Part shown: one piece after another, positions 1 through 64,000 of the stretch
Position numbering within the stretch: position 1 is the first letter of the stretch
How the letters are laid out: each line of letters opens with the position of its first letter
IMG/VR virus record: IMGVR_UViG_2061766007_000586
Span: 128,001-192,000 of that record
DNA from: a virus
Taxonomy: Duplodnaviria > Caudoviricetes
Strand: one strand, 5' to 3'
DNA length: 64,000 nt
Notes under the pieces: model-generated
Databases searched by the model: none
Told to the model about the DNA's origin: nothing
Seen by the model: only the letters and a program-made list of their open reading frames with translations
Translations under genes and position numbers: made by a program

Positions 1-1236
1 ATCAGGATCATATCCGAATGGAGGATTAATAATCACACCATCATCAAGGACAAGAAAATGGAGATTATGAGTATCACAACTTACAATACCACCTTTCTCC
101 ACATAGATGTAACTACCAGCTAAACCAGCTCCATTCCATATATAAAGCCAGCCACCTTTCTTAACCGTGATATTCTTTACAAAAGCAAGTTCATGAAGGC
201 ATAACACACCATGATCTTCAACAATCACTTCTTGAAGTTCAGTATGCGGCATAAGGATTAATTTACCGCCTCTAAGAACTTTGCAGCAAGCATTATCCGT
301 TTCTGATCCTTTAATGTAAGTTTCTTCAGTGCTGATAAGTTTCCAAGCAGGATTTGTTTGCTTTTTGTACATCAGAATAGCTTTTTCTGCAAGATTAAGT
401 TTCTGATTCTTATTCTTACCAACTAAAGATGAAATAAAGTCAGAAGTTTTATATGCTCCATACAGATCTTCATAATCACATTTCATAGACTTCGGAGTAC
501 TACCAATGCAATCGTGTAAGAAATCTGTCATAGTGTATTTATCAGAGAATCCGCAGTTAAGTCCGGTAATTGCTTCTTTAATAGGAAGCAGAACAAGATA
601 AGTTTGCAGAATGAATGTTCTACCAACTGTGTAATCATCGAGAGAACATTTTAAAACTTCTCCATCACGAATACGTCTTTCCATGTCATCATGAATAAAC
701 ATCATCATCTTAGAAGTTAATCCAATACCCTTATCAAGAGCATTGTAAAAACCACGAATGGAGTTAGCAAACTTATGAAGTGTTTTATCTCCGTTAAGTA
801 CATTCGGAAGAAGATACTTGTTGATATGGAGATTAACTGCTCTCAGGAACTGCCAAATAGCACCTTGATCAAATGCAGTAAAAGCATCCATAATTTCATT
901 CAGATCCTGAGCATATCTTCCGTTGAGAAAATCAAGATTATATTCTGTCGTATGATAAAACAGACATCCCTTGAAATACTCGTACAGAGATTTATGCTCT
1001 TCTGATGGAGAATAATCATCAATCGTGTTCACACGATCTGACATTCTGTATGTATTAAACATCAATTTAATACATCCATCCTGATGTGTGTAAAGGTAAC
1101 CTGCACCAGGCCCAGATACACCACGTGTTACCGTAAGTTTATACGGCTGTGTCCAAAACTCAGGATTCTGAGCTTTGACGTCGGGTTTCACCAAAGATGA
1201 ATCATCCAGGTGTTCTACAAATTGGAATTTCAGCAT
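1..1236 (-). CDS. Beta-helix (AIDA-like repeat) containing protein, runs off the left edge (not in ORF track)
   Basis: Manual translation: SD AAGGGG, ATG at 1236, MLKFQFVEHLDD..., open to base 1; C-terminal part has repeats such as KVLRGGKLIL, NITVKKGGWLYI, IYVEKGGIVSC. Confidence 0.8.
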   Translation of the reverse strand, partial: MLKFQFVEHLDDSSLVKPDVKAQNPEFWTQPYKLTVTRGVSGPGAGYLYTHQDGCIKLMFNTYRMSDRVNTIDDYSPSEEHKSLYEYFKGCLFYHTTEYNLDFLNGRYAQDLNEIMDAFTAFDQGAIWQFLRAVNLHINKYLLPNVLNGDKTLHKFANSIRGFYNALDKGIGLTSKMMMFIHDDMERRIRDGEVLKCSLDDYTVGRTFILQTYLVLLPIKEAITGLNCGFSDKYTMTDFLHDCIGSTPKSMKCDYEDLYGAYKTSDFISSLVGKNKNQKLNLAEKAILMYKKQTNPAWKLISTEETYIKGSETDNACCKVLRGGKLILMPHTELQEVIVEDHGVLCLHELAFVKNITVKKGGWLYIWNGAGLAGSYIYVEKGGIVSCDTHNLHFLVLDDGVIINPPFGYDPD

Positions 1237-1350
1237 ATTTTCCCCTTGCTGTTAGGATTGATCGTTTACAATATACAGATACCATGGTTGAAACAATCTA
1301 AAGATGCATGATATCAGATAAAGGCCCTTGCCTCTATTTCAAAAAGGACT

Positions 1351-1392
1351 CACCACTAGGCAAGATGCGTGAGCATACAATACCTAGTGGTG
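1351..1392 (-). terminator. Probable intrinsic terminator
   Basis: Inverted repeat CACCACTAGG...CCTAGTGGTG with an A-run on the left, downstream of ORF 1406..4510. Confidence 0.55.
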
Positions 1393-1405
1393 AAATAATT
1401 TGTTG

Positions 1406-4400
1406 TTACTCGAGAAGATCTTCTTCTCCAAGTTCAAGTGTTTCTAATCTTGAACCCATATGTCTGAAGATTTCTTTCGTATCGAACCATTTGTCTTTCT
1501 GTTCCTGGCTTACATTAGAAGCAATGCGAAGAATACCACCATAGCAGATATTCAGATGTTTTACTTTTACTCCATTGAAGAGTTCAAGTACACCACCTCT
1601 CACGACAGTAACATTCTCTAAGATGCTACCACCGTAAGCCGTGATTGTCGTGCCTGCTTCAACTGAAGCACCTTCCAAAACACCTTCGTTCATTACTTCA
1701 ATTCTGTTACCATCTGTTGGTTCACGGAATGACTGAAGACCTTTAACTTTACCACGGATATAGAGAACTGTACCGTTTTTAATGACAACGTTATAGAACT
1801 CCGTTCCTTTATGAACAGTGACATATATATTATCCAGAGTTAAGTCAAAACATTCGTTACTATTAACTGTGTTTAGCTCATCTCCGTCAAAATCAAGATA
1901 GCCACCACATTCATAAACATTTCCGTAGCATTCTTTCGAATCGATACGAAGCATTCCACCAGGATACACCCATGCATCATCGATATATCCTGATTTCAGA
2001 TGAACAAATCCACCATCGAGAACAGTGACTCTAGATGCTGTTGAACCATCAATTATAAGATCCGTACAGAAATTGACAGGAAGATAATCCTTCTTAGGAG
2101 ATTTATCTTCAAAAACTCCAGTCTGAATTTCTTTTTCAGAAACACCTCTCACCTGAAGATTCTTATAAGGATAGATGTCACAAGTGACTATCTTCTTATA
2201 AACTGTTTCTTTGTGTTCAGGATCTTTTACTACGGCAGGTTCAGCAGGTTCTGTATGCCAGTTGGCAGTATCAGAATAAACCACATCCTGCTTTTTTGAC
2301 GAAGGAAGATTTTCATCAATGTTTGGATCATAGATCTGAATAGATCCTTTGGACGGAGTTGTTCTCGGGTTGTCCATGACATCCCAAATACCGTAGTTGA
2401 CAAACGGAGGACCATCGATCTTTTTACAATCATACATGACATCTAAAAGATCAAACTGGAAATTCTTAGGCAACTCATTATGGAAGGATACATGTGTGAT
2501 TCTTGCTTTCTTGATAAGATCTTTAGAAAGCTCTTTAATCATTTTGTTTCCTGCAATATTGATCTGCCGCAGAGTCCACTTCTTATAAATGAAAGTATAG
2601 ATATTTACCTCAGGATTGTAACTGATTTCAGGTTTATCCCAGAACGAAGTATAGATCGATTTGTCTGATTTGTAATCATCCGTTGGGAATTCCAATTCAA
2701 GCCATGAAATGAAAGAAGAGTTCGGATAATTAGTCCTACAATGAAGAGTCAGATATCCATCTGATGTCTTACCATCTAATTCTTCAAGTTTAGTTTCAAT
2801 AGCTCGAGCCATTCTCTGCTTATTGTTTTCAGATATTTTCTTCGAAGCTTCGATAAGCTTATTGGAAGTTGAGAGCAAAGGCACATAAGCTTGGAAATTG
2901 GTAATACGGATGTTTTCTGTTTTTTCAGCCATATTAACCTGTTTTCCATTATACCAAGCTTCGGTAAAGTGAGGTACATAGAAACCTTTCGTGTCATGAT
3001 CATATCCCCAACCAGTGATCTTGATACTATCAAGAATACAATCACGTTCGAAAATAGTTTGGTCATCAGGAACCCAAAGACACCAATCAGCCAAACGAAC
3101 TGTCATATGATTTGTTTCAGGATTGAAGAGAACAATCCCATTTTTAAAACTGATAGTACATTTGACTGGTTTATCTTCACCAAAACGATTGTATTCTAAG
3201 TAAATTTCTCTTAAAGTACAAACGTTGTTAGCAGAATAACCACCAATAACTAAATTACTGGGATACTGCGAAGATAATTCCTTGGCTTCTTTCTGCCAAT
3301 CATATCTTGAATCGTCTACGGGTTTGCATTCAGGATCACCAAGACATTCATAGCACAGAGGCTCATCACAAACGTAAAGGTTCTTCTGTCTAAAGAGAGC
3401 ACCTTTCTTATCAATGAGACATCTGAAATCTTTGGTAGATCTATAAGTCATTCCAAGAATATCAGCCTTAGCAAGGAAGTCAAGATCTCCTGCGGACATA
3501 TCCGTTTCTGCATCAACAAGATAACAATCTTTCAAATGCAGTAATCCTCTATACTCGAAAGTAGCTTTATCTCTCGGATCAAGAGGATTCATAAACTTGT
3601 AAGGTTCCTCAAGCTTACATGGCTTACTACAGCAATTCCAGGAATCCATTTTGCAATAAAGTTTATAATTGTGATTCAGAATGTGAACAAGAAGATATTC
3701 AAATTCAAAATCTTCAACTTTATCCGTAGTTGTGTATAACGTCAAATACACATCAGACTGATCATTCAGGTCGTAAGTTTTATCATCAGTTGATTTAATT
3801 TTATCATCAGATGCTTTCACTTCAACACCTTCTTCCATTTTGATAAGTTTAAGTGATTCTTCCTTAACTTTAGGATTCACATAAACAGTTGATCCTGTAC
3901 AAGCAGTTACATGATGAGTATGTGTTCTTGGGCAAATCGAAATAGAGCCACCCTTAGCAATATAAATATTTTTAAGATGTGCTCTATCCTCAGCAAACAA
4001 ATGTCCACCATCTAACACAACAACAGAATCAATGATGCTATGTGCTTTTGCCAGAACATAACCATTTTTACCAATATGTGAATCTTTTAAGATACCATAT
4101 TCGTAAACTGTTCCTTCGTTAAGAATTTCACAATCTTTGAAAGTTGTCACATGATGGATAGTAAAAGGGGTGGCAACAATACTACCCTGCAGAGCACTAG
4201 TCATGAAATGAATAGTGGAAGTATCATCGAAAGAAACCCAACCACCAAGTTCTCTAATATTAGAAACTGTGGCATTATGGCTGATATTCAATCTTCCGTT
4301 TCTCACATCAATACTACCGATGTTTCCACCATAGCAGATTACTCCACCATCGCCTAACATATTAATATGTTCGACCGAACCACTAACTTTCATAGACCAA

Positions 4401-4510
4401 GTGTAATGGTCATCTTTGTAGTTCGTAAGATCAGATGAATTAACGAGTGTAAAAGTTTCACGTTTAATATCATCTGGTTCGATTGTAATGCATGTACTAC
4501 TGCATTTCAT
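1406..4510 (-). CDS. Large protein with N- and C-terminal AIDA-like beta-helix repeat regions
   Basis: 1034 aa; repeats VVVLDGGHL, IYIAKGGSI, VTVLDGGFV, VYPGGMLRI, VTVVRGGVL; SD AAGGAG. Confidence 0.75.
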   Translation of the reverse strand: MKCSSTCITIEPDDIKRETFTLVNSSDLTNYKDDHYTWSMKVSGSVEHINMLGDGGVICYGGNIGSIDVRNGRLNISHNATVSNIRELGGWVSFDDTSTIHFMTSALQGSIVATPFTIHHVTTFKDCEILNEGTVYEYGILKDSHIGKNGYVLAKAHSIIDSVVVLDGGHLFAEDRAHLKNIYIAKGGSISICPRTHTHHVTACTGSTVYVNPKVKEESLKLIKMEEGVEVKASDDKIKSTDDKTYDLNDQSDVYLTLYTTTDKVEDFEFEYLLVHILNHNYKLYCKMDSWNCCSKPCKLEEPYKFMNPLDPRDKATFEYRGLLHLKDCYLVDAETDMSAGDLDFLAKADILGMTYRSTKDFRCLIDKKGALFRQKNLYVCDEPLCYECLGDPECKPVDDSRYDWQKEAKELSSQYPSNLVIGGYSANNVCTLREIYLEYNRFGEDKPVKCTISFKNGIVLFNPETNHMTVRLADWCLWVPDDQTIFERDCILDSIKITGWGYDHDTKGFYVPHFTEAWYNGKQVNMAEKTENIRITNFQAYVPLLSTSNKLIEASKKISENNKQRMARAIETKLEELDGKTSDGYLTLHCRTNYPNSSFISWLELEFPTDDYKSDKSIYTSFWDKPEISYNPEVNIYTFIYKKWTLRQINIAGNKMIKELSKDLIKKARITHVSFHNELPKNFQFDLLDVMYDCKKIDGPPFVNYGIWDVMDNPRTTPSKGSIQIYDPNIDENLPSSKKQDVVYSDTANWHTEPAEPAVVKDPEHKETVYKKIVTCDIYPYKNLQVRGVSEKEIQTGVFEDKSPKKDYLPVNFCTDLIIDGSTASRVTVLDGGFVHLKSGYIDDAWVYPGGMLRIDSKECYGNVYECGGYLDFDGDELNTVNSNECFDLTLDNIYVTVHKGTEFYNVVIKNGTVLYIRGKVKGLQSFREPTDGNRIEVMNEGVLEGASVEAGTTITAYGGSILENVTVVRGGVLELFNGVKVKHLNICYGGILRIASNVSQEQKDKWFDTKEIFRHMGSRLETLELGEEDLLE

Positions 4511-4551
4511 AAATAATTTCTCCTTATTAAGGTTAAAAATAGAAGAAGGGA

Positions 4552-5382
4552 TTAACCCTTCTTCTTAGACTTGTTAATTTTGTTACTCCAGACAATGGTC
4601 TCTGTAAAGATTCCATTGTCACCTTCATCAATTTCATTGATGATCTGTGTACCGTCCTCAATCAAGAGTCCATCAAGAGATGATAACTTTGCTCCATCAA
4701 AAGCTTTGCGATAGATTTTAACCGTATTGAGAACTTTCACATTTTTAAATGTGATATCATCTCCACCGTAGATGCTAAGTGTACCGGTGTTAACAGATAC
4801 GTCTTCCATAACACCTTTATACACTCTCAACTCACCGTTAGATTCACATGTTTTGATGGAACCACCACGAAGGTAAACCATGGCTCTTTCACAGATCTTA
4901 GATCCGGATAAAATTCCACCATCGTAAATCATGCAATTTGAATTGGCAAGAAGAGATGTATGATTGATATGTGTACCATTATGGATCGTGCATACACCAT
5001 CAATGATGGCAATATAGCCATTAAAATGGAATGTGAGTTCGGGTGTATAATCAGCATCTTTGAGAAATACGGAACCACCTTCTTCCGAAATATCTCGAAC
5101 AGTGGCGTTCTTAACGAACAGTTCACCTCTTTGCCAAAGACTGATCTTTTCAATCTCACCTTCAATGGCTTGTACTTTACCACCCTGCTTAACTGTCACT
5201 GTGGAAACTTTACCACCGTTAACAATAAGCTCGGTACAAACAAAGTGAGGATTACCTTGATCATCGATCAAGCATCCGCACTGATCTTCATGAAATCCTT
5301 TGTCGTTCATGACAACGACATTTGAGATAAAATCTCCAGGACCAACAGCAATCGTACAAAGTGCATGCTTTTTAATTTGCAT
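4552..5382 (-). CDS. AIDA-like beta-helix repeat protein
   Basis: 276 aa; VTVKQGGKV, ISLWQRGEL, ISEEGGSV repeats paralogous to neighbours. Confidence 0.75.
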   Translation of the reverse strand: MQIKKHALCTIAVGPGDFISNVVVMNDKGFHEDQCGCLIDDQGNPHFVCTELIVNGGKVSTVTVKQGGKVQAIEGEIEKISLWQRGELFVKNATVRDISEEGGSVFLKDADYTPELTFHFNGYIAIIDGVCTIHNGTHINHTSLLANSNCMIYDGGILSGSKICERAMVYLRGGSIKTCESNGELRVYKGVMEDVSVNTGTLSIYGGDDITFKNVKVLNTVKIYRKAFDGAKLSSLDGLLIEDGTQIINEIDEGDNGIFTETIVWSNKINKSKKKG

Positions 5383-5896
5383 TTTCTTCCACCTTAGGCT
5401 GGAAGATTCTGATAACAGAATCTTTTATAATTGAAAGTTTAGGATGTATAATGTTGTCAATGAATTCATGAGGATTTTTATATCCTCTATATTCGTAATA
5501 CTTGTCGTCAACATAAAGAACAGCATTCTCTTCAAAATTCAAGACAATATCTTTTGTCTTAGAAAGAAATGCTAAGCCTACATGTAAACGACCGTTTTCT
5601 TGAATATGGATTGAATGAATTTCAGGAGTTCCTGCAATATATACCGATGCTAATGCACCAATATGAATTGTGTTAGCAACACAATGATATCCAATCTTTG
5701 CTGTTAAATTTAAACCTTTACAAAGAACAAGAGTATCAACGATTGCACCATCATACATTGCAAGTTCAGTACACGACATTGTAACATTATCCATTGAACT
5801 TACAACGTCATTGATAGAATTGGTTACAAGAACCTTACCTACCTTGTCTCCTCTTTCAAGTACAAGACGACGTGTGAGTAATTCCGTTAATTGCAT
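5372..5896 (-). CDS. Beta-helix repeat protein (probable start MQLTELL)
   Basis: SD AAGGAG before ATG at 5896; shares the CTEL and IHIQENGRL segments with ORF 4552..5382. Confidence 0.65.
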   Translation of the reverse strand: MQLTELLTRRLVLERGDKVGKVLVTNSINDVVSSMDNVTMSCTELAMYDGAIVDTLVLCKGLNLTAKIGYHCVANTIHIGALASVYIAGTPEIHSIHIQENGRLHVGLAFLSKTKDIVLNFEENAVLYVDDKYYEYRGYKNPHEFIDNIIHPKLSIIKDSVIRIFQPKVEENAN

Positions 5897-5906
5897 TTGA
5901 GTCTCC

Positions 5907-6194
5907 TTATCGAGGTGTATATTGACATTCTGTTGTAACTTCGAAAATATTCTTTGAACAAAGATCACAGATAGGAAATTGCTTCTTATCTGTTTTGAAA
6001 TTTGCACAACTTGTACATTTTTTGATTTGTGGAATACTGTAGATAAATTTTGCATTAGCATTAACAGCACACCAAATACCATCGATGTCATTTTTGAAAG
6101 TTTGAATTGCTCCTAACAAAAATAACTTATCCTGCTTGAGCATATTGATTTGCTGCTGAAGCTCTTTGATTTTCTTACGATTGAAAAGATCCAC
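5907..6194 (-). CDS. Small early protein: coiled coil plus CxxC...CxxC zinc-finger
   Basis: GTG start with SD GGAGG; KKCTSC...ICDLC; first gene after the promoter motif at 6229-6238. Confidence 0.7.
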   Translation of the reverse strand: MDLFNRKKIKELQQQINMLKQDKLFLLGAIQTFKNDIDGIWCAVNANAKFIYSIPQIKKCTSCANFKTDKKQFPICDLCSKNIFEVTTECQYTPR

Positions 6195-6228
6195 AATAAA
6201 CCTCCTTGCTTAAATTGGTTACATTTAA

Positions 6229-6238
6229 GTTATATATA
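6229..6238 (-). promoter_or_regulatory. Phage early-type promoter (TATATATAAC)
   Basis: Matches the TATATATNNC motif repeated upstream of many units; similar to the phiKZ early promoter TATATTAC. Confidence 0.65.
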
Positions 6239-6271
6239 TTTTAACCTATTATCAAAAAAAATAAAAGAACA

Positions 6272-6301
6272 GCTCGTAGGCGTTGCCACACGCCTACGAG
6301 C
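6272..6301 (-). terminator. Intrinsic terminator
   Basis: GCTCGTAGGCG/CGCCTACGAGC 11-bp stem followed on the minus strand by a long T-run. Confidence 0.85.
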
Positions 6302-6309
6302 CATTAATT

Positions 6310-6897
6310 GTTCCAGGGACCCGGTCAACAAAATCCCTTATCATCCATGTTACCTACCTCACTTGCGTACGACTTATTGCCAATGCGTAACTCACTAAAC
6401 CAAAGTTATTCACTCATCAGAGTAAATAGTTTACGTCCTAGTAAGCTGGATAGATTTTGAGACCAACTGAAAGTGGCATTTTCAGTATCTCAAGGGCTGT
6501 ACCGAAGCAGCTCAGCATGTGTGAATTCTAGTATCGGATTGTCCTGGCTAGTACCAGTTAGACTAATTGGATCTCACTCTTACACGTTTCAAAAACTCGT
6601 CACATCGGATGTACATGGAGCTCAGGGAACCGCTTTTCGACTATAAGACCTTTTCATCTCTAACACGTGGTGTTGATCTAGGTTATCCACGCGTAGTACA
6701 TGATGCAGTGACCGACGTCTGCGTTCAAATACGACTATCATGCTAGCCGTCCATGGCAAAGAAATGAGGATCAAGGTGGACTCTCTCGATCCTCAACGTA
6801 ACTAGAATTCTTGTCCAGACGAGATATCTTCTTGGCGCCATCGACTACATCCTCATGGCCTATCTGAGCCTGCATCAGCACTCTAGTATACAATGGA
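6310..6897 (-). ncRNA. Candidate large (~590 nt) structured non-coding RNA
   Basis: No credible ORF, GC-richer than flanks, own promoter motif (6898-6907) and terminator (6272-6301), several local and long-range helices. Confidence 0.65.
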
Positions 6898-6907
6898 GAC
6901 ATATATA
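6898..6907 (-). promoter_or_regulatory. Phage early-type promoter (TATATATGTC)
   Basis: TATATATNNC match just downstream of terminator 6927-6954. Confidence 0.55.
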
Positions 6908-6926
6908 CATAAAAAATATTTGAAAA

Positions 6927-6954
6927 TGTCTGGAGATGTTTCCATCTCCAGACA
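6927..6954 (-). terminator. Intrinsic terminator of the DUF4422 pair
   Basis: TGTCTGGAGATG/CATCTCCAGACA perfect 12-bp stem plus TTTT. Confidence 0.8.
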
Positions 6955-6964
6955 AGATATACGA

Positions 6965-7711
6965 TTATGAGAAGAGAAGAATATGGGGCTGGACGCAACG
7001 GAACCCTTCAAGGTTCATCATTCTTGCGAAGTAATAGCCATCAACAAATTCAAGAATCTTAGCAGCTGCGCAGATAGGATAGGTCTTACCATCACCACTA
7101 TCAGCAATGACCGGCTGAAGCTGGTCGATAGCCTGCATCACTTTAGACATGAAATCATCAAGCTTTGTAGTAGGCATGATGAACAGGTTGGATGTCGGGA
7201 GATAATCATGAGCCATGAAGTCATCATGCATCTGCTGTTCTTCAGTTGAACGATTTGGATACAGAGTATCAATCAGGTCAAGTGTAATCTGCTTCAGAGA
7301 AGGATTGAAACGAGCTTCACCCATAGCATCCACATTAGGAACACCAAAACCAGCACGAGTTGGTGAAATGATGGTATCAGGAGTTAAAACACCACCCTGG
7401 TTCCAGGTATTAGCGGTATAGAAACGACGGAAATGATTAAGACCAATAAAATCAGGATTATCAAGCTTATCCAGATTCTTCCATGCCCAATACAGCTGAG
7501 AAATTTCATAAATGTAAGGATTCAGATTGGAGATGTTATCCGCACCATCATCATCACCTTGCATATCTGCATACTGTTCAGGAATATTACCAAGAGCATG
7601 TCCACCCATCACAGGCACATAGATCTCTCCTTCAGGATCATATTCCGGAAAATAGCTACGATAGTCTCTTGCATTTTTGTCGTAAGCAACGATAATTTTT
7701 AAAGCACTCAT
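6965..7711 (-). CDS. DUF4422-family (glycosyltransferase-like) protein
   Basis: IIVAYDK, YVPVMGG, DDDGADNISNLNPYIYE, YWAWKN, DFIGLNHFRRF motifs. Confidence 0.85.
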   Translation of the reverse strand: MSALKIIVAYDKNARDYRSYFPEYDPEGEIYVPVMGGHALGNIPEQYADMQGDDDGADNISNLNPYIYEISQLYWAWKNLDKLDNPDFIGLNHFRRFYTANTWNQGGVLTPDTIISPTRAGFGVPNVDAMGEARFNPSLKQITLDLIDTLYPNRSTEEQQMHDDFMAHDYLPTSNLFIMPTTKLDDFMSKVMQAIDQLQPVIADSGDGKTYPICAAAKILEFVDGYYFARMMNLEGFRCVQPHILLFS

Positions 7712-7733
7712 AAAAATTTCCTCTTATTTAAAG

Positions 7734-8513
7734 TTATGCTAAATAAGTAATTGTTCCATGCTGACAATGATAATCACCAACATTGACTAATCTATCAAGA
7801 TAGAAAGCAGTGAAATATTCCATGAGTTTTTCAGCTGCACGACTCTGATAGAATCCATTATCAATACCTTCAAAAATCGGTTGTAAAACTGTAATAGCTT
7901 GTTCAACCTTAGTCATGTAATCATTGAACACTTCTTTTGGCATAATAAACGCATTATGCTTTGCAAGCAGTACCCAATTCTTCCATTTTGTGTAGAATGC
8001 TTGATCAGCTTCTGTCATATTTGGGAAAAGCTGTGCGATCAAATTTTCACCTTCATCTTTAAGAGAAGGAGTGCATGTTTTCTTTAGATATAATCCGTTC
8101 AAGCCATATCCTGTTGCATTGCACATTACAACATAGTTCGGTAAAAGACCAATTTCTGTTGGCATATGTGTTTCTGGATCTTCTGCACCGAGCCAAGAAG
8201 GTGGCGCAAGAATACGGCGATAGTGACAAAGTCCGATATAATCTGGATTACCGATCTTATCTTGATTTTTCCATGCCCAGTAAGCATGAGTTAATTCACA
8301 CAGATAACGATTTAAGTTAGAGATATTTTCTCCATCATCATCGCCCTGCATATCTGCTAATTCGTCAGGAATTTCCCCTAACACGTGGCCACCCATAACC
8401 GGCACATAAACATCACCTGGTTGATATTTTTGGCCTTCTTCAAAGGCGGTTAATCTACCACGATAGTCTTCGGAAGACTTATCATAAGCAACTATAATTT
8501 TTAAATTCTTCAT
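7734..8513 (-). CDS. DUF4422-family (glycosyltransferase-like) protein, paralog
   Basis: DDDGENISNLNRYLCELT, YWAWKN, DYIGLCHYRR motifs. Confidence 0.85.
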   Translation of the reverse strand: MKNLKIIVAYDKSSEDYRGRLTAFEEGQKYQPGDVYVPVMGGHVLGEIPDELADMQGDDDGENISNLNRYLCELTHAYWAWKNQDKIGNPDYIGLCHYRRILAPPSWLGAEDPETHMPTEIGLLPNYVVMCNATGYGLNGLYLKKTCTPSLKDEGENLIAQLFPNMTEADQAFYTKWKNWVLLAKHNAFIMPKEVFNDYMTKVEQAITVLQPIFEGIDNGFYQSRAAEKLMEYFTAFYLDRLVNVGDYHCQHGTITYLA

Positions 8514-8596
8514 TTGGTATACCTTTCAGTATAAGGTTAATGAAATAAAATGTTTATTTCTAATCATAGAATAATCGAATTTGACTTAAAAAGAAA

Positions 8597-8626
8597 ACTA
8601 CACCAGGACATGAATCCTGGTGTAGT
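8597..8626 (-). terminator. Intrinsic terminator
   Basis: ACTACACCAGGA/TCCTGGTGTAGT stem with flanking A/T run. Confidence 0.8.
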
Positions 8627-8630
8627 AACA

Positions 8631-8993
8631 TCACATTACAGTTACAAGCCGATCAAACGTTAAACAATCATGTTCACGGTTAAATTCACCATTCCATAAA
8701 TCTTGATGAATTTCCATAACTTCTTGAGAAGACAATACTTGATTCAATGTTTTATTTGCTAAATCACAAATAGCAATTGCTAGTATTGATTCTTCGTACT
8801 TGTTTAACTTACGACCTAACTTCTTTTCTATTTGTTGTTTGCTACCATTCATAATGTTGTACTTGTGAGTCTTTTCACCTGTACGTTCATTACGAACTGT
8901 ACCTGCATAAAATCCATAACCAGGTGTCATGTATTTATATACAGTTTCAGCGGCATCATACAATTTATCAAATAGCTTGGGATCCTTAATCAT
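8631..8993 (-). CDS. Hypothetical protein
   Basis: 120 aa; ATGA overlap with the upstream gene. Confidence 0.75.
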   Translation of the reverse strand: MIKDPKLFDKLYDAAETVYKYMTPGYGFYAGTVRNERTGEKTHKYNIMNGSKQQIEKKLGRKLNKYEESILAIAICDLANKTLNQVLSSQEVMEIHQDLWNGEFNREHDCLTFDRLVTVM

Positions 8994-9523
8994 TCTTGAT
9001 ACCCTATTTTCATTGTTCCAATACCTGAATTATCAGGTATAACTACTTGTTTAAAATTGTTTCCCTCTGAAGTACCTGTCATCAATCCATCTTCAGTTCT
9101 AACAGTTATTGGTATTTCTTGATTGTCCTCTGTTACAAATACAAAAGTAGCAAGAGTAGGTTTCAATCCTAACACCAATTGTGTTAATTCCATAAAACGT
9201 CTTGATGAGAGTTTCTCACCTTTCTTCAACTCTTTCACAATATTTGCTTTATTGTTCATAGCTGATTGAGGTGTTTTTCCTAACACAAGGATAGCATATT
9301 GCTTGTACTTTTCGTCGAAGTACTCCTTCGTAATATGCTCTTGTACACAAAGACGTCGAAACATACTGAGGATAATATCACTCGTAGCACCAACATCTTT
9401 TTCCGTAAACAAAGGAGTTCCTTCTTGTCTCAGCTGCTCTACTTTATCAATCGGAAGTAGAGTACCTGACATATCCTCAAATTCCTGAAATATATTTGAT
9501 GATTCAGGAGTTGCCATGCTCAT
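8990..9523 (-). CDS. Hypothetical protein
   Basis: 177 aa; coupled to neighbours, SD AAGGAG. Confidence 0.75.
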   Translation of the reverse strand: MSMATPESSNIFQEFEDMSGTLLPIDKVEQLRQEGTPLFTEKDVGATSDIILSMFRRLCVQEHITKEYFDEKYKQYAILVLGKTPQSAMNNKANIVKELKKGEKLSSRRFMELTQLVLGLKPTLATFVFVTEDNQEIPITVRTEDGLMTGTSEGNNFKQVVIPDNSGIGTMKIGYQE

Positions 9524-10353
9524 AATTTTAAACTCTCCTTGGATTTTTGTTTGAAATATTCTTGAGCAGTTAATTGATATTCAATATGTTTTAAAGCAAC
9601 AATTTCTTTCGCTATTGTTCCAAAAGATTCTGCAACTGCAGATCTTTCAAACAAGCAAGCTAAGAAAACGGTCGCATATTCAGATATAACATTCTTGTAG
9701 AAATTATATCTAGATTCTTCTGTGTATATTCTTGTATCTTCTTTACACATTTTCATAAGAGGTGCAAAGTTCGGTATACATCTCGTAATATCAAACTCTA
9801 TATCTCTTTCATGTCCACCACGATTTGCCAGCATACTGTATCGATCAATAGTTGATAATAAATAACGTGCAATATAGTACGTATATTTAAAATCACGTTG
9901 CTTTGAATAAGCAAAGATCGGCATTAAGCAAGCATACCATCCTGGGTTTTCATGATTGTAAGGAAAACGTGTGATACAAAAGATAAATTCATGTAGTAAA
10001 TGAATGTATTTTCGATTAATCGGTGTATCATACGACAAGTAGCCTGCCAATTGATACGCATCATCATCTTCCATCCAGTGCAACTTATAGTTGGCTAAAC
10101 GGAACATAGTAACAAGTAATTCAATTGTGCAGGCATGCACGTCGTATAAATCTTTAGTGTCTTTATGATTTCTTAAAAGAGCTGTCATAGCTCCAACATC
10201 GAACATCTCGATTGGGAAGATGTTTCGATCTGAAGGTGGCAGCTCATTTGCATAGACACTGATGTTTTCGCTTGGGTCGGGGTTAGACGCAAGATATTGC
10301 GTCATAACCGACTCCAAGTTCTTTTTGTAATCGTTTATTTCAGATTGCTTCAT
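9520..10353 (-). CDS. Hypothetical protein
   Basis: 277 aa; ATGA overlap with the topoisomerase stop. Confidence 0.75.
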   Translation of the reverse strand: MKQSEINDYKKNLESVMTQYLASNPDPSENISVYANELPPSDRNIFPIEMFDVGAMTALLRNHKDTKDLYDVHACTIELLVTMFRLANYKLHWMEDDDAYQLAGYLSYDTPINRKYIHLLHEFIFCITRFPYNHENPGWYACLMPIFAYSKQRDFKYTYYIARYLLSTIDRYSMLANRGGHERDIEFDITRCIPNFAPLMKMCKEDTRIYTEESRYNFYKNVISEYATVFLACLFERSAVAESFGTIAKEIVALKHIEYQLTAQEYFKQKSKESLKL

Positions 10354-12848
10354 AAGTCACCCCTGGTCCAAGTATAACCAAAGTCAGAGGCAACTAACTT
10401 CTTACGAGCAGTTGTCTCTTGTCCTAACATGTCGTATAATGTCTGTACATTACCTACGCCATTGATAGTCATGACTGTTCTTGTATTAGCATCCAAGCAA
10501 GTACGCTTCAGTTCATCACGGCTACATTCGCCTAATCCCTTTAAGCGTGTTACATTGAATTCACTATCAAGAACTTCGAAGATCTGTTTTATTTGCCAGA
10601 ACATCTTCGGTTCAGTTTTAATCTTATCTGTCAATTTGGTTGATACAAAGATAGTATAAGATCTCCAGTTATACTGTTCAAGGAACGGAAGAATGTGATA
10701 GCCAATTTCATTGATTAAACGATCAACAGGTACTGAATACTCCACTGATCCTGTGATTAAAGTTAACACATTACTAGAAGCAGTAAAGATACAATCACTG
10801 AGTTTCAAACGATCTTTGATACCTTCAGTATTGACACATAACTGTCCAGTTGTGTTATAGTAGATGAAATCTGTACAATGACACATTTCTTCCACAATGA
10901 ACGGATCAACGGCTAACTTTCTACTTGTATCTTCCAGCATAGATGCGACATACTTAATAAAGTACACCAGATCACGATAAGCACTACCTGTTACTTCAAT
11001 AAGAGGTTGTCCATCTGTCATAACAAATAATGCAATTTGCTGTTGATACATTTCGACTCTGAAGTCGTCTAATGCTTTCTGATCACGAAGATACTTACAA
11101 TTCGTATCATCATCTTTCTTATTCTTCGATTCTTTACTACGAAGAACATAGAGAGGTGGCATGGCGACTTTCACTCTCCCCTGATCAAGGATCAAAGGAT
11201 TGATTTTGTAGAACATTCCGATCAAGAGGTCAATGATACTGAGACCATCAGGGTCAGCATCAGCCATGATTACGATTTCTTTGAAGTTCATATTGTCAAG
11301 ATTTGTATCTCTCGGATGAACTCCAATCAAACGAACCAAGTCTGTAAACACATCGTCTTTTCTACAGGCATCTGGAGATTTGACGAATGTGTTAATACAC
11401 TTACCTCTTAATTCATACACTGCTTGATAGGATGGATCACGAAGCTGAATAACCCAGTTACCTGAAGACAATCCTTCAACAATGTTCAAAGTTGCAACTG
11501 ATTTATCACGAGTCTCACATGCAAAATAGCAGTCAGGACGTGACAATTCAAATGCAACATTCTTCAGAGACTTACCTGTATTCAGTGCTCTGTTCAAACT
11601 CTGACTAAATTTCTTTGTCAGATCTTCTTGAATCAACTCAAACAAACGTTCAAATACAGAATCATCAACACGATCTAATTCATGTGCTAGTGCAGTACTG
11701 TAAATTCTAGAGAAGTCTAACGATACAAATGAAGACTTAGTCTGAGAAATGAACTTGGCATTCTTGTACTGAGCATTCACATAACCATGGAATGGTAAGT
11801 TATACTGCTGTTCAAAGAACGATCTAAGATCACTATTATCTTCATCCAGATATTGAACTAATCTAGATTTAATTACATTCTGCAAAACTGCGATATGAGA
11901 TGCAGTAGCTACAGAAATAATGTTTCCATTTACAATACCTAAAATACCTGATTCACGTTCAGGATGAGCTGTTAAACCAAGACCAATATCATATCCAATC
12001 ACATCGTTCGGATCGACTAAACTGATGTCTTTGTGGAAGTTATACTTCCAAACTGTAGGATCATTGATCTTACATTCCTGACGAGAATAGTCAAACATAC
12101 TAACATGATCAGGACTCTGATAAATAACAGGTCCATTAAACTCAGTGATATATTTCCACTGATCTTTAAACGGCTGGTTAAACCAGTCTTGTGGAAGCAG
12201 GAAGTCAGCACGATAAACAGTGAACTTCACATTTGGTCTAAAGACCGACATGAACTCAAGCTGTTTAATAGTTGTCATCAAACCTCTCTCATCTGTCATA
12301 TAAAGTTTGGTTTCTTTTACGATAGAAGGATCGGTTTCATAGATAACAGTAGTACCGTTTGTGGCATCGTTCTTATCAAGCGGTTTATACTGCTTATACT
12401 CTTTTGTAACACCTTGTTCAAATCGAACACCAGCAAATCCATCAGGACGTTTCGAAATAGAAATAAAGTGATTACTAAGAGCATTGGTAAGTTTACTACC
12501 ACAACCCCAGCATCCGGAACTTAATCCGTAATATGCTGAAGCGTCGTACTTACCAGAAGTAGAACGCTTTGTATAAACATCCTCTAATTTATCCAGAGGA
12601 ATACCACGTCCATGATCTTGTACTGCAACCTGATAATTTTGACCATCCGTGAAGAAGATCATTTTGATATGATAAATGATATTCGGGTCAATTGCTTCAT
12701 CAGTAGCATTCAAACAGATTTCAAGAAATAACTGAACATCTGTATCAATACCACCTGATCCTACATATTGACTTGAATTAATACGATAGTCTTCAAGAGC
12801 TGTAAGAGTTCTAATATTAGAACTATCATATTTCGGTATCGTACCCAT
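10350..12848 (-). CDS. gyrB: Type IIA topoisomerase / DNA gyrase subunit B
   Basis: GHKL motifs EICLNATDE, DHGRGIP, TSGKY, GCGSKLTNALS; TOPRIM VEGLS, LRGK, DADPDG; KGLGE; probable start MGTIPKY with SD AAGGAG. Confidence 0.9.
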   Translation of the reverse strand: MGTIPKYDSSNIRTLTALEDYRINSSQYVGSGGIDTDVQLFLEICLNATDEAIDPNIIYHIKMIFFTDGQNYQVAVQDHGRGIPLDKLEDVYTKRSTSGKYDASAYYGLSSGCWGCGSKLTNALSNHFISISKRPDGFAGVRFEQGVTKEYKQYKPLDKNDATNGTTVIYETDPSIVKETKLYMTDERGLMTTIKQLEFMSVFRPNVKFTVYRADFLLPQDWFNQPFKDQWKYITEFNGPVIYQSPDHVSMFDYSRQECKINDPTVWKYNFHKDISLVDPNDVIGYDIGLGLTAHPERESGILGIVNGNIISVATASHIAVLQNVIKSRLVQYLDEDNSDLRSFFEQQYNLPFHGYVNAQYKNAKFISQTKSSFVSLDFSRIYSTALAHELDRVDDSVFERLFELIQEDLTKKFSQSLNRALNTGKSLKNVAFELSRPDCYFACETRDKSVATLNIVEGLSSGNWVIQLRDPSYQAVYELRGKCINTFVKSPDACRKDDVFTDLVRLIGVHPRDTNLDNMNFKEIVIMADADPDGLSIIDLLIGMFYKINPLILDQGRVKVAMPPLYVLRSKESKNKKDDDTNCKYLRDQKALDDFRVEMYQQQIALFVMTDGQPLIEVTGSAYRDLVYFIKYVASMLEDTSRKLAVDPFIVEEMCHCTDFIYYNTTGQLCVNTEGIKDRLKLSDCIFTASSNVLTLITGSVEYSVPVDRLINEIGYHILPFLEQYNWRSYTIFVSTKLTDKIKTEPKMFWQIKQIFEVLDSEFNVTRLKGLGECSRDELKRTCLDANTRTVMTINGVGNVQTLYDMLGQETTARKKLVASDFGYTWTRGDL

Positions 12849-12894
12849 ATTTGCTCCTTTTATGTTGGGTTTGTGAAATTTCGTCTCTATAGTA

Positions 12895-12904
12895 GTAATA
12901 TATA
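12895..12904 (-). promoter_or_regulatory. Phage early-type promoter (TATATATTAC) upstream of the topoisomerase
   Basis: Contains the exact phiKZ early consensus TATATTAC; a divergent copy AATATATTAC lies at 12937-12946 (+). Confidence 0.65.
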
Positions 12905-13060
12905 GCTCAAGGAACAATGGCTATAAGAAGATATGCAATATATTACCATTTCTCCAAATTTTTAAACTAACGTATTTAGTCCATGTTATGATAATAACCT
13001 TATTATTTTAGGTTAGTTTTGATGTCGTATATTTTCATTTTTATATAGTCGAGGTGGTAT

Positions 13061-13522
13061 ATGGACGAGAACACTATTCCAAAATCTCCAGAAGAATTAG
13101 CATTCGATGAGATGAATACTGCTCTTGAGAGTATCAAAGATAAACGATCAGTACTGATCGATCAATTATTAGAAACAGCACGTACAACAAAAATTGATTT
13201 TGAAAACGATGCTCCAAGAAAAACAGAGATGAAATTATCTCTTATGAAAACAGTAGATGATCTACTGAAATCTCAAGAATCTCTTTACACTGGTAAAGTT
13301 AAAATTAATCTTCAAAAGAAGTCTGAAGAAACAAATGAAGGTATTAAGAAAATGGCTGTTGAAATTCTTAGAAATATCAATATGAATCAACATGCCAATG
13401 CTCCTGTTTCTACAACAACTAATGATGAAGAAAACTTAAAGAAAGCATTTGATGAGATGGTCAATGATGACCCAGATAAATCGATTAAAGATTCAGAATT
13501 AGAAATACCAGATACAAAATGA
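13061..13522 (+). CDS. Hypothetical helical/coiled-coil protein
   Basis: 153 aa, SD GAGGTGG, terminator follows. Confidence 0.75.
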   Translation: MDENTIPKSPEELAFDEMNTALESIKDKRSVLIDQLLETARTTKIDFENDAPRKTEMKLSLMKTVDDLLKSQESLYTGKVKINLQKKSEETNEGIKKMAVEILRNINMNQHANAPVSTTTNDEENLKKAFDEMVNDDPDKSIKDSELEIPDTK

Positions 13523-13526
13523 AAAC

Positions 13527-13553
13527 AGGACTACGGGCTAAGCCCGTAGTCCT
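13527..13553. terminator. Terminator hairpin, near-identical to 19022-19048
   Basis: AGGACTACGGG-loop-CCCGTAGTCCT. Confidence 0.75.
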
Positions 13554-13692
13554 TTAGGTCAAACTTGCGTTTTTTCGTTTCCAATGAACAAACTCAAATT
13601 CATGAAAAGAAAGGATTGAATTGAGAGAGGTAAAAGGCAGGACGTGTAAACGTCCTTTAGAACTAGGGAAACACTTATGTCATTCAAAACGT

Positions 13693-14265
13693 TTAAACTT
13701 GTTCAGCTTTACGTAAAATCCAGCGACCAAGTGATTCACTTAAACACATGGCCCGCATAGATTTTAATGTAAAACGATAATGCTTAGAACGAGTACGAAT
13801 CACACGAGCAAGTTCTTCAAATGATTGATGAATGGAACTTACCATAGTTTTCGTTCTAGCATCCTGAATATTGTGCACACCAAGAAGAGCAACAGCAGGA
13901 TTTGTGAGCTCTTCAAGATTACGTGCGAACCATGCATAGAATTCCTGATAAACTTTCGGATCATTGATACGATTCAAATAGTTACAGAGATTAATCCAAT
14001 GAATCATGGTTGATTCTTTTTTCTGATATGCAGTTGTATAAGCTGTAATCAGCTTTGTTAATTTATCTACATTCGTAGGTGCTTTCTTAGGTGGTTCTTT
14101 CATTTGATTCACTTTGACTGTAGGAGTTGGAGTTTGCGCAGGTCTCGCAAATGAGACGGAGCTACTAATTGAGGAAGATGATGCAAGGGTCACATCACTT
14201 GTTTCAGTTGGGGTTTCATCAGGCATAGTTAAACCTTCATTTAATTTATATTTATTTTTCTTCAT
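13693..14265 (-). CDS. Hypothetical protein coupled to the RNAP subunit gene
   Basis: 190 aa; ATGA overlap; S/T/P-rich N-terminus. Confidence 0.7.
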   Translation of the reverse strand: MKKNKYKLNEGLTMPDETPTETSDVTLASSSSISSSVSFARPAQTPTPTVKVNQMKEPPKKAPTNVDKLTKLITAYTTAYQKKESTMIHWINLCNYLNRINDPKVYQEFYAWFARNLEELTNPAVALLGVHNIQDARTKTMVSSIHQSFEELARVIRTRSKHYRFTLKSMRAMCLSESLGRWILRKAEQV

Positions 14266-15935
14266 AAGACAAACTGATCCAGTGTGTTAGGTTGAAGTTC
14301 AATGAGTTCTAGTTTCGTACCATGCATATTTTTCATAGATGCAAGCATGAAGGTTGTTGAAATATCAACAATCATTAAAGATAACTGCTTCACATCTAAT
14401 TCAGCGAATAATCTACCAACACACTTATAGCAGAATCCATTCTGACACTGGCAATATAACGGACTTCTCATCGTATAAGTTTTTGCTGGTAACATTTTAG
14501 CTAGGTCTTTTGTAATCTCAACCCATTTGTTATCTAATAAAATATATCTACCCATAAATTTTTCAATAGGTACTTTTTCAAAGTCAATTGGTATTCCACG
14601 TTTGGTATGACAATCGTCTAATGTAATACGACTATCATGGAATGCACGAATCACATCTTTAGTTAAAGCACCACCTTTACGGGTTTCATGACCACGCTGA
14701 TAAGAACCTTTACGAGATTCATTACCATAGACTGGTAAGTCTTCTACACGTAATCCATCTTCAAGACTATTACGTAAGAATTCATATTTAGAGGAGTCAT
14801 TGGAGAATGCTTCAATACCACCAACAGCAATATAAAGTTTCTTACGATAAAGGTCGAATGATTTACCACCTTGAGGTGTGTAGAAACGCATAGAGTTATC
14901 ACCCTTTAAATAAGCCTTATCAAGTGCAATTAATTCATTTTCAATTTTTGCAATTGTTTCAGGATCATTTAAAGTGTCTTTATATTTTTCATAAAGTTCT
15001 TTCTTCCTACGAGCAACTTCATCAGAAGTGGATAATGCTCTTTCCGTAATACCAGGAGTACAAAGTTCTGTAAAGTGACCAAGATAGAACAAGCGATCTA
15101 AGCACATACGATAAGATTGAACTGTAATCTTTTTAGCAAGTAATGCTTTATTAATCGTATTGACTACATCTCCCTTGTCAACTAACATTGCTTTATTCTC
15201 AAATGGGAAACTAACACCGAATGGTTCAACAAAAACAAGTTGATTGAAGATAACTCTTCCAACTGTTGTTTCAACTGGTTCTTTGATATTAGGAATAGGT
15301 CCACCTGGTTCAAGATCTAATGTGTCAACTTCAGTCATAAGACGTGTATCAACATTATCACTCAGAATTGTAAGTGAAATTGTTTTCTTTTTTATCAGAT
15401 CATCAAGAGAAGAACAAACTTCAGCAACATAGCTTACTCCATCTTCATCATTCAGTTGAACAATTTCATAATACTCTTGATCTCTGAAATAACGACTTAG
15501 TACATAATCAAAATATTCTTCATTGGTACACTTACGAACTTGTCTGGAAAAGATATCAGCAGTTTCTTGATCTTCCATAGGCAGACTTGTGAAATTCTGA
15601 TATTGAAGAACAAGTCTATGAATATCCTGATTTTCAGTAATCAAAGGAATATTCTTTTCATACATCCATTTGGTTACTGTATCGAGTTTCTGATAATCTT
15701 GTGGTTGAATAGGTTGATCATCAGGATTTTGTAATCGTACAGGATTTGCTAAACTATTTTTCAGCTCTATATATGTGGGTTGCGCGTGCGTGCGCGCGCC
15801 CTCAATCACGCTTTTCTTTAATTCCATTCCTGGCTTGATGCTTCTGGTCAATGCATGAATGAGAAATTTACGAAACTTGAAATGAGATGTATTTCGTAAA
15901 AGAAAATCTTTGAGAACAGGATTCAATTTACTCAT
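14262..15935 (-). CDS. Split multisubunit RNA polymerase beta-prime C-terminal subunit (virion RNAP, phiKZ gp80-like)
   Basis: TTVGRVIFN; bridge-helix-like SRKGSYQRGHETRKGGALTK; DDC and RSPLYC..GFCYKC zinc site; trigger-loop-like ASMKNMHG. Confidence 0.85.
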   Translation of the reverse strand: MSKLNPVLKDFLLRNTSHFKFRKFLIHALTRSIKPGMELKKSVIEGARTHAQPTYIELKNSLANPVRLQNPDDQPIQPQDYQKLDTVTKWMYEKNIPLITENQDIHRLVLQYQNFTSLPMEDQETADIFSRQVRKCTNEEYFDYVLSRYFRDQEYYEIVQLNDEDGVSYVAEVCSSLDDLIKKKTISLTILSDNVDTRLMTEVDTLDLEPGGPIPNIKEPVETTVGRVIFNQLVFVEPFGVSFPFENKAMLVDKGDVVNTINKALLAKKITVQSYRMCLDRLFYLGHFTELCTPGITERALSTSDEVARRKKELYEKYKDTLNDPETIAKIENELIALDKAYLKGDNSMRFYTPQGGKSFDLYRKKLYIAVGGIEAFSNDSSKYEFLRNSLEDGLRVEDLPVYGNESRKGSYQRGHETRKGGALTKDVIRAFHDSRITLDDCHTKRGIPIDFEKVPIEKFMGRYILLDNKWVEITKDLAKMLPAKTYTMRSPLYCQCQNGFCYKCVGRLFAELDVKQLSLMIVDISTTFMLASMKNMHGTKLELIELQPNTLDQFVL

Positions 15936-16216
15936 ATGGATTCATCTCTCTTTGAAAGGTTTAAATTCACAATCTATAGGATAGACATATAAATGATCAT
16001 ATTTTTTAAAAACAAATTTTTCTTTATTTTCTTTTCTATATTCTTTTCTTTTGTTTTGTAAGATATATAAAGGATACGATGAGTATTCTTTATATATCGC
16101 CATATATAGTGTTCCTCAATTCTTTCTTTGTCTTGTTCTTTATTCTTCTTTTCTTTGTATTACTTTCTTTTCTTCTTGTTTCTTATTCTATGTCTTTCTC
16201 AAAAAATAAAGATAAA

Positions 16217-16243
16217 CACAAGAGGTGCTGAGCACCTCTTGTG
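16217..16243 (-). terminator. Intrinsic terminator
   Basis: CACAAGAGGTGC/GCACCTCTTGTG stem. Confidence 0.75.
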
Positions 16244-16249
16244 ATAGAA

Positions 16250-16969
16250 TTAATTAACTTCTTTGAAGAAACTACCCATGCTACGATTATCTTCATCGTT
16301 CGCATGGTGATAATTATTACGATGTGCACGTTCGTATTGACCATTAGGATCATTACGCATTTCATCATCGGCTCTGTATTCTTCTTCGTTTTTCGATTTC
16401 ACTTTTCTGGAACCAATTAATCCACGATTCATCCATGTGAATAATTTACGTCCAGCTTTTGTAATAATACCATCTTTAGCGTCTGATAAAGCACGACTCT
16501 CTAAACCTTCATCAAATGTTTCTTGTGTAGAGAATCCAGCTTGAGCTGTAGCGCTTGTATCAAACTCATTTGGTTGTACAGCTGTGAATCGAATAACATT
16601 CCATTTGATTTTTTCAGCACGAATATGATCAAATCTCCACTTAGCTAAAGTGTAAATAATAAGAGGATTTACCCCTTTGTTTAATTTGATCTCTTCATTC
16701 GTTTTCATACTGATACCAGTTACAATACAACGTGAAGTATAGATTTTGTGCTTATAAACACAAACTAACATTTTAACTGTTAAGTTTTTAATGTTTTGAT
16801 TATCGTGATAATATCTAATTACACGTAATACTGGTTCTGTTAATTTTTGTAATTGATGATTTGGAGTTCTCTTTTCAATCGCTTTTTTCTCTTTTTTAGA
16901 TTGACCTTGAGATTCCTGTTCGTCATCATCAAAAAATCCTTCATCACTACTCATTATTGTTATCCTCAT
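16250..16969 (-). CDS. Hypothetical protein
   Basis: 239 aa ORF followed by a terminator. Confidence 0.7.
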   Translation of the reverse strand: MRITIMSSDEGFFDDDEQESQGQSKKEKKAIEKRTPNHQLQKLTEPVLRVIRYYHDNQNIKNLTVKMLVCVYKHKIYTSRCIVTGISMKTNEEIKLNKGVNPLIIYTLAKWRFDHIRAEKIKWNVIRFTAVQPNEFDTSATAQAGFSTQETFDEGLESRALSDAKDGIITKAGRKLFTWMNRGLIGSRKVKSKNEEEYRADDEMRNDPNGQYERAHRNNYHHANDEDNRSMGSFFKEVN

Positions 16970-16982
16970 TAGGTGTTATAGT

Positions 16983-18014
16983 TTAATCTTTATTTAAACC
17001 GAGCATAGTTCGGTAATCTTGTTTACAAAGTTCTTGTGTAAAAATATAAAGATCTTTTGCAACAATCTCTTCAAGTGGTTTGATACGATTTAACATTTGT
17101 CGTGATGTTAGATTATCGAGCACAAGTGACACAACAAGCATAACTGCTATTTCTTTTGTGTACACTGGCATAGGAACTTTATATTCTTTAAATTTCTTGA
17201 AATGATCTTCCCAATATTCAACATGATGATTGACCTTGAGATGATGTTCTTTTAAAAACACCGGTTCTTCCTTTGGCTGAATATCGTTGTAAGCAGCGAA
17301 TAAAGGAAGTTGATCATTGTTTAATTTTTGGATGTCATAGTTCTTAACATATTTGTCAAGAACTTTTCGATTTAAATCAGAATAGATATCACAGAGTTCT
17401 CTTATATAAACTGAAACTGTTTCGTTTCTTTGCTTCATCTTGTCTAAAAATCTCTTGATAGAATCAACATTCGTATCATTAACTGGTGCTTTATTACGAT
17501 CAGTTTGTTCAACTAATTTGTTAATAATCCCACCAATGTAAGTAGCAAAATCTTGTGTTGAGTACCAATGTAAAGGAGCACGATCAATGAGATCCCATTG
17601 TCTATCGTTTGGTGCTAACTTTGCTAGCCATGGTGCAAGTTCTAAGAAAAGATCTTCAGCAAGATCTGTTGATTCGTAAACGTTTCTAAATTCTGAGAAA
17701 GATTCATCTGATAAATTCTTCAGCATTTCGTATAAATGATTCTCATCGAATTTATCACGTAGTGCAAATAAAGTATCAAGTTCATAACTGTCGTCAACAA
17801 AATCATCAACTACATAATCAGCTTCAATACCAAATTCTTTGACTTCAGCAAAAACTAATTCAAGGGCAACATGGAGAAGATAACGATCTGTAATTTCTTC
17901 TTGTTGATATTCATCAGTAGAACTTTTATATTGTTGGTTTTCAAAATAATCATTAATGACCGGAGATAAAAATCTCGCTTTACTAATGATTTCCTGTTCA
18001 AAAGATTCGTTCAT
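16983..18014 (-). CDS. Hypothetical (possibly virion) protein
   Basis: Probable start MNESFEQ after SD AAGGAG; ~343 aa. Confidence 0.7.
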   Translation of the reverse strand: MNESFEQEIISKARFLSPVINDYFENQQYKSSTDEYQQEEITDRYLLHVALELVFAEVKEFGIEADYVVDDFVDDSYELDTLFALRDKFDENHLYEMLKNLSDESFSEFRNVYESTDLAEDLFLELAPWLAKLAPNDRQWDLIDRAPLHWYSTQDFATYIGGIINKLVEQTDRNKAPVNDTNVDSIKRFLDKMKQRNETVSVYIRELCDIYSDLNRKVLDKYVKNYDIQKLNNDQLPLFAAYNDIQPKEEPVFLKEHHLKVNHHVEYWEDHFKKFKEYKVPMPVYTKEIAVMLVVSLVLDNLTSRQMLNRIKPLEEIVAKDLYIFTQELCKQDYRTMLGLNKD

Positions 18015-18102
18015 AAATAAACTCCTTTTAAAAGAGGGTAAGCATACCATGCTTGGTTATTCTATACATAAATCTTAAAAACAATTATGCAAGGATCTTA
18101 AG

Positions 18103-18951
18103 ATGATGACTCTATTACAAGAATATGAAGAGTGTGAAGATCTGTTCGCATTAACTGATCAATTTGTTGCTTATGGTGAAAAATTAAGCAACATGTTAGA
18201 TAATTTGAAAGTTGTATATCATTGCATTGAACGAGAAGTTAGCAATGAAGGTATTATGCTTCTTAATTCTCTTATCAGTCTTGAAGCAGATATAAATGCT
18301 ACTGCCATGACTGAAGGTAGAGTAACAGCTAGTAAAGGAAATAAAAAATCAGCTTTATCTAATGCTGTTATGAAAGCTCAATCTATTATGGGTAAGTTAA
18401 GAGAGTTTATGAGAACAGCCGGAAATTGGTTTAATACTTTCTTTACAAAAGCTGCAGCAACCGGTATCAACATATCGAACCAACTCACACAACGTATCTT
18501 AGATATTCAGAATAAAAACAATAATCTGAATTATAAAGTGCGTAACATTTATCTCGAAGTAAATAATGCTACCTTGACTCCTTGGCTTGGTCGTATTACT
18601 GGATTAAATTCTCGTGAAGACTTAGCTAAGATGTATGCTGAAATGAGAAACAATTTAGAGTCAAGAGTAGTTAAAGATACAAAGGAATTATCGAAAGAAG
18701 ATATGGTTAATCTTCTTCGTGGATATTCTGAAGCAAACAAACGAATAAGTTCTGAACGAACAACTGCTTCCCGTTTTTATCAATCAACGATTCAGAATGC
18801 ACAAAATGAAAAAGATCAGGCCAAGATCAAATTGTATCAAGACCGAATGACCGCTGCAATCAATTGTGCAAATTATATTGTTCGTTTTATCTTCAGAAAT
18901 TCGATGAAGCTATTGGCTTCAACGGCACAAAATATAAAACAAAATGGATAA
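18103..18951 (+). CDS. Putative internal head protein (phiKZ gp93-like paralog family)
   Basis: Acidic helical propeptide with SNE and SLE protease-type sites followed by a basic helical body. Confidence 0.6.
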   Translation: MMTLLQEYEECEDLFALTDQFVAYGEKLSNMLDNLKVVYHCIEREVSNEGIMLLNSLISLEADINATAMTEGRVTASKGNKKSALSNAVMKAQSIMGKLREFMRTAGNWFNTFFTKAAATGINISNQLTQRILDIQNKNNNLNYKVRNIYLEVNNATLTPWLGRITGLNSREDLAKMYAEMRNNLESRVVKDTKELSKEDMVNLLRGYSEANKRISSERTTASRFYQSTIQNAQNEKDQAKIKLYQDRMTAAINCANYIVRFIFRNSMKLLASTAQNIKQNG

Positions 18952-19021
18952 CAAACGACGACGGGTTTGTGACTGACATGGTGATTTCTCTCCATTTGTT
19001 AGTTCCTTATTGAGGTTCTGA

Positions 19022-19048
19022 AGGACTACGGGGTAAACCCGTAGTCCT
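19022..19048 (+). terminator. Intrinsic terminator
   Basis: AGGACTACGGG/CCCGTAGTCCT plus T-run. Confidence 0.8.
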
Positions 19049-19100
19049 GTTTTATTTTTATGTTTATGCTTAATTTTATAACGAGATAAGAGAGGTAAAA

Positions 19101-19562
19101 ATGAGACCGAAAATTACAATTTACACCGATGGTAGTTATCGAGGAAAACTACGAACCGGCGGATATGCAGCATTCATTACAGATCAATACGGACACTACA
19201 TGTTGGTTGGTGATGGAATGCCTAACACTACAATTTCAAGAATGGAATTATCTGCTATGTTAGCAGGTATTTCTTATCTTCAAGATGGATGTGATGTTGT
19301 TTTTATTTCAGATAGTCAGTATGCTTGTAATGTTGTAAATAAATGGTTATCTGGATGGATTCAAAATAACTTTACAAAACAAGATGGATCATCTGTATCA
19401 AATCAAGATATTTTGTCAGCTCTCCAGTTTCATATTTCAAGAATGCATTCTGTAGAAGCTTTATGGGTGAAGAGTCATACAGGTTACACAGATGATCTAA
19501 GTTTAGGAAATGAATTGTGTGATAATGCTGCTGTTGCTTATGCAATACGAGCAGCAAAATAA
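19101..19562 (+). CDS. rnhA: Ribonuclease HI
   Basis: IYTDGS, RMEL, SDSQY, WVKSH, GNELCD catalytic motifs. Confidence 0.95.
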   Translation: MRPKITIYTDGSYRGKLRTGGYAAFITDQYGHYMLVGDGMPNTTISRMELSAMLAGISYLQDGCDVVFISDSQYACNVVNKWLSGWIQNNFTKQDGSSVSNQDILSALQFHISRMHSVEALWVKSHTGYTDDLSLGNELCDNAAVAYAIRAAK

Positions 19563-19589
19563 AAAAATAAATCATGTATATTAATTTTA

Positions 19590-19801
19590 TGCAAATTGGG
19601 CGCAGGTCAATTTAAGAACTAGACAGGCCGGAACGGTGCACAGTGATGGTGTGCGTAGTTCGGACGTTACTAATTTTCATGTGTGTTGAAATTCGTGCTA
19701 GGAAGCAACCACTACCAAAGCGAACGTAGCTCGTGTGAAAATGGTGATTAATGCGTGTAGTTTGTTTCATACCGGAGCGGGATGGCCATCCCGCTCCGGT
19801 A
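19590..19801 (+). ncRNA. Candidate ~210-nt structured RNA
   Basis: GC-rich ORF-less island after a TTTTATG late-promoter-like site, with two multi-segment hairpins and an ending terminator; strand inferred. Confidence 0.4.
19770..19801. terminator. Bidirectional terminator
   Basis: TACCGGAGCGGGATG/CATCCCGCTCCGGTA perfect inverted repeat between convergent units. Confidence 0.85.
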
Positions 19802-19810
19802 CCTTTCTTT

Positions 19811-21904
19811 TTATTTTTCAACTTGTTCATACAGTTCAGAGAATAACATCCCTGCTGTACTACTTCCACAGTTGATATTCATCTGATTCAGAATAGAATA
19901 AGCTGGTTTCACATTTAACTCAATGAGATGCTTTACATCAATGAGTCCAATGATTTCTTCTGGAACTTTTTCTAGTGCTGGATTAATGATCAACTTGGAA
20001 GGATATTTTGGATTTGTTTTCAACCAAATACTAAGATTCTTATAGAACGCTGGATGAGTTTTCTGTATCTGTTCCATATACTCCTTTGTTGGATATATGG
20101 ATGGGAATGCAATTACTTTCACAGGTCTTGTGATATTACCATATTTCTTGGCAAGTAAGTTTTCCCAAAATCTAAATCCAATCAGAATGGGTTGATTTGG
20201 ATTCTTATAATCCTTATCCATTTTGATAGATTCAGTATTCAGATATTTGATCTCTCCAGATAAGAGAGATTCTCTCATTCCATTTTCAAATCGAACCATA
20301 GCTTCGATTAACTCATAGGCAGATACTTGACCAGTCATTGCTGGTTTCATAATCTTTTCTACGAGCAAGTCTTCAATGAATTTGTTAACATCGTCAGCCT
20401 TGGAAGATCCACGTAAAGCTTGACCTTTGATATCAACTTTTGGTGGATTTAAAATAGAACCTTCTTGAACTTTAACAATAGAGGCATATGTCTTCTTTGC
20501 ATTGGTTAACAAGAAGATTGGATACAGGAATTCATTCTTAAACATCAGTGTTTTCATATACGGATCTGTAACACCAAGCTTAATAGAGAATCGATGCATC
20601 ACATAACTAACGATATTACTAAGCCAATACACACAAAGTGCATTGATACCAAGAGATTCATTGTCGACATAGAACTTTTCAGATCCATGATACCAGTCAG
20701 CCCATTGCTTAGTTGTAAACATAGAACTATCGGTATCTTGGAGAACCACAGTATTTCTCTTAGAGAACTGACCACGAATTTTGATATTTGGAATATCACA
20801 ATCTGTGTTACAGAATGTGTCAAAGATATCTTCCATATCATCGAGTCGTTCTTTAATACCTTTACAAATACCGAGAAGAATCGGAATATAATTTTGATGA
20901 GATTTTACAATATCATCAATGGAATGTTCTCCCAATGCTTCAGTGAATGCAACAGCAACAAGAATTTTGATAGAATCTGGTATCGCTTTCACATCATCAA
21001 CAGTTCCTTCAATTGGTGGATAGGAACTAGCATCAAGTAGATGTTGAATATGTGGCTTGAAAAATTCTTCGTTATACTGAATGATATTTCTGAAATTACA
21101 ATAATAGAACAAGAAACTTACTTGAGCAGGTCTGATTTTCATAACCAGATCTTTTACTCTCAGATAATTCTCTTCTTTTGTATATTTCGAGAAATGATAT
21201 TTGTAATATTGATAAAGCGTTTCAGCGTCAATTTGTTTCATGTGATATTTATTAATCACAGATTCAATTTGACTATCTTCAGGAGCATGTGCTAAATTAA
21301 CAAGAATATAATTAAGTAATTCTTGTTCACTCCACCAAGCAAATTGACCACCTAAGAATTGTTCAGTGGTTGTAGAAGATCTACGAACCATAGCTCTTCC
21401 TGTGCTAGTGATAGTATTATAAGCGCATTTATCAAAGAAGATTGAATATGCACTTGCATAAGCACCTGGAAGAGAATTCATCAGGATCTTAATAGATGCC
21501 TGAATATACCAATATCGATTGGCTTCTGTATATTCTCCAGCTGCTAATGCTTTTAACTGTTTCTTCTTGACAGTACCTCTTTCTTTCTTTTTATAGTTCA
21601 AGAATTCAGATACTGGGGAAGGACAATCTGTTGTTGAATAATAAACTCCACCATTTGGAGCAACGACTTTATCATTAAGCTCTCGCAAGAATTTATAGAG
21701 ATCAGATTTTTTAACTTCAGTTTGACCTCTACCTACTGCTTTGACATAAATGACAGATTTTGGTTGATAGGTTTCTTTTACTCGTTGTCGAACAATAGCT
21801 TCGGCTTTTTCTGGTTTATAACCATATCGAGTAATCAGATAACTTTTCATTGTCTTTAAATATGACATGAAAAGATCAGGACGTTTTACTTGTGTATGAC
21901 TCAT
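19811..21904 (-). CDS. Family B DNA polymerase subunit (split, phiKZ-type)
   Basis: Motif B KILMNSLPG, motif C QDTDS, KKTYA, DIKG; no motif A or exonuclease motifs seen. Confidence 0.85.
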   Translation of the reverse strand: MSHTQVKRPDLFMSYLKTMKSYLITRYGYKPEKAEAIVRQRVKETYQPKSVIYVKAVGRGQTEVKKSDLYKFLRELNDKVVAPNGGVYYSTTDCPSPVSEFLNYKKKERGTVKKKQLKALAAGEYTEANRYWYIQASIKILMNSLPGAYASAYSIFFDKCAYNTITSTGRAMVRRSSTTTEQFLGGQFAWWSEQELLNYILVNLAHAPEDSQIESVINKYHMKQIDAETLYQYYKYHFSKYTKEENYLRVKDLVMKIRPAQVSFLFYYCNFRNIIQYNEEFFKPHIQHLLDASSYPPIEGTVDDVKAIPDSIKILVAVAFTEALGEHSIDDIVKSHQNYIPILLGICKGIKERLDDMEDIFDTFCNTDCDIPNIKIRGQFSKRNTVVLQDTDSSMFTTKQWADWYHGSEKFYVDNESLGINALCVYWLSNIVSYVMHRFSIKLGVTDPYMKTLMFKNEFLYPIFLLTNAKKTYASIVKVQEGSILNPPKVDIKGQALRGSSKADDVNKFIEDLLVEKIMKPAMTGQVSAYELIEAMVRFENGMRESLLSGEIKYLNTESIKMDKDYKNPNQPILIGFRFWENLLAKKYGNITRPVKVIAFPSIYPTKEYMEQIQKTHPAFYKNLSIWLKTNPKYPSKLIINPALEKVPEEIIGLIDVKHLIELNVKPAYSILNQMNINCGSSTAGMLFSELYEQVEK

Positions 21905-21948
21905 ACTTTCTCCTAGTTAAGTATAAGATTTTATCGTCATATATTTTA

Positions 21949-21958
21949 GTAATATATA
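21949..21958 (-). promoter_or_regulatory. Phage early-type promoter (TATATATTAC) for the DNA polymerase
   Basis: Same 10-mer as 12895-12904. Confidence 0.65.
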
Positions 21959-22023
21959 GAGTTTCCGAGAATGAATTGTTCCATTTTATGCATGTAAATA
22001 AAATAACCTATAGGAAAAGCGTT

Positions 22024-22779
22024 ATGCTAAATTTTAAAGGTTTAAATAATAGTCAAGAAGATTTATCAGATGCAGCTATGATGACTATTGCATTAGGTAC
22101 TCAATTGACATTTGCAATAGCTGGTATTGCGTCTGTTCTTTCTTATCTCTATATTCGTAAACAAACGATTGAATTTATTAAAAAATATTGGACAAAAATT
22201 TGTTCCTATATTGAGAAGCAAGAATCAGATGATGACTTTTACACAGAAGATCATGCAGTACTTTACGTAAAAGATATTCTTAAAATGCAAAAAGAATATA
22301 TCAAAGTATGTGAAAAACTTACGCAATTACCCAAGCCAACTCCTAATGACACTATAGATTCATATGAAGTAAGATTTACTGATTTTATGAAAGATATAGA
22401 GCTAGAATATAAGCTTAAACCTGCTGTTGATAGTTATAAAAATGCAGGTTATTTAAATGGTCGTGATATTACTGAGTTGTATGAGAACATTGATAAAGTT
22501 ATAGATTCTTGGCGCAAAGCTGTTAAAGTTATTAAAAGCTTACCATTTAAATTTAAAAATACCTATTACATAGCGAAAATACTTCGAGAGTTACGAGCAG
22601 ATGACTTGGTTATATTTGCAGGAAATACTTGGGTTATTCGTGATAATAACGGTCCTGCTATGGAAGTAAATCGTTATGTGTGGTGGGTACATTCACATAT
22701 TGTGAAAAAAATTTTAAAACGTGTTAAAAAAGATTTTCAAAAATATCAAAAACAAAATAAGGATACTGAAAATGATTAA
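22024..22779 (+). CDS. Putative head-packaged protein with SQE site and TM-like helix
   Basis: Start MLNFKGLNNSQE; hydrophobic helix; YKNAGYL family motif. Confidence 0.65.
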   Translation: MLNFKGLNNSQEDLSDAAMMTIALGTQLTFAIAGIASVLSYLYIRKQTIEFIKKYWTKICSYIEKQESDDDFYTEDHAVLYVKDILKMQKEYIKVCEKLTQLPKPTPNDTIDSYEVRFTDFMKDIELEYKLKPAVDSYKNAGYLNGRDITELYENIDKVIDSWRKAVKVIKSLPFKFKNTYYIAKILRELRADDLVIFAGNTWVIRDNNGPAMEVNRYVWWVHSHIVKKILKRVKKDFQKYQKQNKDTEND

Positions 22780-23371
22780 TCTTGGTATTGTAAATTCTTT
22801 TGAGCAATATGAAGTAAGTCAAGAAGATTTGTCAATTGTACAGCAGATTGCTGTAACATTATTACCTGCCAGTGCTGCCATAATTGGAGCTGCAGGATAC
22901 TTCATGATTTCTGAATCCGGAATAATCGGAAGATTACTTAATAAAGTTCTTGATAAAGCTGCTGATAATGCAGCAAAGCAAGAGCAAATGGTTAAGAATA
23001 AAAAAGAAATTTTAGTGCATATTTATAAATTAGCTAGAGCACATAGAGATGCTTGTAGTAAGCTTGGTTCTGACAAAATGAAAAAAGTATTTCCAGAAAC
23101 TGTAACTAATAAAGTTGATGACTATATTGCTGCATTAAAACAAGGTACACAGTTATCACCAACTGGAAAATATACTTATGCAGAAGCAGGATTTTTAGAT
23201 GCTAACAAAGTATCTGAATTTTTACGTTTATTTGGAAATAGTCAGACAAAAGGTCGTGAAATGAAAGCTGACACAAAAATTGCTGGCTTAAGTATTATGA
23301 GGCAATTTTTAAGTGTTACTAAAGCTATCGGTTCTCGTTTATCAGCATTTAAAAAATTTCAGAAGGCTTGA
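22772..23371 (+). CDS. Paralog of 22024 (SQE site, hydrophobic helix)
   Basis: MINLGIVNSFE...SQEDLS; YAEAGFLD motif; SD AAGGA. Confidence 0.65.
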   Translation: MINLGIVNSFEQYEVSQEDLSIVQQIAVTLLPASAAIIGAAGYFMISESGIIGRLLNKVLDKAADNAAKQEQMVKNKKEILVHIYKLARAHRDACSKLGSDKMKKVFPETVTNKVDDYIAALKQGTQLSPTGKYTYAEAGFLDANKVSEFLRLFGNSQTKGREMKADTKIAGLSIMRQFLSVTKAIGSRLSAFKKFQKA

Positions 23372-23377
23372 TTAATT

Positions 23378-24808
23378 ATGATGCAATTAAATAATATCAA
23401 CAGCAACGGTAATGTTGAACAGAGTCAGGAAGATGCTTCAGGTCTTGTAGCTTTTGGTATTCTGGCTGCTATTGTCGGTGCTATGACACTCTTTGCTAAG
23501 ATTCAGGAAAGTAAAGATAGAAAAGTTTGGGACTTTGTTACACATCATTATTTAAAGATTTGTAACTTCATCAAAGATCATCAGCAAGATGATCCTTATT
23601 ACTTTGAAAACACAAAGCATCTCTACAAAGTGAAAGATGTTGCTGATACAGCAGTAGCATTCTTAAAGGTTCTTTCAGTTGCATTAACTGCACCAAGACC
23701 AAAATCCTATCAGGATAGTAGAGAGTATATGGAAGAGTTTGAACAATTCCTTTCAAAGAAATCTCTTCCAAAAATAAAAGATTATCTTTCATCTGAAATG
23801 ACTCTGAATGATGCAGGTTATCTTGATTATGCTCTTGTCAAGAAAGTATTTGATACTGAAAGAGACATCTGTTTTAATCTGAATAAATTCTGGTCATTTG
23901 CTTGCAACTGTGCTTATGACTTAGATGCAGATCCGAATGAGATTTATTATAAGCTCATGGGTAGAATCAAACGTTTCACTGATGGCATCGGTGGACAAGC
24001 AATTGTTTATGATTGCGACGTTGTGTTCTATGTTGTAAGAGAGATTGTAAAACATGTTCTTAAGAAATATGAGAAGTGGAAAAAATCTAATGAAGAATTA
24101 GAAGATAAACTTCTCGCAGATCTTTTGAAACTTGAGTTTAAGGTTTCTCAATTTGCGAAGCAATATAAAGATCAGAATTTCAAGCAAGATGTTGTGAAAC
24201 TTACTGAGAAGTATCATTCAGAAGAATGCATGAAATTTGCTGAGAATATGCTCGGATGCAAAATTGATGAAGTTAAGATTGAAATTTCCGATGAGGCTTT
24301 CAATGGTATCACTAATTCATTTATCAGCGAAGCAGAAACAGTTAAAAATAAGTTAGATGAATTAGCTAAGTACTTTGCAGCAAAATCAAAAATTGTAAGT
24401 AAAGTAAATCTTCCTGATACTGTTGCTTCAAAAATTAAAGCTATGAAACTTGATTTTACTGAAATCGAAAATTCATCCATAGATGTTAAAGCACTATCAT
24501 CCAGATTAAATAGCTTAGCTAGTGCTATTGATAAAAAATGCATACAGTCTTTCAAAAAGGAGTATGCTAATAAAGATGCATCTTTGGATGGAATGAAAAA
24601 AGTTTTAACACAACTGCGCCAACTTTTAGCAGCGCTCTTCTTAATTAAGAGATACATTGAAAGTAGCAGAGGTCCAGGTGGAGAGAATGAAAAGATTGTT
24701 CCTCCTCCGAGAAAAGGTACTTCTAAATACAGTTCTGCTCCAGAGCCACGTCATCGTGCGTTCGGTAGTAAAGAATTTGGTCCAGCATATCACAATGGGA
24801 TGTTTTAA
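23378..24808 (+). CDS. Two-module head protein (TM paralog fused to SxEC-type module)
   Basis: SQEDA plus hydrophobic helix, LNDAGYLD; second half SNEEL...HSEECMKFAE. Confidence 0.65.
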   Translation: MMQLNNINSNGNVEQSQEDASGLVAFGILAAIVGAMTLFAKIQESKDRKVWDFVTHHYLKICNFIKDHQQDDPYYFENTKHLYKVKDVADTAVAFLKVLSVALTAPRPKSYQDSREYMEEFEQFLSKKSLPKIKDYLSSEMTLNDAGYLDYALVKKVFDTERDICFNLNKFWSFACNCAYDLDADPNEIYYKLMGRIKRFTDGIGGQAIVYDCDVVFYVVREIVKHVLKKYEKWKKSNEELEDKLLADLLKLEFKVSQFAKQYKDQNFKQDVVKLTEKYHSEECMKFAENMLGCKIDEVKIEISDEAFNGITNSFISEAETVKNKLDELAKYFAAKSKIVSKVNLPDTVASKIKAMKLDFTEIENSSIDVKALSSRLNSLASAIDKKCIQSFKKEYANKDASLDGMKKVLTQLRQLLAALFLIKRYIESSRGPGGENEKIVPPPRKGTSKYSSAPEPRHRAFGSKEFGPAYHNGMF

Positions 24809-24810
24809 TT

Positions 24811-25545
24811 ATGAACTTTGGTAAATTAAATGTAAATGATTCATCGGAGAGTATTGTCATAGCTGGTGTTGCAGCTGGTGCTGTGTATGCTGCTCTATTA
24901 TCATGGGTTACTGTATGCTTAATAAAAGATCATCGTGATAAAAAAATAAGAGAATATATTAATTTGCATTATGATAAAATTTGTGAGTTTATCAATAAAG
25001 CAAGAAAAGATGATCCATTCTTTTTTACAGAAAAAAGAGATTTGCACAAAATCAACGATATTGCTAAATTAATGGAGAAATTCAAAAAGTTATATGACAA
25101 AGTTTCTCAAGTACCTATGCCAAATGACAACGAGGATACTAAAGAATATATCAAAAAACTTCAAGCAATGTTTAGAGAATTTGATATATCTGATCTTGCT
25201 CGTAAACATGAAACTTCTTCATTAACTTATAAAGAAGCAGGTTATCTTGATGCAAATTTAGTTAAAAAGACTTTCTCAATTGATAAATTTGCATGGGATA
25301 GTTATGCAAAAGCATCCGGCGTTATAGACGACATTGCATTTCATTTTCAAAGTAAATTTGATGAAAGTTTTTACAGTTACGTAAAAGATGATCCTACGTT
25401 GAAATACATATTCTGGTATGATCATATGACAGATTCTCCACCTGATATGTCTGGAATAGAAGTATTTCAGAATATCAAAGTGATACTTAAAAATGTCAAG
25501 AAAGAATTTGAAGAGATGAGAAAATCTTCAAAAAACTCTGAATAA
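24811..25545 (+). CDS. Paralog of 22024/23378
   Basis: MNFG..SSE, hydrophobic helix, HYDKICEFI..DDPFF, YKEAGYLD. Confidence 0.65.
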   Translation: MNFGKLNVNDSSESIVIAGVAAGAVYAALLSWVTVCLIKDHRDKKIREYINLHYDKICEFINKARKDDPFFFTEKRDLHKINDIAKLMEKFKKLYDKVSQVPMPNDNEDTKEYIKKLQAMFREFDISDLARKHETSSLTYKEAGYLDANLVKKTFSIDKFAWDSYAKASGVIDDIAFHFQSKFDESFYSYVKDDPTLKYIFWYDHMTDSPPDMSGIEVFQNIKVILKNVKKEFEEMRKSSKNSE

Positions 25546-25551
25546 CTTACT

Positions 25552-25577
25552 GTGCCTAGGGACATGTCCTTAGGCAC
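25552..25577 (+). terminator. Intrinsic terminator
   Basis: GTGCCTAGGGAC/GTCCTTAGGCAC plus T-rich tail. Confidence 0.75.
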
Positions 25578-25670
25578 TTTCTTCTTTGATTATATATAGT
25601 TATAATCATTGTATGCATGCTGGTCATTTACCATAATTTAAAATAACAATCAATATAAGGGACTTTTATT

Positions 25671-26516
25671 ATGGGTCTTAATCTTGGTCTTGAAGGCCTC
25701 GTTGTTCCTGAGGCTGAAGTTAAATTTTCAAACGAAGAATTACTTCGTTCCACTTTATCTGCTTCTGTCGCACAGAATCACATGGATAAAGCGTTTCGTG
25801 ATTTACATGAATTACTCCGTAATGCTGCTAACTACACAGAAATTCTGAATAGTCTACAGAAACATTCATCCAACGAATGCTTAGCTTATGCATCTGAACT
25901 TCTGAATCAGAGTATTTCTTCTACAGAAGATGCAAAAGCAATCGTAAAGAATGCTATCAGTACTGCTGGTGCAAAGATTGCACAGGCTGCAGTAGTGGCT
26001 GGTAAAGCTTTGAAAGATTGGCTTCATACATTAATAGCATGGTGTAGTGAACTTATCAAGAAAGTCAGAGATGCCATTCATGAAAAAGCTGAAGCCAAAC
26101 GCAATGCTCAGGATGAGGAAAACATTGCAAAAGCAAGAGCTATCTTCCATACGAAGCCAAAAGTTGCTACGATGGAAGCGGCAACAGATATCATGCAGGC
26201 AATGAGGAATAATAGCTTTAGTAGACCGCAAGAAATGTCAAAATTAGTCGCATGCTTACGTGAAAATGGAACTGAAGAGATTACCGATAAAGCTGGAGCG
26301 ATGAATTATCTTCGTATTGCAAAAGATATGTTCTCTACAGCTGCTAATTGGGTTGGTGGTGCTCTTAAAAAAATTGGTGAATCTGCACAGTTTAAAGCTT
26401 GTATGGCTATTTTGAAATCATTCTGTGAGAAACTTAAAAACGGCATTATGAATGCTGTTAAGTGGGCTCTCAAGCGTGGTGGCGAAGCTACTGTTAAAGC
26501 TAGTGAAAGTATTTGA
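25671..26516 (+). CDS. Putative internal head protein
   Basis: MGLNLGLE; SNE, STE sites; SSNECLAYASELL motif. Confidence 0.65.
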   Translation: MGLNLGLEGLVVPEAEVKFSNEELLRSTLSASVAQNHMDKAFRDLHELLRNAANYTEILNSLQKHSSNECLAYASELLNQSISSTEDAKAIVKNAISTAGAKIAQAAVVAGKALKDWLHTLIAWCSELIKKVRDAIHEKAEAKRNAQDEENIAKARAIFHTKPKVATMEAATDIMQAMRNNSFSRPQEMSKLVACLRENGTEEITDKAGAMNYLRIAKDMFSTAANWVGGALKKIGESAQFKACMAILKSFCEKLKNGIMNAVKWALKRGGEATVKASESI

Positions 26517-26528
26517 TCAAAAAACAAA

Positions 26529-26560
26529 CGAGGATAGGATCTTTTCAGATCCTATCCTCG
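26529..26560. terminator. Bidirectional terminator
   Basis: CGAGGATAGGATCT/AGATCCTATCCTCG. Confidence 0.8.
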
Positions 26561-26576
26561 AATGCTTTAGAACGTA

Positions 26577-27080
26577 TCACCGCTTCGCGATGATGATGCC
26601 GCCGACAGCAAGACCGGCGACAACGATCACACCAGCAGTGATTCCGATCGCCTTGATATGGCGGCGGAAGAATCCGGGCTTCTTCTCTTCGCCCGGCGCA
26701 GGAGCGGCCTGGTTCGCAGTCGTGGGAGCTTCAGCACTCTTGGTGTTTTCGATGGCGGGATTGGCGGTTTCGTTGGTGGTGGTTTCTTTGTTCTCAGTCA
26801 TGTTCTGGGTCTCCTTGAAGGATTCGGGGTTGATGGGAATGTGAATGGTAGTTCCGGTAGCTTCAACAACCGGACCGACGTTGATGGTGATTTCTCCGAC
26901 CTCAGGAACGGGATCGGAAGGTTTCTTTTCCTCTTCGACGACAGGCTGCGGCGGAAGCACAGTGGCCGTTCCACCAGGAAGCTCATTCAGGTTCTGATCA
27001 ACCTGAGTGGTCTTGCTGTCAACGATCGGGGTTTCGTTCTTTTCGACGCTTTTGTTTTTGACTTTCTTACCCATTTTCAA
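26577..27080 (-). CDS. Early, low-complexity protein with C-terminal transmembrane anchor
   Basis: P/T/E/A-rich body, AIGITAGVIVVAGLAVGGIII-AKR tail; SD AAGGAG; own promoter motif; GC-rich codons. Confidence 0.75.
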   Translation of the reverse strand: MKMGKKVKNKSVEKNETPIVDSKTTQVDQNLNELPGGTATVLPPQPVVEEEKKPSDPVPEVGEITINVGPVVEATGTTIHIPINPESFKETQNMTENKETTTNETANPAIENTKSAEAPTTANQAAPAPGEEKKPGFFRRHIKAIGITAGVIVVAGLAVGGIIIAKR

Positions 27081-27116
27081 TTCTCCTTATAAAGGGTTTG
27101 TGGTTTTATCACTATA

Positions 27117-27126
27117 GCCATATATA
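27117..27126 (-). promoter_or_regulatory. Phage early-type promoter (TATATATGGC)
   Basis: TATATATNNC match. Confidence 0.55.
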
Positions 27127-27169
27127 CTTGAAAATTTTTCAATAACAGCAAATATGAAAGAATATTATC

Positions 27170-28036
27170 ATGGATGATAGTATTAATGAAATGCTAGATT
27201 TATTTTCTTCATTTGAAGAAGACGATTCGTGGAATACAGTATTAAATCTAGCTGCTTCAATTTACACCAGTAAAGATCCTGAAGCCGTGGTAACTGCTTT
27301 TGACCGTGATAAAGATTTTCATGATAACTTTAATTCAAATGGGCGTCCTGCTCTTGAGAATTTAATTGCTTATTTGGAATCTTCTAATGAAGGTCTTTGG
27401 CAAGACTTCTTATCACATGGACCTTTAGGATTATTAAAAGGTGCATTCTACGAATCACTTATTATTGTCCACAAATATTGTAAAAAATATTCCACCAAAG
27501 GTTTTAATAAACCGGTTGGAGACAATCACTCTATTTATTTACCACATCATAGTGTTTTTGAATCTAGTATGAAAAAGCTCGACATGATTTATGATGCATG
27601 TAAGAACTTTCTCGAAGATGGAGATGCATCTATTCGTAATATCAAACAAGTGTTGATTATGAGTGGAGTATCTGTAAAAGATAGTGGTAAGATTAGTGAT
27701 CTTGTTAATACTGACTGGGCTTCTGTTAGACACTATTTAATTGGCCGTAGATTTGGTATGGAAAATAGTAGTGCTAACGAAGGTCCTATTAGTAACCGTG
27801 GTTGGGATACTGAGAAGCTTATCGATGCTGCTCGTACTATTTGTGTACAAATTCAAAAATTAAAAGAACTTAAGAAAACTCCAGCAAAAGAAATGTTAAA
27901 GAAGTTAGAGTTAGAAGATAGAGATTTCAAAAACAAACTTCGTTTCTATTCTAATGCTTTACGAGTTTATGTTTCTACGATCAAAATACTTGGTCGTGGC
28001 GTCGTTTGTGGATTTAGTGCCACAAGAACTTACTAA
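27170..28036 (+). CDS. Putative internal head protein
   Basis: Paralog of 28061 (SKDPEAVVTAFDRDK, RGW motif); SNE site. Confidence 0.65.
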   Translation: MDDSINEMLDLFSSFEEDDSWNTVLNLAASIYTSKDPEAVVTAFDRDKDFHDNFNSNGRPALENLIAYLESSNEGLWQDFLSHGPLGLLKGAFYESLIIVHKYCKKYSTKGFNKPVGDNHSIYLPHHSVFESSMKKLDMIYDACKNFLEDGDASIRNIKQVLIMSGVSVKDSGKISDLVNTDWASVRHYLIGRRFGMENSSANEGPISNRGWDTEKLIDAARTICVQIQKLKELKKTPAKEMLKKLELEDRDFKNKLRFYSNALRVYVSTIKILGRGVVCGFSATRTY

Positions 28037-28060
28037 CAATTTATATAAAGGTAATTTATT

Positions 28061-29125
28061 ATGCCTCTTGATTTAGGACTTGAAAACCTTAAGACTTCTA
28101 CAGAAACCACAGAAATCCCTGCAACAACTGTAGAAGAGATTATCGATATGATTGAAGCTTGTGAACAGTTTGAATCTGAATTAGATGAAATTGGAGTATT
28201 CAATCGTGTATTCGGCATTGGCCAAGCTATCGCTAACAGCAAGAATCCTCAGGCTGTTATCGATGCATTTGATCGTGACAAAGCTTTCCACAAAGCATTT
28301 AACAATGGTGGAGATTGCTTACAAAATATTGCAAATTATCTCCAGGCTTCTGTTGAAACCTATTGGGGAGATGCTGTTCGTCACAACCAGGCTGATGACA
28401 AAACTGCAGCTTTTACCAATAAGAGTGCTGTACAGAAAGTTAAAGAAATGTGCAGTCGCTACAATGCTTCTAATATTGATGCTACAGTACTGGAACATCG
28501 TGCTGTTACTTTACCTCCTGCCAAGTTATTTGATGCACAAGTTAAATATTTACGCATGATGGGTAAAGCAGTATCAGTATGGAAGAAGAATCCGAATATC
28601 ACAGAAGCACAGGCGAAACAGATTTACCATAAACTTGGTTTTGAAGAAGCTCAAGCTAATTCTGACCGAACTGGCGAAATGTCCGCAAAAGATATGCTGA
28701 AAGCATTAGGATTTACACTGGGATTAACAGTAGTTGGTCATGCAATGAATACTGCTGCATGGGCCGCTTCTACAGTTGGTAATCCGAAACCGCCTAAGGC
28801 TTTAGCAACATATGTTGGTTTTCTACCAGCAGTTGTTGCGGTGATGAGACAACTTGGCGGAATGGCTGGTATTGCTTTGTCACAGCGTAGAGATCCTATT
28901 GGTAAACGTGGCTGGACGACTAAGAATCTTGGTTCGGCATGTGCAACGATAGTTGCACTTCTTAATGAAGCAGCTACTGCTACCACAGAACCATTACCGA
29001 AGAAAGATAAATCCAAATACGATATTAAAGCTTATCGCATTATGAGAGAGCTTGATATCGCTTATATGAAGGGTGTTCTTACACTCGGTCGTGCTTTAAT
29101 CACAGCAATTGGTGTTGTGAAATAA
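28061..29125 (+). CDS. Putative internal head protein with hydrophobic hairpin
   Basis: MPLDLGLE, SVE site, SKNPQAVIDAFDRDK, KRGWT. Confidence 0.65.
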   Translation: MPLDLGLENLKTSTETTEIPATTVEEIIDMIEACEQFESELDEIGVFNRVFGIGQAIANSKNPQAVIDAFDRDKAFHKAFNNGGDCLQNIANYLQASVETYWGDAVRHNQADDKTAAFTNKSAVQKVKEMCSRYNASNIDATVLEHRAVTLPPAKLFDAQVKYLRMMGKAVSVWKKNPNITEAQAKQIYHKLGFEEAQANSDRTGEMSAKDMLKALGFTLGLTVVGHAMNTAAWAASTVGNPKPPKALATYVGFLPAVVAVMRQLGGMAGIALSQRRDPIGKRGWTTKNLGSACATIVALLNEAATATTEPLPKKDKSKYDIKAYRIMRELDIAYMKGVLTLGRALITAIGVVK

Positions 29126-29147
29126 CACTACATTTAATTCAGTTATT

Positions 29148-29180
29148 GAACTAAGGGTAGGTTAATCCTACCCTTAGTTT
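29148..29180 (+). terminator. Intrinsic terminator
   Basis: AACTAAGGGTAGG/CCTACCCTTAGTT. Confidence 0.75.
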
Positions 29181-29233
29181 ATCATATCAACTTGTTATTT
29201 TATGAAACCTTAATAAATATAAGGGTATTGTTT

Positions 29234-29356
29234 ATGCAAGAAAATACTTCAACTAAAGATTCTGAAACTACTTCGGAATCTGAACAACCGACTGTCTGTT
29301 CCCTTGAAGAAATGGAATTTATGACATATCTTAAATTACAATGTATGCAACCGTAA
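29234..29356 (+). CDS. 40-aa small protein (below ORF-track cutoff)
   Basis: MQENTSTKDSETTSESEQPTVCSLEEMEFMTYLKLQCMQP; SD-like AAGGG; contains SLE. Confidence 0.5.
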   Translation: MQENTSTKDSETTSESEQPTVCSLEEMEFMTYLKLQCMQP

Positions 29357-29373
29357 TATAAGGATTTCTATAC

Positions 29374-29895
29374 ATGAGTATTTATTCTAAAGAAAATTTC
29401 GCTGGTAATGCAGCATCTACAGCAAACAGTAATTTTGATGTTTCTGATAGCATCTCTTCTTCTGTTGCTATGTCTTTAATTGAAGGTTATATCGCATTTC
29501 AAGCAAGTAATGGTTCATTAAAGAGTGTTACACAGACATTAGATTTTGTTAGTAACTTTACAAAAGATATGATTGATAATGGTGATCTTACACTTGCTCA
29601 GTGTGAGCATATCAAGAATTGGGTAAAAGGTCACTCTGCTATGTTTACTGATCGTGAACCGAATTTCAAGAACAAATTAGTATTGAAGGTTCTTGACAAT
29701 TGTAATATCACTTGTTCTTCTGAAGAGGATTCTACTGCTCTTAAGAATTACTTAAATCGTAAAGCTGAATTTGATCGTCTTACCTGTGAGACAATGAATG
29801 CATTAGGACCTTCAATTAAAAATGCTATTTCTCAGTTTACACAGCGTTATGGAAAATCAATGGATGATAGTTACTTAAAACAATGGGAGAGTTAA
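29374..29895 (+). CDS. Putative head protein
   Basis: 173 aa; SKE and SEE sites; in the head-paralog operon. Confidence 0.55.
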   Translation: MSIYSKENFAGNAASTANSNFDVSDSISSSVAMSLIEGYIAFQASNGSLKSVTQTLDFVSNFTKDMIDNGDLTLAQCEHIKNWVKGHSAMFTDREPNFKNKLVLKVLDNCNITCSSEEDSTALKNYLNRKAEFDRLTCETMNALGPSIKNAISQFTQRYGKSMDDSYLKQWES

Positions 29896-29896
29896 T

Positions 29897-30577
29897 ATGG
29901 GTCTTTCCTTAGGTTTTAAATTAGAACAGCCTGAAAATATGATTTCTAATAATGTATATATCAAGGCTGTGCTTGATTTATCAGAAGCAGCAAATTATGT
30001 TGAAGAATACGCAAGATATAAAACACTCGAAAATCAATGTGAGATAGCTGAATCACAAGAATGTATTGAATTTGCAAAGGAGATACTTTCTAGTATGGAA
30101 GCAGAAGGACAGAAATTTTCTAGTGGACAATTTGATAGAACTGTAAAAAAAGCTGCTGATTCGGCTAAAGTCGTTTTAAATGGATTAAAGCAAAAAATCA
30201 AAAACGCTATCGCAAATATGCCACAGGAAAAGAAAGCACGATTGAGAATTAAAGTTCCTGCTACATTTGCAAGAATCAGTCATAATAAAAGCTGGCATGG
30301 TATTACAGCTTTATTGAAACGAAAAATTGCTCCGAACTTAACAGAAGTCAGTACTGTATCAGACATAAATACTGCCGTTGATGAAGTATGCAAAAGAATG
30401 GAAATAGCATTAGACAGTATCAATGGTACTTATAGTACTGGTTATCGTGTCGATGGTGTAATTCGTGCAGGATATATGCATGATCCTGCATCTAGTAGTC
30501 AAGAATTTCACGAAATTCTCGGAAACTTTAATCATTTCTGTTCAGAACTAAAAGTTATTTTAGCTCAAGTCTCCTAA
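29897..30577 (+). CDS. Putative internal head protein
   Basis: MGLSLGF; SQECIEFAKEIL; SME site. Confidence 0.6.
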   Translation: MGLSLGFKLEQPENMISNNVYIKAVLDLSEAANYVEEYARYKTLENQCEIAESQECIEFAKEILSSMEAEGQKFSSGQFDRTVKKAADSAKVVLNGLKQKIKNAIANMPQEKKARLRIKVPATFARISHNKSWHGITALLKRKIAPNLTEVSTVSDINTAVDEVCKRMEIALDSINGTYSTGYRVDGVIRAGYMHDPASSSQEFHEILGNFNHFCSELKVILAQVS

Positions 30578-30636
30578 TAAATAAGTCATGATATACTAAT
30601 TACCTATAATCTTAACAAATTCAACATGAGGTTATT

Positions 30637-31269
30637 ATGATGAACTTTGGTACTATTAATCAGAAAACTGAAGATCCTGTATTCGCCCTTCTCAATGAAG
30701 TTTTCACAGATGATCTTCTTATCGCCATGCAGGATACTCAGATTCAATATATGAATATTGATCATGGTTATCAAGATGCTTACAATGCACTCGAGATCGC
30801 ACGTATGGCAAAGGCAACTGCTTCTCAGGAATGCATGACATTCGCAAGAGAACTGGTTGGAACACATGTGAGATCAGTTGATATCACTTCTTCACTTGAG
30901 GCACTTGATGCAGAATCTAAGGGTGCTGGTGAAAAGTTTGGTGCACAGATGGATGCTCTCATGGCTCAGTGTGATCGTGCTCTTGCTGAGATCAAAAAGA
31001 GACAGATTGATGTAACAGCAAAGCCGTACGTTTGGGCATTTGTAGCTGATGCAAACTTTAATGACCTTGCTGGACTTTCTAAGGCTGTTCTTGGAAATGG
31101 CACTAAGAGAGTCCAACTTCCTATGGTTCAGATGCTGCAGAAAATTAAAGCATTTGCTGGAAAAGCAAAAGCAATTATCGGTACTTCAAAAGGACCGGAA
31201 GTAGCTAAAGTTGCAGCTGCAATCTTAGCAAAAGTTAATAAGAAACTTGTCTTAGGCATTTCGAAGTAA
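30637..31269 (+). CDS. Putative internal head protein
   Basis: MNFG; SQECMTFARELV; SLE site. Confidence 0.6.
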   Translation: MMNFGTINQKTEDPVFALLNEVFTDDLLIAMQDTQIQYMNIDHGYQDAYNALEIARMAKATASQECMTFARELVGTHVRSVDITSSLEALDAESKGAGEKFGAQMDALMAQCDRALAEIKKRQIDVTAKPYVWAFVADANFNDLAGLSKAVLGNGTKRVQLPMVQMLQKIKAFAGKAKAIIGTSKGPEVAKVAAAILAKVNKKLVLGISK

Positions 31270-31275
31270 CATTAT

Positions 31276-31302
31276 ACCACAGGTGGCATTGCCACCTGTG
31301 GT
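31276..31302 (+). terminator. Intrinsic terminator
   Basis: ACCACAGGTGGC/GCCACCTGTGGT plus T-run. Confidence 0.8.
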
Positions 31303-31353
31303 TTTAATTATTTTTTGTTCGTCATTTCTATACATAAATATAGGAGAGGTAAT

Positions 31354-32133
31354 ATGGACGATCTTACAGCTAAAGAGTTTATGACAATTTCAAAAGCAAT
31401 TTTCTATCAGTTATTTAATAGAAAATTAAGCTTTGTTGTTTTCTCAGGAGATGAATCAAAATCAAATGAATGGTTGTTTACTAATGTAGGTTATGAAACA
31501 ATCTTAATGTATGATTCTAATCCTGATTATTTTTATTCATATGTCATAATCAAGAACAAAGCATATCTAGATAAGTTCTATGAATATTTTCCAGTATTAA
31601 AATCAACTGCATGTTTAATACGTGTTGTTGATATGTTGTCCACTTTATCAAAGTTAGATGATATTAGTAAATGTTCTGTTCAAAGACGACATAATGAGAT
31701 TGTAATGGTATATACCGATAATGATGAAGAAGTAATAAAACCAATTGGTGTTCATTTAATGGACATTGATGTTGATATGTATCAGACATTATGGAGATCA
31801 GGTTTAATAACTTCTGAACATTCTTATTCTAAAGAATATACCTATATGGAAATTGCAGAAGTAGATGGACGGACTATTTTACATGTTTCTGATTCGGATG
31901 GATCAGATGAGCATCTTCCTAGAAGAGCAACTGTTGTAGTTCAATATGGGTTTATGCTTCCTAGTTTATCTATGTTCTTAAAGAATATGTCAGATCAAAA
32001 TCAGTCATTTACAGTTTGTGCAGGCTATGATAAAGATAGTGTAATTGTAAATGCAAGATATGATACAGATTTATTATCTTGTATCACAACACAGCCTGCA
32101 CAACGTTGGTTTGTAAATAAATCGAAATCATAA
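31354..32133 (+). CDS. Hypothetical protein
   Basis: Start MDDLTAK after SD AGGAGAGGT. Confidence 0.7.
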   Translation: MDDLTAKEFMTISKAIFYQLFNRKLSFVVFSGDESKSNEWLFTNVGYETILMYDSNPDYFYSYVIIKNKAYLDKFYEYFPVLKSTACLIRVVDMLSTLSKLDDISKCSVQRRHNEIVMVYTDNDEEVIKPIGVHLMDIDVDMYQTLWRSGLITSEHSYSKEYTYMEIAEVDGRTILHVSDSDGSDEHLPRRATVVVQYGFMLPSLSMFLKNMSDQNQSFTVCAGYDKDSVIVNARYDTDLLSCITTQPAQRWFVNKSKS

Positions 32134-32139
32134 TCAAAT

Positions 32140-33852
32140 ATGAAAGGAACTGCTATGGCAGAGAAAAAATTAAAGTCCGATATTAAGAAGACTACAAAGT
32201 CTTGGGACGAATCAATTGCAAAAGCAAAACAAGAAGCTGAGCAAACAAAAGCTCAAGTAGATCAAACTGAACAAGATGTAGAAGCATCGATGAAGCGTCT
32301 TGAAGCAAAACAGGCAGAACAGAAAAAACCTGAAGCTAAGCCGGAAGATAATGATACGTTTAAATCTTATTTCAGTGAAGAAGCTGGTATGAAGACAATT
32401 GAAAATCCTCCTTACCAGCCTTCTGAAAAAGAATTAGAGCGTGAAAAGAGATGTGCTGCTGATAAATCAAATGATGCATCAAATTACATCCATGAAATTC
32501 TTGGTGCAGATGATGCAGTCAGAAAAGCAACTGAGTTCATTGAGAAAGAACGTACTAATCTTAGTGGTATGACACGTGAACAGATTGCTGAGAATCCAGA
32601 AGTACAAAAACTGTACGAGTGGTCTTCTCAGTTACGTGGTGCTCTTGAAGATAATGAGATGTTTGGTCAGCAAAAGCATCTTCTTCTCAGTATGATTGAT
32701 GCTCTGAATCGTCATGATGTTTATCTGAAAGAACTCGATGAGAAGTTAAATATCTCTAAGGTTACAATGAAGCTTGATGGTAAACCGAAACTGTACAAAG
32801 GTGAAGATGCTGTTCAGCTGATTAATAATCGTTATCGTGGTATTTACAAGGTACATCTTCACAACTCTGGTTTCTGGATCAAGATTGTTCCTCTTAGTCC
32901 ATCTAATATGGATGCATGGATGCAGGAAGTTGACTTTAATTACAAACAGATTGGCCGTTTAATCGGTGGTCACTTCTATCTTGGTCTTGGTGTTTATCTG
33001 AAAGATAAGTTAGCAGATCTTCTTAGACTTACTGTTACTGATTCTAATCTTCAGAACTGGAAAGACGGATCCACTCTTGTTGATTCTATTTCTCTTCAGG
33101 ATTATGAAACAATCTGTTGGGCTTATGCTACTGCTATGCATCGTGATGGTATTCAGATTTCTACCGTGTGTACAAATCCTGAATGTCAAACCACAAATAA
33201 GCAGCAGTATGTTGATCTTGCTCGTTGCTCTTTTATTAATCCAGCTGTCTATTCAAAAGAAGCAATTACCTTTATGCTAGAGGGTAGTGCACCTGGAGTA
33301 ATTAGAACAAAGGAAGCACTACAAAACTATCGTACTAAGCTTCTTAAAAACGTTAGATTAATTAACTTTAACAAAACTGACCAGTTAGAATTAAGAGATC
33401 CTTCTCTGGGTCATTACATCAGAACTGGTATGAAAGTTATGGGTGAATTAATCGCCGCTGTCAATGGTGGTGGTGGAGATAAGAAGCCTTCTATTGATGA
33501 TGATAAGTCGAGACGTGAAACAGCCAATCGTCTTTCCACTATGCTGTCTCCTTGGGTGGCAAGAGTGATTTGTAAAGATGAAGCTGGTAATGTTCAAGCT
33601 ATTATTGAAGATCAACAGGCTATTTCTGATCTTCTTGAAACAGTTATTTCAGATCAAGATGATTTTGTTGCCCAGATTGAGCAGTTCATTACTGAGAGTA
33701 AGGTTTCGTTCTATGGATTCATTAATGCTAAGTGCCCGAAGTGTGGTAAGCAGATGGATCTTTTAAAAGAAAATATTGCTCCTCTTGATATGGAATACGT
33801 ACTTTTTTGTCTGTCCTATCTGAAGTTGGAACAGATAGGCAGGAACGCATAA
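32140..33852 (+). CDS. Putative baseplate-hub/tail assembly chaperone-like zinc protein
   Basis: 570 aa; CTNPEC and CPKC zinc pairs with C-terminal architecture reminiscent of T4 gp26-like proteins; N-terminal coiled coil. Confidence 0.45.
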   Translation: MKGTAMAEKKLKSDIKKTTKSWDESIAKAKQEAEQTKAQVDQTEQDVEASMKRLEAKQAEQKKPEAKPEDNDTFKSYFSEEAGMKTIENPPYQPSEKELEREKRCAADKSNDASNYIHEILGADDAVRKATEFIEKERTNLSGMTREQIAENPEVQKLYEWSSQLRGALEDNEMFGQQKHLLLSMIDALNRHDVYLKELDEKLNISKVTMKLDGKPKLYKGEDAVQLINNRYRGIYKVHLHNSGFWIKIVPLSPSNMDAWMQEVDFNYKQIGRLIGGHFYLGLGVYLKDKLADLLRLTVTDSNLQNWKDGSTLVDSISLQDYETICWAYATAMHRDGIQISTVCTNPECQTTNKQQYVDLARCSFINPAVYSKEAITFMLEGSAPGVIRTKEALQNYRTKLLKNVRLINFNKTDQLELRDPSLGHYIRTGMKVMGELIAAVNGGGGDKKPSIDDDKSRRETANRLSTMLSPWVARVICKDEAGNVQAIIEDQQAISDLLETVISDQDDFVAQIEQFITESKVSFYGFINAKCPKCGKQMDLLKENIAPLDMEYVLFCLSYLKLEQIGRNA

Positions 33853-34223
33853 ATTTAATTAATAAGTACATTCGTGAATTCGAAATGTATGGAGCGGATG
33901 CTATCTCTCAGGTTCCAGCAGAAAATCGTAATGTCAAGTTAAATCTTGTTACAGAGACATTTTTTGATGGTGATAAACCTTCTCACAATGTCAATGATTT
34001 TTCACATTATGGGAGACCAGATCCGCTCCAGTATCCTACAATTGATCGTATCATGAATATTTTGAAGATTCCTGAATCTCGTGAAATCTTTGGTTTAACA
34101 TTTAGAGATTTGATTGAGCTAGATGGAAGTACATTAGAGTATATCAATAATGCTGTACTTGAATTGTATAAACAAAGACAAGACATGATGCAGAAGGAAG
34201 AAGCAAAACATCGTGATATATAA
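33807..34223 (+). CDS. Small protein in the -1 frame, possible frameshift extension of 32140
   Basis: Begins at a TTTTTTG run with no clear SD; GLTFRDLIELD segment. Confidence 0.55.
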   Translation: MSVLSEVGTDRQERINLINKYIREFEMYGADAISQVPAENRNVKLNLVTETFFDGDKPSHNVNDFSHYGRPDPLQYPTIDRIMNILKIPESREIFGLTFRDLIELDGSTLEYINNAVLELYKQRQDMMQKEEAKHRDI

Positions 34224-34234
34224 CGGAGATTTAA

Positions 34235-36028
34235 ATGGAAAAACAAAACACCAAACCTAAATTGGAACACAATGTAATTGCAGGAGAAGAATTTAAGGAA
34301 GCAGTTGATGTAGTATTAACTGATTTACTTAATGTTCTTGCAGATCATTGTGGTCCTTATAAAGGAACAGCGATTTTAACAAATCCTGAAAATCCTTTAG
34401 CTGAACCCGTCTTTACTAAAGATGGTATTAATATTGTAGATAGTATTCGTTACAAGAATCCTGTCTATGATTTTATTCGCCAACAGATTGCTTATATGGG
34501 ATCTCGTGTAGATCGTGGAGCTGGTGATGGTACTACAAGTACTATGATTCTTATGGCTGCTATGATTCGTTATCTCTTCACTGTTAAAGAGGTTGCAGAT
34601 TATTCAGCTGCTGAATTGATTAGTACTTGGAATGAATTAGTTGATAGGATTGCTGCTCATTATAAACCTTACATTGATCGTGTTAAGAAGATCAATGATA
34701 GAAAACTGATTCGTTACATTGCTGGTTGTCAAGCATACACATCTTCTCATGGTGATCTTGAATTAGTTAAATGTATTGAAGAATTATTTGCTAGTTCACC
34801 TAAAGAAGTTTGGGATACTTTAACTGCTCAGCGTGCTGTGTATGAATCTGAGAAGAAATACAATCTTATCGTGAATAATGCAGAGTACACGTTAGATAAT
34901 GTTAGTATCTTCCCACGTACAGGTAATCAAGAATTTGGTACTCGTCATAGATACGATAACATTGACTGCTTGCTTTGGTATCACCTTAACCTTGGTGATG
35001 ATACACAGAAACCTCTGATTGATTTTATTGATGAGCGAATTAAGTCAACAGATGCTGAACCATTAGCCGTCATGTGCTGTAATGATTTAGACAATGTTAC
35101 AATGTCGCATTTCTACAATCTGTTTGCAGAGCATAAGAATTGTAAAGTTGTATTCATTACAGTTCCATTTGCTGATATGTCTGTTAATGATATTCAAGCA
35201 CTTGAAGCTATGCTTGTTGAAACTAAGAAAATCATTAATGCAAGAGAACGTTTAGAAACAAATCATTTAACTGATACTGTTAAACTTACGCTTGAATGCA
35301 AAAATGATAAGTGCAGAATTATTTCTGGTATTTTCAATAAGAGATTTACAGGAATCAATCCTCTTTATAAGAAAAAAGAATATCCTGGGTATAATAAATT
35401 TATCGAGAATATCAAGATTATTTTGAAGAAGGAAAAAGAAGATATTACGAGAAAGAACAATAAGCAGATTATTGCTTTTACTCGTATTCTTCATAAGCTT
35501 ATTTCTACGAAGGATGTTTCTTTTATCATTGGTGGCGCTGCATATGACAATGCGGCAGGTAGAGATGTTGCTATGGATTCTCTTCTTGCTACCAAGTGCT
35601 CATTAACACAGGGTTTTGTTGCAGGTCGTTTTGTAACATTAAATCATGTAATTGATGCAATAATGACATATACATTTACTATGGATGATAAAAAGAAACA
35701 ACAGTTATTTACTATCTTCCTTCATGCATTGATGGTTGGTATCAACAAGGTAAACGAATCACTTGGTGTCCTTGATAGAAAAGGAGTACTTCATGGTGAT
35801 TCTCCTGTTGATATTACACGCCTTAATGATCCATCCTATGCAATTCCAGCTGATCTTGAAACTGCTTTGAAAGAAAGAAAAGATTACTGTATTATTCAAC
35901 CTGCTATGACTGATATCACATTCCTCAAGAGATTTGGTGAATTAGGATTGAAGTTCTTGACAGCTAACAGTACAATCGCAGCTGGTCGTCAATGGGATAT
36001 TGAACATAAGGAAGACAGATATGGCTGA
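34235..36028 (+). CDS. GroEL-like phage chaperonin
   Basis: CGPYKG, FTKDGINI, GAGDGTTST ATP-binding motifs; G-F-V-A-G near the C-terminus. Confidence 0.85.
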   Translation: MEKQNTKPKLEHNVIAGEEFKEAVDVVLTDLLNVLADHCGPYKGTAILTNPENPLAEPVFTKDGINIVDSIRYKNPVYDFIRQQIAYMGSRVDRGAGDGTTSTMILMAAMIRYLFTVKEVADYSAAELISTWNELVDRIAAHYKPYIDRVKKINDRKLIRYIAGCQAYTSSHGDLELVKCIEELFASSPKEVWDTLTAQRAVYESEKKYNLIVNNAEYTLDNVSIFPRTGNQEFGTRHRYDNIDCLLWYHLNLGDDTQKPLIDFIDERIKSTDAEPLAVMCCNDLDNVTMSHFYNLFAEHKNCKVVFITVPFADMSVNDIQALEAMLVETKKIINARERLETNHLTDTVKLTLECKNDKCRIISGIFNKRFTGINPLYKKKEYPGYNKFIENIKIILKKEKEDITRKNNKQIIAFTRILHKLISTKDVSFIIGGAAYDNAAGRDVAMDSLLATKCSLTQGFVAGRFVTLNHVIDAIMTYTFTMDDKKKQQLFTIFLHALMVGINKVNESLGVLDRKGVLHGDSPVDITRLNDPSYAIPADLETALKERKDYCIIQPAMTDITFLKRFGELGLKFLTANSTIAAGRQWDIEHKEDRYG

Positions 36029-36452
36029 TGTAACTGATGTAGTTGGTAAAGATTCAGTAAAGACTGTACAGACAGGTGATCGAATTAGTTTTTATGTATA
36101 CGACTCATCTGTAGAGATTACAGGAACTGTTCAGGCAGTTGCTAATTATGCAATTGCTAGATCAATGAATACTGATCTTGCTGCAAAACATGCAAAGATT
36201 CAATCAATTATTGCTGCAACTGGTGAAGTTCCAAATGAAGTAACAGATGAAACATTCTTCATTTTGGATACTGGTGGAACAAGACCTACGGTTGTTGCTA
36301 TGAGTTGGATTGTGAATGGAGTTGTTGAACATGTAGTTCAAGGATCGAATTACACAATCAAACTTATTAATTGTACTAAAGCAAAAGCTGAACTTGCTCT
36401 TGATATTTTACGTAGAGCAAATATTGCTTGTAGTTTAAGTATGCAGTATTAA
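36021..36452 (+). CDS. Hypothetical protein (SH3-like beta barrel likely)
   Basis: Start MADVTD overlapping the chaperonin stop; GDRISFYVY..ITGTV. Confidence 0.65.
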   Translation: MADVTDVVGKDSVKTVQTGDRISFYVYDSSVEITGTVQAVANYAIARSMNTDLAAKHAKIQSIIAATGEVPNEVTDETFFILDTGGTRPTVVAMSWIVNGVVEHVVQGSNYTIKLINCTKAKAELALDILRRANIACSLSMQY

Positions 36453-36455
36453 AGT

Positions 36456-36487
36456 TAGAACACCTGAGCATATGCTCAGGTGTTCTA
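36456..36487. terminator. Bidirectional terminator
   Basis: TAGAACACCTGAGCA/TGCTCAGGTGTTCTA. Confidence 0.8.
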
Positions 36488-36490
36488 TAT

Positions 36491-37390
36491 TTACTTTATT
36501 TCATTAAAATAAGCAGCATGATAATTCTGCATTGTAAGAACAGAGTTCTTAATAGCCATCACAATTTGTGATATGAAGTGAATAGATTTTACTGCATCTT
36601 CATATCCATATTTTTGGATGCGTTTTGAAATTCCATATTTAATAGAAGATAAATCTTTGAGATGTTGATTTAATACAACATGATTCACTCTATCACTCAT
36701 TTCATTGATTTGGTTCACCTCTATTTCAGCACTTTCATTAGACTGATAAGTTGGTGACGGTAAATCGATAGAGGTATAGTCGTGTTCATGAATTTCTACA
36801 TGTCCTAACACCATGCTTAATTCATTATCTTCCATAAACTTATCATGAAGTTGCTGATAAGATAAATCTTCACAACCTAACTTACAAATACTTGTAAGAA
36901 TTTCATTGTAAGTAGTTGTTAAATTATCTATCGCATGATAATTATAAACAACTGTTTTACTATCAGGAATTTCATCCAAGGTTTTGTATTGCTTTTTGTT
37001 ATTTAGATCAGCAATACTACACTCCAGCATATTAAGTAATTCACGATTCAGATAGTCAGATGTTTTTGTATTAACTGTATGAATTTGGTTCACCAGATAT
37101 GTTGGACGATCATCGTCATTTAGCGTAGCATAGGTTTCTATGCTCTGACGAAGTATATCATCAGTCAAGCAAGATTCTTTTAAATTGATTGCACAATCAT
37201 CACAAAAAGAAATAGCTTTTCGAGTACCTTCAATCTTTTTGATGTATCCTTCTAAAGAACTATAACGTTTCAGTTCACGTGCAGAATGTAAAAGATCACT
37301 ACATTGTTCTTGAAGATGTAATTGATCTTCTTGAACCTCTGTATTGAAATGCATAGCCTGATTTAATAAATCAATGGTTGATTGTTTCAT
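36491..37390 (-). CDS. Putative head protein
   Basis: 299 aa; SLE, SIE sites in a helical N-terminus. Confidence 0.55.
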   Translation of the reverse strand: MKQSTIDLLNQAMHFNTEVQEDQLHLQEQCSDLLHSARELKRYSSLEGYIKKIEGTRKAISFCDDCAINLKESCLTDDILRQSIETYATLNDDDRPTYLVNQIHTVNTKTSDYLNRELLNMLECSIADLNNKKQYKTLDEIPDSKTVVYNYHAIDNLTTTYNEILTSICKLGCEDLSYQQLHDKFMEDNELSMVLGHVEIHEHDYTSIDLPSPTYQSNESAEIEVNQINEMSDRVNHVVLNQHLKDLSSIKYGISKRIQKYGYEDAVKSIHFISQIVMAIKNSVLTMQNYHAAYFNEIK

Positions 37391-38963
37391 TGTTTTGACT
37401 TTCTGCTTTTTGTTTTAATCCGTAAGACAGAGCATAGAGTTGGTTATGCATTAATTGTCTTACTTGTTTCCAAAGACGTTCATATTCTTCTTGGAATCTA
37501 CCGGAAATTAACATAGCGTATGGAGTAGTAATAATGTATTCAAAACTATTACGAATAGCTTTGTTTGCTTTTTCCCATCTACGTTCGAATTCATTATTTT
37601 CTACAAGATCTTTTACAATCTTGAATGCCTCATAGTAAGCATTTAGTTGTTCAGGATCAACATTATTGGATTTAAATGCTTTAATAATATCCATTAAGGC
37701 ATTCATTTCACGTTGATATTGATCTGGGTGAACATAGTCTTCGGCATAGCCTTTAAATAAACTATATGCCATCCATGGAAGTAAGCGGAAGAAGAAGTCA
37801 ACTTTACTACCACTCTTAAATCCTTTACTACCTATGTATCTAAACCATTTCGCCATCTTACTTTCAGCTACAGCGTGATAATGAGTAAATCCCATTTTGG
37901 ATACATATTCATCAGCACATTCTTCCCAGTAATATCCACCAGCACTTAGTTCGCTGAAGAAGTCTGAAGTCTTTCCATCTTTTTCATATGATCTAGCGTG
38001 TTCTTTAAATCCACAGAACATAGGACGTAAAGCTTCTCCAATAACACGAAGTCCAATATATGGAATCACCCACATTGTTTTCCAAATCATAGACAGGAAA
38101 GATCCGATCACATCACCCATATCGTTCTTTTTAGAACCAGAGCAATTTTTAAGAATTTCTTTTGTTTTCTCATTAAATCGTTTTGCTTGTTGCGGGAATG
38201 CTTTTGCAATTGCTGCAGCTTTAATCTGATTCTGAGATTGCTTCGAGAAATTCTCTGTTGCTTTCTTAGCTCCATCATAAAGAATTTGTTTTTTATAACA
38301 AAGATCTTGTGCATGAAGAATAAAGCTAATCACATGTCCACATTCATGGCAAATAATAGAAGCCAGTTCTTCTGCTGTTAAGTTAGGAAATCCACTACCT
38401 AATAATTCAGGAATAAAGAAAGAACCATAAGGACATAACCAGAGTTCAAATTCTAATCCGTGTTTCTCGAATAAGCCAGCTCTCATGGCTGCTTTATCTA
38501 ATACAATGGATTTAGATAATTTAACAAGTTCTTCTTGTGTTTTAATATCAGCATAGTTTTGAGCCCATTTTTCATAAATAGCAGCAGGAACTTGTCCACA
38601 TGCTCTAGCTTCAATAGCCCAGGTAATAGGAAGTCTTCCTTCCTTTAAACGACCAGTTACAAGATCATATTCACCAAGATGGAATACTGCTCCCCAGTTT
38701 AACTCAGGACGTTTTTCAAGTTTAATAACTGCATTAAGACCTGTGTATTTTTTAATTACTTGGGCTAAATCTTTAGCATATTTAGTTTTGAATTTTTCAA
38801 TAACAAATTTAACGAGCTTTGAGCCACGCATTTTCTTTTTTGACTCATCTCGAAAATCTATTACGTCTTGAAAAACTTTTGTAAGTTCTGTACCAAGATT
38901 CGGTGGACTTTGGAAGTGAATCTCATACAGTTCTTCTTGAGAGTGTATTAAATTCGGAGACAT
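37371..38963 (-). CDS. Virion protein with HExxH zinc-peptidase-like motif (phiKZ gp86-like)
   Basis: SQE near the N-terminus; SIICHECGH, EECADEY, YVHP. Confidence 0.6.
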   Translation of the reverse strand: MSPNLIHSQEELYEIHFQSPPNLGTELTKVFQDVIDFRDESKKKMRGSKLVKFVIEKFKTKYAKDLAQVIKKYTGLNAVIKLEKRPELNWGAVFHLGEYDLVTGRLKEGRLPITWAIEARACGQVPAAIYEKWAQNYADIKTQEELVKLSKSIVLDKAAMRAGLFEKHGLEFELWLCPYGSFFIPELLGSGFPNLTAEELASIICHECGHVISFILHAQDLCYKKQILYDGAKKATENFSKQSQNQIKAAAIAKAFPQQAKRFNEKTKEILKNCSGSKKNDMGDVIGSFLSMIWKTMWVIPYIGLRVIGEALRPMFCGFKEHARSYEKDGKTSDFFSELSAGGYYWEECADEYVSKMGFTHYHAVAESKMAKWFRYIGSKGFKSGSKVDFFFRLLPWMAYSLFKGYAEDYVHPDQYQREMNALMDIIKAFKSNNVDPEQLNAYYEAFKIVKDLVENNEFERRWEKANKAIRNSFEYIITTPYAMLISGRFQEEYERLWKQVRQLMHNQLYALSYGLKQKAESQNNETINH

Positions 38964-39020
38964 AATACTTATCCTTTATTACAATATATATGTAAATTGC
39001 ATAGGATGAACCCAAAAAAG

Positions 39021-39048
39021 AAGGAGATCTATATTTCAAGATCTCCTT
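39021..39048 (-). terminator. Intrinsic terminator
   Basis: AAGGAGATCT/AGATCTCCTT plus T-run on the minus strand. Confidence 0.75.
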
Positions 39049-39141
39049 AGGCTTTGATTACTAACGAGACAACATGTCAGATATAAAGTTGTTGTTATTC
39101 AAAGCTCCTTCTTTCTTGGTTGTTTTGTTTTGAAATTAAAA

Positions 39142-39243
39142 TCAAATCAATGCTAGAAGCATGACTTTTGATGCAGGCGTTAGCACTGCAATGTGCGCAC
39201 ACTTCACATAACCAAGAAATACCATTGTTACAAGTGGACTCAT
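39142..39243 (-). CDS. 33-aa hydrophobic peptide
   Basis: Very strong SD AAAGGAGGTGA; MSPLVTMVFLGYVKCAHIAVLTPASKVMLLALI; own promoter and terminator. Confidence 0.55.
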   Translation of the reverse strand: MSPLVTMVFLGYVKCAHIAVLTPASKVMLLALI

Positions 39244-39285
39244 ATCGTTCACCTCCTTTCAGTTTGGTATTTCTTTTCTATTTAA

Positions 39286-39295
39286 GGAATATATA
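39286..39295 (-). promoter_or_regulatory. Phage early-type promoter (TATATATTCC)
   Basis: TATATATNNC match. Confidence 0.55.
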
Positions 39296-39322
39296 TTTTA
39301 GATAAATTGAACAGCATAAAGG

Positions 39323-39354
39323 CCTATCTGGTGTCCAAATGGACACCAGATAGG
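39323..39354 (-). terminator. Intrinsic terminator
   Basis: CCTATCTGGTGTCCA/TGGACACCAGATAGG. Confidence 0.75.
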
Positions 39355-39363
39355 TAAATACGA

Positions 39364-40482
39364 TTAGAAGCTAAAGTCGCCAAAGGAGAAACGGCTGTTA
39401 TCTTCGTCAAACATATTCATTGCGTTCTTGAGTTCGCCATCATGCCCACCAGCAGGTGAAGCAACGGGAACTTTAATCGGCTCGGTCAGTTTGGCTTTCG
39501 GATCAGGTTCACCAATCGGGCAAACGTCGTTACCGTTACCATCTACGGGCTCTGCAGGCTTTGCAGTGCTACCGGACGGAAGTCCGTCTGGTTCAGCGAC
39601 GTTTGCATCATCGAAAAAAGATGCGAGGTCCTTAATGACTTCGTCGTTCTCATCTTCTTTCTTCTTGTCTTTGTCATCGCCTTCGAGAGGAGCACTCTTG
39701 GAAGCGCCATCATCATCAGAACCCTTATCGGCAGGCTTTTCGGCTTTATCGCCATCTTCAGCTTTTTCACCTTCGTCCTTGCCATCATCTTCACCTTCAT
39801 CATCACCGGAAGCGTCATCATCATCCTTCTTATCGAAGAAGTTCAGAACATCATCATACTCGGTAGACTTCTGTTTGGAGATTTCATCTTGACCAAAGGG
39901 TTCAGTCTTCATGCCGTTCGGATCATCCTTTTCGGGAAGAGCGCCAGCAGCAGGCTGACCTGCGGCTTCTTTTTCACCAGCCTGTTCGTTCTCTTTCGGG
40001 AGATCGACTTTGACAGGAGGAACTGGATCAGGATTTTCATCGAGGAAGTTAAAGAGATCATTAAGTTCCTTTTCAGGATCTTTCTTTTCTTCTTTATCAT
40101 CATCTTCGCCAGCATCGTCATCTGCGTCATCAGTCTTTTTGCCTTTCTTTTCAGCATCAAGAGCTTTTTCGGTGTTGGCATCTGCACCACCCTGGTCGCC
40201 TTTGGCTGCAGCTGCAGCAGCTTCTTCATCTTCTTTTTCGAGCTTGTCGAAGATATTCAGAAGTTCATCAAAAGCAGCGGACGGTTTGTCGCCAGTGAAA
40301 TCAGGATGATCACCAGCCGGTTCATTCTTAACGCCCTTCGGGTCGTCATTTTCAGGAAGATCACCAGTAGCAGGCTGTCCAGCAGCTTCTTTTTCAGGTG
40401 CTTTCTCATTATCTTTCGGAAGGTCAACAGTAGGATTAGACACAGGGTCTTCATCCATAAAAATATCTTTCCAATCAGCCAT
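39364..40482 (-). CDS. Highly acidic, disordered repeat protein (scaffold-like)
   Basis: D/E/K-rich; duplicated ~37-aa unit; periodic (L/M)xxF(F/L)D-type helices; ends FSFGDFSF. Confidence 0.7.
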   Translation of the reverse strand: MADWKDIFMDEDPVSNPTVDLPKDNEKAPEKEAAGQPATGDLPENDDPKGVKNEPAGDHPDFTGDKPSAAFDELLNIFDKLEKEDEEAAAAAAKGDQGGADANTEKALDAEKKGKKTDDADDDAGEDDDKEEKKDPEKELNDLFNFLDENPDPVPPVKVDLPKENEQAGEKEAAGQPAAGALPEKDDPNGMKTEPFGQDEISKQKSTEYDDVLNFFDKKDDDDASGDDEGEDDGKDEGEKAEDGDKAEKPADKGSDDDGASKSAPLEGDDKDKKKEDENDEVIKDLASFFDDANVAEPDGLPSGSTAKPAEPVDGNGNDVCPIGEPDPKAKLTEPIKVPVASPAGGHDGELKNAMNMFDEDNSRFSFGDFSF

Positions 40483-40505
40483 AATAAAATCCTTTATATT
40501 AAAGA

Positions 40506-41411
40506 TTATGGAGTGTAATTGACTTCGGCCATGTGTACGGAATAACCTGCTTCATAGGCCGTATAAGAAGCAGACTGTAGTAAGAACATAAGAGAACTTA
40601 GAGCAACAGTATAGCATTGTAGATCTGAAACTTTCTTCATAGCATTTTGAATGTCTTGCTTAGAATAAGATTCTGGCTTGATCTGTTTCACGTATTCTGC
40701 GACAGCTGTATACTTGCTGTTAATTGTAGCTACGATATCTTGCTTTTGTTGAACGATCTTAAGATAAGAAGGTGCTCCGTAATCAGCTGACGGACCAGCA
40801 AAATATTGTAATTCTGTATGGAATGCTTCAGTTGAATGACCTAAAGCTTCTAGAGATCCTGATTCGCTATTAAGCAAAGCATTAATTCTAGGATAATCGA
40901 GTTGACTATCTTTATAACTACACTTCAGTAATTTGACACAAGAGAACTTGATATCATCGTCAGCATGTTTGACAACGACATCAGCAAGTTGTTCAATGAT
41001 AGCAAGAGGATAATCATTCTTCTTGTTTTTACGGAAATACGTTACACGAGTATTCTTCAAATTATTATACACTTCTTCTCCGTAGATAGCAGTGAATACT
41101 TCATTTGATTTTAATAAAGGTGTAATGGATTCCTGAGACAACTTACATTGTTTCTCAAGTACATCAATGTAGCGAAGTGCAGCTTGCTGTAAGGTTGAAG
41201 CATATGCTACAATTTCTTTTGAGAATTTGTTCAGACTAGCAGTCACATTTGTAAGAGCCTCAATCGAGGATATTACACGTTTCTGGTCTTCACTTGAAAC
41301 AGGTTGCAACAGATTGTAATCTACAATATACGGTTTAATGTCTTGAAACGTTTCATGCGCTTCAACACTAAGCTCCATATATGCTTCTGCATTGTGTTGT
41401 AATTGTTTCAT
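40506..41411 (-). CDS. Putative head protein
   Basis: Start MKQLQH; SVE, SSE, SIE, SQE sites. Confidence 0.55.
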   Translation of the reverse strand: MKQLQHNAEAYMELSVEAHETFQDIKPYIVDYNLLQPVSSEDQKRVISSIEALTNVTASLNKFSKEIVAYASTLQQAALRYIDVLEKQCKLSQESITPLLKSNEVFTAIYGEEVYNNLKNTRVTYFRKNKKNDYPLAIIEQLADVVVKHADDDIKFSCVKLLKCSYKDSQLDYPRINALLNSESGSLEALGHSTEAFHTELQYFAGPSADYGAPSYLKIVQQKQDIVATINSKYTAVAEYVKQIKPESYSKQDIQNAMKKVSDLQCYTVALSSLMFLLQSASYTAYEAGYSVHMAEVNYTP

Positions 41412-41413
41412 AA

Positions 41414-42511
41414 TTATCTCTCGGCTACACAGCCAACACATTCACGTGGTTGTAAATACGTGTTGACACAAGTTATGAATTCCTGGCAGCAGAGGAATTG
41501 ATACGTGATAGAGGTATTAGACTTCCTAAACACAAAGCGATCGGAGAGATTCACTGTAGTGTTGGAAGGTAAGCATATCGCGTGGTTAAGGTTTAAGTCT
41601 CCGTAGCTTGCCACAGTTCTGGTGATGTCTTTTGCTAATGGTCCAGGTATTGCTTCTTTAGCCATGTCTATAATCCTGTTGAAGACGTCAGTCATACTGG
41701 TAGGAATACAGGATGTCCAGAAGAAGTTAGGATGTTTTAGCAGCATTTCTTCATCATAACTGATACAGAGTATGAACAGAAGCGTTTTAATATAATCTAC
41801 AATTTTGCTGAATTTTGTTCCACTGTCTTCATATGTCTCATTAAGAGCATAGATAGGACGTTTCACTTGTTTATCTCGATCGAGATTAAACAGCGGACGA
41901 TATAGGTCAATTACAGCACTGTAGAGAATATTGGTATAAGCTTCAAATTCTCCTTGACTTATAATGTAAGTCATACTTCCAGTCGTATTAGAACGATTAG
42001 GATTGAGAGGCATATCAATTCTACGAGCTATGTTAGAAACATAGTGAGAATTGATACTATTCGCAACAATCGTATCTCTCAGACTGTCTAAGACTTGCGT
42101 TTCTTTTGTAAATAAGTTGTAAGTTTTTAATTCCCTATTGAGAACTAACATTTCTTCAAAGAATGGTTTACACTGAGATGGAACAGCTAACATAACTGTT
42201 TCACTCAGTGATTTACCATTTCTTTTTGCTCTGACATTTTCGATCATGTCCAAGCATCTTTGTCTCTGGCAACTTAAGAAGAATTTCAAAATAGCATCAT
42301 TGTACTCAGTCATGAGCTGACCATATGCTTCTTTTGATAATCCTTGGGTGTTGATCCCATAAGTTTGAAAATAGATTTCAGCTAAGATGGGATCAACTAT
42401 AGGATAATTTCTTTTTAAGCAATTTAAGATAAACCATGAGCAAAGCAATGTAAATGGGCTGAAGAAACTTTCACAACCGTAAGGAGATCTACTATAATCC
42501 AGTTGGAGCAT
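41414..42511 (-). CDS. Putative virion protein
   Basis: 365 aa; SD AAGGAGG; in the structural operon. Confidence 0.6.
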   Translation of the reverse strand: MLQLDYSRSPYGCESFFSPFTLLCSWFILNCLKRNYPIVDPILAEIYFQTYGINTQGLSKEAYGQLMTEYNDAILKFFLSCQRQRCLDMIENVRAKRNGKSLSETVMLAVPSQCKPFFEEMLVLNRELKTYNLFTKETQVLDSLRDTIVANSINSHYVSNIARRIDMPLNPNRSNTTGSMTYIISQGEFEAYTNILYSAVIDLYRPLFNLDRDKQVKRPIYALNETYEDSGTKFSKIVDYIKTLLFILCISYDEEMLLKHPNFFWTSCIPTSMTDVFNRIIDMAKEAIPGPLAKDITRTVASYGDLNLNHAICLPSNTTVNLSDRFVFRKSNTSITYQFLCCQEFITCVNTYLQPRECVGCVAER

Positions 42512-42522
42512 AAGTACCTCCT

Positions 42523-43527
42523 TTAATCTTCATTGTAGTATGCGTTGATTTTCTGATCTAACTCAGCAATCATCTGATTGTAACTATCAATGATTTTAAC
42601 AGCCTTTGCATATTCTTCAGAGTTTGGATCTTTATCAGCAAGATCCATCTGGAGCATGGCTACATGTGCTTCGAGATTTTCTTTCTCTGCCTGAAGCTTA
42701 ACGTAGTATTTATGACGTGCTACGTTGTATAATTCGCCAAGCCATAAGAAAGGGTTAAGAGGATATTGACCAAGAATAAGATTGACAACTGAGAAACTTT
42801 TCTTGTCTCTACCCATCATAGGAATATTAGAACCTGTATTAGGATTAGAAATATAGATATTGTCTTTGGAAACTCTTAATTTCTTAAATTCGTTTAAGAA
42901 TGCAGTGTGCTTACCATTTGACATTCTGTTATAAGTTTCAATGAAATCATTTTTGAAATCATCCATGAACTTGTAACGATATGGTGCAACAGGTGCTAAT
43001 TCACGAATGCCGTTGTGTTGAACAATTTCATAAGTAGTAGTATTGAATAAGCACATGACATAATCAAGATATTTTCTTGCTTCTTCAACAACACTCAAAG
43101 CTGACACTTGGGACAGTTTTGTATTGTGAATGTTAATACTATCTGCTTGATCAAATACCAGATTTGCATTAGCATAGAAATTGCTCAGGACGTTTGAGAT
43201 TGCTTTAGCAGTTTTGATGATATCTTCAAAAGCTACTCTAGAATCATTACGAGATTTTACAGCTGCTACAATATCTGCATAGATTTTACAAGCTCTACCA
43301 CCATCAGCAGCTTGTGATGTATTCTTTGTATTGTAAATACGATCAGCAAGTTTCTGTCTTTCTTTGGTGGTGAATTTGTCAAACGCAGTAGTCAGAGCTT
43401 TGTAACGCTGAATTAAGACAGATAAACTATCTTTAAAGTTGCCTACAGTGATGGTACGTTCTTTAACAGTACCAAAAGCTTCTGTAGCAGCTTCTATTTG
43501 TTTATCAAGAACATATGGTGTAATCAT
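42523..43527 (-). CDS. Putative inner head protein (phiKZ gp90-like)
   Basis: ATE site; NPFLWLG followed by a C-terminal coiled coil; position in recalled phiKZ synteny. Confidence 0.55.
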   Translation of the reverse strand: MITPYVLDKQIEAATEAFGTVKERTITVGNFKDSLSVLIQRYKALTTAFDKFTTKERQKLADRIYNTKNTSQAADGGRACKIYADIVAAVKSRNDSRVAFEDIIKTAKAISNVLSNFYANANLVFDQADSINIHNTKLSQVSALSVVEEARKYLDYVMCLFNTTTYEIVQHNGIRELAPVAPYRYKFMDDFKNDFIETYNRMSNGKHTAFLNEFKKLRVSKDNIYISNPNTGSNIPMMGRDKKSFSVVNLILGQYPLNPFLWLGELYNVARHKYYVKLQAEKENLEAHVAMLQMDLADKDPNSEEYAKAVKIIDSYNQMIAELDQKINAYYNED

Positions 43528-43541
43528 GGAAATTATCCTTT

Positions 43542-44894
43542 TTAGAATCTAGGAGACATTCCTTGTGCGAACGAGGTCATGACATCTTTCAGATCAAAGC
43601 TATCTTGACCTTTTGCTCCAACTTTGTTGATCATAGCGAATGTATAAGTACCTTTGACATCTAAGCCATTATAGTACATATCGACAGTATTGTAAAGAGG
43701 ATCCACAACACAGATGATCATACTCCATGTCTTATTGAAGAATTTCTGACGTTGATTATTGTCTGCAAAATTGATATGATTTGTTCTGCAAGCACGATCA
43801 AACGTTGCTTTGTTTACAATAAGCATAGTGTTTGCCATGTTGTGTGATGGAGTTCCTTTACCGAACATCTTTAACCAGAATTTTGCTAATGCAGATTTCT
43901 GCTTCATTAACATTTCTGAAAGAATTCCATGTTTATCTTTCTTTAAGGCTTTGGATTGTTTCTTAATTAAATCCATTGAGAAGACAAAGTCTTTCCAGAA
44001 TGAAATTTCACCAGCTTTATACTGTCTCCAACGAGAAGATACCGGTGGGGAGAAGTTAGCTCCGATGTATCCATCAACAACTTCAGGTTTTAAGCAATAT
44101 GGGATTAATTGCACAATTAGATAAGCTTTAAATTGATAAGTTGATTCGGATCTAGTTGTAGATGAACTTGTAGATCCACCAGTATACGATACATCCTCAT
44201 GCTTATCAGTAGTAGCTTTATCTGGATTATTCTGTGTTGTTTTTGTTCCTTTGGTCTCAGTAGTAGTGGTTTCTGATCTAACATTACCATCTTTATCGTA
44301 TTCAACTTTTGTAGAAGTTCTCGGAGTAGTAGTGTTAGTTTCTACTTCCCCACGTGTCGTAGTTGTCGTGGTTTTTCCATGAGTTGTGGTTGTCGTACGA
44401 CCACCTTGTTCTGAAGTGGTAGATTCTGATAAAACCTGAGCACCTTGCATCGTGAGTTCGATAATACGAGTCACAGGAAGACGTTGCGTAGCAGGTTCTG
44501 ATTCGACTACAGGACCAGATTCAAAACTAGGAGATACTTTATACTTACCAAAGTTTTCAAGAATGTCTTTTACAACATTCACATTTTCTGTAGATACAAC
44601 TTCAAACTGTTCTCTTACCGTGCGTCCATTGGCGCACATGGTATCGAGATTCAGAGCAGTTAAGATGTAACTAACATAGAGTTGATTTAATACACCAACA
44701 AGAGGCGGACAAATGTCATCACGAAGAATCGAATCTTCGATATATAAACGTGACATAATGTTTGCACCTTTTGTATAGGCAGTCAGTGAAGTAGCTGAAT
44801 TTTTCTTCAGATTGTTACTGACATTTTTACCTGCAGCTTTAGCAATATCAGTTGCTTGAGAGATTAGTGCTGCCAAAGTAATTGGATCTGCCAT
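43542..44894 (-). CDS. Putative inner head protein (phiKZ gp89-like) with Thr-rich insert
   Basis: STE and SFE sites; GEISFWKDFVF; C-terminal GMSPRF; divergent from the baseplate genes. Confidence 0.6.
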   Translation of the reverse strand: MADPITLAALISQATDIAKAAGKNVSNNLKKNSATSLTAYTKGANIMSRLYIEDSILRDDICPPLVGVLNQLYVSYILTALNLDTMCANGRTVREQFEVVSTENVNVVKDILENFGKYKVSPSFESGPVVESEPATQRLPVTRIIELTMQGAQVLSESTTSEQGGRTTTTTHGKTTTTTTRGEVETNTTTPRTSTKVEYDKDGNVRSETTTTETKGTKTTQNNPDKATTDKHEDVSYTGGSTSSSTTRSESTYQFKAYLIVQLIPYCLKPEVVDGYIGANFSPPVSSRWRQYKAGEISFWKDFVFSMDLIKKQSKALKKDKHGILSEMLMKQKSALAKFWLKMFGKGTPSHNMANTMLIVNKATFDRACRTNHINFADNNQRQKFFNKTWSMIICVVDPLYNTVDMYYNGLDVKGTYTFAMINKVGAKGQDSFDLKDVMTSFAQGMSPRF

Positions 44895-44962
44895 ATATCT
44901 CTCCTTTCAAAAGTTAATTATGTTAAAACGTTATATCATTAATATTAATAGATGTAGAACAG

Positions 44963-44971
44963 CATAGTATG
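44963..44971. promoter_or_regulatory. Back-to-back late-promoter-like TATG pair
   Basis: CATAGTATG gives TATG on both strands between two divergent structural operons; the phiKZ late consensus is TATG. Confidence 0.35.
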
Positions 44972-44994
44972 TTCACCGTTAAACTCCAATTTTA

Positions 44995-46623
44995 ATGAAA
45001 GTATTTCATATGTTTGGTGCTATTAAAAACGCTTTACTTGGTAAACGTTCTGGTGGCGGTGGTGGTACATTCGGCGGTGGTGGAGCCTCAGGAAGCTGGG
45101 GTAAACCAGAAGAAATCAAACCGCAAGCTGAACAGGTGATACGCGAGTTTTTACCTGATAGCATTCCTGAAGAGGAAAGGAAAAAGCCTCTTCATGAGAT
45201 TGCAAAATATGAAAATGAAAATGGTGAAAATGTAGGCGTCTCTGCTCTCGGAGACGCCTATAATGCCGCGTTGGATTATTATTCAGCACAATCGCCAGCT
45301 TACAGCGATGATATAGGAAATTTGCTACTCGATCTTGCTTCCTTATCATCTGGGTCAGGAACGTTTTACAATCAATTACAGAATTTCATGATTGGGTTTG
45401 ATAAGTATGGAAAATCTTTACTTATGCCTAATGTTGAATTTCCTGGTATGATTTTTTTCTCAAGACCGAGACTATGTTTACAATCATCTAATATTCGTAA
45501 CGTACCTGTTATGATGCCATTGGATACAAGTAATCCGACTAGCATTGCATTTGCATTACGTTGCTTATTAGATACAAATTTAATTAAAGACGAGCAAACA
45601 CGCAATTATCAACGATATAGTTCTGCTGCAAATATCTGTCCACTGTTTAATTCAGAATCACCATGGTTAGTTCCACTATCGAATGCTATTACTTCATTCT
45701 CTGGATTACCAGATTTCAATATTGATATTGAAACAACACCTGGAGGATGGTTTAAAGAAGCACAGAGTTATGCAGTTGGAAGTTCTGATTTCAGTGAAGG
45801 ATGCGATATCACTTGTGAATTCCGTGAAATCCCTGGTGGTATTATTCATGCTTTATTCTTCTACTGGATGAACTATATTCGCAATGTAACACGTGGTACT
45901 TTACTTGCATATCCTGATGATATTGATGGACAGATTATTAACTATACAGTTAGTATCTACTTCTTCATGATGGATCCGTCCATGTTGTATATTACAAGAT
46001 GGGCGAAATGTACAGGATGCTTCCCAACCTCATTGAACCTTGGATCTATCTTTTCAAAGTCCCAAGGTTCTTATGCTCCATCTGATGCTGCGCAAAGAGT
46101 TAGTGTAACATTCAAATGCAATAAAGTTGAATTTATGAAACCAGAATGCTTGCTGGATTTCAATACACTTGCTGTAAGATATTGTCCTGATATCAATAGA
46201 TTGAAAGATGCAAAATCTGCAGAATCAGATTCCATTACAGGAAGACAACCTGTTAATATGAAGCGTCCTGGTATTCCAGATTCAGCATTTGCTAATTTCT
46301 GTGGATTACCATTCATTGTATCGGATCCAAATGGATATCGTTTGATTTATCGTCAATCAGAAAAAGATTTATTCTCGAATCCAGTTATTCGTAGATTAAT
46401 TGCTTGGGATGTGGCCAGATCAGAAAAAGAATGGTCTACAGGAGCGGATAATTCTACATTTACGTTATATCAAAAATACACTTACGGTGATTTTTATAAT
46501 AACGATGTTACATCAATGAAATATGCTGATGTTGACGGACAGATTCGAGTTAATCCATTCTCGTTTGATGAAGTAATTAAAAGTATTCAGAATGGTACAT
46601 TTGTTGGAACTAATCAAATGTAA
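44995..46623 (+). CDS. Putative baseplate/tube-initiator-like protein (phiKZ gp88-like)
   Basis: GMIFFSRPRL, SFSGLPD, YTVSIYFF, GCFPTS tube-fold-like motifs; precedes the large wedge gene. Confidence 0.6.
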   Translation: MKVFHMFGAIKNALLGKRSGGGGGTFGGGGASGSWGKPEEIKPQAEQVIREFLPDSIPEEERKKPLHEIAKYENENGENVGVSALGDAYNAALDYYSAQSPAYSDDIGNLLLDLASLSSGSGTFYNQLQNFMIGFDKYGKSLLMPNVEFPGMIFFSRPRLCLQSSNIRNVPVMMPLDTSNPTSIAFALRCLLDTNLIKDEQTRNYQRYSSAANICPLFNSESPWLVPLSNAITSFSGLPDFNIDIETTPGGWFKEAQSYAVGSSDFSEGCDITCEFREIPGGIIHALFFYWMNYIRNVTRGTLLAYPDDIDGQIINYTVSIYFFMMDPSMLYITRWAKCTGCFPTSLNLGSIFSKSQGSYAPSDAAQRVSVTFKCNKVEFMKPECLLDFNTLAVRYCPDINRLKDAKSAESDSITGRQPVNMKRPGIPDSAFANFCGLPFIVSDPNGYRLIYRQSEKDLFSNPVIRRLIAWDVARSEKEWSTGADNSTFTLYQKYTYGDFYNNDVTSMKYADVDGQIRVNPFSFDEVIKSIQNGTFVGTNQM

Positions 46624-46647
46624 CTCGTTAAGTAAAAGGAGTTAATT

Positions 46648-49600
46648 ATGCCTATTCTTGTTAGTGACTCTGCTGCAGAAGAATCATTGCAGGCGTACAC
46701 GAGTCCACTAAGCCTTCAGACAAAAGCGTTAGATGATTTGTCTGAGAAGGTTTTAAACGGCGATGTTGTTGCAGATGGAAATAATCCATTTACATTCTTA
46801 ACAGAATTTGCATCTAACATGACAGCCGGTATTGTTAATAAAGCTTGTGAATGTTTTAATAGTCTTTATCCTGAAAATGCACAGACTTCTTCAGAACTAT
46901 ATAAACATCTTTCAGATTTTGGTTATGTTGGAATGTTTGCTACACCAGCTACTACTACGGTAGAGCTGGTGTTTGATCGTAACTTCTTGATCGATCATGC
47001 AGTTACAAGCGAACCAGATGATACAGATTTAAATCAAGATGTTACACGTGTTTCAGGTCAATATAGTAAAGTTGTTATTCCTGCTTACAGTAAGTTTACA
47101 GTTGGCGATATGTCATTTGGTATGATGTATCCGATTGAAATCCATATTCGTAAAGCATTTAAGAATGGGGATATCAATGATGAAATAGACTATAACAATA
47201 GTGTCATTACTGTTCTTTGGGATACTACATACCAGAATCCTCTTATGCCTCTGAAAGGTTCTATTCTTCAGCATAGAGATTTTATTCAAGACGGTATGAT
47301 GCTCACGGCTATTGAAGTTCCTATTTATCAGTTTGAAGTTGAAAATCATACTGAGAATGCGATTGCTTCTACTGGATTTGCAAAGAGATATGATTATCAT
47401 AACAAGTTCTATGCTATTCGTGTTTTCCATTTTAAGAATGGATATTGGCAGGAACTGAATCAAACATTCTCTGATACGAATTATGATGTTGATATTCCGA
47501 CAGCTATTATCAAAGTCTTACAAGATCTTGGTAAAGTTGAAGTTGTAATTCCTCACATCTATTTCAATTCCCCGGATACTGTCACAGTTATTGGTAATCG
47601 TATTCTCGTTAAGATCTATACAACTCTTGGTGAAGTTAGTGTAGACTTATCAGATTTCCAGATTGATCAATTCCAAGCTTCGTTCTTATTAAGTGATACG
47701 AGTTTGATGGAAGATGATAGATATAGTAATATGTTAAAACGTATTCCAAATGTTTACATTATTCCTCTGTCTAATCGTATCGCTTCAGGTACAAACGGTA
47801 TTACATTTAATGAATTAAAGAATCGTGTGAAATACAACAACTCTTTCACTGTAAAAATTACTCCAAGTGATTTAGAGAATTATTTTGCTACTTCTGGTTA
47901 TTCATTTACAAAACCGCTTGACAATATTACAGATCGTGTGTACTGTGCCCACAAGATTATTACCGATGGTACAGGAACTCCTGTTGCATCTGGTATGGGT
48001 CAGTCCATTATTAGTACATCGATGACGAATGATGAAGAATATAGTGATTCAATTGTTCGTTTGGATGATGATACATTTACTATTCTTCCATCTGCTTTGT
48101 ATTTGTACGATGATGAAAAGCATGAATTCAATATTTGTACTAATACACAAAAAAGTGAACTCTTACGTGATAGTGAAATAGTTGATACATTCAACAATAA
48201 TCTCTATACGTATAGTCCTTTCCATGTTGTTGTTTCTAATGCTAGAAGAAAACCGATTGCCGGTACATACGACTTATTTAATCCATCTTTAAGAAGCATT
48301 ATGCTTGACTGGGAAAATGAGCGTATTACTACATCAGCTTCTATTTACAACGCAACAATTCATCCAATTAATGAAGGTGATAAAACCGTTGGTTATCGTC
48401 TTCGTGTTGCCATTTTTAAAACTGCTGATATTACCTTTCCATCCGTAGAAGAAGATAATCAGAATATTCGTGTTCTCTTAACTGTAGAAACGGATGATGG
48501 TAGATTAGCTCATCTATTTGGTACTTATGCAGGAACAAATGATACGGGTCATGACGTTTTCGATTTTGATCTGTTATCGACATTCCGTATTAAACCAGAA
48601 GGATCAATTCATGTTTCTACATTACAACATGAGTTAGGTAAAAACTTTGATGTATTTGTTCCAATTAAAGAACATAAGTACACAATTTCGTTCTTCTTAG
48701 CTGACGAAAAGATTCCAGATGAAAATGAAAGAGCAAATTCTAAAAATAATGTAAATAGATTTTCTCTTCCTGATTCATTAGAAAAGTACACGATGCTATG
48801 TCGTCAGTACTTTACACTTAAATTAGGTGAATCTATTCCTTTGCTTCAGAATAACATTACAATCTCAACTACAGAAGAAGCTTATAAAACGTATAACTCC
48901 ATGCAGTTTGCTACTTATCAGTCTCCTATTTATGCAAGATATACCATTGCAGATGTTGAGAACAATAGTGCTACTATTGAGCAGATAGGGATGTTAAAAG
49001 TAGATGATGCAGGTAAACCAGTCATTGGACATGATGTTGATGAAGTTATTATTAATCATTATGCCGATTTAGATTTTGGTGCTGTATTATCTATTAAGCT
49101 AACTGAAAACAAAATAGTAGATGGAAAGACTACTAAAACTTCCTATGATGAAGAATTAGGGTTAGTCGCATTTAATAAACCATATTCTACACCTAATGAT
49201 ATTTGGAAAGCAATTGATGGTGATTTATATGTTCTATGTGAATCAGTTCCAGAATTCTCTGGTATTTATATATTAGAGAATACAGGAGGAGATACAGAAC
49301 GCGTTTGGAAGCAATCTTATCGTGTTGTAAAAGAGATTTTTGATGAGTCTATTTTACATTTAAACAAAGTTGTTTACAAGATCACAGTTCCAAATGAACA
49401 CGGATTAGATCCCTACCATTATACTGTTGAAGAACCTAATACAAACGATGTTTTTGATAGAGTAATAGATCCGGATACTGAAGAGAATTGTTTTTATTCA
49501 TGCAATAGCGATACTGTGAAAAGTTTAATTCCTGCAAAACCATTAAAGGATATTAATACTTCAGCAACAGGTTATGATAGAAAATGGTTCTTTATTTCAA

Positions 49601-51687
49601 AATATCCTAATGATCCGAATAGTTTCGACTTTGATTCTTATACTGGTTTAGTTATCGAGTATGCACCATCAGAAACTGTAGATTTTGGTAACAAAGAAGG
49701 TTGGGTGCTAAACAGATACTATCTTGGAAAAGATGTAACAACCGGTGCAAAAGAAATTGATTTTGAAAATATTCTCGAGGATATTGATTCAGACACGGAT
49801 GCTTTATCAGAAGAAGAATGTGCTATTTTTGAAAATGACACATATAGAAAAGGTATTGATGTCATTAATCATTACATCTTCTATGAAAAAGGTCCGAACA
49901 ATTTCTTTGAAGAAACTGATGAAGAAGGTAATCCTTATCAAAATTCCATTGTTATGACAACAGCTGTTAGCGATAACAATGGTAATCTTATCTGGAATAA
50001 AAATGATGTACGTTTCTATGGTTCTTATTATCTAGGAAAAGAAGATAGTAGTGGCAATCCTATCTTCATGCCTCGTATAGATCCATGGAAGATTGATTGG
50101 AAACCAGTTCGTGCAAAAGAAAATGCACCTCTTGTGACAAAGTTACATAATTCTAATTTACAACATGAATTAAGAATTACTGGTGCATTGGAATTTATGA
50201 CAGAACAAGCTAAACCACTTGGCTGTAAAGATGCTCCCGTTCTTCATCGTTCTTTGGAAGATTATATTCCTACATTGGACGAAGAAGCACAAGAAGGTAA
50301 GAAGTATTACATGAGAGTTGGTAAAGCTGAATACACTGAATGTGATTTTGTTATAGGTGTTTATGAAGAATGTGATGTTTTATCAGATCCTTTAGAGGGT
50401 AAGCAATTTGTTGTTGCAACAAATATAAAAACTATACCTACACCTAAAGCAAATGAAGGCATGGAACTTGGAAATACTTTTGCTCTATATCGTCGTAATT
50501 ATGAAGCTTCTACTTTACAGATCAAAAATCTTAGTAAAGAAGAGTTATATGACATTTGTAGAGAATGGAGTGAAAGTGAAGGTCAAGCTGATAGTGTAAG
50601 ATATGCTGGTATTATGTCTAGGCATAATGTTTCATTGAGTGAACTCGAAAAGATTGTTAGTGATACAAAACCATGTTATTATCGTCCGTGGGAAAAAATT
50701 GTAACTTGTGATTCTATTCAAAAGTTAGAAGAACTCGATAATCAATATGCTGGCTATGCTGCTATTCTGTATTACAAAGATGATGACAATAATGATGTCA
50801 TTCATTATTACAATATCTTATCTTCTATCACTCGTACTTATGAAACAGAATCTGGTAATAAGTATAAAAGAACAGAACTTGTTGTGAATCCTACAACTTC
50901 ATCCTGGGCTGAGATTGATAAATGGCCTTGGGAGTATACAACTCCTTGGTATTGTTTAACTCCAACTTTAGCTGATGATATTGCAGGTAATATTCGCAGT
51001 GATTTAAAAATATCTTTTAATTCTGACTTATCAGGTGCTAAGATCTTACATGATGTAACTGATACAATCATAGACGAAGAAGGCTTCCCAGTTCTTGATG
51101 AAGCTAGAGAGATTGTGTATGGTATCGACATGATACATTGTGATTATAAGCTACGTCTGGTGGAAGATGCAGAGTATGCAAATTATCTCAATGATATACG
51201 CGATGTCCTTCGTGCTTATTTGAATGAATTAAAAGCAATCACTCCTTCGTTACTTGCTCGTACTAAACTGTACTATGCACCTATCTGCACATTTGGTACT
51301 GCTAAGTTTAGAGGAAGTAGTGGTGAAACTCGTGTACTTCCTGTTCAGTTCTCTATGGAATATGGATTACACATTGCATCTTACGTTAGTAGTGGTATTG
51401 TAAAGAAAGATGTAATACGTGGTGAAATTATCAAATTTATTAAGAAAGCTTTAGCAAGTGGATCAATTAACATGGCATCTATTGCTAAGACTATTATGAA
51501 AGAACTTGGTGATGAGATTGTTTGCGTAGACGTCTTAGGTATTAATGGTGATAAGACTTTACAGACAATGATACCTCTTGAGAAAGATTGTTACCCACAA
51601 TTAAGACAGATTCTTGTTCAGTATGAAGATGGATCGATTCATGTGGATCATGATCTTACTGTAGATTGGTATGTATTAACAGAATAA
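46648..51687 (+). CDS. Large baseplate wedge-like virion protein (phiKZ gp87-like) with long central insertion
   Basis: DGNNPFTFLTE, LYPENAQT.SELYKHLSD, GMFATPA, DNITDR motifs; 1679 aa. Confidence 0.65.
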   Translation: MPILVSDSAAEESLQAYTSPLSLQTKALDDLSEKVLNGDVVADGNNPFTFLTEFASNMTAGIVNKACECFNSLYPENAQTSSELYKHLSDFGYVGMFATPATTTVELVFDRNFLIDHAVTSEPDDTDLNQDVTRVSGQYSKVVIPAYSKFTVGDMSFGMMYPIEIHIRKAFKNGDINDEIDYNNSVITVLWDTTYQNPLMPLKGSILQHRDFIQDGMMLTAIEVPIYQFEVENHTENAIASTGFAKRYDYHNKFYAIRVFHFKNGYWQELNQTFSDTNYDVDIPTAIIKVLQDLGKVEVVIPHIYFNSPDTVTVIGNRILVKIYTTLGEVSVDLSDFQIDQFQASFLLSDTSLMEDDRYSNMLKRIPNVYIIPLSNRIASGTNGITFNELKNRVKYNNSFTVKITPSDLENYFATSGYSFTKPLDNITDRVYCAHKIITDGTGTPVASGMGQSIISTSMTNDEEYSDSIVRLDDDTFTILPSALYLYDDEKHEFNICTNTQKSELLRDSEIVDTFNNNLYTYSPFHVVVSNARRKPIAGTYDLFNPSLRSIMLDWENERITTSASIYNATIHPINEGDKTVGYRLRVAIFKTADITFPSVEEDNQNIRVLLTVETDDGRLAHLFGTYAGTNDTGHDVFDFDLLSTFRIKPEGSIHVSTLQHELGKNFDVFVPIKEHKYTISFFLADEKIPDENERANSKNNVNRFSLPDSLEKYTMLCRQYFTLKLGESIPLLQNNITISTTEEAYKTYNSMQFATYQSPIYARYTIADVENNSATIEQIGMLKVDDAGKPVIGHDVDEVIINHYADLDFGAVLSIKLTENKIVDGKTTKTSYDEELGLVAFNKPYSTPNDIWKAIDGDLYVLCESVPEFSGIYILENTGGDTERVWKQSYRVVKEIFDESILHLNKVVYKITVPNEHGLDPYHYTVEEPNTNDVFDRVIDPDTEENCFYSCNSDTVKSLIPAKPLKDINTSATGYDRKWFFISKYPNDPNSFDFDSYTGLVIEYAPSETVDFGNKEGWVLNRYYLGKDVTTGAKEIDFENILEDIDSDTDALSEEECAIFENDTYRKGIDVINHYIFYEKGPNNFFEETDEEGNPYQNSIVMTTAVSDNNGNLIWNKNDVRFYGSYYLGKEDSSGNPIFMPRIDPWKIDWKPVRAKENAPLVTKLHNSNLQHELRITGALEFMTEQAKPLGCKDAPVLHRSLEDYIPTLDEEAQEGKKYYMRVGKAEYTECDFVIGVYEECDVLSDPLEGKQFVVATNIKTIPTPKANEGMELGNTFALYRRNYEASTLQIKNLSKEELYDICREWSESEGQADSVRYAGIMSRHNVSLSELEKIVSDTKPCYYRPWEKIVTCDSIQKLEELDNQYAGYAAILYYKDDDNNDVIHYYNILSSITRTYETESGNKYKRTELVVNPTTSSWAEIDKWPWEYTTPWYCLTPTLADDIAGNIRSDLKISFNSDLSGAKILHDVTDTIIDEEGFPVLDEAREIVYGIDMIHCDYKLRLVEDAEYANYLNDIRDVLRAYLNELKAITPSLLARTKLYYAPICTFGTAKFRGSSGETRVLPVQFSMEYGLHIASYVSSGIVKKDVIRGEIIKFIKKALASGSINMASIAKTIMKELGDEIVCVDVLGINGDKTLQTMIPLEKDCYPQLRQILVQYEDGSIHVDHDLTVDWYVLTE

Positions 51688-51697
51688 AAATATTTGA

Positions 51698-51731
51698 ATA
51701 CAAGGTAGTGGGACATTCCACTACCTTGTAT
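51698..51731. terminator. Bidirectional terminator
   Basis: ATACAAGGTAGTGG/CCACTACCTTGTAT. Confidence 0.8.
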
Positions 51732-51733
51732 CT

Positions 51734-52048
51734 TTATATACTGCATGAGCTTAATAATTGATCAACATAATTCGATAAGTTATTACTAATTTCTAAACAA
51801 GCATTTCGATTCAACATTGTAAATTCACCTGGAGTAACTTCTTGAACTACTCCAAGAGCTACTAAATATCTAGCAGCATTTAAATACTTTGATAGATTTA
51901 CCGTACTTCGCTCACTACACAATAGCATTGTTAGTGCGTTTAGTACATCGTCTACTGTGGCAGCAGGTTGGTTATTTTGCATTACATAGATTTTATTTGT
52001 AACAACCACCTGCTTTTCAACATGTAAGAAACAATGGGAGGTATACAT
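51734..52048 (-). CDS. Small hypothetical protein (winged-helix-like pattern)
   Basis: ARYLVALGVVQEVTPGEFTM resembles a wHTH wing; start uncertain. Confidence 0.5.
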   Translation of the reverse strand: MYTSHCFLHVEKQVVVTNKIYVMQNNQPAATVDDVLNALTMLLCSERSTVNLSKYLNAARYLVALGVVQEVTPGEFTMLNRNACLEISNNLSNYVDQLLSSCSI

Positions 52049-52060
52049 AGTTACTAGCCC

Positions 52061-52507
52061 TTACATACTCTCGAGGAAGAACTCTGCTTTTGGTATGAAA
52101 CTAAGTTCCATGATAGCAATCGGATCTCCTCGATCAGCATTGAAAATTGGTTTATGATTATTTTTAATTGTTAGAATAATTTCTGAATTATGTTCCGACG
52201 TAATCATGTAAGGGTTAATGACTTCTATTCCATCTTCTTCACGTAATTCTGGAATGGAATAAAATTTTGCAACTGTGTTAATTCTTATTTTAGGAGTTGT
52301 GTTAAGGGTTAATTCTGGATAGGTTAAAAGAATAATTCCAGTATGGACTTGAAGATAATTGTTATATGCTAAACTAATTTCTTGATTTGTTTTTAGATAA
52401 ACGATACCTAATTGATCTCGAAGGTAAGGTGATGGAACACATAAAGGTGAAGCATCATCTGTTAATTTATATCGTATATCTAAAACAGGAATAGTAATAA
52501 TCGCCAT
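52061..52507 (-). CDS. Degenerate trimeric dUTPase-fold protein
   Basis: VHTGI, EIILTIKN, GDPIAIMEL patterns present; catalytic motifs 2, 3 and 5 not recognisable. Confidence 0.55.
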   Translation of the reverse strand: MAIITIPVLDIRYKLTDDASPLCVPSPYLRDQLGIVYLKTNQEISLAYNNYLQVHTGIILLTYPELTLNTTPKIRINTVAKFYSIPELREEDGIEVINPYMITSEHNSEIILTIKNNHKPIFNADRGDPIAIMELSFIPKAEFFLESM

Positions 52508-52549
52508 TTTGTTAAATCCTGTTCTTGGTTAGACAAAAGAAAAAAGAAA

Positions 52550-52657
52550 TGGTTGGGACGTCTGGGTTTGAACCAGAATTGCCTTCTTGCTGCCTAGCAT
52601 CCTCGTTAGTACTAAGCTGGCGTACGGAGTCCTGCCTATACTTTAGACTACGTCCCA
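52550..52657 (-). ncRNA. tRNA-like RNA (108 nt) with non-canonical expanded anticodon region
   Basis: Acceptor TGGGACG/CGTCCCA, A, CCA; D-arm GTCT/AGGC; T-arm TCTGG-TTCAAAC-CCAGA; ~55 nt between D and T arms. Confidence 0.7.
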
Positions 52658-52660
52658 ATA

Positions 52661-52836
52661 TGATCGGCTGTTGCAAGATTCGAACTTGCTTCTCCAAACG
52701 TGAAACTATTAAACGGGATTAATCGATTAAATCTTACAATCTTCTTGAAGAAGGTGTTTCACATACTTGGTATGCTATCTTGTCCTGAAGTCGTACTAAG
52801 GTCGACCACGTGCTTCAACACTACACCAAACAACCG
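52661..52836 (-). ncRNA. tRNA-like RNA (~176 nt) with large insertion
   Basis: Acceptor CGGTTGTT/AACAGCCG then ATCA; D-arm GTGT/GCAC; T-arm GCAAG-TTCGAAT-CTTGC; ~120-nt structured middle. Confidence 0.65.
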
Positions 52837-52843
52837 AAATAAA

Positions 52844-52926
52844 TGGTGCTGAGGGCGGGACTCGAACCCGCATGGATTGCCCGGCAGATTTTAAGTCTGC
52901 TGCGTATGCCATTTCGCCACCCCAGC
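52844..52926 (-). tRNA. tRNA-Leu(TAA)
   Basis: GCTGGGG/CCTCAGC acceptor, anticodon arm GCAGA-CTTAAAA-TCTGC, variable arm, GCGGG-TTCGAGT-CCCGC, ACCA end. Confidence 0.95.
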
Positions 52927-52941
52927 ATCAATTATATTAGA

Positions 52942-52951
52942 GTTATATATA
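52942..52951 (-). promoter_or_regulatory. Phage early-type promoter (TATATATAAC) for the tRNA cluster
   Basis: TATATATNNC match ~15 nt upstream of tRNA-Leu. Confidence 0.65.
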
Positions 52952-53037
52952 TTTGTAGTATACATGAACTCTACTATAAAGTGATGTATATACCATAAAT
53001 AAAATACTAATGTTAAATCTTATAGAAAGGATTTAAT

Positions 53038-53229
53038 ATGAAGATTAAAGAATTTTTCAAAAGGTTGTGGTATGGTAAACCTAAGCCACCCCTTGTGTAC
53101 TATATAGAAATTAAGCCTATCGATCATCCTAAATTAAAACCAAATAAGGAAGAGTATCGATTTCCTGAACTATATAGTCCACCAAAAGTTAAGTTTAAAT
53201 TAGCAAAACAAAAAAAGAAAACAGAATAA
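53038..53229 (+). CDS. Small basic K/P-rich protein
   Basis: SD AAAGGA; terminator 53231-53261 follows. Confidence 0.6.
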   Translation: MKIKEFFKRLWYGKPKPPLVYYIEIKPIDHPKLKPNKEEYRFPELYSPPKVKFKLAKQKKKTE

Positions 53230-53230
53230 G

Positions 53231-53261
53231 TCATCTCTGCAGCATGTAGCTGCAGAGATGA
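53231..53261. terminator. Bidirectional terminator
   Basis: TCATCTCTGCAGC/GCTGCAGAGATGA. Confidence 0.75.
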
Positions 53262-53273
53262 TAGCAACGCGAA

Positions 53274-54806
53274 TTATTTCAGTAAATGATCAACTAAATA
53301 TTCAGTCATAAGATCAGCTAACACTTTTGTGTCAAGATTGATAATGTCACGTTCTGTGAGAGTATTGGCTGTTGACATAGCTTTCTTATACTCATCACGT
53401 AAACGTTTATGAATCGTTGATGTTAAAGTATTCACATAGCAACTATTCATGATAACACTGTAGTACATGTTTTCTACAGCATCATCACGATTGCTATCAT
53501 AAATACTAGCAGCAAAATGCTCAGGATTATCATTATGATATTCGAGACTAAAATTCTTTTGCTGTCTCAGCCAACGACCAGCTATAGCAATAAAGGAATC
53601 ACGATAGATTTCTTTTTTCTTCTGGTTGCAGCGGAGAGTATTAGCAGAAGCTGTTTCATATGCTTCTTTAGCAATGTTGTCACAACGATCAATAATCGTT
53701 TGACCATTGATGCCATAAACAGGAATATCACGATCTTCATAAACCTTGTTTTTATATTGTAAGATCGCAAGTGTTGGATTCGATTTGATAATCTGCTTAT
53801 CTGCTTGGCAGAATTCTGCCCAGTTGTCAGTATTCACTAACATACCAGGAACAACAATCGCATCTCTCCAAATAGTATTGCGATAGTACATGCATAAATA
53901 GGTTGTAAGATCAATGAAATCATGCATAGCATTAACACGTTGTGTTACACCTTCCATGGTACTACGTGCAAGATCAAGTGATTCTTCAGAGATCTGTTTC
54001 ATGACTGCGTTGTAAGCATTCGTCATACGAAGAATGTAATTGATCTTAGAGGCACTGGTACCAGTAACCATGTTGTTAATTGCATTGATATTCTTATTAC
54101 AATCAATCTTATCTAAGTGTAAGATATGTGCAAAAATAGACTGAACTTCTTCCTTACTGTAATTAGGAATACGAGAAGAAAGAGTATCAATCATAGAAAG
54201 CATCTTACCTTTTGTTAAAGTAAGAGGAGCAAAGTCCACGTTTTTATTAGCAGGACCACCAGGAAGGTGAGCGATCATTAATCCATGAATGTAACGTTCG
54301 TTACCTTCAGCAATATGATCAACACCAATCTTATTAAGTAAGCGTTGCTCTAATTCAAGTTCACTTACATTATCAAGATAACCCCACTGAATCGGCTTCA
54401 GTTTGGTGGTTGTACTCTGATCGCTTTCTAATGAAGCTAAAACAGGGTTTTCACTAATAATGGACTTAGCCATTTCTTCTGAGCTAGCTACTAACTGACT
54501 AACAGTTTCTTTGATATTTTTCAGTTCTTCATAGCTATTCATGAAACGAAGACTAAATGCATCAGATACCTGTCTGAATTTATCAAAGATATCTTTATAA
54601 TCTTCGTCTCTTACAATACTAGCAAATTCAATTAAAGCATTACGAACGCCAGCGTTTGTGTTATCAACTTCAGTGCCTTCACTAACTGTAACAAGATGGT
54701 TGGATAAGACGCGAAGTCCGTCGTTCTCAGTAAATTCAACTTCTGGTAAACCGTTTTTACGAGCACGTTCACTGAGTAATGTAGTAACTGTGTTGAGAGT
54801 ATTCAT
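53274..54806 (-). CDS. Putative virion structural protein
   Basis: 510 aa helical; LVNTDNWAEF segment; resembles phiKZ-like virion proteins (from recall). Confidence 0.5.
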   Translation of the reverse strand: MNTLNTVTTLLSERARKNGLPEVEFTENDGLRVLSNHLVTVSEGTEVDNTNAGVRNALIEFASIVRDEDYKDIFDKFRQVSDAFSLRFMNSYEELKNIKETVSQLVASSEEMAKSIISENPVLASLESDQSTTTKLKPIQWGYLDNVSELELEQRLLNKIGVDHIAEGNERYIHGLMIAHLPGGPANKNVDFAPLTLTKGKMLSMIDTLSSRIPNYSKEEVQSIFAHILHLDKIDCNKNINAINNMVTGTSASKINYILRMTNAYNAVMKQISEESLDLARSTMEGVTQRVNAMHDFIDLTTYLCMYYRNTIWRDAIVVPGMLVNTDNWAEFCQADKQIIKSNPTLAILQYKNKVYEDRDIPVYGINGQTIIDRCDNIAKEAYETASANTLRCNQKKKEIYRDSFIAIAGRWLRQQKNFSLEYHNDNPEHFAASIYDSNRDDAVENMYYSVIMNSCYVNTLTSTIHKRLRDEYKKAMSTANTLTERDIINLDTKVLADLMTEYLVDHLLK

Positions 54807-55000
54807 TATTTTTCCTCCATGTGCCTGTCAATAGCTTTCTGGAGACTATTTTGAATAATCTTATCCGTCTTGCTAGTGGTCTTATTGTTTACAGCACGAG
54901 TAACGGCAGACTTTACCATGCTAAACAATAATGCATAGTTGAAGATAGTCTGCTTGCTAAGCTTTCCGGAAGTCTCCGGTGTGATAGTTGTATCAGACAT
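54806..55000 (-). CDS. Small hypothetical protein
   Basis: 64 aa; SD AAGGTG; coupled to the next gene. Confidence 0.65.
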   Translation of the reverse strand: MSDTTITPETSGKLSKQTIFNYALLFSMVKSAVTRAVNNKTTSKTDKIIQNSLQKAIDRHMEEK

Positions 55001-55030
55001 AAATTAACACCTTTAATTTGGTTATATGAA

Positions 55031-56416
55031 TTAATCTATTAATCCACGTTTTTTGTAATTTTGATTTGCATTATGATCTGCAATTTTTTTGATTATACGA
55101 TTTGATTGTGTATATCCAATCGATTTTGCACGTTGAAGAATAGCAGCTTGCGTTTTACGAAGCCATTCATAAAATGGATTATCTTTTGATATTTCACCGC
55201 TTTTTATACGTTTTATAAATTCTATAGCTGCTTTATCTGCCATTTTTTCCATCGGATGTTCGTCATGCTCTTTCATGCTTGTCATATTAGCTGTGTTAAA
55301 TACTTTTCCATGCATTGCTTGTGACACATGCATAAATTCATGAATTATAGTGGCAGCAATTTCATTAAGATTTTTATTAAAAAATTCATTTAAATTAACG
55401 CTACAAAGATAACCGACACCTTTTTTTCCACCAGCAGTCCCACTATGATTAGAGTATGAATCTGAAAAAACACACAATCTATTTACTCTTAAATCTCCAT
55501 GACCTTTTGTATTATTCCAAAATTGTTGCATAAAATTTGCTAAATATTTTCTAACATTTTGAGGAATGTCATAGAAATATAAGAATCCTTTTTCGTTTTC
55601 TTTTCCTGTTAAAGATACTTGTTCGGTATCTAATGTTTTTCTTGCATACTTAAACCATATATTAATAGCATGTTGTCTTTTTTGCACATCAGTTAATAGA
55701 CTACGAATTTCTTTTTCAAATTCAGCAGCATTTGTAACTTGTGTGAATGGTATTGTTTCATTAATATTTTTACTTAATTCTGCATAAAATTTGTTATATG
55801 AATTCTGGAAAGATCCAGCTTTATTTGTGAGAATTTCTTTAATTTTTGATTTACATGTATTGAGTACTTGAATTTCAGCTTCTGCTGATGTAATAGCATT
55901 TTTAAATTCATTAGATACAAAAAATCCAAATGGTGGATCTGGTGGTTCAGAAGGAGCTTTAGATATAGATTGTTGAACTTCTGTGACGGTTTCGTATTTT
56001 TTTACATACTTATTAGTTATTGCTTCTAATGAATCACTTGAAGGTTTCCTTTTTAGTATCCAACTTCCTGATGTTGTTAATTCTTTAAGCCAATTTGTCA
56101 TTAAGCTTGCTCTTGCTTTAAAAGCTTTATTTGCATTTCTTTTCGTTTTAAATTTACGAAAGATTGTTGGAATACCGTTTTTAAGAATCGTTAATATATA
56201 TTTACTTGCAACAATAGCTTTATTGATCAAATCAATAATAAAATCTTTTGCTTTCTGTGTAAATTGTTTTAAATCTTCTACAGAACACTCAATATTTGAA
56301 TATAATCTATTACAAAGATCAGCAACGCAATCTAATCTAATCATTAAACTATCTAGATAAACTAAATCCTCATCTACATAAATAGATTGGTTATTAATTG
56401 CATTTAAATCTAACAT
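55031..56416 (-). CDS. Putative head-packaged protein with C-terminal HExxH metallopeptidase-like domain
   Basis: MLDLNAI..., CSVE site, TIIHEFMHVSQ, EHPMEKMA. Confidence 0.6.
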   Translation of the reverse strand: MLDLNAINNQSIYVDEDLVYLDSLMIRLDCVADLCNRLYSNIECSVEDLKQFTQKAKDFIIDLINKAIVASKYILTILKNGIPTIFRKFKTKRNANKAFKARASLMTNWLKELTTSGSWILKRKPSSDSLEAITNKYVKKYETVTEVQQSISKAPSEPPDPPFGFFVSNEFKNAITSAEAEIQVLNTCKSKIKEILTNKAGSFQNSYNKFYAELSKNINETIPFTQVTNAAEFEKEIRSLLTDVQKRQHAINIWFKYARKTLDTEQVSLTGKENEKGFLYFYDIPQNVRKYLANFMQQFWNNTKGHGDLRVNRLCVFSDSYSNHSGTAGGKKGVGYLCSVNLNEFFNKNLNEIAATIIHEFMHVSQAMHGKVFNTANMTSMKEHDEHPMEKMADKAAIEFIKRIKSGEISKDNPFYEWLRKTQAAILQRAKSIGYTQSNRIIKKIADHNANQNYKKRGLID

Positions 56417-56418
56417 AA

Positions 56419-56982
56419 TTACACCGTTAATTTTTGTAGCATTGGTATCATGAATCTAGCCATATTAAATAAGTCTTCTGCTGTACCATGATTGACAAAA
56501 TCATATTCGATGATGTCATCAGGTAAGTCTTGCTCAGACGGATGATTTTTGATACCAGTTGATTCTGAAACATGATCAGGTCTAATAACACGGATCATGA
56601 TTCCTCCTAAGCGATGGACCATTTCAACTTCATTCGGCATACGAACGTCATCAATTAAAATAAGTCCATACTGTTCTTGCTCTCTTAAGATTTGTGTTTC
56701 TAATACTTTGACCCATACATCAGGAGCAATAGCTTCGCGTAGGCCTTGTCCTAATCGTTGCATAAATTCACGTGATGTAATGCCCCAAAGAGGATGAATA
56801 GTCTTTTTACCATCAATAGTATAAAGATCTGCCCATTTAAATCCGAAGTAATCAGAACACATATTTTTAAGAGCACCAGCAAATGCATACTTTTTACATT
56901 CGACGGTTGATTTTTTACAAATCATATTAGCGAGGGTTGATTTTCCTGATTCAAGTTTTCCGGTGATTCCGATGAGGTTCAT
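56419..56982 (-). CDS. Deoxynucleoside monophosphate kinase
   Basis: IGITGKLESGKST P-loop, FAGALK, REFMQRLG, IDDVRMPNE, HPSE. Confidence 0.9.
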   Translation of the reverse strand: MNLIGITGKLESGKSTLANMICKKSTVECKKYAFAGALKNMCSDYFGFKWADLYTIDGKKTIHPLWGITSREFMQRLGQGLREAIAPDVWVKVLETQILREQEQYGLILIDDVRMPNEVEMVHRLGGIMIRVIRPDHVSESTGIKNHPSEQDLPDDIIEYDFVNHGTAEDLFNMARFMIPMLQKLTV

Positions 56983-57056
56983 ATTTTTAAGTTCCTTATT
57001 ATAATTATAGTAAAAGAAGTAGCATAAAATAATTGAAGCCAATGAAATAAAAAAGA

Positions 57057-57081
57057 AGCGTACGGATTATATCCGTACGCT
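57057..57081 (-). terminator. Intrinsic terminator
   Basis: AGCGTACGGAT/ATCCGTACGCT plus T-run. Confidence 0.75.
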
Positions 57082-57092
57082 CCTGATATTAA

Positions 57093-57449
57093 TTATGCTA
57101 CAACCGATCTATCATTACCAACGTAATGAGCAAATCGATTGAAGAATTTTTTGCAGGCATTCTGCCTAGCTTGTGTTTTATATTTTCCGTAGCCAACGAA
57201 TACAAGTCCACCGATGCGAATTGTACATTTTGATTTTGATGTAGTGAATCGCATGTAATCGTTTATATTCTTACCAAACATTTTCTGGAATAGGATCTCA
57301 CTCATGATTACTGTAGCTGATTCGCAGCTGATTGGTTCAGGAGCAAGTTCATTAGCTGCTTGAATTGCATGATCAAAATCGTGTGCAGATATTTTAGCAG
57401 CTTTTTCAATTCCTTTTTCAATGCATGGTGAATATATACATGTATTCAT
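57093..57449 (-). CDS. dsRNA-binding-motif (dsRBD)-like protein
   Basis: CTIRIGGLVFVGYGKYKTQARQNAC matches the dsRBM G-x-G-x-(S)K-K-x-A pattern. Confidence 0.55.
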   Translation of the reverse strand: MNTCIYSPCIEKGIEKAAKISAHDFDHAIQAANELAPEPISCESATVIMSEILFQKMFGKNINDYMRFTTSKSKCTIRIGGLVFVGYGKYKTQARQNACKKFFNRFAHYVGNDRSVVA

Positions 57450-57700
57450 TCGTAGAATTCCTTTCGAAGCTTTTTGAGTATTTGAAACTGGTATTGCCTG
57501 ACACTTTCTATAGTAGCAACTTTCAAACGCAAAGCTTCTTTTGTCTCACGTAATGAATAATATTTACCATAGAATCCGAATCTCAGTTTAATCAGTTCTT
57601 GTTCGACTAACGGTAGCTTATCAAGCAATTCGAACATACGTTCATAATCATCTGACTTACATACCAACTCCATTCCATCGATGATGAAATCGTCTGACAT
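57446..57700 (-). CDS. Stand-alone sigma70 region 4-like protein
   Basis: LDKLPLVEQELIKLRFG...YSLRE...TIESVRQYQFQILKKLRK mirrors the RpoD region 4 consensus. Confidence 0.75.
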   Translation of the reverse strand: MSDDFIIDGMELVCKSDDYERMFELLDKLPLVEQELIKLRFGFYGKYYSLRETKEALRLKVATIESVRQYQFQILKKLRKEFYE

Positions 57701-57726
57701 AATTTGCTCCTTGTTTTGTCAGAGAA

Positions 57727-57760
57727 AAGAGATATGACATTTTTACATGTCATATCTCTT
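57727..57760 (-). terminator. Hairpin/terminator between early genes
   Basis: AAGAGATATGACAT/ATGTCATATCTCTT. Confidence 0.6.
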
Positions 57761-57772
57761 GTGTTAGTATGA

Positions 57773-58441
57773 TTAGACAGCCGTCCAAGGACGCCAGCTA
57801 TTGTAATCTTTGTCAGTGAACTGTGAAGACAGAACAACAAAACTGTTCCGAATCTTCTGAACCAACTGTGCATATGCCGTTCCGTTCACGTCAAGCTGAT
57901 TTCTGAAATCAACATTGTGATTCTGACTGACATGAGAATTCAGTGACTTCCCATAATTGATAATTGAGCATCCTTTGCACGGAAGTAAAGAAGATCCGTC
58001 TCCGATTCCAACATCTTCGAGTTTCGAACCGCCCTTCATGCGAATCTTGGTATCAGTGATATACATATTCTTGATGGAACTACCACCATTCATACGGATC
58101 TCAGATCCGAATTCTCCGATGATATTTTCCACCGATGCTCCGTTCTGGAGAATCAGCCATCCACCACGCAGCCAAAGATTGTGAATAGAAAGCTTTTTGT
58201 TACCACCAATGATTTCGACGATAGAATTCGGTCCGATAAAGAGATCATTGATCTCGCCGCTTCTTACCTGAAGGAATGTTCTTCCTGCAAGTTCACAAAC
58301 ATTGAGACTTCCACCAAGCATGCAGATTTCTCGTTTGTCGAACACAACATGATCGAATGTTGTTCGTTTGATGACTTCTTTGTCAGTGGTGAGTACGTGG
58401 TCTTTCAGTGAAGACATCACGCGTTCGTTGGGAGTGAACAT
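57773..58441 (-). CDS. Beta-helix repeat protein (AIDA-like)
   Basis: LWLRGGWLIL, IRMNGGSSI, IRMKGGSKL repeats. Confidence 0.7.
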   Translation of the reverse strand: MFTPNERVMSSLKDHVLTTDKEVIKRTTFDHVVFDKREICMLGGSLNVCELAGRTFLQVRSGEINDLFIGPNSIVEIIGGNKKLSIHNLWLRGGWLILQNGASVENIIGEFGSEIRMNGGSSIKNMYITDTKIRMKGGSKLEDVGIGDGSSLLPCKGCSIINYGKSLNSHVSQNHNVDFRNQLDVNGTAYAQLVQKIRNSFVVLSSQFTDKDYNSWRPWTAV

Positions 58442-58890
58442 TTTAATTCTCCTTTATATGGGGTTTGTGTTTTGAGAGTTTTACTATAAAACTCTGTATG
58501 ATGTAACGGTTTAATGTTTAATTTTGTATTAAGTAAATTTTCTGTCGTTTCTAACATTATAGATATTACAGATTTAATAAATTTTTGACGTGGGTTGTAT
58601 TTGTTAACAATATTGTCACCAATTTGTATTTTAGGGTTAAGTTTTCTTGCATCTTTAATCCAAACTTGATCAGAGTTATTTGGTTTTGGTATAAAGTTTA
58701 CAACTTTCTGATTGGAATAGAATCTCATGTCACCAGTTTTTGGATCAATTGTGACATCACAGATTTTTCCATCTTTTAATTGGTTAATTAAATCTTTTCT
58801 GTAAATATCAATTAACTCTTTACGAGTATATTTCCAGAGTAAACTGATTTCAATGATATCAAGCATCTTGATAAGATTCGGATTTTCCAT
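58417..58890 (-). CDS. NusA N-terminal-domain-like protein
   Basis: VTIDPKTGDMRFY...VWIKDARKLNPKIQIGDNI matches the NusA NTD; S1 and KH domains absent. Confidence 0.7.
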   Translation of the reverse strand: MENPNLIKMLDIIEISLLWKYTRKELIDIYRKDLINQLKDGKICDVTIDPKTGDMRFYSNQKVVNFIPKPNNSDQVWIKDARKLNPKIQIGDNIVNKYNPRQKFIKSVISIMLETTENLLNTKLNIKPLHHTEFYSKTLKTQTPYKGELKCSLPTNA

Positions 58891-58925
58891 AATGATTCTC
58901 CTTATGCTATGAGGGTTTCATGTTA

Positions 58926-58935
58926 GTTATATATA
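58926..58935 (-). promoter_or_regulatory. Phage early-type promoter (TATATATAAC)
   Basis: TATATATNNC match upstream of the NusA-like gene. Confidence 0.6.
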
Positions 58936-58957
58936 AATAAGATAAGGATGATTTATT

Positions 58958-59851
58958 ATGATTCATATATGCTTAGCGACAGATTTCAATAATGTTCAGC
59001 TGTGTTGTGAATGTATTCATGATACCATTATGACAAAAAATCCAGATACAGAAATTACGTTTTATGTATTATTGGATAGTGTAAAAAATTCGCAGATATT
59101 TGATCGATTTAATGAATTAGATCAAATTAAAGTTATACCTATTTTTTCTAGTTCATATCAACTTATTACAAAGGGTGCAAAAATAAACGGTATAGCATAT
59201 TGGCTTACAGCAACCACATATCTACGTTACATAATTCCTTCTTTACCGGAATTACAAGATGTTGATAGAGTTCTTTATCTTGATACTGATATGTTAGCTT
59301 TAAGGGATTTGTCAAATATTTATAATTATGATTTGCATGATAATTTGATTGGTGGTGTAAAAAATTCAACTTATATCAGACACTCTTATAAAGGAAAACT
59401 TTCTTTTGTAGGATCTCTAGAAGGCCGTGTTATTAATGCTGGTGTAATTTTAATGGATTTAAATAAATTGAGAGAATTTGACTTTACAAAAAAATGTATT
59501 GATTTTACCAGAGAATGTGGTATGGATGATGAAATAGTTGTCAATCAAATTTGTAAAAATAAAATACAGTTTATGGATCCTACTATGAACATTCCGTACA
59601 CAATGATTGTTTATAGACATAAAAATATGAACGATATCGATTGCTGGAATGCTTTTCATAATACTTCGTTTACATCTATTAATGATTTGGTGTGTTCTAG
59701 TTATTTATTACACTTTATAACTGATAAAAAAGCACAGTTAAATTTTCCAAAATTAAAAGCAATACATGAATCAAGATATCAAAGATTTAAAAATTTTGTT
59801 GAAACTGGAATTATCCAGAAAGAAGACATTCTTCCTCTTGTAACTTTATAA
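58958..59851 (+). CDS. Glycosyltransferase family 8
   Basis: IHICLATD, TYLRY, RVLYLDTD (DxD), INAGVILMDL, DDEIVVN, LLHF. Confidence 0.9.
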   Translation: MIHICLATDFNNVQLCCECIHDTIMTKNPDTEITFYVLLDSVKNSQIFDRFNELDQIKVIPIFSSSYQLITKGAKINGIAYWLTATTYLRYIIPSLPELQDVDRVLYLDTDMLALRDLSNIYNYDLHDNLIGGVKNSTYIRHSYKGKLSFVGSLEGRVINAGVILMDLNKLREFDFTKKCIDFTRECGMDDEIVVNQICKNKIQFMDPTMNIPYTMIVYRHKNMNDIDCWNAFHNTSFTSINDLVCSSYLLHFITDKKAQLNFPKLKAIHESRYQRFKNFVETGIIQKEDILPLVTL

Positions 59852-59872
59852 TTTTAATATAAGGCAATTAAA

Positions 59873-60760
59873 ATGAGCAAAATTCCTATTTGTTATTGTA
59901 CTAGCAAATATTACATTCCTTGGTTAAAAAGATCGATTTATGATCTTATTATTCGTAAGAATCCAGATACAGAATTAGATATTTATATTCTTCTAAATCA
60001 AGCTATACCTGATCCTGATTTTGAAAAATTTAATAAACTTGATAAAGTTCATGTAACAATTAAAGAGATGGATACAGCTATCGAGTTTCCTTATCATGCC
60101 CCACATCCCATGCCTTGGCTAGGAAAATTTAGATCATTAAATATGATTATTCCAGAATTGGATATCTTTAAAGATTTTGAAAGAGTCTTATATTTGGATC
60201 TTGACATGATGGCACGTAGAGATATCACTCCTATTTATGAAACTGATATCAAAGGTGCAGCATTAGGTATGGTTAAAGATTGGTTTTACTGCAGATATGT
60301 TGATCCTAAAAGCTATTTAACAGTTAGTAATACATACCAAAACGGTGTGATTATTATGGATCTTCCTAAGTTAAGAGAAAAACATTTTTCTCAACAATGC
60401 AGAATGAAAACACGTAGTTGTGGTACTGATATTGTGATAATTAATGAAGTTGCACATGATTATATTTGTTCACTTAGTCCAACTTATCAAATTCCATATT
60501 GGGATATTATTTTGGGTAATATACCGATGAAAGATATCAAAACTTGGAATTCAATGTTTGATACTAATTTTGAATCAATGCACGATTTAATTGATCAAAG
60601 TTATTTCTTTCATTGGTGTGGTGATAAAGATTATCGTTACAATATTGTTCCAATTTGTAAAAATATTGTTGATCAAGCACAAAAGCGTTTGGATAAATTT
60701 TTACAGACAGGTGTTGTCCAAGAATGGACAGATGAAGATGAACGTATTTTTGTTTATTAA
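59873..60760 (+). CDS. Glycosyltransferase family 8, paralog
   Basis: RVLYLDLD, QNGVIIMDL, FFHWCG. Confidence 0.9.
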   Translation: MSKIPICYCTSKYYIPWLKRSIYDLIIRKNPDTELDIYILLNQAIPDPDFEKFNKLDKVHVTIKEMDTAIEFPYHAPHPMPWLGKFRSLNMIIPELDIFKDFERVLYLDLDMMARRDITPIYETDIKGAALGMVKDWFYCRYVDPKSYLTVSNTYQNGVIIMDLPKLREKHFSQQCRMKTRSCGTDIVIINEVAHDYICSLSPTYQIPYWDIILGNIPMKDIKTWNSMFDTNFESMHDLIDQSYFFHWCGDKDYRYNIVPICKNIVDQAQKRLDKFLQTGVVQEWTDEDERIFVY

Positions 60761-60769
60761 AAAGGGAGC

Positions 60770-60798
60770 AGAGCTGTGTGCCAATGGCACACAGCTCT
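60770..60798 (+). terminator. Intrinsic terminator
   Basis: AGAGCTGTGTGCC/GGCACACAGCTCT plus T-run. Confidence 0.8.
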
Positions 60799-61037
60799 TT
60801 TGTTCTTTTTCTTATAACCGTTTTTGAAAGACGAAAACAGGACTTTATAAAAAGTCCTTCAGAGGAATTAAAAAAGTAAAGTACCATGACAAAAAAGATG
60901 CTTTACTATCAAGAAGTGGCAAGGAAAAGTCGAAACCAACTGATTATCTTTAGAGAGGTAAGCTAAAGATAGTTCAAGGAGTAAACTTAATCAGCTTTAG
61001 TTTCGACATAGTATTTCTATCATAAAATAAAAAAATA

Positions 61038-61065
61038 AGAGACTAGGATATATATCCTAGTCTCT
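61038..61065 (-). terminator. Intrinsic terminator of the ligase operon
   Basis: AGAGACTAGGAT/ATCCTAGTCTCT plus T-run on the minus strand. Confidence 0.8.
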
Positions 61066-61070
61066 CATAA

Positions 61071-63023
61071 TCATGTGGTTAGCAGTTTTTGAAGCTCTTG
61101 TTCAGTAATGATAGGAATCTTCAATTTTTCTGCTTTTTTAGTTTTGGATGAAACACGATCATCTTCGCCTTGTACTAGATATGAAGTGTTAGATGACACT
61201 GAGTTCGATACAGTTCCACCAAGGTTTGTAATTTGTTTTTCAATTTCGTGTCGTGGTAAACTTAATTTACCAGTAATGACAAATACTTTTCCTCGAAGAG
61301 CTGTATTAGTAACTTGATGTGAAACAGGATTAATACCTTGCTCAAGCAAAGTTGCAATTAAAGTATCGTTTTTCAGATATTCTTTAATGTTATTTTCCAC
61401 AACAGAATCCGGATTAGTAACTTCATAGTTTTCATAGAAGTCAGCTAAATCATGATACTTAGTTGCAATCGATTTTGCTACAATAGGTCCAACTCCAGAA
61501 ATTCCTAATGCAGTAATCCAATCAGCAAGATCTTTATTTCTTGCATCTTGAATAGACTGATAGATTTTCTGTCCATTGACACCCAAGTAACTTAAATCAT
61601 TTTGTTTCAGGTTAAATAAATCTGAAATGTTCTTTACTTTACCTTGACTGACTAAGTCGTTAGAAATGACATTGCCTATTCCATCAATATCAAGAGCATG
61701 CTTACTTGAAAGATATTCAAGCTGTTCTCTTAATCTTGCAGGACAAGCTTCGTTTGTACATCTCCAAGCAGTCATGCCATCGACACGAGCAATTGGTCCT
61801 CCACAACACGGACATTTATTATTAACATATTCATTGATGTAGAATTTCTGACTATTGCGTGCATGTCGGACTGTTCTAACAACTTGTGGTATTACTTCAC
61901 CCGCTTTTTCAATGACGACTGTATCACCAATGCGGAAGTCATGTAAACGAATCATATCATCGTTGTGCAAAGATGCACGCTTGATAACAGATCCGTCTAG
62001 CGTGACAGGTTCCAATTCAGCCACTGGAGTTAGAACACCAGTTCTACCAACTTGGATTGTAATACCTTTGATTATAGTTTCAATCTGGTTCGGATTGAAT
62101 TTATATGCTTTAGCCCATCTTGGACATTTGGATGTATATCCCATTTTCTCTCTGACGTCATATTCATTAACTTTAATGACAGCGCCGTCAGTTGGAAAAC
62201 TTGCCATATGTCTCATTCTGTCGATAGTAGCAATAGCTTCCAGAATTTGTTGTAACATTTTTTCTGGATTTCTATCATTACAGATATAGATAGGAGCATG
62301 AGCAATTTCAAACTCATCTAACCATGAAAACATTTGACGATGTGTTTCAAATGAAATAAATTCCGTTTGATAGAATAATGCATGGAGTGTTCGATCATTA
62401 AACACATTTTCATCTAAAGATTTTAATGTTCCACTTGCAGCATTTCTTGGATTAGCCAATAATGGTAATCCCTTTGATGCATAGATTTGGTTTGTTTTTT
62501 CAAACTCACTAAATCTCATAAAAACTTCTCCACGAAGTTCTAAATAAGGTGGAACACTTATATATCTAGATGTGTTTAAGTCGAATGGAATATCATGGAC
62601 ATATTTGATATTTGTTGTGACTTCATCACCAACTTGTCCATCACCTCTAGTTACAGCTTTCCATAATTCACCATTCTTATAAATACAGGAGATCGATAAA
62701 CCATCGATTTTGTATTCAACAATAAATGAAGCATATGGATATTCACCTATAACTTTATTGAAGAATTTGATTACATCTTCTTCGTTATAAGTATTCTCTA
62801 AACTAAGCATGGGCTTTAAATGCTTGAGTTCTTTGAATCCTCTAACAAGATCATTTCCTGGCCTTATAGTCGGAGAATCAAATCTTTTCAATTGAGGATA
62901 TTCGTGTTCAAGAGCATCAAGCTCTTGTAGTTTTTGATCGAACTCTTGATCGGATATTTTTGAAACATGATCTTTGTAATACGATTCACTACAATCGATT
63001 AGAAAGTCAGTTAATTCATTCAT
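61071..63023 (-). CDS. ligA: NAD+-dependent DNA ligase
   Basis: EYKIDG adenylation motif, TRGDG, ELRGE, DGAVIK, VGRTG, C4 zinc finger, HhH, BRCT (GKVFVITG); start may be 63023 or 63065. Confidence 0.97.
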   Translation of the reverse strand: MNELTDFLIDCSESYYKDHVSKISDQEFDQKLQELDALEHEYPQLKRFDSPTIRPGNDLVRGFKELKHLKPMLSLENTYNEEDVIKFFNKVIGEYPYASFIVEYKIDGLSISCIYKNGELWKAVTRGDGQVGDEVTTNIKYVHDIPFDLNTSRYISVPPYLELRGEVFMRFSEFEKTNQIYASKGLPLLANPRNAASGTLKSLDENVFNDRTLHALFYQTEFISFETHRQMFSWLDEFEIAHAPIYICNDRNPEKMLQQILEAIATIDRMRHMASFPTDGAVIKVNEYDVREKMGYTSKCPRWAKAYKFNPNQIETIIKGITIQVGRTGVLTPVAELEPVTLDGSVIKRASLHNDDMIRLHDFRIGDTVVIEKAGEVIPQVVRTVRHARNSQKFYINEYVNNKCPCCGGPIARVDGMTAWRCTNEACPARLREQLEYLSSKHALDIDGIGNVISNDLVSQGKVKNISDLFNLKQNDLSYLGVNGQKIYQSIQDARNKDLADWITALGISGVGPIVAKSIATKYHDLADFYENYEVTNPDSVVENNIKEYLKNDTLIATLLEQGINPVSHQVTNTALRGKVFVITGKLSLPRHEIEKQITNLGGTVSNSVSSNTSYLVQGEDDRVSSKTKKAEKLKIPIITEQELQKLLTT

Positions 63024-63360
63024 CCGAGTCGAGATCGTAGTCAAATCCGTCTTCGTCGACATCACTATCCTCCTCTAGATCTCCAGATTCATCAGAATCA
63101 TCTTCGTCTGAATCATCAAGTAATGATTGATCGTTTTCACTTAAACTATCAATATCGATATCATCGATATCTTCAGCTAATTCCGAATCATCATAAGTAT
63201 CGATTGGATCTTGTATGGCTGTTACTTGAACTTCTTTCTTCACATCCATGTTTTCCATATCTTGAGATGTTGAAATTTTTCTAAGAGGAATATGTTGACT
63301 TGTGTATACCTGATCAGAAGGTAATTGATCCAAAGAGATTAACGGTAACTCTTCGTACAT
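63016..63360 (-). CDS. Small highly acidic protein
   Basis: 114 aa with a D/E-rich C-terminal half; SD AAGGAG. Confidence 0.7.
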   Translation of the reverse strand: MYEELPLISLDQLPSDQVYTSQHIPLRKISTSQDMENMDVKKEVQVTAIQDPIDTYDDSELAEDIDDIDIDSLSENDQSLLDDSDEDDSDESGDLEEDSDVDEDGFDYDLDSDE

Positions 63361-63372
63361 AATTGGGTCTCC

Positions 63373-63999
63373 TTAATTACGCCAATTGTTTCTCCATCTA
63401 TTCGTTCCAGTGTAGACAGAGTTTCTATTATAGGTATAGGAACTATTTGCATTCATAGTTTCAGGCTGTCCTGTTGAATTAGGATCAATAGGAGCATCTT
63501 TACGATAACACCATGCTGAAAGTCCATGAACAGTTCCATTGAATTTTTGTGCTAATTCATCTGGAGTAAGATGATTCTTTTCCAGTGAATAGATTCTAAA
63601 ACGATACCAACCAGAAGATGACATAGACCAGAAAATTGCTAATTCAAAATCTGCTATCATGTTGGTACTATAGAACGCTTCAATTGTCCATAAAGGACTA
63701 TTGATAAAGAATGCTGACATACCTTCAAAAGTACCAGCCCATCCAGACATACGAATTAATGATGCAAGTCCGCTATATGCATAACGCTGAACAAGAGGAT
63801 CAGATTTATGCATAGCTTCAATTTGACTTACATAATCTTCTTCTACTGGTGGCTCTGGAGTTCTTTCCGGAAGAATAACAGGAAGTTCTTGTAAAGAACA
63901 GCTACAACCTGCGGCTGAAGTATGTCCTGCACCTCCAAGTTTATTTGCTAACTTGTTGCAATCGATGTCACTATCAGTGTCAGTATAGAAAGAACATCT
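63373..63999 (-). CDS. DHH-family phosphoesterase C-terminal part (DHHA1), 5' end outside the window
   Basis: Frame open to the edge: DIDCNKLANKLGGAGHTSAAG (GGxH motif), then a second degenerate DHHA1-like copy. Confidence 0.75.
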   Translation of the reverse strand, partial: RCSFYTDTDSDIDCNKLANKLGGAGHTSAAGCSCSLQELPVILPERTPEPPVEEDYVSQIEAMHKSDPLVQRYAYSGLASLIRMSGWAGTFEGMSAFFINSPLWTIEAFYSTNMIADFELAIFWSMSSSGWYRFRIYSLEKNHLTPDELAQKFNGTVHGLSAWCYRKDAPIDPNSTGQPETMNANSSYTYNRNSVYTGTNRWRNNWRN

Positions 64000-64000
64000 G

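What the first reader, a model, noticed from the sequence alone, without database searches (positions are those of the whole stretch)
6310..6897. Candidate ~590-nt large structured phage ncRNA in its own early transcription unit
Seen: no credible ORF and clearly GC-richer than the flanks. It is bounded by a TATATATGTC promoter motif (6898-6907) and a strong terminator (6272-6301), and the upstream operon is insulated by another terminator (6927-6954). On the minus strand the 5' TCCATTGT pairs with the 3' ACATGGA as a closing stem. AGTGCTGATGCAG (~6870-6882) pairs with CTGCATCATGTACT (~6695-6708). A perfect 10-bp long-range pairing (6801-6810 with 6523-6532) crosses that helix and would form a pseudoknot. 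Local hairpins lie at 6765-6795 and 6457-6493. Known: large ornate RNAs such as ROOL, GOLLD and OLE have this size range, and ROOL and GOLLD occur in phages. Inference: a large, possibly new, ncRNA class expressed early by a jumbo phage.
Basis: partly seen in the sequence, partly recalled or inferred. Interest (0 to 1): 0.88.

Follow-up and report, generated by a model that had tools for sequence, protein, structure and literature searches.

The report
Phage RNA locus with swappable antisense insert
A gene-free stretch of a rumen jumbo phage makes a very abundant ~450-base RNA, and just upstream carries a hypervariable insert copied, in antisense, from replication genes of a small mobile element of rumen Lentisphaerae, which may be a new RNA-based weapon between mobile elements.

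Summary
The observation largely holds. Window 6195-6964 has stops of all three kinds in all six frames, is GC-richer than its flanks, and has the promoter motif, terminators and hairpins described. No Rfam family matches.

The interpretation needs revision. In cattle rumen metatranscriptomes only about 6300-6747 is covered. In one run its depth is about 2000, against 4-15 for the neighbouring genes. Contigs of two runs run into sequencing adapter right after 6746/6747, so a discrete RNA end lies there. The abundant RNA is therefore about 450-485 nt, not 590. Its fold is not clearly better than shuffled controls, so "ornate" is unproven.

The remaining 5' ~150 nt is a different module. Related phages are 94-99% identical on both sides of a 74-192-nt insert (window 6805-6878) that is unalignable between them.

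Four of five unrelated inserts match, always antisense, replication-module genes of small integrase-bearing elements in Lentisphaerae genomes. The window's insert is 91% identical over 46 nt (E 2.6e-12).

My best reading is a phage-borne antisense cassette against a satellite-like element, coupled to an abundant partner RNA. The function is inferred, not shown. This scan's only other note on this stretch is a second first-stage reading of the same phage genome.

The parts
6927..6954 (-). Perfect 12-bp hairpin ending the upstream DUF4422 operon (probable terminator)
   Evidence: Inverted repeat I3. Identical in all group A relatives. The RNA contig of the upstream operon stops at 6962.
6898..6907 (-). 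Promoter-like motif TATATATGTC of the RNA locus
   Evidence: Sequence. There are 5 copies in the genome, all on the minus strand; the copies at 249681 and 309462 lie about 30 nt before a ribosome-binding site. Kept in groups A, B and C. Promoter activity is inferred.
6879..6899 (-). Conserved 5' handle of the leader. Its ACUAGAGU pairs with the 3' flank AUUCUAGU.
   Evidence: 96.5-98.8% identical among five group A loci. The flanks close a stem round the insert in all five MFE folds.
6805..6878 (-). Hypervariable insert (74 nt here). Bases 6835-6880 are antisense to a gene of a Lentisphaerae integrative element.
   Evidence: 13-32% 'identity' between unrelated inserts, against 94-99% in the flanks. 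91% identity over 46 nt to G003:C15 (L028 7848-7893), opposite strand, E 2.6e-12 per genome.
6757..6804 (-). Conserved 3' handle, 11-bp hairpin (6765-6795) and U-rich tract (terminator-like)
   Evidence: Only G-U-compatible changes occur in the stem.
6748..6759 (-). Motif UUGCCAUGGACG just before the RNA end. The core UUURCCAUGGRSG is shared by groups A, B and C.
   Evidence: TTGCCATGG occurs only twice in the genome, so it is not a general promoter.
6300..6747 (-). Abundant RNA as seen in metatranscriptome contigs. The 5' end is at 6746/6747.
   Evidence: Contigs: X1 6300-6747, X2 6343-6746, X13 6316-6649, X5 6443-6682. X5 depth is 2021, against 3.8-14.6 for flanking genes. Illumina adapter follows 6747 (X1) and 6746 (X2). 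The strand is inferred from the terminator.
6268..6305 (-). Intrinsic terminator of the RNA locus
   Evidence: Compensatory changes between groups A, B and C.
6227..6236 (-). Early-class promoter TATATATAAC of the next operon (not part of the RNA)
   Evidence: RNA contigs of the downstream operon begin at or below 6208.

Best explanation
The gap 6195-6964 is a two-part non-coding RNA locus read on the minus strand.

Part 1 (about 6899 to 6757) is a leader. It has a conserved 5' handle, then an exchangeable insert, then a conserved 3' handle that pairs with the 5' handle, then a hairpin and a U tract. The insert is a piece of a gene from a small integrase-bearing, satellite-like element of rumen Lentisphaerae. 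It is carried so that the phage transcript is complementary to that element's mRNA.

Part 2 (6747 to about 6300-6262) is a conserved 450-485-nt RNA. It accumulates to a hundred or more times the level of neighbouring mRNAs. Its 5' end lies right after the conserved UUUGCCAUGGACG.

Proposed working: the phage transcribes the leader, which pairs with mRNAs of the element's replication module (primase-helicase and the genes after it). This would block their translation or mark them for cleavage, holding down a parasite or competitor in the infected cell. The insert is replaced as the elements vary. The abundant RNA would be a co-transcribed partner, released by cleavage at 6747, acting as stabiliser or scaffold.

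Shown: no ORF, RNA abundance, a discrete end, hypervariability, and the source and orientation of the inserts. Inferred: one primary transcript, processing, antisense action, and the partner role.
For: - RNA. 18 bovine-gut metatranscriptome runs from at least 17 studies hold 20-43% of the words of 5900-7300. Contigs cover only about 6300-6747. Depth in X5 is 2021 against 3.8-14.6 for the flanks, and adapter follows 6746/6747 in two runs.
- Hypervariability. Five group A loci are 94-99% identical in both flanks but 13-32% in the insert, which is 74-192 nt long.
- Source of the L016 insert. It translates on the opposite strand to a 53-aa peptide that is 72% identical to D5_N/DUF5906 primase-helicases (E 3.5e-8 against 1.84 billion proteins). 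These are encoded in Lentisphaeria MAGs.
- Matches to the same element. The window's insert matches at 91% over 46 nt (E 2.6e-12). The L002 insert matches at 91% over 34 nt, across the primase stop and about -16 to +31 of the next gene.
- A group B phage (L010) has a 113-nt insert at the same promoter. It is antisense to -50 to +11 of an AAA_25 replicase next to an integrase (E 1.8e-10).
- Orientation. All four matched inserts are antisense.
- Target element. Its layout is tRNA-Ser, integrase, HTH_17/excisionase-like gene, primase-helicase, then two unknown genes, about 7 kb in all.
- Controls. The conserved 499-nt body has no match in 401 Lentisphaerae genomes. Across the whole phage genome, only the insert and tRNAs match 334 kb of these loci.
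- Architecture. The stem-closed insert plus hairpin and U tract recurs in all five leader folds.
Against: - No read or contig shows the leader RNA itself, and the strand of the RNA is not measured.
- One insert family (L012/L025) has no identified source.
- Four of four antisense is only p = 1/16 under random orientation.
- Two inserts lie inside or at the 3' end of target ORFs rather than on start sites.
- Matches are 77-91% identical, so the true targets are relatives of the elements found.
- The phage's host is not established as Lentisphaerae.
- The abundant RNA starts downstream of the insert, so the two parts are not shown to act together.
- Groups B and C mostly carry a fixed structured leader, not an insert.
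Confidence: 0.5

Rival explanations
1. Stand-alone abundant non-coding RNA. The 450-485-nt RNA is the only functional product. The variable insert is a neutral scar of repeated illegitimate recombination in a dispensable, palindromic leader.
For: Only 6300-6747 is seen as RNA. The flanks of the insert form a palindrome containing GAATTC and CTAG, which could be a break hot spot. One insert has no identifiable source.
Against: Independent insertions occur at one site in near-identical phages, and at the same promoter in a distant group. All traceable ones come from replication modules of one kind of element, and all are antisense. The handles and hairpin around the insert are as conserved as the body.
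Confidence: 0.25
2. Guide plus scaffold of an RNA-guided effector. The insert is a long guide, the abundant RNA is a scaffold of the tracrRNA or omega-RNA kind, and an unidentified phage protein acts on the element's DNA or RNA. The leader's 3' handle (GAAUUCUAGU) pairs with the body's ACUAGAAUUC, as a repeat pairs with an anti-repeat.
For: The variable part and the large conserved RNA are linked in all group A loci and in L010. The 10-12-bp handle-body complementarity is kept in L016. The RNA is highly abundant, as expected of a protein-bound RNA.
Against: No nuclease or Cas-like gene is next to the locus. The neighbours are DUF4422 genes and unknown small proteins. There are no repeats. Inserts are 74-192 nt, far longer than known guides. 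The body fold is not significant. There is no covariation in the handle-body pairing.
Confidence: 0.15
3. Remnants of integration or excision of the element in the phage genome, or a decaying gene or spacer without function.
For: The target elements carry tyrosine integrases. Relatives have an extra gene (RNA_pol_A_CTD) near this place.
Against: The inserts come from inside coding genes, not from element ends. The region is 94-99% conserved outside the insert and highly expressed. All frames are closed in all relatives (ORF lists).
Confidence: 0.07

Closest known systems
ROOL and GOLLD large phage-associated RNAs (Rfam RF03087, RF01998)
   Same: A long non-coding RNA of several hundred nt, found in the rumen or in phages, highly expressed, with no known function.
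   Different: No Rfam match even at E 10. No significant consensus fold. It carries an upstream hypervariable insert, which those RNAs are not known to have (my knowledge).
Virus-borne mini-CRISPR arrays and the phage ICP1 CRISPR-Cas system that targets PLE satellites
   Same: A virus keeps short copies of a rival mobile element's sequence at one fast-changing locus and expresses them as RNA.
   Different: No direct repeats. There is a single insert of 74-192 nt rather than 30-40-nt spacers. No cas genes are seen nearby. Strict antisense polarity suggests RNA targeting.
Antisense-RNA control of satellite and phage replication or immunity operons (P4 CI RNA, P1/P7 c4 RNA, P22 sar; from my knowledge and earlier notes e1-228162, e1-256154)
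   Same: A small structured RNA with a terminator hairpin pairs with the mRNA of an early or replication operon. P4 CI and c4 are cut out of a longer transcript.
   Different: Those RNAs are encoded by the element they control and have fixed short recognition sequences. Here a different genome (a jumbo phage) carries exchangeable long copies of the target.
Uni-strand piRNA clusters of animals (e.g. flamenco)
   Same: It works alike on paper: a transcribed 'trap' locus collects fragments of mobile elements in antisense orientation.
   Different: Eukaryotic, made of many fragments, and dependent on Piwi proteins. This is an analogy only, with no homology.
SviR, the small RNA of the PLE satellite that acts on phage ICP1 transcripts (my knowledge; the PLE/ICP1 transcriptome paper PMC7567579 appeared but I did not read it)
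   Same: RNA pairing used in a phage-satellite conflict.
   Different: The direction is opposite (satellite against phage), and no hypervariable cassette is involved.

Membership tests
ROOL / GOLLD / OLE / raiA and other Rfam large RNAs | Match to the family covariance model | tested here: not met
   cmscan of the window at gathering threshold finds only a tRNA. The region at E up to 10 gives only terminator noise. Eight related loci give none. Loci of groups C and B at E up to 10 give noise.
Group I/II intron, RNase P RNA, tmRNA, self-cleaving ribozymes | Covariance-model match; for introns, flanking exons | tested here: not met
   No Rfam hit. ARAGORN finds no tRNA or tmRNA in the locus or in six relatives. 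There is no ORF to be interrupted.
Large structured ('ornate') ncRNA in general | A conserved secondary structure supported by covariation, or by a fold better than shuffled alignments | tested here: inconclusive
   Group A has 0 compensatory pairs among 173 predicted, with 22 one-sided changes and 6 breaks. Column-shuffle z is -1.5 for the group A body and -1.2 for the B/C body. The B/C alignment has 25 pairs with compensatory change, but they rest mainly on the single B-versus-C contrast. The penultimate hairpin and the terminator do covary across A, B and C.
Discrete stable RNA | A transcript with defined ends, far more abundant than neighbouring mRNAs | tested here: met
   depth 2021 against 3.8-14.6, and adapter follows 6746/6747 in two runs of different studies. 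The 3' end is only bounded (at or below 6300).
CRISPR array (mini-array) | Direct repeats of about 24-37 nt on both sides of spacers of about 30-40 nt | tested here: not met
   No such repeats in the window's gap or in L016. Only a short imperfect RAATGAATT appears on both sides in some variants. Inserts are 74-192 nt.
CRISPR-Cas / OMEGA-type guide RNA | An adjacent effector gene (Cas, IscB, TnpB and the like) | tested here: not met
   The eight neighbouring proteins have no PHROG hit. The only Pfam hit among them is DUF4422. The rest of the 318-kb genome was not screened.
Trans-acting antisense RNA | Extended complementarity to a target mRNA encoded elsewhere | tested here: met
   Window insert: 91% over 46 nt, E 2.6e-12. 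L002: 91% over 34 nt. L016: 77% over 115 nt. L010: 82% over 62 nt across a start codon. All lie on the strand opposite the target gene.
Trans-acting antisense RNA | Own promoter and a terminator hairpin with U tract; the RNA is detected | tested here: inconclusive
   The promoter motif and a hairpin plus UUUCUUU are present and conserved. No contig covers 6748-6961, which is no evidence either way.
Phage satellite or small integrative element (the target, L028/L026) | Integrase next to a tRNA gene, AlpA/excisionase-like regulator, primase-helicase, small size, no capsid or terminase genes | tested here: met
   tRNA-Ser at 2543-2634, integrase, HTH_17/phrog_66, and D5_N/DUF5906 = phrog DNA primase. 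About 7 kb lies between host genes (biotin synthase-like radical SAM gene and a Sel1 protein). Dependence on a helper phage cannot be tested here.

The most novel reading that the evidence does not exclude
This jumbo phage lineage keeps a repeat-free, heritable 'memory' locus. At one site behind a dedicated promoter it captures fragments of the replication genes of satellite-like elements living in its host. It expresses them as long antisense guides, in partnership with a very abundant ~450-nt scaffold RNA that the guide's 3' handle can pair with. That would make it a third kind of nucleic-acid-based adaptive interference, beside CRISPR arrays and piRNA clusters, used by a virus against its own parasites.
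Probability: 0.3. Interest if true: 0.95.

Novelty: categorically new. Interest (0 to 1): 0.86.

Why it matters
If the reading holds, a virus uses exchangeable antisense copies of another mobile element's genes, without CRISPR repeats or Cas genes, to fight that element. That would open a new chapter in phage-satellite conflict and suggest a simple, programmable RNA tool.

It also gives a host lead (Lentisphaerae) for an uncultured rumen jumbo phage lineage. It identifies one of the most abundant phage RNAs in cattle rumen metatranscriptomes.

Even on the most sober reading, this is a new, widespread and highly expressed phage ncRNA with no known family.

Tried and rejected
- Other genetic codes. 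All three stops are mixed in all six frames.
- A small ORF starting at the conserved (A/G)TG before the insert. It is 36 and 33 codons in the window and L002, but stops after 3 codons in L012, L016 and L025, and there is no ribosome-binding site.
- Relatives in IMG/VR and in cultured phages. None were found by flanking proteins, polymerase or DNA patterns. The two 16-mer hits L022 and L023 were chance matches.
- A tRNA-like reading of the B/C leader. ARAGORN finds nothing, and the T-loop is non-canonical.
- The L016 peptide. It has no match in cultured phages, Pfam or the first genome scan. It was found only by the exhaustive HMMER search.
- The source of the L012/L025 insert. It was not found in 401 Lentisphaerae genomes, phages or plasmids. 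A 22-nt low-complexity hit is probably chance.
- The body RNA as captured DNA. It has no match.
- Pairing of the CCAUGG motif with the 3' hairpin strand. It is plausible in groups A and B but falls elsewhere in group C, so I left it open.
- Parts without RNA contigs (6209-6299, 6748-6961). These give no evidence either way.
- A covariance model of the body was not built: it exceeds the column limit and there are too few sequences.
- phiKZ promoter consensus. It could not be read from PMC10914365, so my comparison with phiKZ TATG and TATATTAC motifs rests on memory.

Full report
**Setting.** The window is bases 128001-192000 of a 318.6-kb IMG/VR phage record rated complete. It encodes a divergent family B polymerase (PF20286) that is only about 24% identical to those of phiKZ-like jumbo phages. 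Samples that hold it or its relatives are rumen or cattle-gut assemblies.

**The observation.**
- Window 6195-6964 is a 770-bp gap in a genome that is about 90% coding by my crude gene call. No frame exceeds 75 aa, and every frame holds a mixture of TAA, TAG and TGA, so no recoding rescues a gene.
- GC rises to 0.41-0.475, against 0.30-0.39 around it.
- The terminator 6268-6305 works only on the minus strand.
- The hairpins 6927-6954 and 6765-6795 and the inverted repeat 6523-6532 / 6801-6810 are all there.
- The motif TATATATGTC recurs five times in the genome, always on the gene strand.
- Rfam has nothing for the window or for eight related loci.

**Is it an RNA?** Eighteen bovine-gut metatranscriptome runs from at least 17 studies hold 20-43% of the sampled words of 5900-7300. 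I laid four runs on the stretch.
- Contigs cover 6300-6747 (X1), 6343-6746 (X2), 6316-6649 (X13) and 6443-6682 (X5).
- In X5 the depth is 2021, against 3.8-7 for the downstream operon and 14.6 for the upstream one. DNA carry-over cannot explain that ratio.
- The X1 and X2 contigs continue into Illumina adapter directly after 6747 and 6746. Many molecules therefore end there, which marks a discrete RNA end. It is the 5' end if the RNA is minus-strand, as the terminator implies.
- The abundant RNA is thus about 450 nt, or 485 nt if it runs to the end of the terminator. It is not the 590 nt proposed.

**Relatives.** Searching with the downstream 174-aa and 95-aa proteins and the upstream DUF4422 protein found syntenic contigs. 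All have a 540-890-bp ORF-free gap at the same place. They fall into three groups:
- Group A: the window, L002, L012, L016 and L025.
- Group B: L003 and L010.
- Group C: L005, L011 and L014.

Groups B and C align over their whole length at about 64% identity. Group A shares three things with them: the terminator region, the next operon's promoter, and a short motif UUURCCAUGGRSG that lies just before the mapped RNA end.

**Is the body structured?**
- Within group A the body is 94-99% identical. Of 173 predicted pairs none shows a compensatory change.
- The B/C alignment has 25 pairs with compensatory changes.
- A column-shuffle test that keeps the conservation pattern gives z -1.5 for the group A body and -1.2 for the B/C body. 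It gives -3.9 for the B/C leader.
- The penultimate hairpin (AGGGA/UCCCU in A, GGGGA/UCCCC in B, GGAGA/UCUCC in C) and the terminator do covary.
- I therefore regard an elaborate conserved fold as unproven.

**The turn: a hypervariable insert.**
- In group A, the upstream hairpin, the promoter and a 21-nt 5' handle are 96.5-98.8% identical. Everything from the 3' handle to the next operon is 94-99% identical.
- The segment between them (window 6805-6878) is unalignable, at 13-32% apparent identity, and ranges from 74 to 192 nt.
- There are four unrelated inserts among five distinct loci. L012 and L025 share one insert.
- In all five leaders the conserved flanks (ACUAGARU and AUUCUA(C)UAGU) close a stem round the insert. 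A conserved 11-bp hairpin and a UUUCUUU tract follow.

**Where the inserts come from.**
- The L016 insert, read on the opposite strand, gives an open 53-aa peptide. An exhaustive HMMER search found eight proteins. The best is 72-74% identical over 35-36 residues (E 3.5e-8). They are D5_N/DUF5906 primase-helicases, and the match ends at their Walker A motif.
- The best of these proteins is encoded in a Lentisphaeria MAG. Relatives lie in another Lentisphaerae MAG and in a rumen MAG.
- On the rumen MAG locus L028, the window's own insert matches 7848-7893 at 91% (E 2.6e-12 against that whole genome). The L002 insert matches 7358-7391 at 91%.
- The L016 insert matches the primase gene at 77% over 115 nt in L026, and in four further genomes.
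- The group B phage L010 has a 113-nt insert at its promoter that L003 lacks. That insert matches the region from -50 to +11 of a 1066-aa AAA_25 replicase lying next to an integrase in another Lentisphaerae genome (E 1.8e-10).
- All four matches are on the strand opposite the target gene. The phage transcript would therefore be complementary to the target mRNA.

**The target element.** L028 reads: tRNA-Ser, tyrosine integrase, a 359-aa unknown, an HTH_17/excisionase-like protein, the primase-helicase, a 181-aa and a 545-aa unknown, then host genes. This is the layout of a small (~7 kb) satellite-like integrative element. Such primases occur in 52 of 401 genomes sampled from that phylum.
- The window's insert covers the 3' end of the 181-aa gene and stops 24 nt before the start of the 545-aa gene.
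- The L002 insert spans the primase stop codon and about -16 to +31 of the 181-aa gene.

**Controls.**
- The conserved 499-nt body finds nothing in 401 genomes of the same phylum.
- A BLAST of the entire phage genome against 334 kb of these loci returns only the insert and tRNA genes.
- The handles occur once in the genome.
- There are no CRISPR-like repeats.

**Reading.** I propose a leader RNA that carries an exchangeable antisense copy of a resident element's replication genes, coupled to an abundant RNA released at 6747.
- The coupling is suggested by the constant adjacency of the two parts.
- It is also suggested by the shared motif at the junction.
- A third hint is a 10-12-bp complementarity between the leader's 3' handle and the body at 6523-6532, kept in L016. 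It lacks covariation and is near chance expectation for a single sequence.
- The function, the unity of the transcript, the timing and the host are all inferences.
- The promoter is a minor class: it differs from the roughly 45 TATATATWAC sites and shares TATG with a CATYYTATGC motif seen before many genes.

**Literature.** Literature searches in the held library found no description of such a cassette. A 2026 review of jumbo phages says only that phiKZ expresses non-coding RNAs (PMC13282480). Earlier notes of this scan describe satellites controlling their own primase operons by antisense RNA. That makes an antisense attack on that operon plausible, but it is not evidence for it.

Noticed in passing
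window 6227-6236 and genome-wide (G000): There are two promoter-like classes. TATAT[AT]AC has 56 sites, of which about 45 show the fuller form TATATAT[AT]AC on the minus strand; many follow T runs. A CATYYTATGC motif lies 30-60 nt before many genes, often right after a terminator. The locus's TATATATGTC class has only 5 sites.
   Followed up: partly
L005 3133-3627; L010 1972-2484; L014 11269-11781; L006 103-597: Relatives carry a 164-170-aa gene with an RNA polymerase alpha C-terminal domain (PF03118) between the RNA's terminator and the 95-aa gene. The window and the other group A loci lack it.
   Followed up: no
window 5372-6194: The 239-aa ORF 5372-6091 is probably over-called, since homologues are 168-187 aa and cover about 70% of it. 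The real genes are a ~174-aa protein and a conserved 95-aa protein (5907-6194) with paired cysteines (CxxC, CDxC).
   Followed up: partly
L019 1-89; L020 1-69; L021 1-107: Three independent metagenome contigs begin exactly at the promoter after the RNA locus. Assemblies seem to break at the hypervariable locus.
   Followed up: no
L002 5706-5990 versus L005 3642-3929: Mosaicism at the locus. L002 (group A RNA) has a 95-aa protein only 43-47% identical to the window's. L005 (group C RNA) has one that is 95% identical. Recombination breakpoints seem to lie at or beside the RNA locus.
   Followed up: no
L003 1325-1436; L005 2590-2700; L014 10702-10812: Groups B and C have a fixed ~100-nt leader of three hairpins, the last T-arm-like. 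It is more conserved (87-95%) than the body (64%), with a significant consensus fold (z -3.9). Its role is unknown.
   Followed up: partly
G000:C1:224497-224590 (outside the window): A phage tRNA-like stretch is 77% identical over 96 nt to the Lentisphaerae tRNA-Ser next to which the target element is integrated. This may be plain tRNA homology.
   Followed up: no
G000:C1: 123132-124868, 214484-215620, 225048-225883, 226160-227188, 231194-232021: These are other ORF-free gaps of 0.8-1.7 kb in the same phage genome by a crude gene call. Some probably hold tRNAs or further RNAs.
   Followed up: no
window 52844-52926: tRNA-Leu (TAA) on the minus strand. It is the only Rfam or ARAGORN hit in the window.
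   Followed up: yes
window 6965-8513; L003 207-1316; L014 7286-10695: The operon upstream of the RNA varies between relatives. It has two to three DUF4422 glycosyltransferase-like genes, with or without a UDP-galactopyranose mutase (GLF) gene.
   Followed up: no

What the first reader, a model, noticed from the sequence alone, without database searches (positions are those of the whole stretch)
52550..52657. Second atypical tRNA-like RNA (108 nt) sharing a CTTAGTAC core with its neighbour
Seen: a perfect 7-bp acceptor TGGGACG/CGTCCCA with encoded A-CCA, plus D and T arms. About 55 nt lie between them, with no canonical 5-bp/7-nt anticodon arm; a GCCAGC...GCTAGGC stem is possible instead. The D-loop lacks GG. 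Both atypical RNAs carry the same 8-mer CTTAGTAC shortly after the D-arm although their acceptor stems are unrelated. U1-A72/G2/G3 resembles tRNA-Gln scaffolds. Inference: a family of tRNA mimics presenting a shared loop motif.
Basis: partly seen in the sequence, partly recalled or inferred. Interest (0 to 1): 0.72.

Follow-up and report, generated by a model that had tools for sequence, protein, structure and literature searches.

The report
Anticodon-less tRNA-shaped jumbo-phage RNA
A giant rumen phage encodes, just after a leucine tRNA, a conserved and expressed 108-base RNA with the ends and elbow of a tRNA but a folded 55-base insert where the codon-reading arm should be; it cannot decode, it belongs with the still unexplained tRNA-like stable RNAs of phages T4 and T5, and it may dock the phage's Ro60-like protein.

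Summary
On the minus strand at 52550-52657 lies a 108-nt RNA gene with a perfect 7-bp acceptor stem, A73, encoded CCA, a D arm without GG and a canonical T arm. A 55-nt insert replaces the anticodon arm.

It is not a tRNA, a class II tRNA or an intron-bearing tRNA:
- ARAGORN and Rfam do not call it.
- No 17-nt window forms an anticodon arm, and no single deletion restores one. The same deletion test recovers perfect tRNAs from two other enlarged RNAs of this genome.
- RNA-library contigs from four studies keep the insert.

It is under strong selection: 96% identical in a relative whose flanking DNA is about 70% identical. Its 9-10 bp hairpin covaries (pair 49:58).

The shared CTTAGTAC is real but weak evidence. 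It arises in 5% of shuffles, is a helix strand in this RNA, and its last base varies.

Best reading: a non-decoding tRNA-framed carrier RNA of the T4 rnaC / T5 RNA1 kind. A GCAGCAA right after the hairpin resembles a handle I found beside Ro60-like genes in 10 of 12 phages, but its flanks fit poorly (about 35%).

The scan has noted this class before on other DNA.

The parts
52550..52657 (-). RNA A: 108-nt anticodon-less tRNA-framed RNA gene (RNA position p = 52658 - window coordinate)
   Evidence: Sequence; fold; 96.3% conserved in L003; covered by RNA-library contigs
52651..52657 (-). Acceptor stem 5' strand (RNA 1-7, UGGGACG)
   Evidence: Pairs perfectly with 52554-52560
52634..52648 (-). 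D arm (RNA 10-24): 4-bp stem with 7-nt loop AAAGUAU, no GG
   Evidence: the A16C variant in contig X4 lies in the loop
52618..52632 (-). Invariant 5' segment of the insert (RNA 26-40), predicted mostly unpaired
   Evidence: No change in L003 or in any RNA contig; unpaired probabilities; no antisense target elsewhere in the phage genome
52593..52616 (-). Covarying hairpin (RNA 42-65): 9-10 bp with invariant loop AACGAG; its 5' strand holds the 8-mer CUUAGUAC (52609-52616)
   Evidence: Pair 49:58 is U-A (L003, X2), C-G (X3) or C.A (this phage). Pair 47:60 is U.G or U-A. G41U breaks the 41:66 pair
52587..52593 (-). GCAGCAA heptamer directly after the hairpin (RNA 65-71): candidate Ro-like handle
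   Evidence: Invariant in all variants. The core matches the motif found beside Ro-like genes. The flanks fit poorly
52578..52592 (-). Invariant 3' segment of the insert (RNA 66-80)
52561..52577 (-). T arm (RNA 81-97): 5-bp stem with loop UUCAAAC
   Evidence: the loop is UUCGAAU in L003
52550..52560 (-). Acceptor stem 3' strand, discriminator A and encoded CCA (RNA 98-108)
52660..52837 (-). Neighbour RNA B: about 176-nt anticodon-less tRNA-framed RNA, 2-3 nt upstream of A; same 8-mer at 52793-52800
   Evidence: conserved in L003 with a 20-nt indel in its distal arm
52844..52926 (-). Canonical tRNA-Leu(UAA), first gene of the Leu-B-A unit
   Evidence: ARAGORN; Rfam 58.4 bits; 100% identical in L003

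Best explanation
RNA A is a functional, non-decoding small RNA built as 'tRNA chassis plus payload'.

Transcription and processing (inferred from the anatomy): it is transcribed with tRNA-Leu(UAA) and RNA B as one precursor. It is then cut out by the tRNA maturation enzymes, RNase P at the 5' end and 3' trimming to the encoded CCA, because it keeps the parts those enzymes read: a 7-bp acceptor stem stacked on a canonical T arm.

Payload (shown): it has no anticodon arm and cannot read codons. In its place sits a 55-nt insert made of a selected 9-10 bp hairpin flanked by two invariant, mostly single-stranded 15-nt segments.

Function (inferred): the insert is a docking site for a protein, so the RNA works as an adaptor or tether in the manner of Y RNAs. 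The most likely single partner, at about 35%, is the phage's own Ro60-like DUF2828/vWA protein, bound through the helix followed by GCAGCAA.
For: tRNA frame intact but no anticodon arm:
-.
- The same single-deletion test recovers perfect tRNA-Ile(GAU) and tRNA-Thr(AGU) from RNAs C and D of this genome. It gives at best 2 of 5 stem pairs for A.

Selection:
- 96.3% identity against 69-71% for the flanks.
- All four insert changes seen in nature fall in the hairpin. Three of them keep or improve its pairing, with U-A / C-G covariation at 49:58; the fourth (G41U) only opens the outermost 41:66 pair.
- Both flanking segments never change.

Expression and no splicing:
- RNA-library contigs from four studies cover Leu-B-A continuously, with no joint.
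- They give no cover on the adjacent coding DNA in the same query.

Gene spacing of 2-7 nt, as in tRNA operons.

Precedents with the same build sit in the T4 and T5 tRNA clusters.

Ro-like lead:
- The genome encodes a DUF2828+vWA protein. Its homologues in 710 phage records are often annotated Ro-like.
- [AG]CAGCAA after a helix strand occurs 26 times on the gene strand beside that gene in 10 of 12 diverse phages, against 4 on the other strand.
- A carries GCAGCAA directly after its hairpin. The core heptamer alone has p about 0.015 for a 55-nt window.
- The same spelling heads the Rfam-detected YrlA of phage Calm.
Against: - No binding, processing or end-mapping data exist. Contigs cannot show RNA ends or abundance.
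- The Ro-like link is weak for A specifically. With flanking positions included, its site is no better than chance (P 0.09-0.31) and scores below 27-28 of 28 genuine sites.
- The first base is G, seen in 1 of 28 sites.
- Its first two bases are predicted to be paired in this phage.
- The gene for the protein lies about 50 kb away.
- Neighbour B lacks the motif.
- The DUF2828 protein has no sequence match to solved Ro60 structures and no TROVE hit.
- Only near-identical homologues of A were found, so covariation rests on three or four variants.
Confidence: 0.55

Rival explanations
1. Decoy or competitor for tRNA-handling proteins. The intact acceptor/T-arm half, and perhaps the hairpin, soaks up or diverts a host factor that recognises tRNAs, without any dedicated phage partner. 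Candidates are an anticodon nuclease or another tRNA-targeting defence, a modification enzyme, an aminoacyl-tRNA synthetase or EF-Tu.
For: - The tRNA frame is perfectly kept and CCA is encoded.
- The RNA sits in a tRNA operon of a phage with 20 tRNAs of its own.
- Related phages carry different non-decoding tRNA-like RNAs in the same slot (L004), as expected for fast-evolving conflict genes.
- The T4 and T5 analogues also lack a known partner.
Against: - A decoy for an anticodon nuclease should display an anticodon-like loop, and A has none.
- The strict invariance of two 15-nt segments that are not tRNA-like points to a specific function of the insert rather than of the frame.
Confidence: 0.2
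2. One reading: A and B are members of one family of tRNA mimics that present the shared CUUAGUAC element as a recognition loop.
For: - The 8-mer is exact in both RNAs and lies at a similar distance from the D arm.
- It is unchanged in B in every variant seen.
- RNA D of this genome has the anticodon loop UUAGUAA.
Against: - p is only about 0.05 for a shared 8-mer, and the similarity does not extend further.
- In A the 8-mer is a helix strand with covariation, and its last base changes.
- The structural contexts in A and B differ.
- The 7-mer is common in the genome: 34 copies, none in other tRNA-like RNAs.
Confidence: 0.08
3. An intron-bearing or insert-bearing decoding tRNA: the extra bases are removed, or tolerated as a side arm, to give a working tRNA.
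For:
- Two other enlarged RNAs of this genome (C and D) do become perfect tRNAs after one deletion.
- The genome lacks tRNA-Phe and tRNA-Trp.
Against: - The ARAGORN model has a mismatched stem and an implausible 21-nt variable region.
- No single deletion gives more than 2 of 5 stem pairs, and no 17-nt window has both 5 pairs and U33.
- No spliced joint appears in RNA contigs that span the insert.
- No RtcB ligase is encoded in the genome.
Confidence: 0.03
4. A decaying tRNA pseudogene or a mere processing spacer with no function of its own.
For: The D loop lacks GG and the middle is unrecognisable as tRNA.
Against: - 96% identity against about 70% for the flanks.
- Compensatory change in the hairpin.
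- Perfect acceptor and T stems.
- Retained together with B in a diverged relative.
Confidence: 0.04

Closest known systems
Phage T4 species 1 and 2 stable RNAs (rnaC, 139 nt; rnaD, 119 nt)
   Same: Encoded at the end of a tRNA gene cluster on the tRNA strand. rnaC has a canonical T arm (CCGGG-UUCGAAU-CCCGG) and an acceptor-like terminal helix around a large non-tRNA middle. No anticodon, and function unknown.
   Different: No sequence similarity: blastn of the locus against 50,697 phage records matched only the tRNA-Leu part. rnaC's terminal helix is imperfect. Neither T4 RNA has CAGCAA (rnaD has ACAGCAG). I do not know of a Ro-like gene in T4; this was not checked here.
Phage T5 RNA1, RNA2 and RNA3, annotated 'tRNA-like stable RNA with unknown functions'
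   Same: They lie among tRNA genes. RNA1 and RNA2 keep an acceptor helix and a T arm, with 50-70 extra nt in the middle.
   Different: Unrelated inserts. RNA1 keeps a tRNA-Leu-type D arm, whereas A has a 4-bp D stem with a short loop lacking GG. No CAGCAA.
YrlA-type Y RNAs with Ro60/Rsr (Rfam RF02553; Chen et al. 2014, PMC4201824)
   Same: A tRNA-like domain (acceptor, D and T arms) joined to a protein-docking helix. M. smegmatis YrlA is cut by RNase P and receives CCA (PMC4201824). The phage here encodes a Ro-like protein.
   Different: The topology is reversed. In YrlA the RNA ends lie in the Ro-binding stem; here they lie in the acceptor stem and the candidate handle is a closed hairpin. 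There is no Rfam YrlA match. The published GNCGAA(N)G motif is absent, and the candidate element is GCAGCAA. A is not encoded beside the protein gene.
This genome's own enlarged tRNA-shaped RNAs C, D and E and the 252-nt RNA near the DUF2828 gene
   Same: Same tRNA frame plus an insert holding a hairpin followed by an (A/G)C(N)GCAA element.
   Different: C and D keep complete anticodon arms and carry the module as a side arm at stem position 28/29, while A has no anticodon arm. A's insert shows no significant sequence similarity to theirs. A's motif flanks are atypical. A lies 43-51 kb away from them.

Membership tests
Canonical tRNA (Rfam RF00005) | 7-bp acceptor stem, discriminator, T arm with a UUCRANY loop | tested here: met
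Canonical tRNA (Rfam RF00005) | Anticodon arm: 5-bp stem, 7-nt loop with U33 and R37 | tested here: not met
   The best window has 4 pairs without U33, while the tRNA-Leu control scores 5/5
Canonical tRNA (Rfam RF00005) | Detected by tRNA finders or the covariance model | tested here: not met
   ARAGORN default gives no call. Rfam gives no match even at E 10 in a 651-nt search
Class II (long-variable-arm) tRNA | Normal anticodon arm followed by a variable-arm hairpin | tested here: not met
   No anticodon arm exists anywhere between the D and T arms
Intron-bearing tRNA | Removing one contiguous segment restores a canonical anticodon arm | tested here: not met
   Best result is 2 of 5 pairs. 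The same test gives 5/5 for RNAs C and D
Intron-bearing tRNA | A spliced form is present in RNA | tested here: inconclusive
   No joints in RNA-library contigs, and the contigs span the insert. However, contigs can miss short mature forms
T4/T5-type tRNA-like stable RNAs | Encoded within a tRNA gene cluster on the tRNA strand, a few nt from neighbouring tRNA genes | tested here: met
   Leu-B-A with 2-7 nt spacers
T4/T5-type tRNA-like stable RNAs | tRNA-like terminal helix and T arm, with no decoding arm | tested here: met
   compared with rnaC and with T5 RNA1 and RNA2
T4/T5-type tRNA-like stable RNAs | Accumulates as a discrete stable RNA | tested here: inconclusive
   Present in RNA-library contigs of four studies with no cover on the flanks. 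Ends and abundance cannot be read from contigs
T4/T5-type tRNA-like stable RNAs | Sequence homology to rnaC, rnaD or T5 RNA1-3 | tested here: not met
   blastn against all phage records matched only the tRNA-Leu part
YrlA / Y RNA (RF02553) | Match to the Rfam model; GNCGAA(N)G element in the basal stem | tested here: not met
   No hit at E 10. The motif defined in PMC4201824 is absent from the sequence
YrlA / Y RNA (RF02553) | Encoded next to the Ro60 gene | tested here: not met
   The DUF2828 gene is at genome 229.7-231.2 kb and RNA A at 180.6 kb
YrlA / Y RNA (RF02553) | Bound by Ro60/Rsr | not testable with these tools
   Needs immunoprecipitation or a gel-shift assay
DUF2828-associated 'helix + CAGCAA' RNAs (apparently undescribed) | Core [AG]CAGCAA immediately 3' of a helix strand | tested here: met
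   GCAGCAA at RNA 65-71, after hairpin 42-64/65. Core-only P 0.015
DUF2828-associated 'helix + CAGCAA' RNAs (apparently undescribed) | Flanking context typical of genuine sites: 2-3 nt unpaired spacer, A first, A/U-rich 3' side | tested here: not met
   Weight matrix with flanks gives P 0.09-0.31, below 27-28 of 28 leave-one-out sites
DUF2828-associated 'helix + CAGCAA' RNAs (apparently undescribed) | Motif conserved while the neighbouring helix varies | tested here: met
   Invariant in L003 and in contigs X2 and X3; only close relatives are available

The most novel reading that the evidence does not exclude
RNA A is a one-piece, 'unpermuted' Y-RNA analogue. A tRNA frame with free acceptor ends and CCA carries, in place of the anticodon arm, a closed helix plus GCAGCAA that docks the phage's Ro60-like DUF2828/vWA protein. 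It would belong to an undescribed class of phage Y-like RNAs that differs from published Y RNAs in two ways: the protein handle is CAGCAA rather than the published CGAA element, and the genes are scattered through tRNA clusters up to 50 kb from the protein gene.
Probability: 0.35. Interest if true: 0.7.

Novelty: new member of a known kind. Interest (0 to 1): 0.5.

Why it matters
tRNA-like stable RNAs have been known in T4 and T5 tRNA clusters for about fifty years without a function. This RNA is a clean, strongly selected and expressed example from a jumbo phage. It has a simple anatomy: a tRNA frame, one covarying hairpin and two invariant single strands.

It also has one concrete candidate partner, a Ro60-like protein encoded in the same genome. 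That turns 'what do these RNAs do' into a direct binding experiment.

The side result may matter more. An (A/G)CAGCAA element marks RNAs beside DUF2828-type Ro-like genes in phages of very different hosts, and it differs from the published Y RNA motif.

Tried and rejected
Homologue searches:
- Flanking-protein searches in viral contigs with the 510-aa, 1679-aa and DUF2828 proteins and the dUTPase-like alignment found no relatives.
- Exact and gapped DNA patterns from RNA A in viral contigs gave either nothing or chance hits inside coding regions: L005, L021-L025.
- In bacterial genomes the only hit was a chance match in Nocardiopsis coding DNA.
- The only true homologues came from the single metagenome scan (L002-L004).

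Readings tested and dropped:
- Intron reading: rejected.
- Class II tRNA reading: rejected.
- Antisense targets of the invariant segments in the phage genome: none.
- Sequence similarity of the A or B inserts to the other enlarged RNAs: not significant, including a shared 10-mer between B and the 252-nt RNA that caught my eye.
- A second, weak DUF2828-like gene at 287.5 kb has no motif-bearing RNA beside it.
- RtcB: absent.
- Sigma-70-type promoter or terminator between the three genes: none.
- The 10-nt palindrome UUAGUACUAA in A is broken in L003, so it is not a selected feature.

I first favoured the Ro-handle reading at about 60%. I lowered it after the weight-matrix test with flanks.

Full report
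**Where it lies.** The window is bases 128001-192000 of a 318.6-kb IMG/VR virus record judged complete. It is a jumbo phage of about 35% G+C, and its large virion protein is distantly related to those of phiKZ-like phages. The finding lies on the minus strand. Reading that strand, three genes follow each other 2-7 nt apart:
- a canonical tRNA-Leu(UAA) at 52844-52926 (ARAGORN; Rfam 58.4 bits);
- RNA B, about 176 nt, at 52660-52837;
- RNA A, 108 nt, at 52550-52657, which is the finding.

A 148-aa ORF starts 43 nt further on. One source names a homologue of it a dUTPase, but it has no Pfam match.

**Observation.**
- Acceptor stem UGGGACG/CGUCCCA, with U8, discriminator A and encoded CCA.
- D stem GUCU/AGGC with loop AAAGUAU, which has no GG.
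- T arm UCUGG-UUCAAAC-CCAGA.
- 55 nt between the D and T arms.

My own genome-wide scan for '7-bp acceptor stem plus adjacent T arm' recovers A, B and the known tRNAs. Neither ARAGORN nor the Rfam tRNA model, even at E 10, calls A.

**Is it a tRNA in disguise?** No. Three tests say so.
1. Over all 17-nt windows between the D and T arms, none gives a 5-bp stem with a 7-nt loop carrying U33 and R37. The best has 4 pairs and loop CCAGCUU, whereas the neighbouring tRNA-Leu scores 5/5. That excludes a class II tRNA.
2. I removed every possible single contiguous segment and asked whether a canonical anticodon arm remains. For two other enlarged tRNA-shaped RNAs of this genome the test works cleanly. 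RNA C (genome 223437-223551) becomes tRNA-Ile(GAU) after removing 39 nt. RNA D (231594-231707) becomes tRNA-Thr(AGU) after removing 41 nt. Both inserts sit between stem positions 28 and 29. For RNA A the best solution has 2 of 5 pairs. ARAGORN's 'Val(AAC) with a 17-nt intron' has a mismatched stem and is not credible.
3. RNA-library contigs from four separate bovine and sheep gut studies cover Leu-B-A continuously with no joint. Two of them span the whole of A with its insert.

**Is it functional?** Yes, on three grounds.
- *Conservation.* In the metagenome relative L003 the order Leu-B-A is kept and followed by a tRNA-Trp. tRNA-Leu is 100% identical, RNA A 96.3% (104/108), and RNA B 96% outside a 20-nt indel. 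The adjacent coding gene is only 68.8% identical and the spacer upstream of tRNA-Leu 70.8%.
- *Structure.* L003 and the contigs supply natural variants: G60A, C49U, A58G, G41U and A16C, plus two T-loop changes. All four changes inside the insert fall in one hairpin. Pair 49:58 is U-A in L003 and X2, C-G in X3, and a C.A mismatch (read as a bulge) in this phage. Pair 47:60 switches between U.G and U-A. G41U only opens the outermost pair. This supports a 9-10 bp hairpin (42-50/56-65) with the invariant loop AACGAG. The two flanking 15-nt segments (26-40 and 66-80) never change and are predicted to be mostly unpaired.
- *Expression.* In all four RNA libraries the contigs stop short of the coding DNA on either side within the same 601-nt query. 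That argues against plain DNA carry-over. Contigs cannot give RNA ends or levels.

**The shared 8-mer.**
- CUUAGUAC is in both A and B, but an exact 8-mer or longer is shared by 4.9% of dinucleotide shuffles of the two inserts.
- The best local alignment is just the 8-mer (p about 0.09).
- In A it forms the 5' strand of the covarying helix, and its last base is U in L003 and X2. In B it is part loop, part stem.
- CTTAGTA occurs 34 times in the genome and in no other tRNA-like RNA.

I therefore do not accept it as a presented recognition loop, though common descent of A and B cannot be excluded.

**The Ro60-like lead.** Earlier notes of this scan, which I treated as unchecked, suggested that other tRNA-shaped RNAs of this genome are partners of a Ro60-like protein through a 'hairpin + ACAGCAA' handle. 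I tested the parts I could.
- *The protein.* The genome encodes a 504-aa protein with DUF2828 and vWA-type domains, in PHROG 850 'RNA-binding protein'. tblastn finds homologues in 710 phage records, many annotated 'Ro-like RNA binding protein'. It has no TROVE hit and no sequence match to solved Ro60 structures, so its Ro60 likeness rests on domain build and others' annotation. I did not fold it.
- *The motif across phages.* I examined twelve diverse loci, from phages of Mycobacterium, Listeria, Salmonella, Bacillus, Vibrio, Staphylococcus, Sinorhizobium, Campylobacter and others. [AG]CAGCAA occurs 26 times on the gene's strand outside the gene, in 10 of the 12 loci, always just after a helix strand. 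It occurs 4 times on the other strand, which is the chance level.
- *Relation to known Y RNAs.* In phage Calm one copy, spelled GCAGCAA, heads the Rfam-detected YrlA. The published Ro60 element is GNCGAA(N)G or 'CGAA' (PMC4201824; PMC12135203), so this is a different element. I found no paper on RNAs partnering DUF2828 proteins.
- *Location.* In FelixO1 and Bacillus phage 2S-4 these modules are interleaved with tRNA genes. In the gut-phage fragment L010, whose protein is the closest homologue (55%), two of them sit inside tRNA frames.

**Does RNA A carry that handle?**
- *For.* It has GCAGCAA directly after its hairpin. The heptamer never varies. Only 7 such heptamers lie in non-coding parts of the whole genome, and three of the others are the modules in RNA C, the 252-nt RNA and a small RNA beside the DUF2828 gene. 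Core only, P is about 0.015 for a 55-nt window.
- *Against.* I built a weight matrix from 28 genuine sites, with A excluded. Once 2-12 flanking positions are included, A's site is no better than random genomic windows (P 0.09-0.31). It scores below 27-28 of the 28 sites in leave-one-out. Its first base is G (1 of 28 sites). Its first two bases are predicted to pair within the hairpin. The protein gene is about 50 kb away. Neighbour B has no such motif. The insert has no other similarity to the Ro-adjacent RNAs.

I put this reading at about 35%.

**What it most likely is.** RNA A is a non-decoding 'tRNA chassis plus payload' RNA.
- *Shown:* the intact frame, the absence of any decoding arm, strong selection on the frame, on the hairpin's pairing and on two single-stranded segments, and presence of the unspliced RNA in RNA libraries.
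- *Inferred:* maturation by RNase P and 3' trimming to the encoded CCA, from the anatomy and from the precedent of M. smegmatis YrlA (PMC4201824); and a docking role for the insert.

The closest known objects are T4 rnaC/rnaD and T5 RNA1/RNA2/RNA3. All lie in tRNA clusters, and rnaC, RNA1 and RNA2 have acceptor-like helices and T arms around foreign middles; all are of unknown function. There is no sequence homology to them. Earlier notes of this scan list many similar anticodon-less tRNA-shaped phage RNAs in other genomes, so the class is recurrent and this is a new member, not a new kind.

**Limits.**
- Only very close homologues of A were found.
- The covariation rests on one doubly changed pair.
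- No tool here can show binding, RNA ends or charging.

Noticed in passing
Loci L009-L020 (phage records) and G000 genome 223498, 231496, 231756: An (A/G)CAGCAA element just after a helix strand marks small RNAs beside DUF2828-type Ro-like genes in 10 of 12 very different phages: 26 copies on the gene strand against 4 on the other. It differs from the published Y RNA element GNCGAA(N)G.
   Followed up: partly
G000 genome 223437-223551 and 231594-231707 (minus strand; outside the window): RNAs C and D are perfect tRNA-Ile(GAU) and tRNA-Thr(AGU) once a 39- or 41-nt side arm is removed. Both side arms are inserted between anticodon-stem positions 28 and 29, and each carries a hairpin plus ACAGCAA or ACUGCAA. 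The genome has no other tRNA-Ile(GAU).
   Followed up: partly
L004:1031-1104: A second rumen relative has, in the slot after tRNA-Leu(UAA), a 74-nt tRNA-like gene instead of B and A. It has a 6-nt 'anticodon' loop (CCCAGG) and a D arm and T arm resembling those of RNA A. It may be an insert-free cousin of A.
   Followed up: no
L003:3050-3075 versus window 52740-52750: RNA B of the relative carries a 20-nt insertion and several paired substitutions in its distal arm. RNA contigs X2 and X4 show similar insertions (15-19 nt) at the same point, so that arm is a hot spot for change while B's first 90 nt are invariant.
   Followed up: no
L012:3200-3960 (Salmonella phage FelixO1): Four near-identical modules, CAGAAGACC + 4 nt + ACAGCAA, are interleaved with the tRNA genes just downstream of the Ro-like gene. 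None is annotated in the record.
   Followed up: no
G000 genome 127217-127293 and 199021-199114 (minus strand; outside the window): My acceptor-plus-T-arm scan finds two further tRNA-frame candidates (77 and 94 nt) that ARAGORN did not call.
   Followed up: no
window 52061-52507 (minus strand): The 148-aa ORF right after RNA A has 62-67% identical homologues in metagenomes, one of them named dUTPase by its source. It matches no Pfam or PHROG family.
   Followed up: no
L026:1554-1672 (phage T4 rnaD): T4 species 2 RNA contains ACAGCAG near its 3' end, one base off the CAGCAA element. This is probably chance.
   Followed up: no

What the first reader, a model, noticed from the sequence alone, without database searches (positions are those of the whole stretch)
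52661..52836. 176-nt tRNA-like RNA: intact acceptor/D/T arms with a ~120-nt structured insert in place of the anticodon arm
Seen: on the minus strand, the acceptor can be drawn with 8 bp (CGGTTGTT/AACAGCCG) followed by A-TCA. It has a 4-bp D-stem and a canonical TTCGAAT T-loop. The middle holds a small hairpin GTCG-ACCTTAGTA-CGAC and a long stem CCAA..GTGAAAC/GTTTCAC..TTGG with internal hairpins. It sits 7 nt downstream of tRNA-Leu in one early transcript. Known: C1-G72 plus A73 are tRNA-Pro identity elements, and 8/5 folds occur in tRNA-Sec. Inference: a tRNA-scaffolded functional RNA processed by RNase P, for example a decoy for anticodon nucleases or a synthetase/ribosome binder. It does not look like simple decay, because all outer stems keep their pairing.
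Basis: partly seen in the sequence, partly recalled or inferred. Interest (0 to 1): 0.78.

Follow-up and report, generated by a model that had tools for sequence, protein, structure and literature searches.

The report
Anticodon-less tRNA-shaped RNA in jumbo phage
A giant rumen phage encodes, just after a normal leucine tRNA, a 176-base RNA that has the ends of a tRNA but a 120-base folded insert where the decoding part should be; it most likely cannot read codons, resembles the unexplained "stable RNAs" of phage T4, and its role is unknown.

Summary
Window 52661-52836 (minus strand) has an 8-bp acceptor stem, a drawable 4-bp D stem, a 5-bp T stem with a TTCGAAT loop, and 120 nt in between. 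It starts 7 nt after tRNA-Leu(UAA). It is not a decoding tRNA. ARAGORN (default) and Rfam miss it, and no single excision restores a canonical anticodon arm. Two other insert-bearing tRNAs in the same 318-kb phiKZ-like genome do become perfect tRNAs that way.

Five strain variants show that the tRNA-like ends, the first hairpin and the base of the long arm are almost invariant. The two distal hairpins are hypervariable (40% mismatch plus indels, against 2-8% in the flanks) but keep pairing, with three compensatory pairs. Two closely related strains lack the element precisely. More distant lineages carry other anticodon-less tRNA mimics at the same slot.

The phage also encodes a Ro60-like ring protein (DUF2828-vWA) inside its tRNA array, flanked by RNAs that carry a conserved CAGCAA module. 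A model of that module does not match this element.

Best reading: an accessory, non-decoding tRNA-scaffold RNA, closest to T4 species 1 and 2 RNAs. Earlier notes of this scan describe the same kind on other phage DNA. Expression, processing and function are not shown.

The parts
52661..52836 (-). Element A: 176-nt tRNA-shaped RNA gene (position p = 52837 - coordinate)
   Evidence: five variants aligned
52829..52836 (-). Acceptor 5' strand CGGTTGTT (pos 1-8)
   Evidence: pairs counted (100% paired; one U-A to U.G change)
52665..52672 (-). Acceptor 3' strand AACAGCCG (pos 165-172)
   Evidence: A166G in L015 and L107 keeps the pair as U.G
52661..52664 (-). A173 plus TCA; reads ACCA (encoded CCA) in one variant
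   Evidence: 52663 A>G in the contig of run X18
52810..52826 (-). D-arm-like GTGT-AGTGTTGAA-GCAC (pos 11-27); no GG in the loop
   Evidence: invariant; not favoured in MFE folds
52789..52807 (-). Hairpin H1, GGTCG-ACCTTAGTA-CGACT (pos 30-48): 5 bp with a 9-nt loop, not a canonical anticodon arm
52771..52788 (-). Conserved linker TCAGGACAAGATAGCATA (pos 49-66)
   Evidence: invariant except G52A in L105
52694..52770 (-). Long arm (pos 67-143): CCAA/TTGG and GTGAAAC/GTTTCAC stems enclosing two hairpins
   Evidence: G-C to G.U in L105 keeps the pair
52707..52748 (-). Hypervariable distal part (pos 89-130): tips of the two inner hairpins
   Evidence: 40.5% mismatch plus 34 gap columns in L105 against 2-8.5% in the flanks; 20-nt insertion in L106, L015 and L107; three compensatory pairs
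52673..52689 (-). T arm GCAAG-TTCGAAT-CTTGC (pos 148-164)
52844..52926 (-). tRNA-Leu(UAA), 7 nt upstream of A
52550..52657 (-). Element B: second anticodon-less tRNA-shaped RNA (108 nt, 7-bp acceptor, encoded A-CCA), 3 nt after A
   Evidence: T-stem pair U-A to A-U in L105
52942..52951 (-). TATATATAAC, promoter-like motif ahead of tRNA-Leu (assignment inferred)
   Evidence: exact match, but the motif is not enriched in the window
53231..53261 (-). Terminator-like hairpin ending the upstream gene
51697..51732 (-). Terminator-like hairpin after the two downstream ORFs (52061-52507 and 51734-52048), the likely end of the unit

Best explanation
Element A is an accessory gene for a non-decoding, tRNA-scaffolded small RNA. 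It is probably transcribed together with tRNA-Leu and element B. The acceptor/T minihelix (8 + 5 bp, A73, and TCA or CCA) would let the host's tRNA-processing enzymes cut it out and keep it stable. These would be RNase P at the 5' end and 3' trimming with CCA addition at the 3' end. The region where a tRNA has its anticodon and variable parts is replaced by cargo. The cargo consists of a conserved hairpin, a conserved linker, and a long arm with a conserved base and two freely changing hairpin tips. The conserved cargo is presumably the working part, most likely a binding surface for a protein. Shown: the shape, the lack of a usable anticodon arm, conservation of the core, structure-preserving hypervariability of the tips, and presence/absence among strains. 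Inferred: transcription, processing, stability and any ligand.
For: The shape and position are as described.

It is not a decoder. ARAGORN (default) and Rfam give no hit. No single deletion gives a 5-bp stem with a 7-nt U33 loop. The same test turns two other elements of this genome into perfect tRNA-Ile(GAT) and tRNA-Thr(AGT). Of roughly 2,400 deletion variants given to ARAGORN, 386 are called, with at least 15 different 'anticodons', so there is no unique solution.

Conservation. In L105, positions 1-88 differ by 1.1% and 131-176 by 2.2%, against 6.8-8.5% in the neighbouring intergenic DNA and genes. Positions 89-130 differ by 40.5% plus indels. In L015 and L107 the flanks are only 70-79% identical, yet the core shows one change, which keeps its pair.

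Structure. 98.6% of cells are paired, three pairs in hairpin 84-96 changed on both sides, and two one-sided changes keep pairs in the acceptor and the long stem.

One variant encodes CCA.

The same slot holds other anticodon-less tRNA mimics in other lineages (L022 and L112).

The architecture and placement match T4 rnaD/rnaC, which sit directly behind tRNA-Arg. rnaC has a GGGUUCGAAUCCC T arm closed by a terminal stem.
Against: There is no direct evidence of transcription, mature ends or stability.

The tRNA arms never vary, so covariation says nothing about them.

MFE and alignment folds prefer other helices to the D stem and H1 (10-14/80-84 and 16-24/47-55). In two variants a 10-bp 'anti-T' pairing (98-107 with 157-166) replaces the T arm.

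The element is absent from two closely related strains (X3 contig; L108), so it is not essential.

The 3' end is TCA, not CCA, in five of six variants.

No homologue was found beyond this narrow clade.
Confidence: 0.6

Rival explanations
1. A is an intron-bearing tRNA. The insert, or part of it, is removed, and the product decodes or suppresses a codon, for example with H1 as the anticodon arm.
For: Two other tRNA genes of this genome carry ~40-nt inserts at position 28/29, and removing them gives perfect tRNAs. Similar 114-121-nt tRNA hits lie in other phages. Lak megaphages have tRNA introns (PMC6784885). Deleting positions 49-143 would leave H1 plus a 4-nt variable loop.
Against: No single excision gives a canonical arm. 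H1 has a 9-nt loop, or a 7-nt loop with C33. The supposed intron is the most conserved part, apart from its tips. The genome shows no RtcB and no splicing endonuclease. The insert is far too short for a group I intron, and Rfam finds none.
Confidence: 0.07
2. A is a decaying pseudo-tRNA or a recombination scar with no function of its own.
For: It is absent in two close strains. The 3' end is TCA instead of CCA. The middle is hypervariable. Distribution is narrow. L015-type variants carry an insertion resembling the leader upstream of tRNA-Leu.
Against: 134 nt of core stay almost unchanged while the flanks diverge by 7% (L105) to more than 20% (L015, L107). Changes in stems keep pairing, including three compensatory pairs. 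Replacements of the tips are always hairpins.
Confidence: 0.08
3. A is a Y-RNA-like partner of the phage's Ro60-like ring protein (DUF2828-vWA), as YrlA is for bacterial Rsr.
For: The 504-aa DUF2828/DUF7788 protein folds like Ro60: the 13 best PDB matches are all Ro60, Rsr or phage phiLo Ro60. In 78 of 80 viral loci this gene has tRNA genes within 2.5 kb, mostly in arrays around it, and CAGCAA is 20-fold enriched upstream. Known Y RNAs mimic tRNA, and phages encode them (PMC4201824, PMC12135203).
Against: A lies 50 kb from that gene. A model of the conserved GTGAYNC..A-CAGCAA module finds three sites next to the gene, but neither A nor B. A has GGACAA where the module has CAGCAA. The YrlA model and the GNCGAA motif do not match. 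B's CAGCAA is lost in L105.
Confidence: 0.1
4. A acts in cis as a processing or insulating signal (tRNA punctuation) or as a folding switch for the operon leader. It would separate tRNA-Leu from the downstream mRNA and would not be a free RNA.
For: tRNA-Leu, A, B and two ORFs lie between two terminator-like hairpins. An internal segment (98-107) can pair with the 3' half of the T arm, giving two competing folds.
Against: Strains without A keep the same operon. B alone would already provide a processing site. The conserved cargo is not explained.
Confidence: 0.1

Closest known systems
Bacteriophage T4 species 1 (rnaC, 139 nt) and species 2 (rnaD, 119 nt) stable RNAs
   Same: Two oversized RNAs lie head to tail directly behind a tRNA gene in the tRNA cluster. 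rnaC has a canonical T arm closed by a terminal stem, with a large folded domain in between. As far as I know their function is still unknown, as it is for A.
   Different: No sequence similarity. A keeps a full 8-bp acceptor stem, a D-like arm and a tRNA-type 3' end. A's cargo tips are hypervariable, and A is present or absent among strains.
Y RNA-like tRNA mimics (YrlA, phage Yrl1/2) bound by Ro60/Rsr (PMC4201824, PMC12135203)
   Same: They are non-decoding RNAs with tRNA-like T and D arms, some of them substrates of RNase P and the CCA-adding enzyme. The same phage encodes a Ro60-like protein.
   Different: In YrlA the RNA ends form the Ro-binding stem and the tRNA-like part is internal. 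In A the ends form the acceptor stem. A is not next to the Ro60-like gene. It matches neither RF02553, nor GNCGAA, nor this clade's CAGCAA module.
Insert-bearing tRNAs: Lak megaphage tRNA introns (PMC6784885) and the ~40-nt inserts at position 28/29 in this genome and in other DUF2828 phages
   Same: They are oversized tRNA genes in large phages, with good outer arms.
   Different: Those become canonical tRNAs when the insert is removed. A does not.
Engineered 'tRNA scaffold' for recombinant RNA (Ponchon and Dardel; from my own knowledge, not checked here)
   Same: Cargo replaces the anticodon arm. The tRNA body is said to give processing and stability in bacteria. This is the working principle proposed for A.
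   Different: It is an artificial construct, whereas A is natural and its cargo is unknown.
tRNA-Sec (8/5 acceptor/T helix; from my own knowledge)
   Same: A 13-bp acceptor/T stack (8 + 5).
   Different: A has no UCA anticodon arm, no 6-bp D stem and no selenocysteine context. The resemblance is limited to the stem lengths.

Membership tests
Canonical decoding tRNA (RF00005) | Scores above the Rfam gathering threshold, or is called by ARAGORN without introns | tested here: not met
   only tRNA-Leu is found; A gives no hit even at E<=10.
Canonical decoding tRNA (RF00005) | 5-bp anticodon stem with a 7-nt loop (U33, purine 37) between the D and T arms | tested here: not met
   H1 is 5 bp with a 9-nt loop, or has C33.
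Canonical decoding tRNA (RF00005) | Acceptor stem, T arm with a TTCRANY loop, and 3' N73-CCA | tested here: met
   The acceptor stem is 8 bp rather than 7. The end is TCA in the window and CCA in one variant.
Intron-containing tRNA | Removing one contiguous insert yields a canonical cloverleaf | tested here: not met
   (positive controls: elements C and D of the same genome).
Intron-containing tRNA | A spliced RNA product exists | not testable with these tools
   Only assembled contigs were available. Raw small-RNA reads are needed.
Group I intron in tRNA | Ribozyme core (P3-P9), usually 200 nt or more, recognised by Rfam | tested here: not met
   The insert is 120 nt, and Rfam gives no hit.
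DUF2828 (Ro60-like)-associated CAGCAA module RNAs | GTGAYNC..A-CAGCAA motif (model R1, built from 71 instances) | tested here: not met
   R1 hits three sites upstream of the gene. In A the best partial hit is 3.4 bits.
DUF2828 (Ro60-like)-associated CAGCAA module RNAs | Lies within about 1 kb upstream of the DUF2828 gene | tested here: not met
   The gene is at genome position ~229.7-231.2 kb and A at 180.7 kb.
YrlA / Y RNA | Match to RF02553, a GNCGAAN0-1G motif, and adjacency to a Ro60 gene | tested here: not met
   One search gives no YrlA hit. A has GUCGAC. A is not adjacent to the gene.
tmRNA | G3:U70, a tag reading frame, and a call by ARAGORN -m | tested here: not met
   Position 4 is U.G in the reverse orientation, and there is no tag ORF.
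Phage tRNA-cluster stable RNAs (T4 species 1/2 type) | Oversized RNA gene in tandem directly behind a tRNA gene, with tRNA-like terminal stem and T arm and a folded insert | tested here: met
   This class is defined by architecture only; there is no sequence model.
Phage tRNA-cluster stable RNAs (T4 species 1/2 type) | Accumulates as a stable RNA processed by tRNA enzymes | not testable with these tools
   Needs a Northern blot or small-RNA sequencing and an RNase P assay.

The most novel reading that the evidence does not exclude
The conserved tRNA chassis delivers a cargo whose two hypervariable, structure-preserving hairpin tips act as specificity determinants in a conflict. A could be a decoy or ligand for a tRNA-directed host immune factor, or a client or adaptor of the phage's own Ro60-like ring protein. 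The tips would then diversify, and the whole cassette would be gained and lost, under an arms race.
Probability: 0.12. Interest if true: 0.8.

Novelty: new member of a known kind. Interest (0 to 1): 0.45.

Why it matters
Phage tRNA clusters have long been known to hold oversized tRNA-like 'stable RNAs', such as T4 species 1 and 2, whose function is, as far as I know, still unknown. This element is a clear further example. Natural strain variation marks which parts matter: the tRNA ends, the first hairpin, the linker and the base of the long arm. It also marks which parts are free to change: the two hairpin tips. That gives a concrete target for pull-downs and deletions. The same genome offers a candidate protein world for such RNAs, a Ro60-like protein embedded in the tRNA array, although the link to this particular RNA failed the test made here.

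Tried and rejected
1. Splicing. RNA-library contigs (runs X11, X17, X18) contain A unspliced, and no RNA run showed a joint. These are assembled contigs, and DNA may be present in the libraries. This is therefore evidence neither for transcription nor against splicing.

2. The only joint (52659 to 52837, with 'CA' between) is in run X3, probably DNA. I read it as a strain lacking A, not as splicing. L108 shows a second A-less strain.

3. No similar DNA or protein in GenBank phages apart from generic tRNA-Leu hits.

4. IMG/VR pattern scans for the A cargo and for the A D-arm found nothing. Single-protein locus searches found no relatives.

5. The metagenome scan gave one true relative (L015). 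It also gave four contigs (L012-L014, L016) sharing a 20-mer in an unrelated intergenic region. About one chance match is expected for a database of that size. H1 is not conserved there, and I treat these matches as chance.

6. No paralogue of A or B in the genome by blastn or nhmmer.

7. The shared 8-mer CTTAGTAC of A and B. My estimate of the chance expectation is ~0.1. In B it is a helix strand, in A a loop, and it is not kept in L105's B (TCTAGTAC). I reject it as a shared functional motif.

8. RtcB, tRNA splicing endonuclease and TROVE Pfam models find nothing in the genome.

9. Records behind ENA and Logan loci could not be searched whole.

10. The relatives at 62-64% and 39% protein identity that yielded DNA (L017, L018, L019) have no tRNA at this locus.

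Full report
**What is there.**
- An 8-bp acceptor stem, CGGTTGTT/AACAGCCG, with one U.G pair, followed by A and TCA.
- A two-base linker, then GTGT-AGTGTTGAA-GCAC.
- 120 nt of other sequence.
- The T arm GCAAG-TTCGAAT-CTTGC, directly abutting the acceptor 3' strand.

tRNA-Leu(UAA) ends 7 nt upstream. Three bases downstream lies a second odd element, B (52657-52550). It has a perfect 7-bp acceptor stem, an encoded A-CCA, D and T arms, and 56 nt of non-canonical middle.

A scan of the whole genome for a perfect T arm followed by an acceptor closure gave 37 rows. Of these, 29 lie at tRNA genes or tRNA-like elements and 8 elsewhere, in 637 kb of both strands. A position right behind a tRNA gene, with a D stem as well, is therefore not a chance event.

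**Where it lies.** The window is part of a 318,604-bp viral record judged complete. Its virion protein is about 25% identical to proteins of phiKZ-like jumbo phages. Sequencing runs that hold it come from cattle and sheep gut.

The genome has 20 ordinary tRNA genes and at least five tRNA-shaped genes with inserts. I call them A, B, C (genome 223437-223551), D (231591-231707) and E (231768-231906).

**It is not a decoding tRNA, and not a simple intron case.**
- ARAGORN in default mode and Rfam find nothing at A, even at E<=10.
- I listed every way of deleting one contiguous piece between the D and T arms and asked for a 5-bp stem with a 7-nt U33 loop. C and D each give a perfect tRNA (Ile-GAT and Thr-AGT) when homologous 39- and 41-nt inserts are removed at position 28/29. 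A and B give nothing acceptable.
- I passed roughly 2,400 deletion variants of A to ARAGORN. It made 386 calls with at least 15 different 'anticodons', so there is no unique solution.
- The 120-nt insert is too short for a group I intron. The genome shows no RtcB and no splicing endonuclease.

**Comparative evidence.** Homologues of the two flanking genes gave a graded set of relatives. Five versions of A could be aligned: the window, L106, L105, L015 and L107.
- Positions 1-88 and 131-176 are almost invariant. The only changes are G52A, C135U (G-C to G.U in the long stem) and A166G (U-A to U.G in the acceptor stem). A sixth, partial variant changes TCA to CCA.
- In L105 the neighbouring intergenic DNA and genes differ from the window by 6.8-8.5%, and the two small downstream ORFs by 1.8-1.9%. 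The core of A differs by 1-2%. Positions 89-130 differ by 40.5% plus 34 gap columns.
- In L015 and L107 the flanks are only 70-79% identical, yet the core has a single change.
- The variable part consists of the tips of two hairpins. Hairpin 84-96 grows from 5 to 7 bp through a 20-nt loop insertion, or is rewritten (TCTTCAG/CTGAAGA to TCTCTCG/CGAGAGA) with three pairs changed on both sides. The second hairpin is replaced by a longer, unrelated hairpin.
- Over my model, 98.6% of cells pair, against 35-46% when partners are slid. The tRNA arms never vary, so covariation is silent on them.

**Dispensability.** A contig of run X3 is otherwise identical to the window but joins 52659 to 52837 with two other bases in between. 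L108, a sister of L107, has tRNA-Leu, TTTATTT, C, TATT and then B. Both lack A exactly from its first to its last base.

More distant lineages carry other anticodon-less tRNA mimics at this slot. L022 has a 72-nt one with a 6-bp stem and a tetraloop. L112 has one of about 100 nt. L015 adds a tRNA-Trp after B. The relatives at 62-64% and 39% protein identity that yielded DNA have no tRNA here. The slot is thus a fluid cassette site, and A is an accessory gene of a narrow clade.

**How firm is the fold?** MFE folds keep the acceptor stem in all five variants and the T arm and long arm in three. In place of the D stem and H1 they prefer other pairings: 8-14 with 64-70, or 10-14 with 80-84 plus 16-24 with 47-55. 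In L015 and L107 a 10-bp pairing of 98-107 with the 3' half of the T arm wins. The G52A change fits the alternative 16-24/47-55 helix (U.G to U-A). Real tRNAs are often misfolded by such programs, but here the D arm and H1 must be called drawable rather than shown.

**The Ro60 lead.** Notes from other windows of this genome pointed to a DUF2828 gene preceded by tRNA-derived RNAs that share a 'helix + ACAGCAA' module. I checked this.
- The 504-aa protein carries DUF2828, DUF7788 and a weak vWA signal. Its AlphaFold model (pLDDT 85.8) has Ro60, Rsr and phage phiLo Ro60 as its 13 best PDB matches over its full length.
- In 78 of 80 IMG/VR loci this gene has tRNA genes within 2.5 kb, mostly in arrays around it.
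- CAGCAA occurs 4.96 times per kb in the 600 nt upstream, against 0.23 per kb elsewhere. The consensus is TG(T/G)GAYNC..A-CAGCAA.
- 114-121-nt insert-bearing tRNA hits lie upstream in several phages. Rfam has no family for the module.

This makes a Y-RNA-like system plausible for those RNAs (PMC4201824, PMC12135203). A model of the module, however, hits only three sites next to the gene in this genome, and neither A nor B. A has GGACAA in place of CAGCAA and lies 50 kb away. B's CAGCAA is lost in L105. The link to A therefore remains a possibility only.

**Closest known.** In T4, tRNA-Arg is followed head to tail by rnaD (119 nt) and rnaC (139 nt). rnaC carries a canonical T arm closed by a terminal stem around a large folded domain. 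This is the same arrangement as tRNA-Leu, A and B. Earlier reports of this scan describe such 'tRNA chassis with cargo' RNAs in other phage genomes and name the same closest relative. A shares no sequence with any of them that I could find.

**Mechanism proposed.** Inferred: transcription from the AT-rich motif at 52951-52942 through tRNA-Leu, A, B and two small ORFs to the hairpin at 51732-51697. Inferred: RNase P and 3' trimming with CCA addition release A, because it offers the acceptor/T minihelix these enzymes recognise. Shown: it has no usable anticodon arm. Inferred: the invariant cargo (H1, the linker and the base of the long arm) is the functional surface, and the tips are spacers or specificity elements. 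I put this reading at 0.6. The rivals are a spliced tRNA (0.07), junk (0.08), a Ro60-like partner (0.10) and a cis-acting processing or switch element (0.10).

**Verdict.** This is a real, maintained but dispensable, non-decoding tRNA-shaped RNA gene. It is a new member of a poorly understood but known kind. It is of moderate interest in itself, and of more interest as part of this phage's unusually rich set of tRNA-derived RNAs.

Noticed in passing
window 52550-52657 (-): Element B is a 108-nt tRNA-shaped RNA with a 7-bp acceptor stem and encoded A-CCA but no anticodon arm. Helix 41-66 is kept through one-sided changes in the L015 type, and the T stem shows a U-A to A-U swap in L105. Its CAGCAA and the 8-mer shared with A are not conserved.
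   Followed up: partly
genome 223437-223551 and 231591-231707 (-), loci L002 and L005: Two tRNA genes become perfect tRNA-Ile(GAT) and tRNA-Thr(AGT) when homologous 39- and 41-nt inserts at anticodon-stem position 28/29 are removed. How such inserts would be removed, or whether they stay in, is unknown.
   Followed up: partly
L009:880-2394 (-) = genome ~229.7-231.2 kb: A DUF2828/DUF7788 protein is predicted to fold like Ro60. In 78 of 80 viral loci the gene has tRNA genes within 2.5 kb, mostly in arrays around it, and it is preceded by RNAs with a conserved TGKGAYNC..A-CAGCAA motif that has no Rfam family. This is a candidate undescribed Ro60/Y-RNA-like system.
   Followed up: partly
genome 127217-127293 (-), 708 nt before the window: A 77-nt tRNA-like gene has a GGGGCU 5' end, G3:U70 and an ACCA end. 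It scores 29.9 bits with the tRNA model and looks like a tmRNA tRNA-like domain without a tag region.
   Followed up: no
L022:~5925-6000 and L112:~270-375: Other lineages carry different anticodon-less tRNA mimics directly after the same tRNA-Leu. One has a 6-bp stem plus tetraloop, the other a 40-nt centre. Their acceptor stem GAAGTTG/CAACTTC differs from that of B.
   Followed up: partly
window 52730-52739 versus 52671-52680 (-): Segment 98-107 of A (TTGTAAGATT) is complementary to the 3' half of its own T arm (AATCTTGCAA). This gives a competing 10-bp helix, which wins in the predicted folds of two variants.
   Followed up: partly
L015:4740-4775 and L015:~4540-4565: The 20-nt insertion in the L015-type A carries TACTCTACTGA-AGATTG, nearly the same as the leader just upstream of that strain's tRNA-Leu (TACTCTACTGATAGATTG). 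This suggests a local duplication or recombination.
   Followed up: no
L012:1451-1470, also L013, L014, L016: An exact 20-mer of A's H1-linker (TTAGTACGACTTCAGGACAA) occurs in a conserved intergenic region of four unrelated metagenome contigs. It is probably chance, since about one match is expected for that database size.
   Followed up: partly
L015:4966-5039: A related strain has an extra tRNA-Trp(CCA) after B. The window's genome has no tRNA-Trp gene by ARAGORN.
   Followed up: no
window 52061-52507 (-): The 148-aa ORF downstream of B has no Pfam or PHROG hit. One source names a 66%-identical homologue 'dUTPase'.
   Followed up: no

What the first reader, a model, noticed from the sequence alone, without database searches (positions are those of the whole stretch)
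57093..58935. Early operon of stand-alone host-transcription-factor domains: NusA-NTD, sigma region 4 and dsRBD
Seen: behind a TATATATAAC promoter lie a NusA N-terminal domain without S1/KH (58417..58890), a beta-helix protein, an 84-aa isolated sigma70 region 4 (57446..57700) and a dsRBD-like protein (57093..57449). Known: both NusA-NTD and sigma region 4 bind the beta-flap tip helix of bacterial RNAP, and phiKZ-like phages transcribe with their own RNAPs. Inference: two captured, truncated flap ligands could act as dominant-negative mimics, one blocking host initiation and the other deregulating pausing and termination. The dsRBD might target RNase III substrates or dsRNA sensing. A hairpin at 57727-57760 may attenuate the distal genes.
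Basis: partly seen in the sequence, partly recalled or inferred. Interest (0 to 1): 0.8.

Follow-up and report, generated by a model that had tools for sequence, protein, structure and literature searches.

The report
Phage NusA and sigma domain fragments
A giant rumen phage with its own RNA polymerases encodes free pieces of two host transcription factors: a conserved sigma region-4 domain that probably interferes with the host polymerase, and a rare, strain-specific NusA N-terminal domain that has lost its pause-promoting residues; no binding has been shown for either.

Summary
The four ORFs, the phiKZ-type early promoter and the hairpin are real. NusA-NTD is confirmed (Pfam 41.8 bits; AlphaFold/Foldseek). 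So is sigma region 4, which is closest to alternative sigmas of Lentisphaeria, the probable host. The dsRBD is likely but unproven and lacks its GPxH loop.

Strain comparison splits the 'operon'. Sigma-4 and the dsRBD-like gene occur in every strain locus that covers them, under purifying selection (pN/pS 0.075 and 0.097). NusA-NTD sits in a swapped 1.14-kb cassette that is absent from all nine other loci spanning the slot. It has no phage relatives, has lost the R104/K111 pair needed for pausing, and keeps only one of four flap-binding residues.

Best reading: an early unit with a selected sigma-4 mimic acting on host polymerase, plus an optional pause-dead NusA domain of uncertain use. A fixed two-pronged attack on the flap is not supported, and binding could not be modelled. 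This scan has already noted free sigma-4 domains in other phages. I found no report of a free phage NusA-NTD.

The parts
58926..58935 (-). phiKZ-type early (virion-RNAP) promoter motif TATATATAAC, kept in all strains that cover it
   Evidence: phiKZ motif TATATTAC in PMC7058600; early timing inferred
57761..58899 (-). Swappable cassette (NusA-NTD plus a divergent beta-helix allele). Other strains carry a ~100-nt leader and a 35%-identical beta-helix allele instead
   Evidence: (loose ends at 57760 and 58900)
58417..58890 (-). Stand-alone NusA N-terminal domain (residues ~1-124) with a ~30-residue tail; helix alpha4 motif degenerate; rare allele
57773..58441 (-). 222-aa probable beta-helix protein; present in all strains as two allele classes
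   Evidence: fold inferred, not modelled
57727..57760 (-). 14-bp intergenic hairpin; stem conserved, loop variable, weak U-tract; 3' boundary of the cassette
57446..57700 (-). 84-aa stand-alone sigma70-family region 4, closest to Lentisphaeria alternative sigmas; purifying selection
57093..57449 (-). 118-aa protein: N-terminal helices plus a dsRBD-like domain lacking the GPxH loop; overlaps the sigma-4 stop (ATGA); purifying selection
57054..57084 (-). Intrinsic terminator closing the unit (14-bp stem, U-run); one compensatory pair change in another strain
   Evidence: (57059 C>T with 57079 G>A)

Best explanation
This is an early transcription unit of a phiKZ-like jumbo phage whose host is probably a rumen Lentisphaeria bacterium. 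It runs from a phage promoter (58935) to an intrinsic terminator (57054).

Shown: the conserved core is beta-helix gene, hairpin, sigma-4, dsRBD-like gene. In this strain the front 1.14 kb is a different cassette that adds a NusA N-terminal domain.

Inferred for sigma-4: it was cut from an alternative sigma factor and is kept by selection. It cannot open a promoter (no region 2). It most likely docks on the beta-flap tip of host RNA polymerase and competes there with host sigma region 4, which would dampen host transcription from -35-dependent promoters. The phage transcribes itself with its own enzymes.

Inferred for NusA-NTD: it is an optional add-on. It keeps the fold but not the helix-alpha4 basic pair needed to stabilise pauses. 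If it binds host polymerase at all, it would displace NusA and reduce pausing and termination rather than enhance them. I put that at about 0.25; otherwise it is a diverged passenger or has another partner.

Inferred for the dsRBD-like protein: it is a selected, probably non-canonical domain, translationally coupled to sigma-4.
For: Phage RNAP subunits. Promoter and terminator.

Selection: pN/pS is 0.075 for sigma-4 (14 loci, p=6e-7) and 0.097 for the dsRBD-like gene (13 loci, p=2e-8), against 0.07 for the neighbouring kinase.

Origin of sigma-4: best hits are 250-290-aa complete sigmas of the Lentisphaeria class (40.7 bits, 43% identity). About half of 101 such genomes reach E<=1e-5, against 2 of 101 Clostridia. 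The phage protein keeps L29, E33, L39-R40-F41-G42, L75, L78 and T63-x-E65-x-x-R68-Q69.

Target: NusA-NTD and sigma region 4 both bind the flap tip and exclude each other (PMC7171158, PMC4357713).

Cassette swap: nine loci spanning the slot lack NusA. Runs X4 and X8 leave the sequence at 58900, and X8 and X17 leave it at 57760.

Pause residues: R104 and K111 are essential for pause activity (PMC4357713) and basic in 28 of 28 Lentisphaeria rows. The phage helix has no basic i,i+7 pair in any register.

Expression (weak hint): a contig from an RNA library covers beta-helix, sigma-4 and most of the dsRBD gene and starts 17 nt after the promoter motif.
Against: No binding is shown for any of the proteins.

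The sigma-4 helix-turn-helix has a 3-residue insertion and has lost conserved residues. It also keeps DNA-reading residues, which a pure flap plug would not need.

Of the NusA flap-binding residues F59, R61, E94 and Q96 (PMC4357713), only F59 is conservatively kept (Y58). The E/Q96 site is reversed to K97.

phiKZ changes host transcript levels very little (PMC5312081, Discussion), so global shut-off is not a family trait.

The host is inferred, not demonstrated: NrdD and NusA-NTD match Clostridia and Lentisphaeria equally.

The strains compared are very close and some loci share a study or haplotype.
Confidence: 0.45

Rival explanations
1. Sigma-4 works away from the flap: as a DNA-binding repressor on -35 boxes of its parent sigma's regulon, or as a decoy for things that bind region 4 (anti-sigma factors, activators, 6S RNA, a defence sensor).
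For: E65, R68 and Q69 of the recognition helix are invariant in phage and host rows. Three of the four amino-acid differences between strains lie at or just before the start of that helix (positions 62, 64, 66). The parent is an alternative sigma.
Against: The LRFG motif and L75/L78 are kept as well. The turn of the helix-turn-helix has a 3-residue insertion. Free region 4 binds DNA weakly (general knowledge).
Confidence: 0.25
2. One reading: a co-ordinated module of two dominant-negative flap ligands, one blocking initiation and one deregulating pausing and termination.
For: Both domains are real and sit in one early unit. NusA-NTD lacks R104/K111, as a dominant negative would. Its DNA is identical in two samples, and its GC3 (0.24) matches the genome median (0.25).
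Against: NusA-NTD is absent from nine of nine other spanning loci and has no relatives in three large searches. Its flap patch is altered. The two ligands would compete for one site (PMC4357713).
Confidence: 0.12
3. The NusA-NTD gene is a passenger on a cassette that was selected for its beta-helix allele. It is drifting or serves an unrelated partner, while sigma-4 and the dsRBD-like gene have their own roles. This reading can hold together with the best explanation.
For: It is a rare singleton, 16-29% identical to bacterial NTDs. The near-invariant FGRIAAQTA motif is lost. One low-depth contig has a +1 base in its tail. The beta-helix gene is what both cassette types share.
Against: It has an intact 157-codon frame, its own Shine-Dalgarno sequence and the first position behind a strong promoter. 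Core residues of helix 1, the sheet and the head are conserved. dN/dS could not be measured because there were no variants.
Confidence: 0.3
4. The proteins serve the phage's own expression: accessory factors of the phage RNAPs, with the dsRBD-like protein binding one of the phage's structured RNAs.
For: The phage has its own RNAPs. The phiKZ gp68 C-terminal domain corresponds to sigma region 4 (PMC7618050). Earlier scan notes report many structured RNAs in this genome (unchecked).
Against: Sigma-4 resembles host sigmas at 43% identity rather than phage specificity factors. The flap region of the phage beta subunit aligns only weakly to the host flap (E=0.1; inconclusive). The GPxH loop of the dsRBD is missing.
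Confidence: 0.1

Closest known systems
NusA N-terminal domain (Pfam PF08529; PDB 2MT4, 2KWP, 6FLQ; PMC4357713, PMC5842316)
   Same: Same fold and order of elements. Core positions M55, Y58, V63-V64, A81, P86, G91 and the basic pair R31-K32 are kept. An isolated NTD is known to be sufficient for pause enhancement.
   Different: Encoded alone by a phage, without S1 or KH. The FGRIAAQTA(K/R)Q helix is degenerate. Three of four flap-binding residues are changed. Net charge is +6 against a host median of -2.
Region 4 of sigma70-family factors (PF04545; PDB 4G8X), nearest: 250-290-aa alternative sigmas of Lentisphaeria
   Same: LRFG motif, T-x-E-x-x-R-Q recognition helix and the same C-terminal end point; up to 43% identity.
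   Different: No regions 1-3, so it cannot melt DNA. It has a 3-residue insertion in the turn, and one helix arginine is S in most strains.
Phage proteins acting at the flap or sigma-4 interface: T4 AsiA, Xp10 P7, P23-45 gp39, lambda Q
   Same: Phage-encoded small proteins that act at or near the beta flap or sigma region 4 to alter initiation or termination (PMC5312081, PMC7171158; abstract of PMC3985653).
   Different: Those have unrelated folds, and their phages rely on host RNAP for at least some gene classes. Here the candidates are copies of the host's own domains in a phage with its own RNAPs. Function is untested.
dsRBD (PF00035; RNase III C-terminal domain, RDE-4, TRBP)
   Same: Helix-three strands-helix pattern and a G-x-G-K-x-K-x-x-A motif entering the last helix.
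   Different: No GPxH loop, a weak helix-1 motif, ~40 extra N-terminal residues, and no significant profile match.
Longer NusA match in the 636-kb uncultured phage LR756504.1
   Same: A NusA homologue in a huge phage record (28% identity to E. coli residues 16-333).
   Different: It covers NTD, S1 and KH rather than a free NTD. Its context was not examined.

Membership tests
NusA N-terminal domain (PF08529) | Profile score above the curated cut-off | tested here: met
   41.8 vs 23.8 bits
NusA N-terminal domain (PF08529) | NusA-NTD fold | tested here: met
   AF2 pLDDT 79; Foldseek 2MT4 E=2.8e-5, TM 0.55; model guided by a NusA alignment
NusA (functional elongation factor) | S1 and KH domains in the same chain | tested here: not met
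   157-aa ORF; no KH_5 match in the genome
NusA (functional elongation factor) | R104 and K111 on helix alpha4, needed for pause enhancement | tested here: not met
   No basic i,i+7 pair in any register; basic in 28 of 28 Lentisphaeria rows (PMC4357713)
NusA (functional elongation factor) | Flap-binding patch F59/R61/E94/Q96 | tested here: inconclusive
   Y58/N60/V95/K97 in the phage; positions 61 and 94 also vary in hosts
NusA (functional elongation factor) | Binds the beta-flap tip helix | not testable with these tools
Sigma70 region 4 (PF04545) | Profile match over the whole domain | tested here: met
   Model positions 1-50; 22.4 bits in the window allele (cut-off 24.1), 25.9 in the L019 allele
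Sigma factor | Region 2 (core binding, -10 melting) | tested here: not met
   84-aa ORF; no PF04542 match in the genome
Sigma70 region 4 (PF04545) | Binds the flap tip or -35 DNA | not testable with these tools
   Residues partly kept; no binding assay or complex model
dsRBD (PF00035) | Profile match or confident fold match | tested here: inconclusive
   No Pfam hit; ESM 0.90; Foldseek best E=0.14; VIA best Z 4.2 to other folds; HMM of five host dsRBDs ranks it first of 264 ORFs, E=0.03
dsRBD, canonical RNA-binding type | GPxH loop between strands 1 and 2 | tested here: not met
   Loop deleted in the alignment to five host dsRBDs
phiKZ-like jumbo phage | Own split multisubunit RNA polymerase | tested here: met
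Nucleus-forming phages (Chimalliviridae) | Chimallin gene | tested here: inconclusive
   The one candidate tried (563 aa, beside an RNAP subunit) had no PHROG hit

The most novel reading that the evidence does not exclude
A phage that does not need host RNAP encodes a natural pause-dead NusA N-terminal domain that occupies the host flap and displaces NusA, alongside a free sigma region 4 that competes at initiation. Together they would be a host-domain mimicry route to deregulate host transcription, with the NusA mimic as an exchangeable module.
Probability: 0.15. Interest if true: 0.75.

Novelty: new variant of a known kind. Interest (0 to 1): 0.42.

Why it matters
Known phage modulators of the RNAP flap use unrelated folds. 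A free, selected copy of the host's own sigma region 4 in a phage with its own polymerases would show that such phages still tune host transcription, by mimicry. A natural NusA-NTD lacking R104/K111 would separate flap binding from pause enhancement and could serve as a NusA antagonist. Both are small soluble proteins testable on E. coli or B. subtilis RNAP. The weight is limited because the NusA gene is a rare singleton with an altered binding patch and the probable host is uncultured.

Tried and rejected

Two strong phmmer hits to the NusA ORF (P0002, P0003) are repetitive YadA-type adhesins and were rejected as repeat-summed artefacts.

Searches for relatives found nothing beyond near-identical strains: IMG/VR with NusA-NTD, kinase, beta-helix, RNAP beta, the 510-aa gene and a NusA alignment, and cultured phages. 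The eight viral sigma-4 matches lie in 194-326-aa ORFs, not free domains.

A recoded stop or split gene was considered. Code 11 already covers 91.5% of the genome, and no partner domains were found.

The donor of NusA-NTD is unresolved: about 28 bits to both Lentisphaeria and Clostridia. The ESM Atlas gave nothing for NusA-NTD. The dsRBD-like and beta-helix proteins found no match in the bacterial genomes searched, and the beta-helix profile found no paralogue in the phage genome. PADLOC: no hits.

Whether the phage RNAP lacks a flap-tip helix is inconclusive. Contigs in RNA libraries cannot show transcript ends or levels, so co-transcription across the hairpin is only hinted. Literature searches found no phage-encoded NusA-NTD, within the limits of that library. 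Searches were errors or refusals.

Full report
**Context.** The window lies in a 318,604-nt virus record. The matching public runs are bovine gut metagenomes. The phage encodes phiKZ-type split RNA polymerase subunits and reads with code 11. The host is probably a Lentisphaeria bacterium. The lead came from earlier scan notes. My own support is the sigma-4 comparison below; NrdD is 78-80% identical to both Lentisphaeria and Clostridia, so the host is not settled.

**Observation.** All four minus-strand ORFs exist as described. 58417..58890 is a NusA N-terminal domain: Pfam 41.8 bits, T. maritima NusA E=8e-4, and an AF2 model with pLDDT 79 whose top 16 Foldseek rows are NusA (alignment-guided, so partly circular). 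57446..57700 is sigma region 4 over the whole Pfam model, just under the cut-off; another strain's allele passes it. No region 2 or KH domain was found elsewhere in the genome.

57093..57449 is probably dsRBD-like. ESM features score 0.90, the secondary structure fits, dsRBDs recur among weak Foldseek rows, and a profile of five host dsRBDs ranks it first of 264 phage ORFs at E=0.03. No search is significant, and the GPxH loop is missing. The 222-aa ORF has only weak matches, all to beta-helical proteins.

The promoter motif belongs to a genome-wide TATATAT(T/A)AC family upstream of minus-strand genes (5 in the window against 0.62 expected), like the phiKZ motif TATATTAC (PMC7058600). A strong terminator closes the unit at 57084-57054, with one compensatory pair change in another strain. 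The internal hairpin is real (z -4.5) and its stem is conserved, but its U-tract is poor, especially in other strains, and 27 such stems occur between co-directional genes. Attenuation is possible but not shown.

**Strains change the picture.** Near-identical phages from many samples keep the order GT8 pair, promoter, beta-helix, hairpin, sigma-4, dsRBD-like, kinase. All nine other loci that span promoter to beta-helix (L008-L014, L016, L019) lack NusA-NTD. They have a ~100-nt leader and a beta-helix allele only 34-37% identical to the window's, and a NusA profile finds nothing in them. Read-laying shows the same breakpoints at 58900 and 57760 in independent studies.

The NusA cassette was seen only in the source sample, in one other run where the NusA gene is identical at DNA level, and as a short piece in a third, which carries a +1 base in the tail at low depth. 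It has no relatives among 5.8 billion clustered proteins or 1.84 billion representatives. In contrast, sigma-4 shows 13 synonymous against 4 non-synonymous codon alleles (pN/pS 0.075) and the dsRBD-like gene 19 against 7 (0.097), like the kinase control (0.07). Some loci share haplotypes or studies, so the counts are not fully independent.

A 1,389-nt contig from an RNA library covers the common beta-helix allele, the hairpin, sigma-4 and most of the dsRBD-like gene at depth 19.8. A contig of the same length and layout (L198, which I take to be the same record) begins 17 nt after the promoter motif. This fits one transcript, but contigs cannot prove it.

**Anatomy.** Sigma-4 is closest to complete 250-290-aa sigmas of the class centred on a Lentisphaerae MAG (40.7 bits, 43%; about half of 101 genomes at E<=1e-5) and far less to Clostridia (2 of 101). 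It ends where those sigmas end. It keeps L29, E33, LRFG, L75, L78 and T63/E65/R68/Q69, with a 3-residue insertion in the turn. From memory, the F of LRFG and L78 correspond to flap-contacting residues of sigma70; I did not test this.

NusA-NTD keeps helix 1 hydrophobics, R31-K32, the sheet and the head. It has lost the FGRIAAQTA(K/R)Q motif. R104 and K111 are each essential for pause activity (PMC4357713) and are basic in 28 of 28 Lentisphaeria rows. The phage helix has no basic pair seven residues apart in any register. Of the four residues that drive flap binding in that paper, F59 is Y, R61 is N, E94 is V and Q96 (E in 27 of 28 hosts) is K. The flap tip helix inserts among helices 1, 2 and 4 (PMC5842316), and helices 2 and 4 are the most diverged here. 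So the protein is very likely pause-dead, and whether it still binds is open.

**Mechanism.** Shown: a promoter-to-terminator unit with a selected sigma-4 and dsRBD-like pair and an exchangeable front cassette. Inferred (0.45): free sigma-4 acts on host RNAP at the flap and trims host transcription. Rivals are a DNA repressor or decoy (0.25), a co-ordinated dual mimic (0.12) and a phage-internal role (0.1). Separately, NusA-NTD may be a passenger (0.3) or a NusA antagonist (about 0.25). One caution: phiKZ barely changes host transcript levels (PMC5312081), although several phiKZ proteins co-sediment with host RNAP (PMC10914614).

**Comparison and novelty.** The unit would work like known phage modulators of the flap and sigma-4 interface, but by copying host domains. 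The proteins are not a sigma factor and not a NusA, since defining parts were tested and are absent. Earlier scan notes describe free sigma-4 domains in other phages (e1-5379392, e1-1939459, e1-4465392, unchecked), so that part recurs. I found no paper or scan note on a free phage NusA-NTD. A longer NusA match exists in one 636-kb phage record.

**Verdict.** Real domains, a real early unit, and an over-read module. New variant of a known kind; interest 0.42.

Noticed in passing
window 55031-56416 (-); L009:6288-9148; L011:6288-8713: The 461-aa gene after the kinase has an HExxH motif (weak SprT-like match) and varies from 461 to 478 aa between strains. L009 has two such ORFs in tandem (477 and 461 aa), and L011 appears to as well.
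   Followed up: no
L001:4120-8268 (-) (genome 300119-304267): A 1382-aa RNAP ORF matches two different PHROG RNAP subunit families end to end and spans two or three genes in Pseudomonas phiKZ-like phages: an apparent subunit fusion.
   Followed up: partly
window 52844-52951 (-): tRNA-Leu(TAA) sits directly behind its own TATATATAAC motif.
   Followed up: no
L022:237-2633 (-) (genome 73736-76132): Class III NrdD is 78-80% identical to enzymes of gut Lentisphaeria and Clostridia, which points to recent exchange.
   Followed up: partly
L019:935-1189, L020, L021: A sigma-4 allele with two changes that bring the recognition helix closer to the sigma consensus (TTERVRQ against TIESVRQ). Three of the four amino-acid differences among strains fall at positions 62-66.
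   Followed up: partly
window 58958-60760 (+): Two tandem GT8 glycosyltransferases start 23 nt beyond the promoter motif, divergent from the unit, and are conserved in all strains that cover them.
   Followed up: no
LR756504.1:304731-305702 (hit H35): An uncultured 636-kb phage record holds a divergent NusA homologue (28% identity, E. coli residues 16-333).
   Followed up: no
L016:590-690: In the common allele, the ~100-nt leader between promoter and beta-helix gene folds into several small hairpins (z -1.2, not significant).
   Followed up: partly
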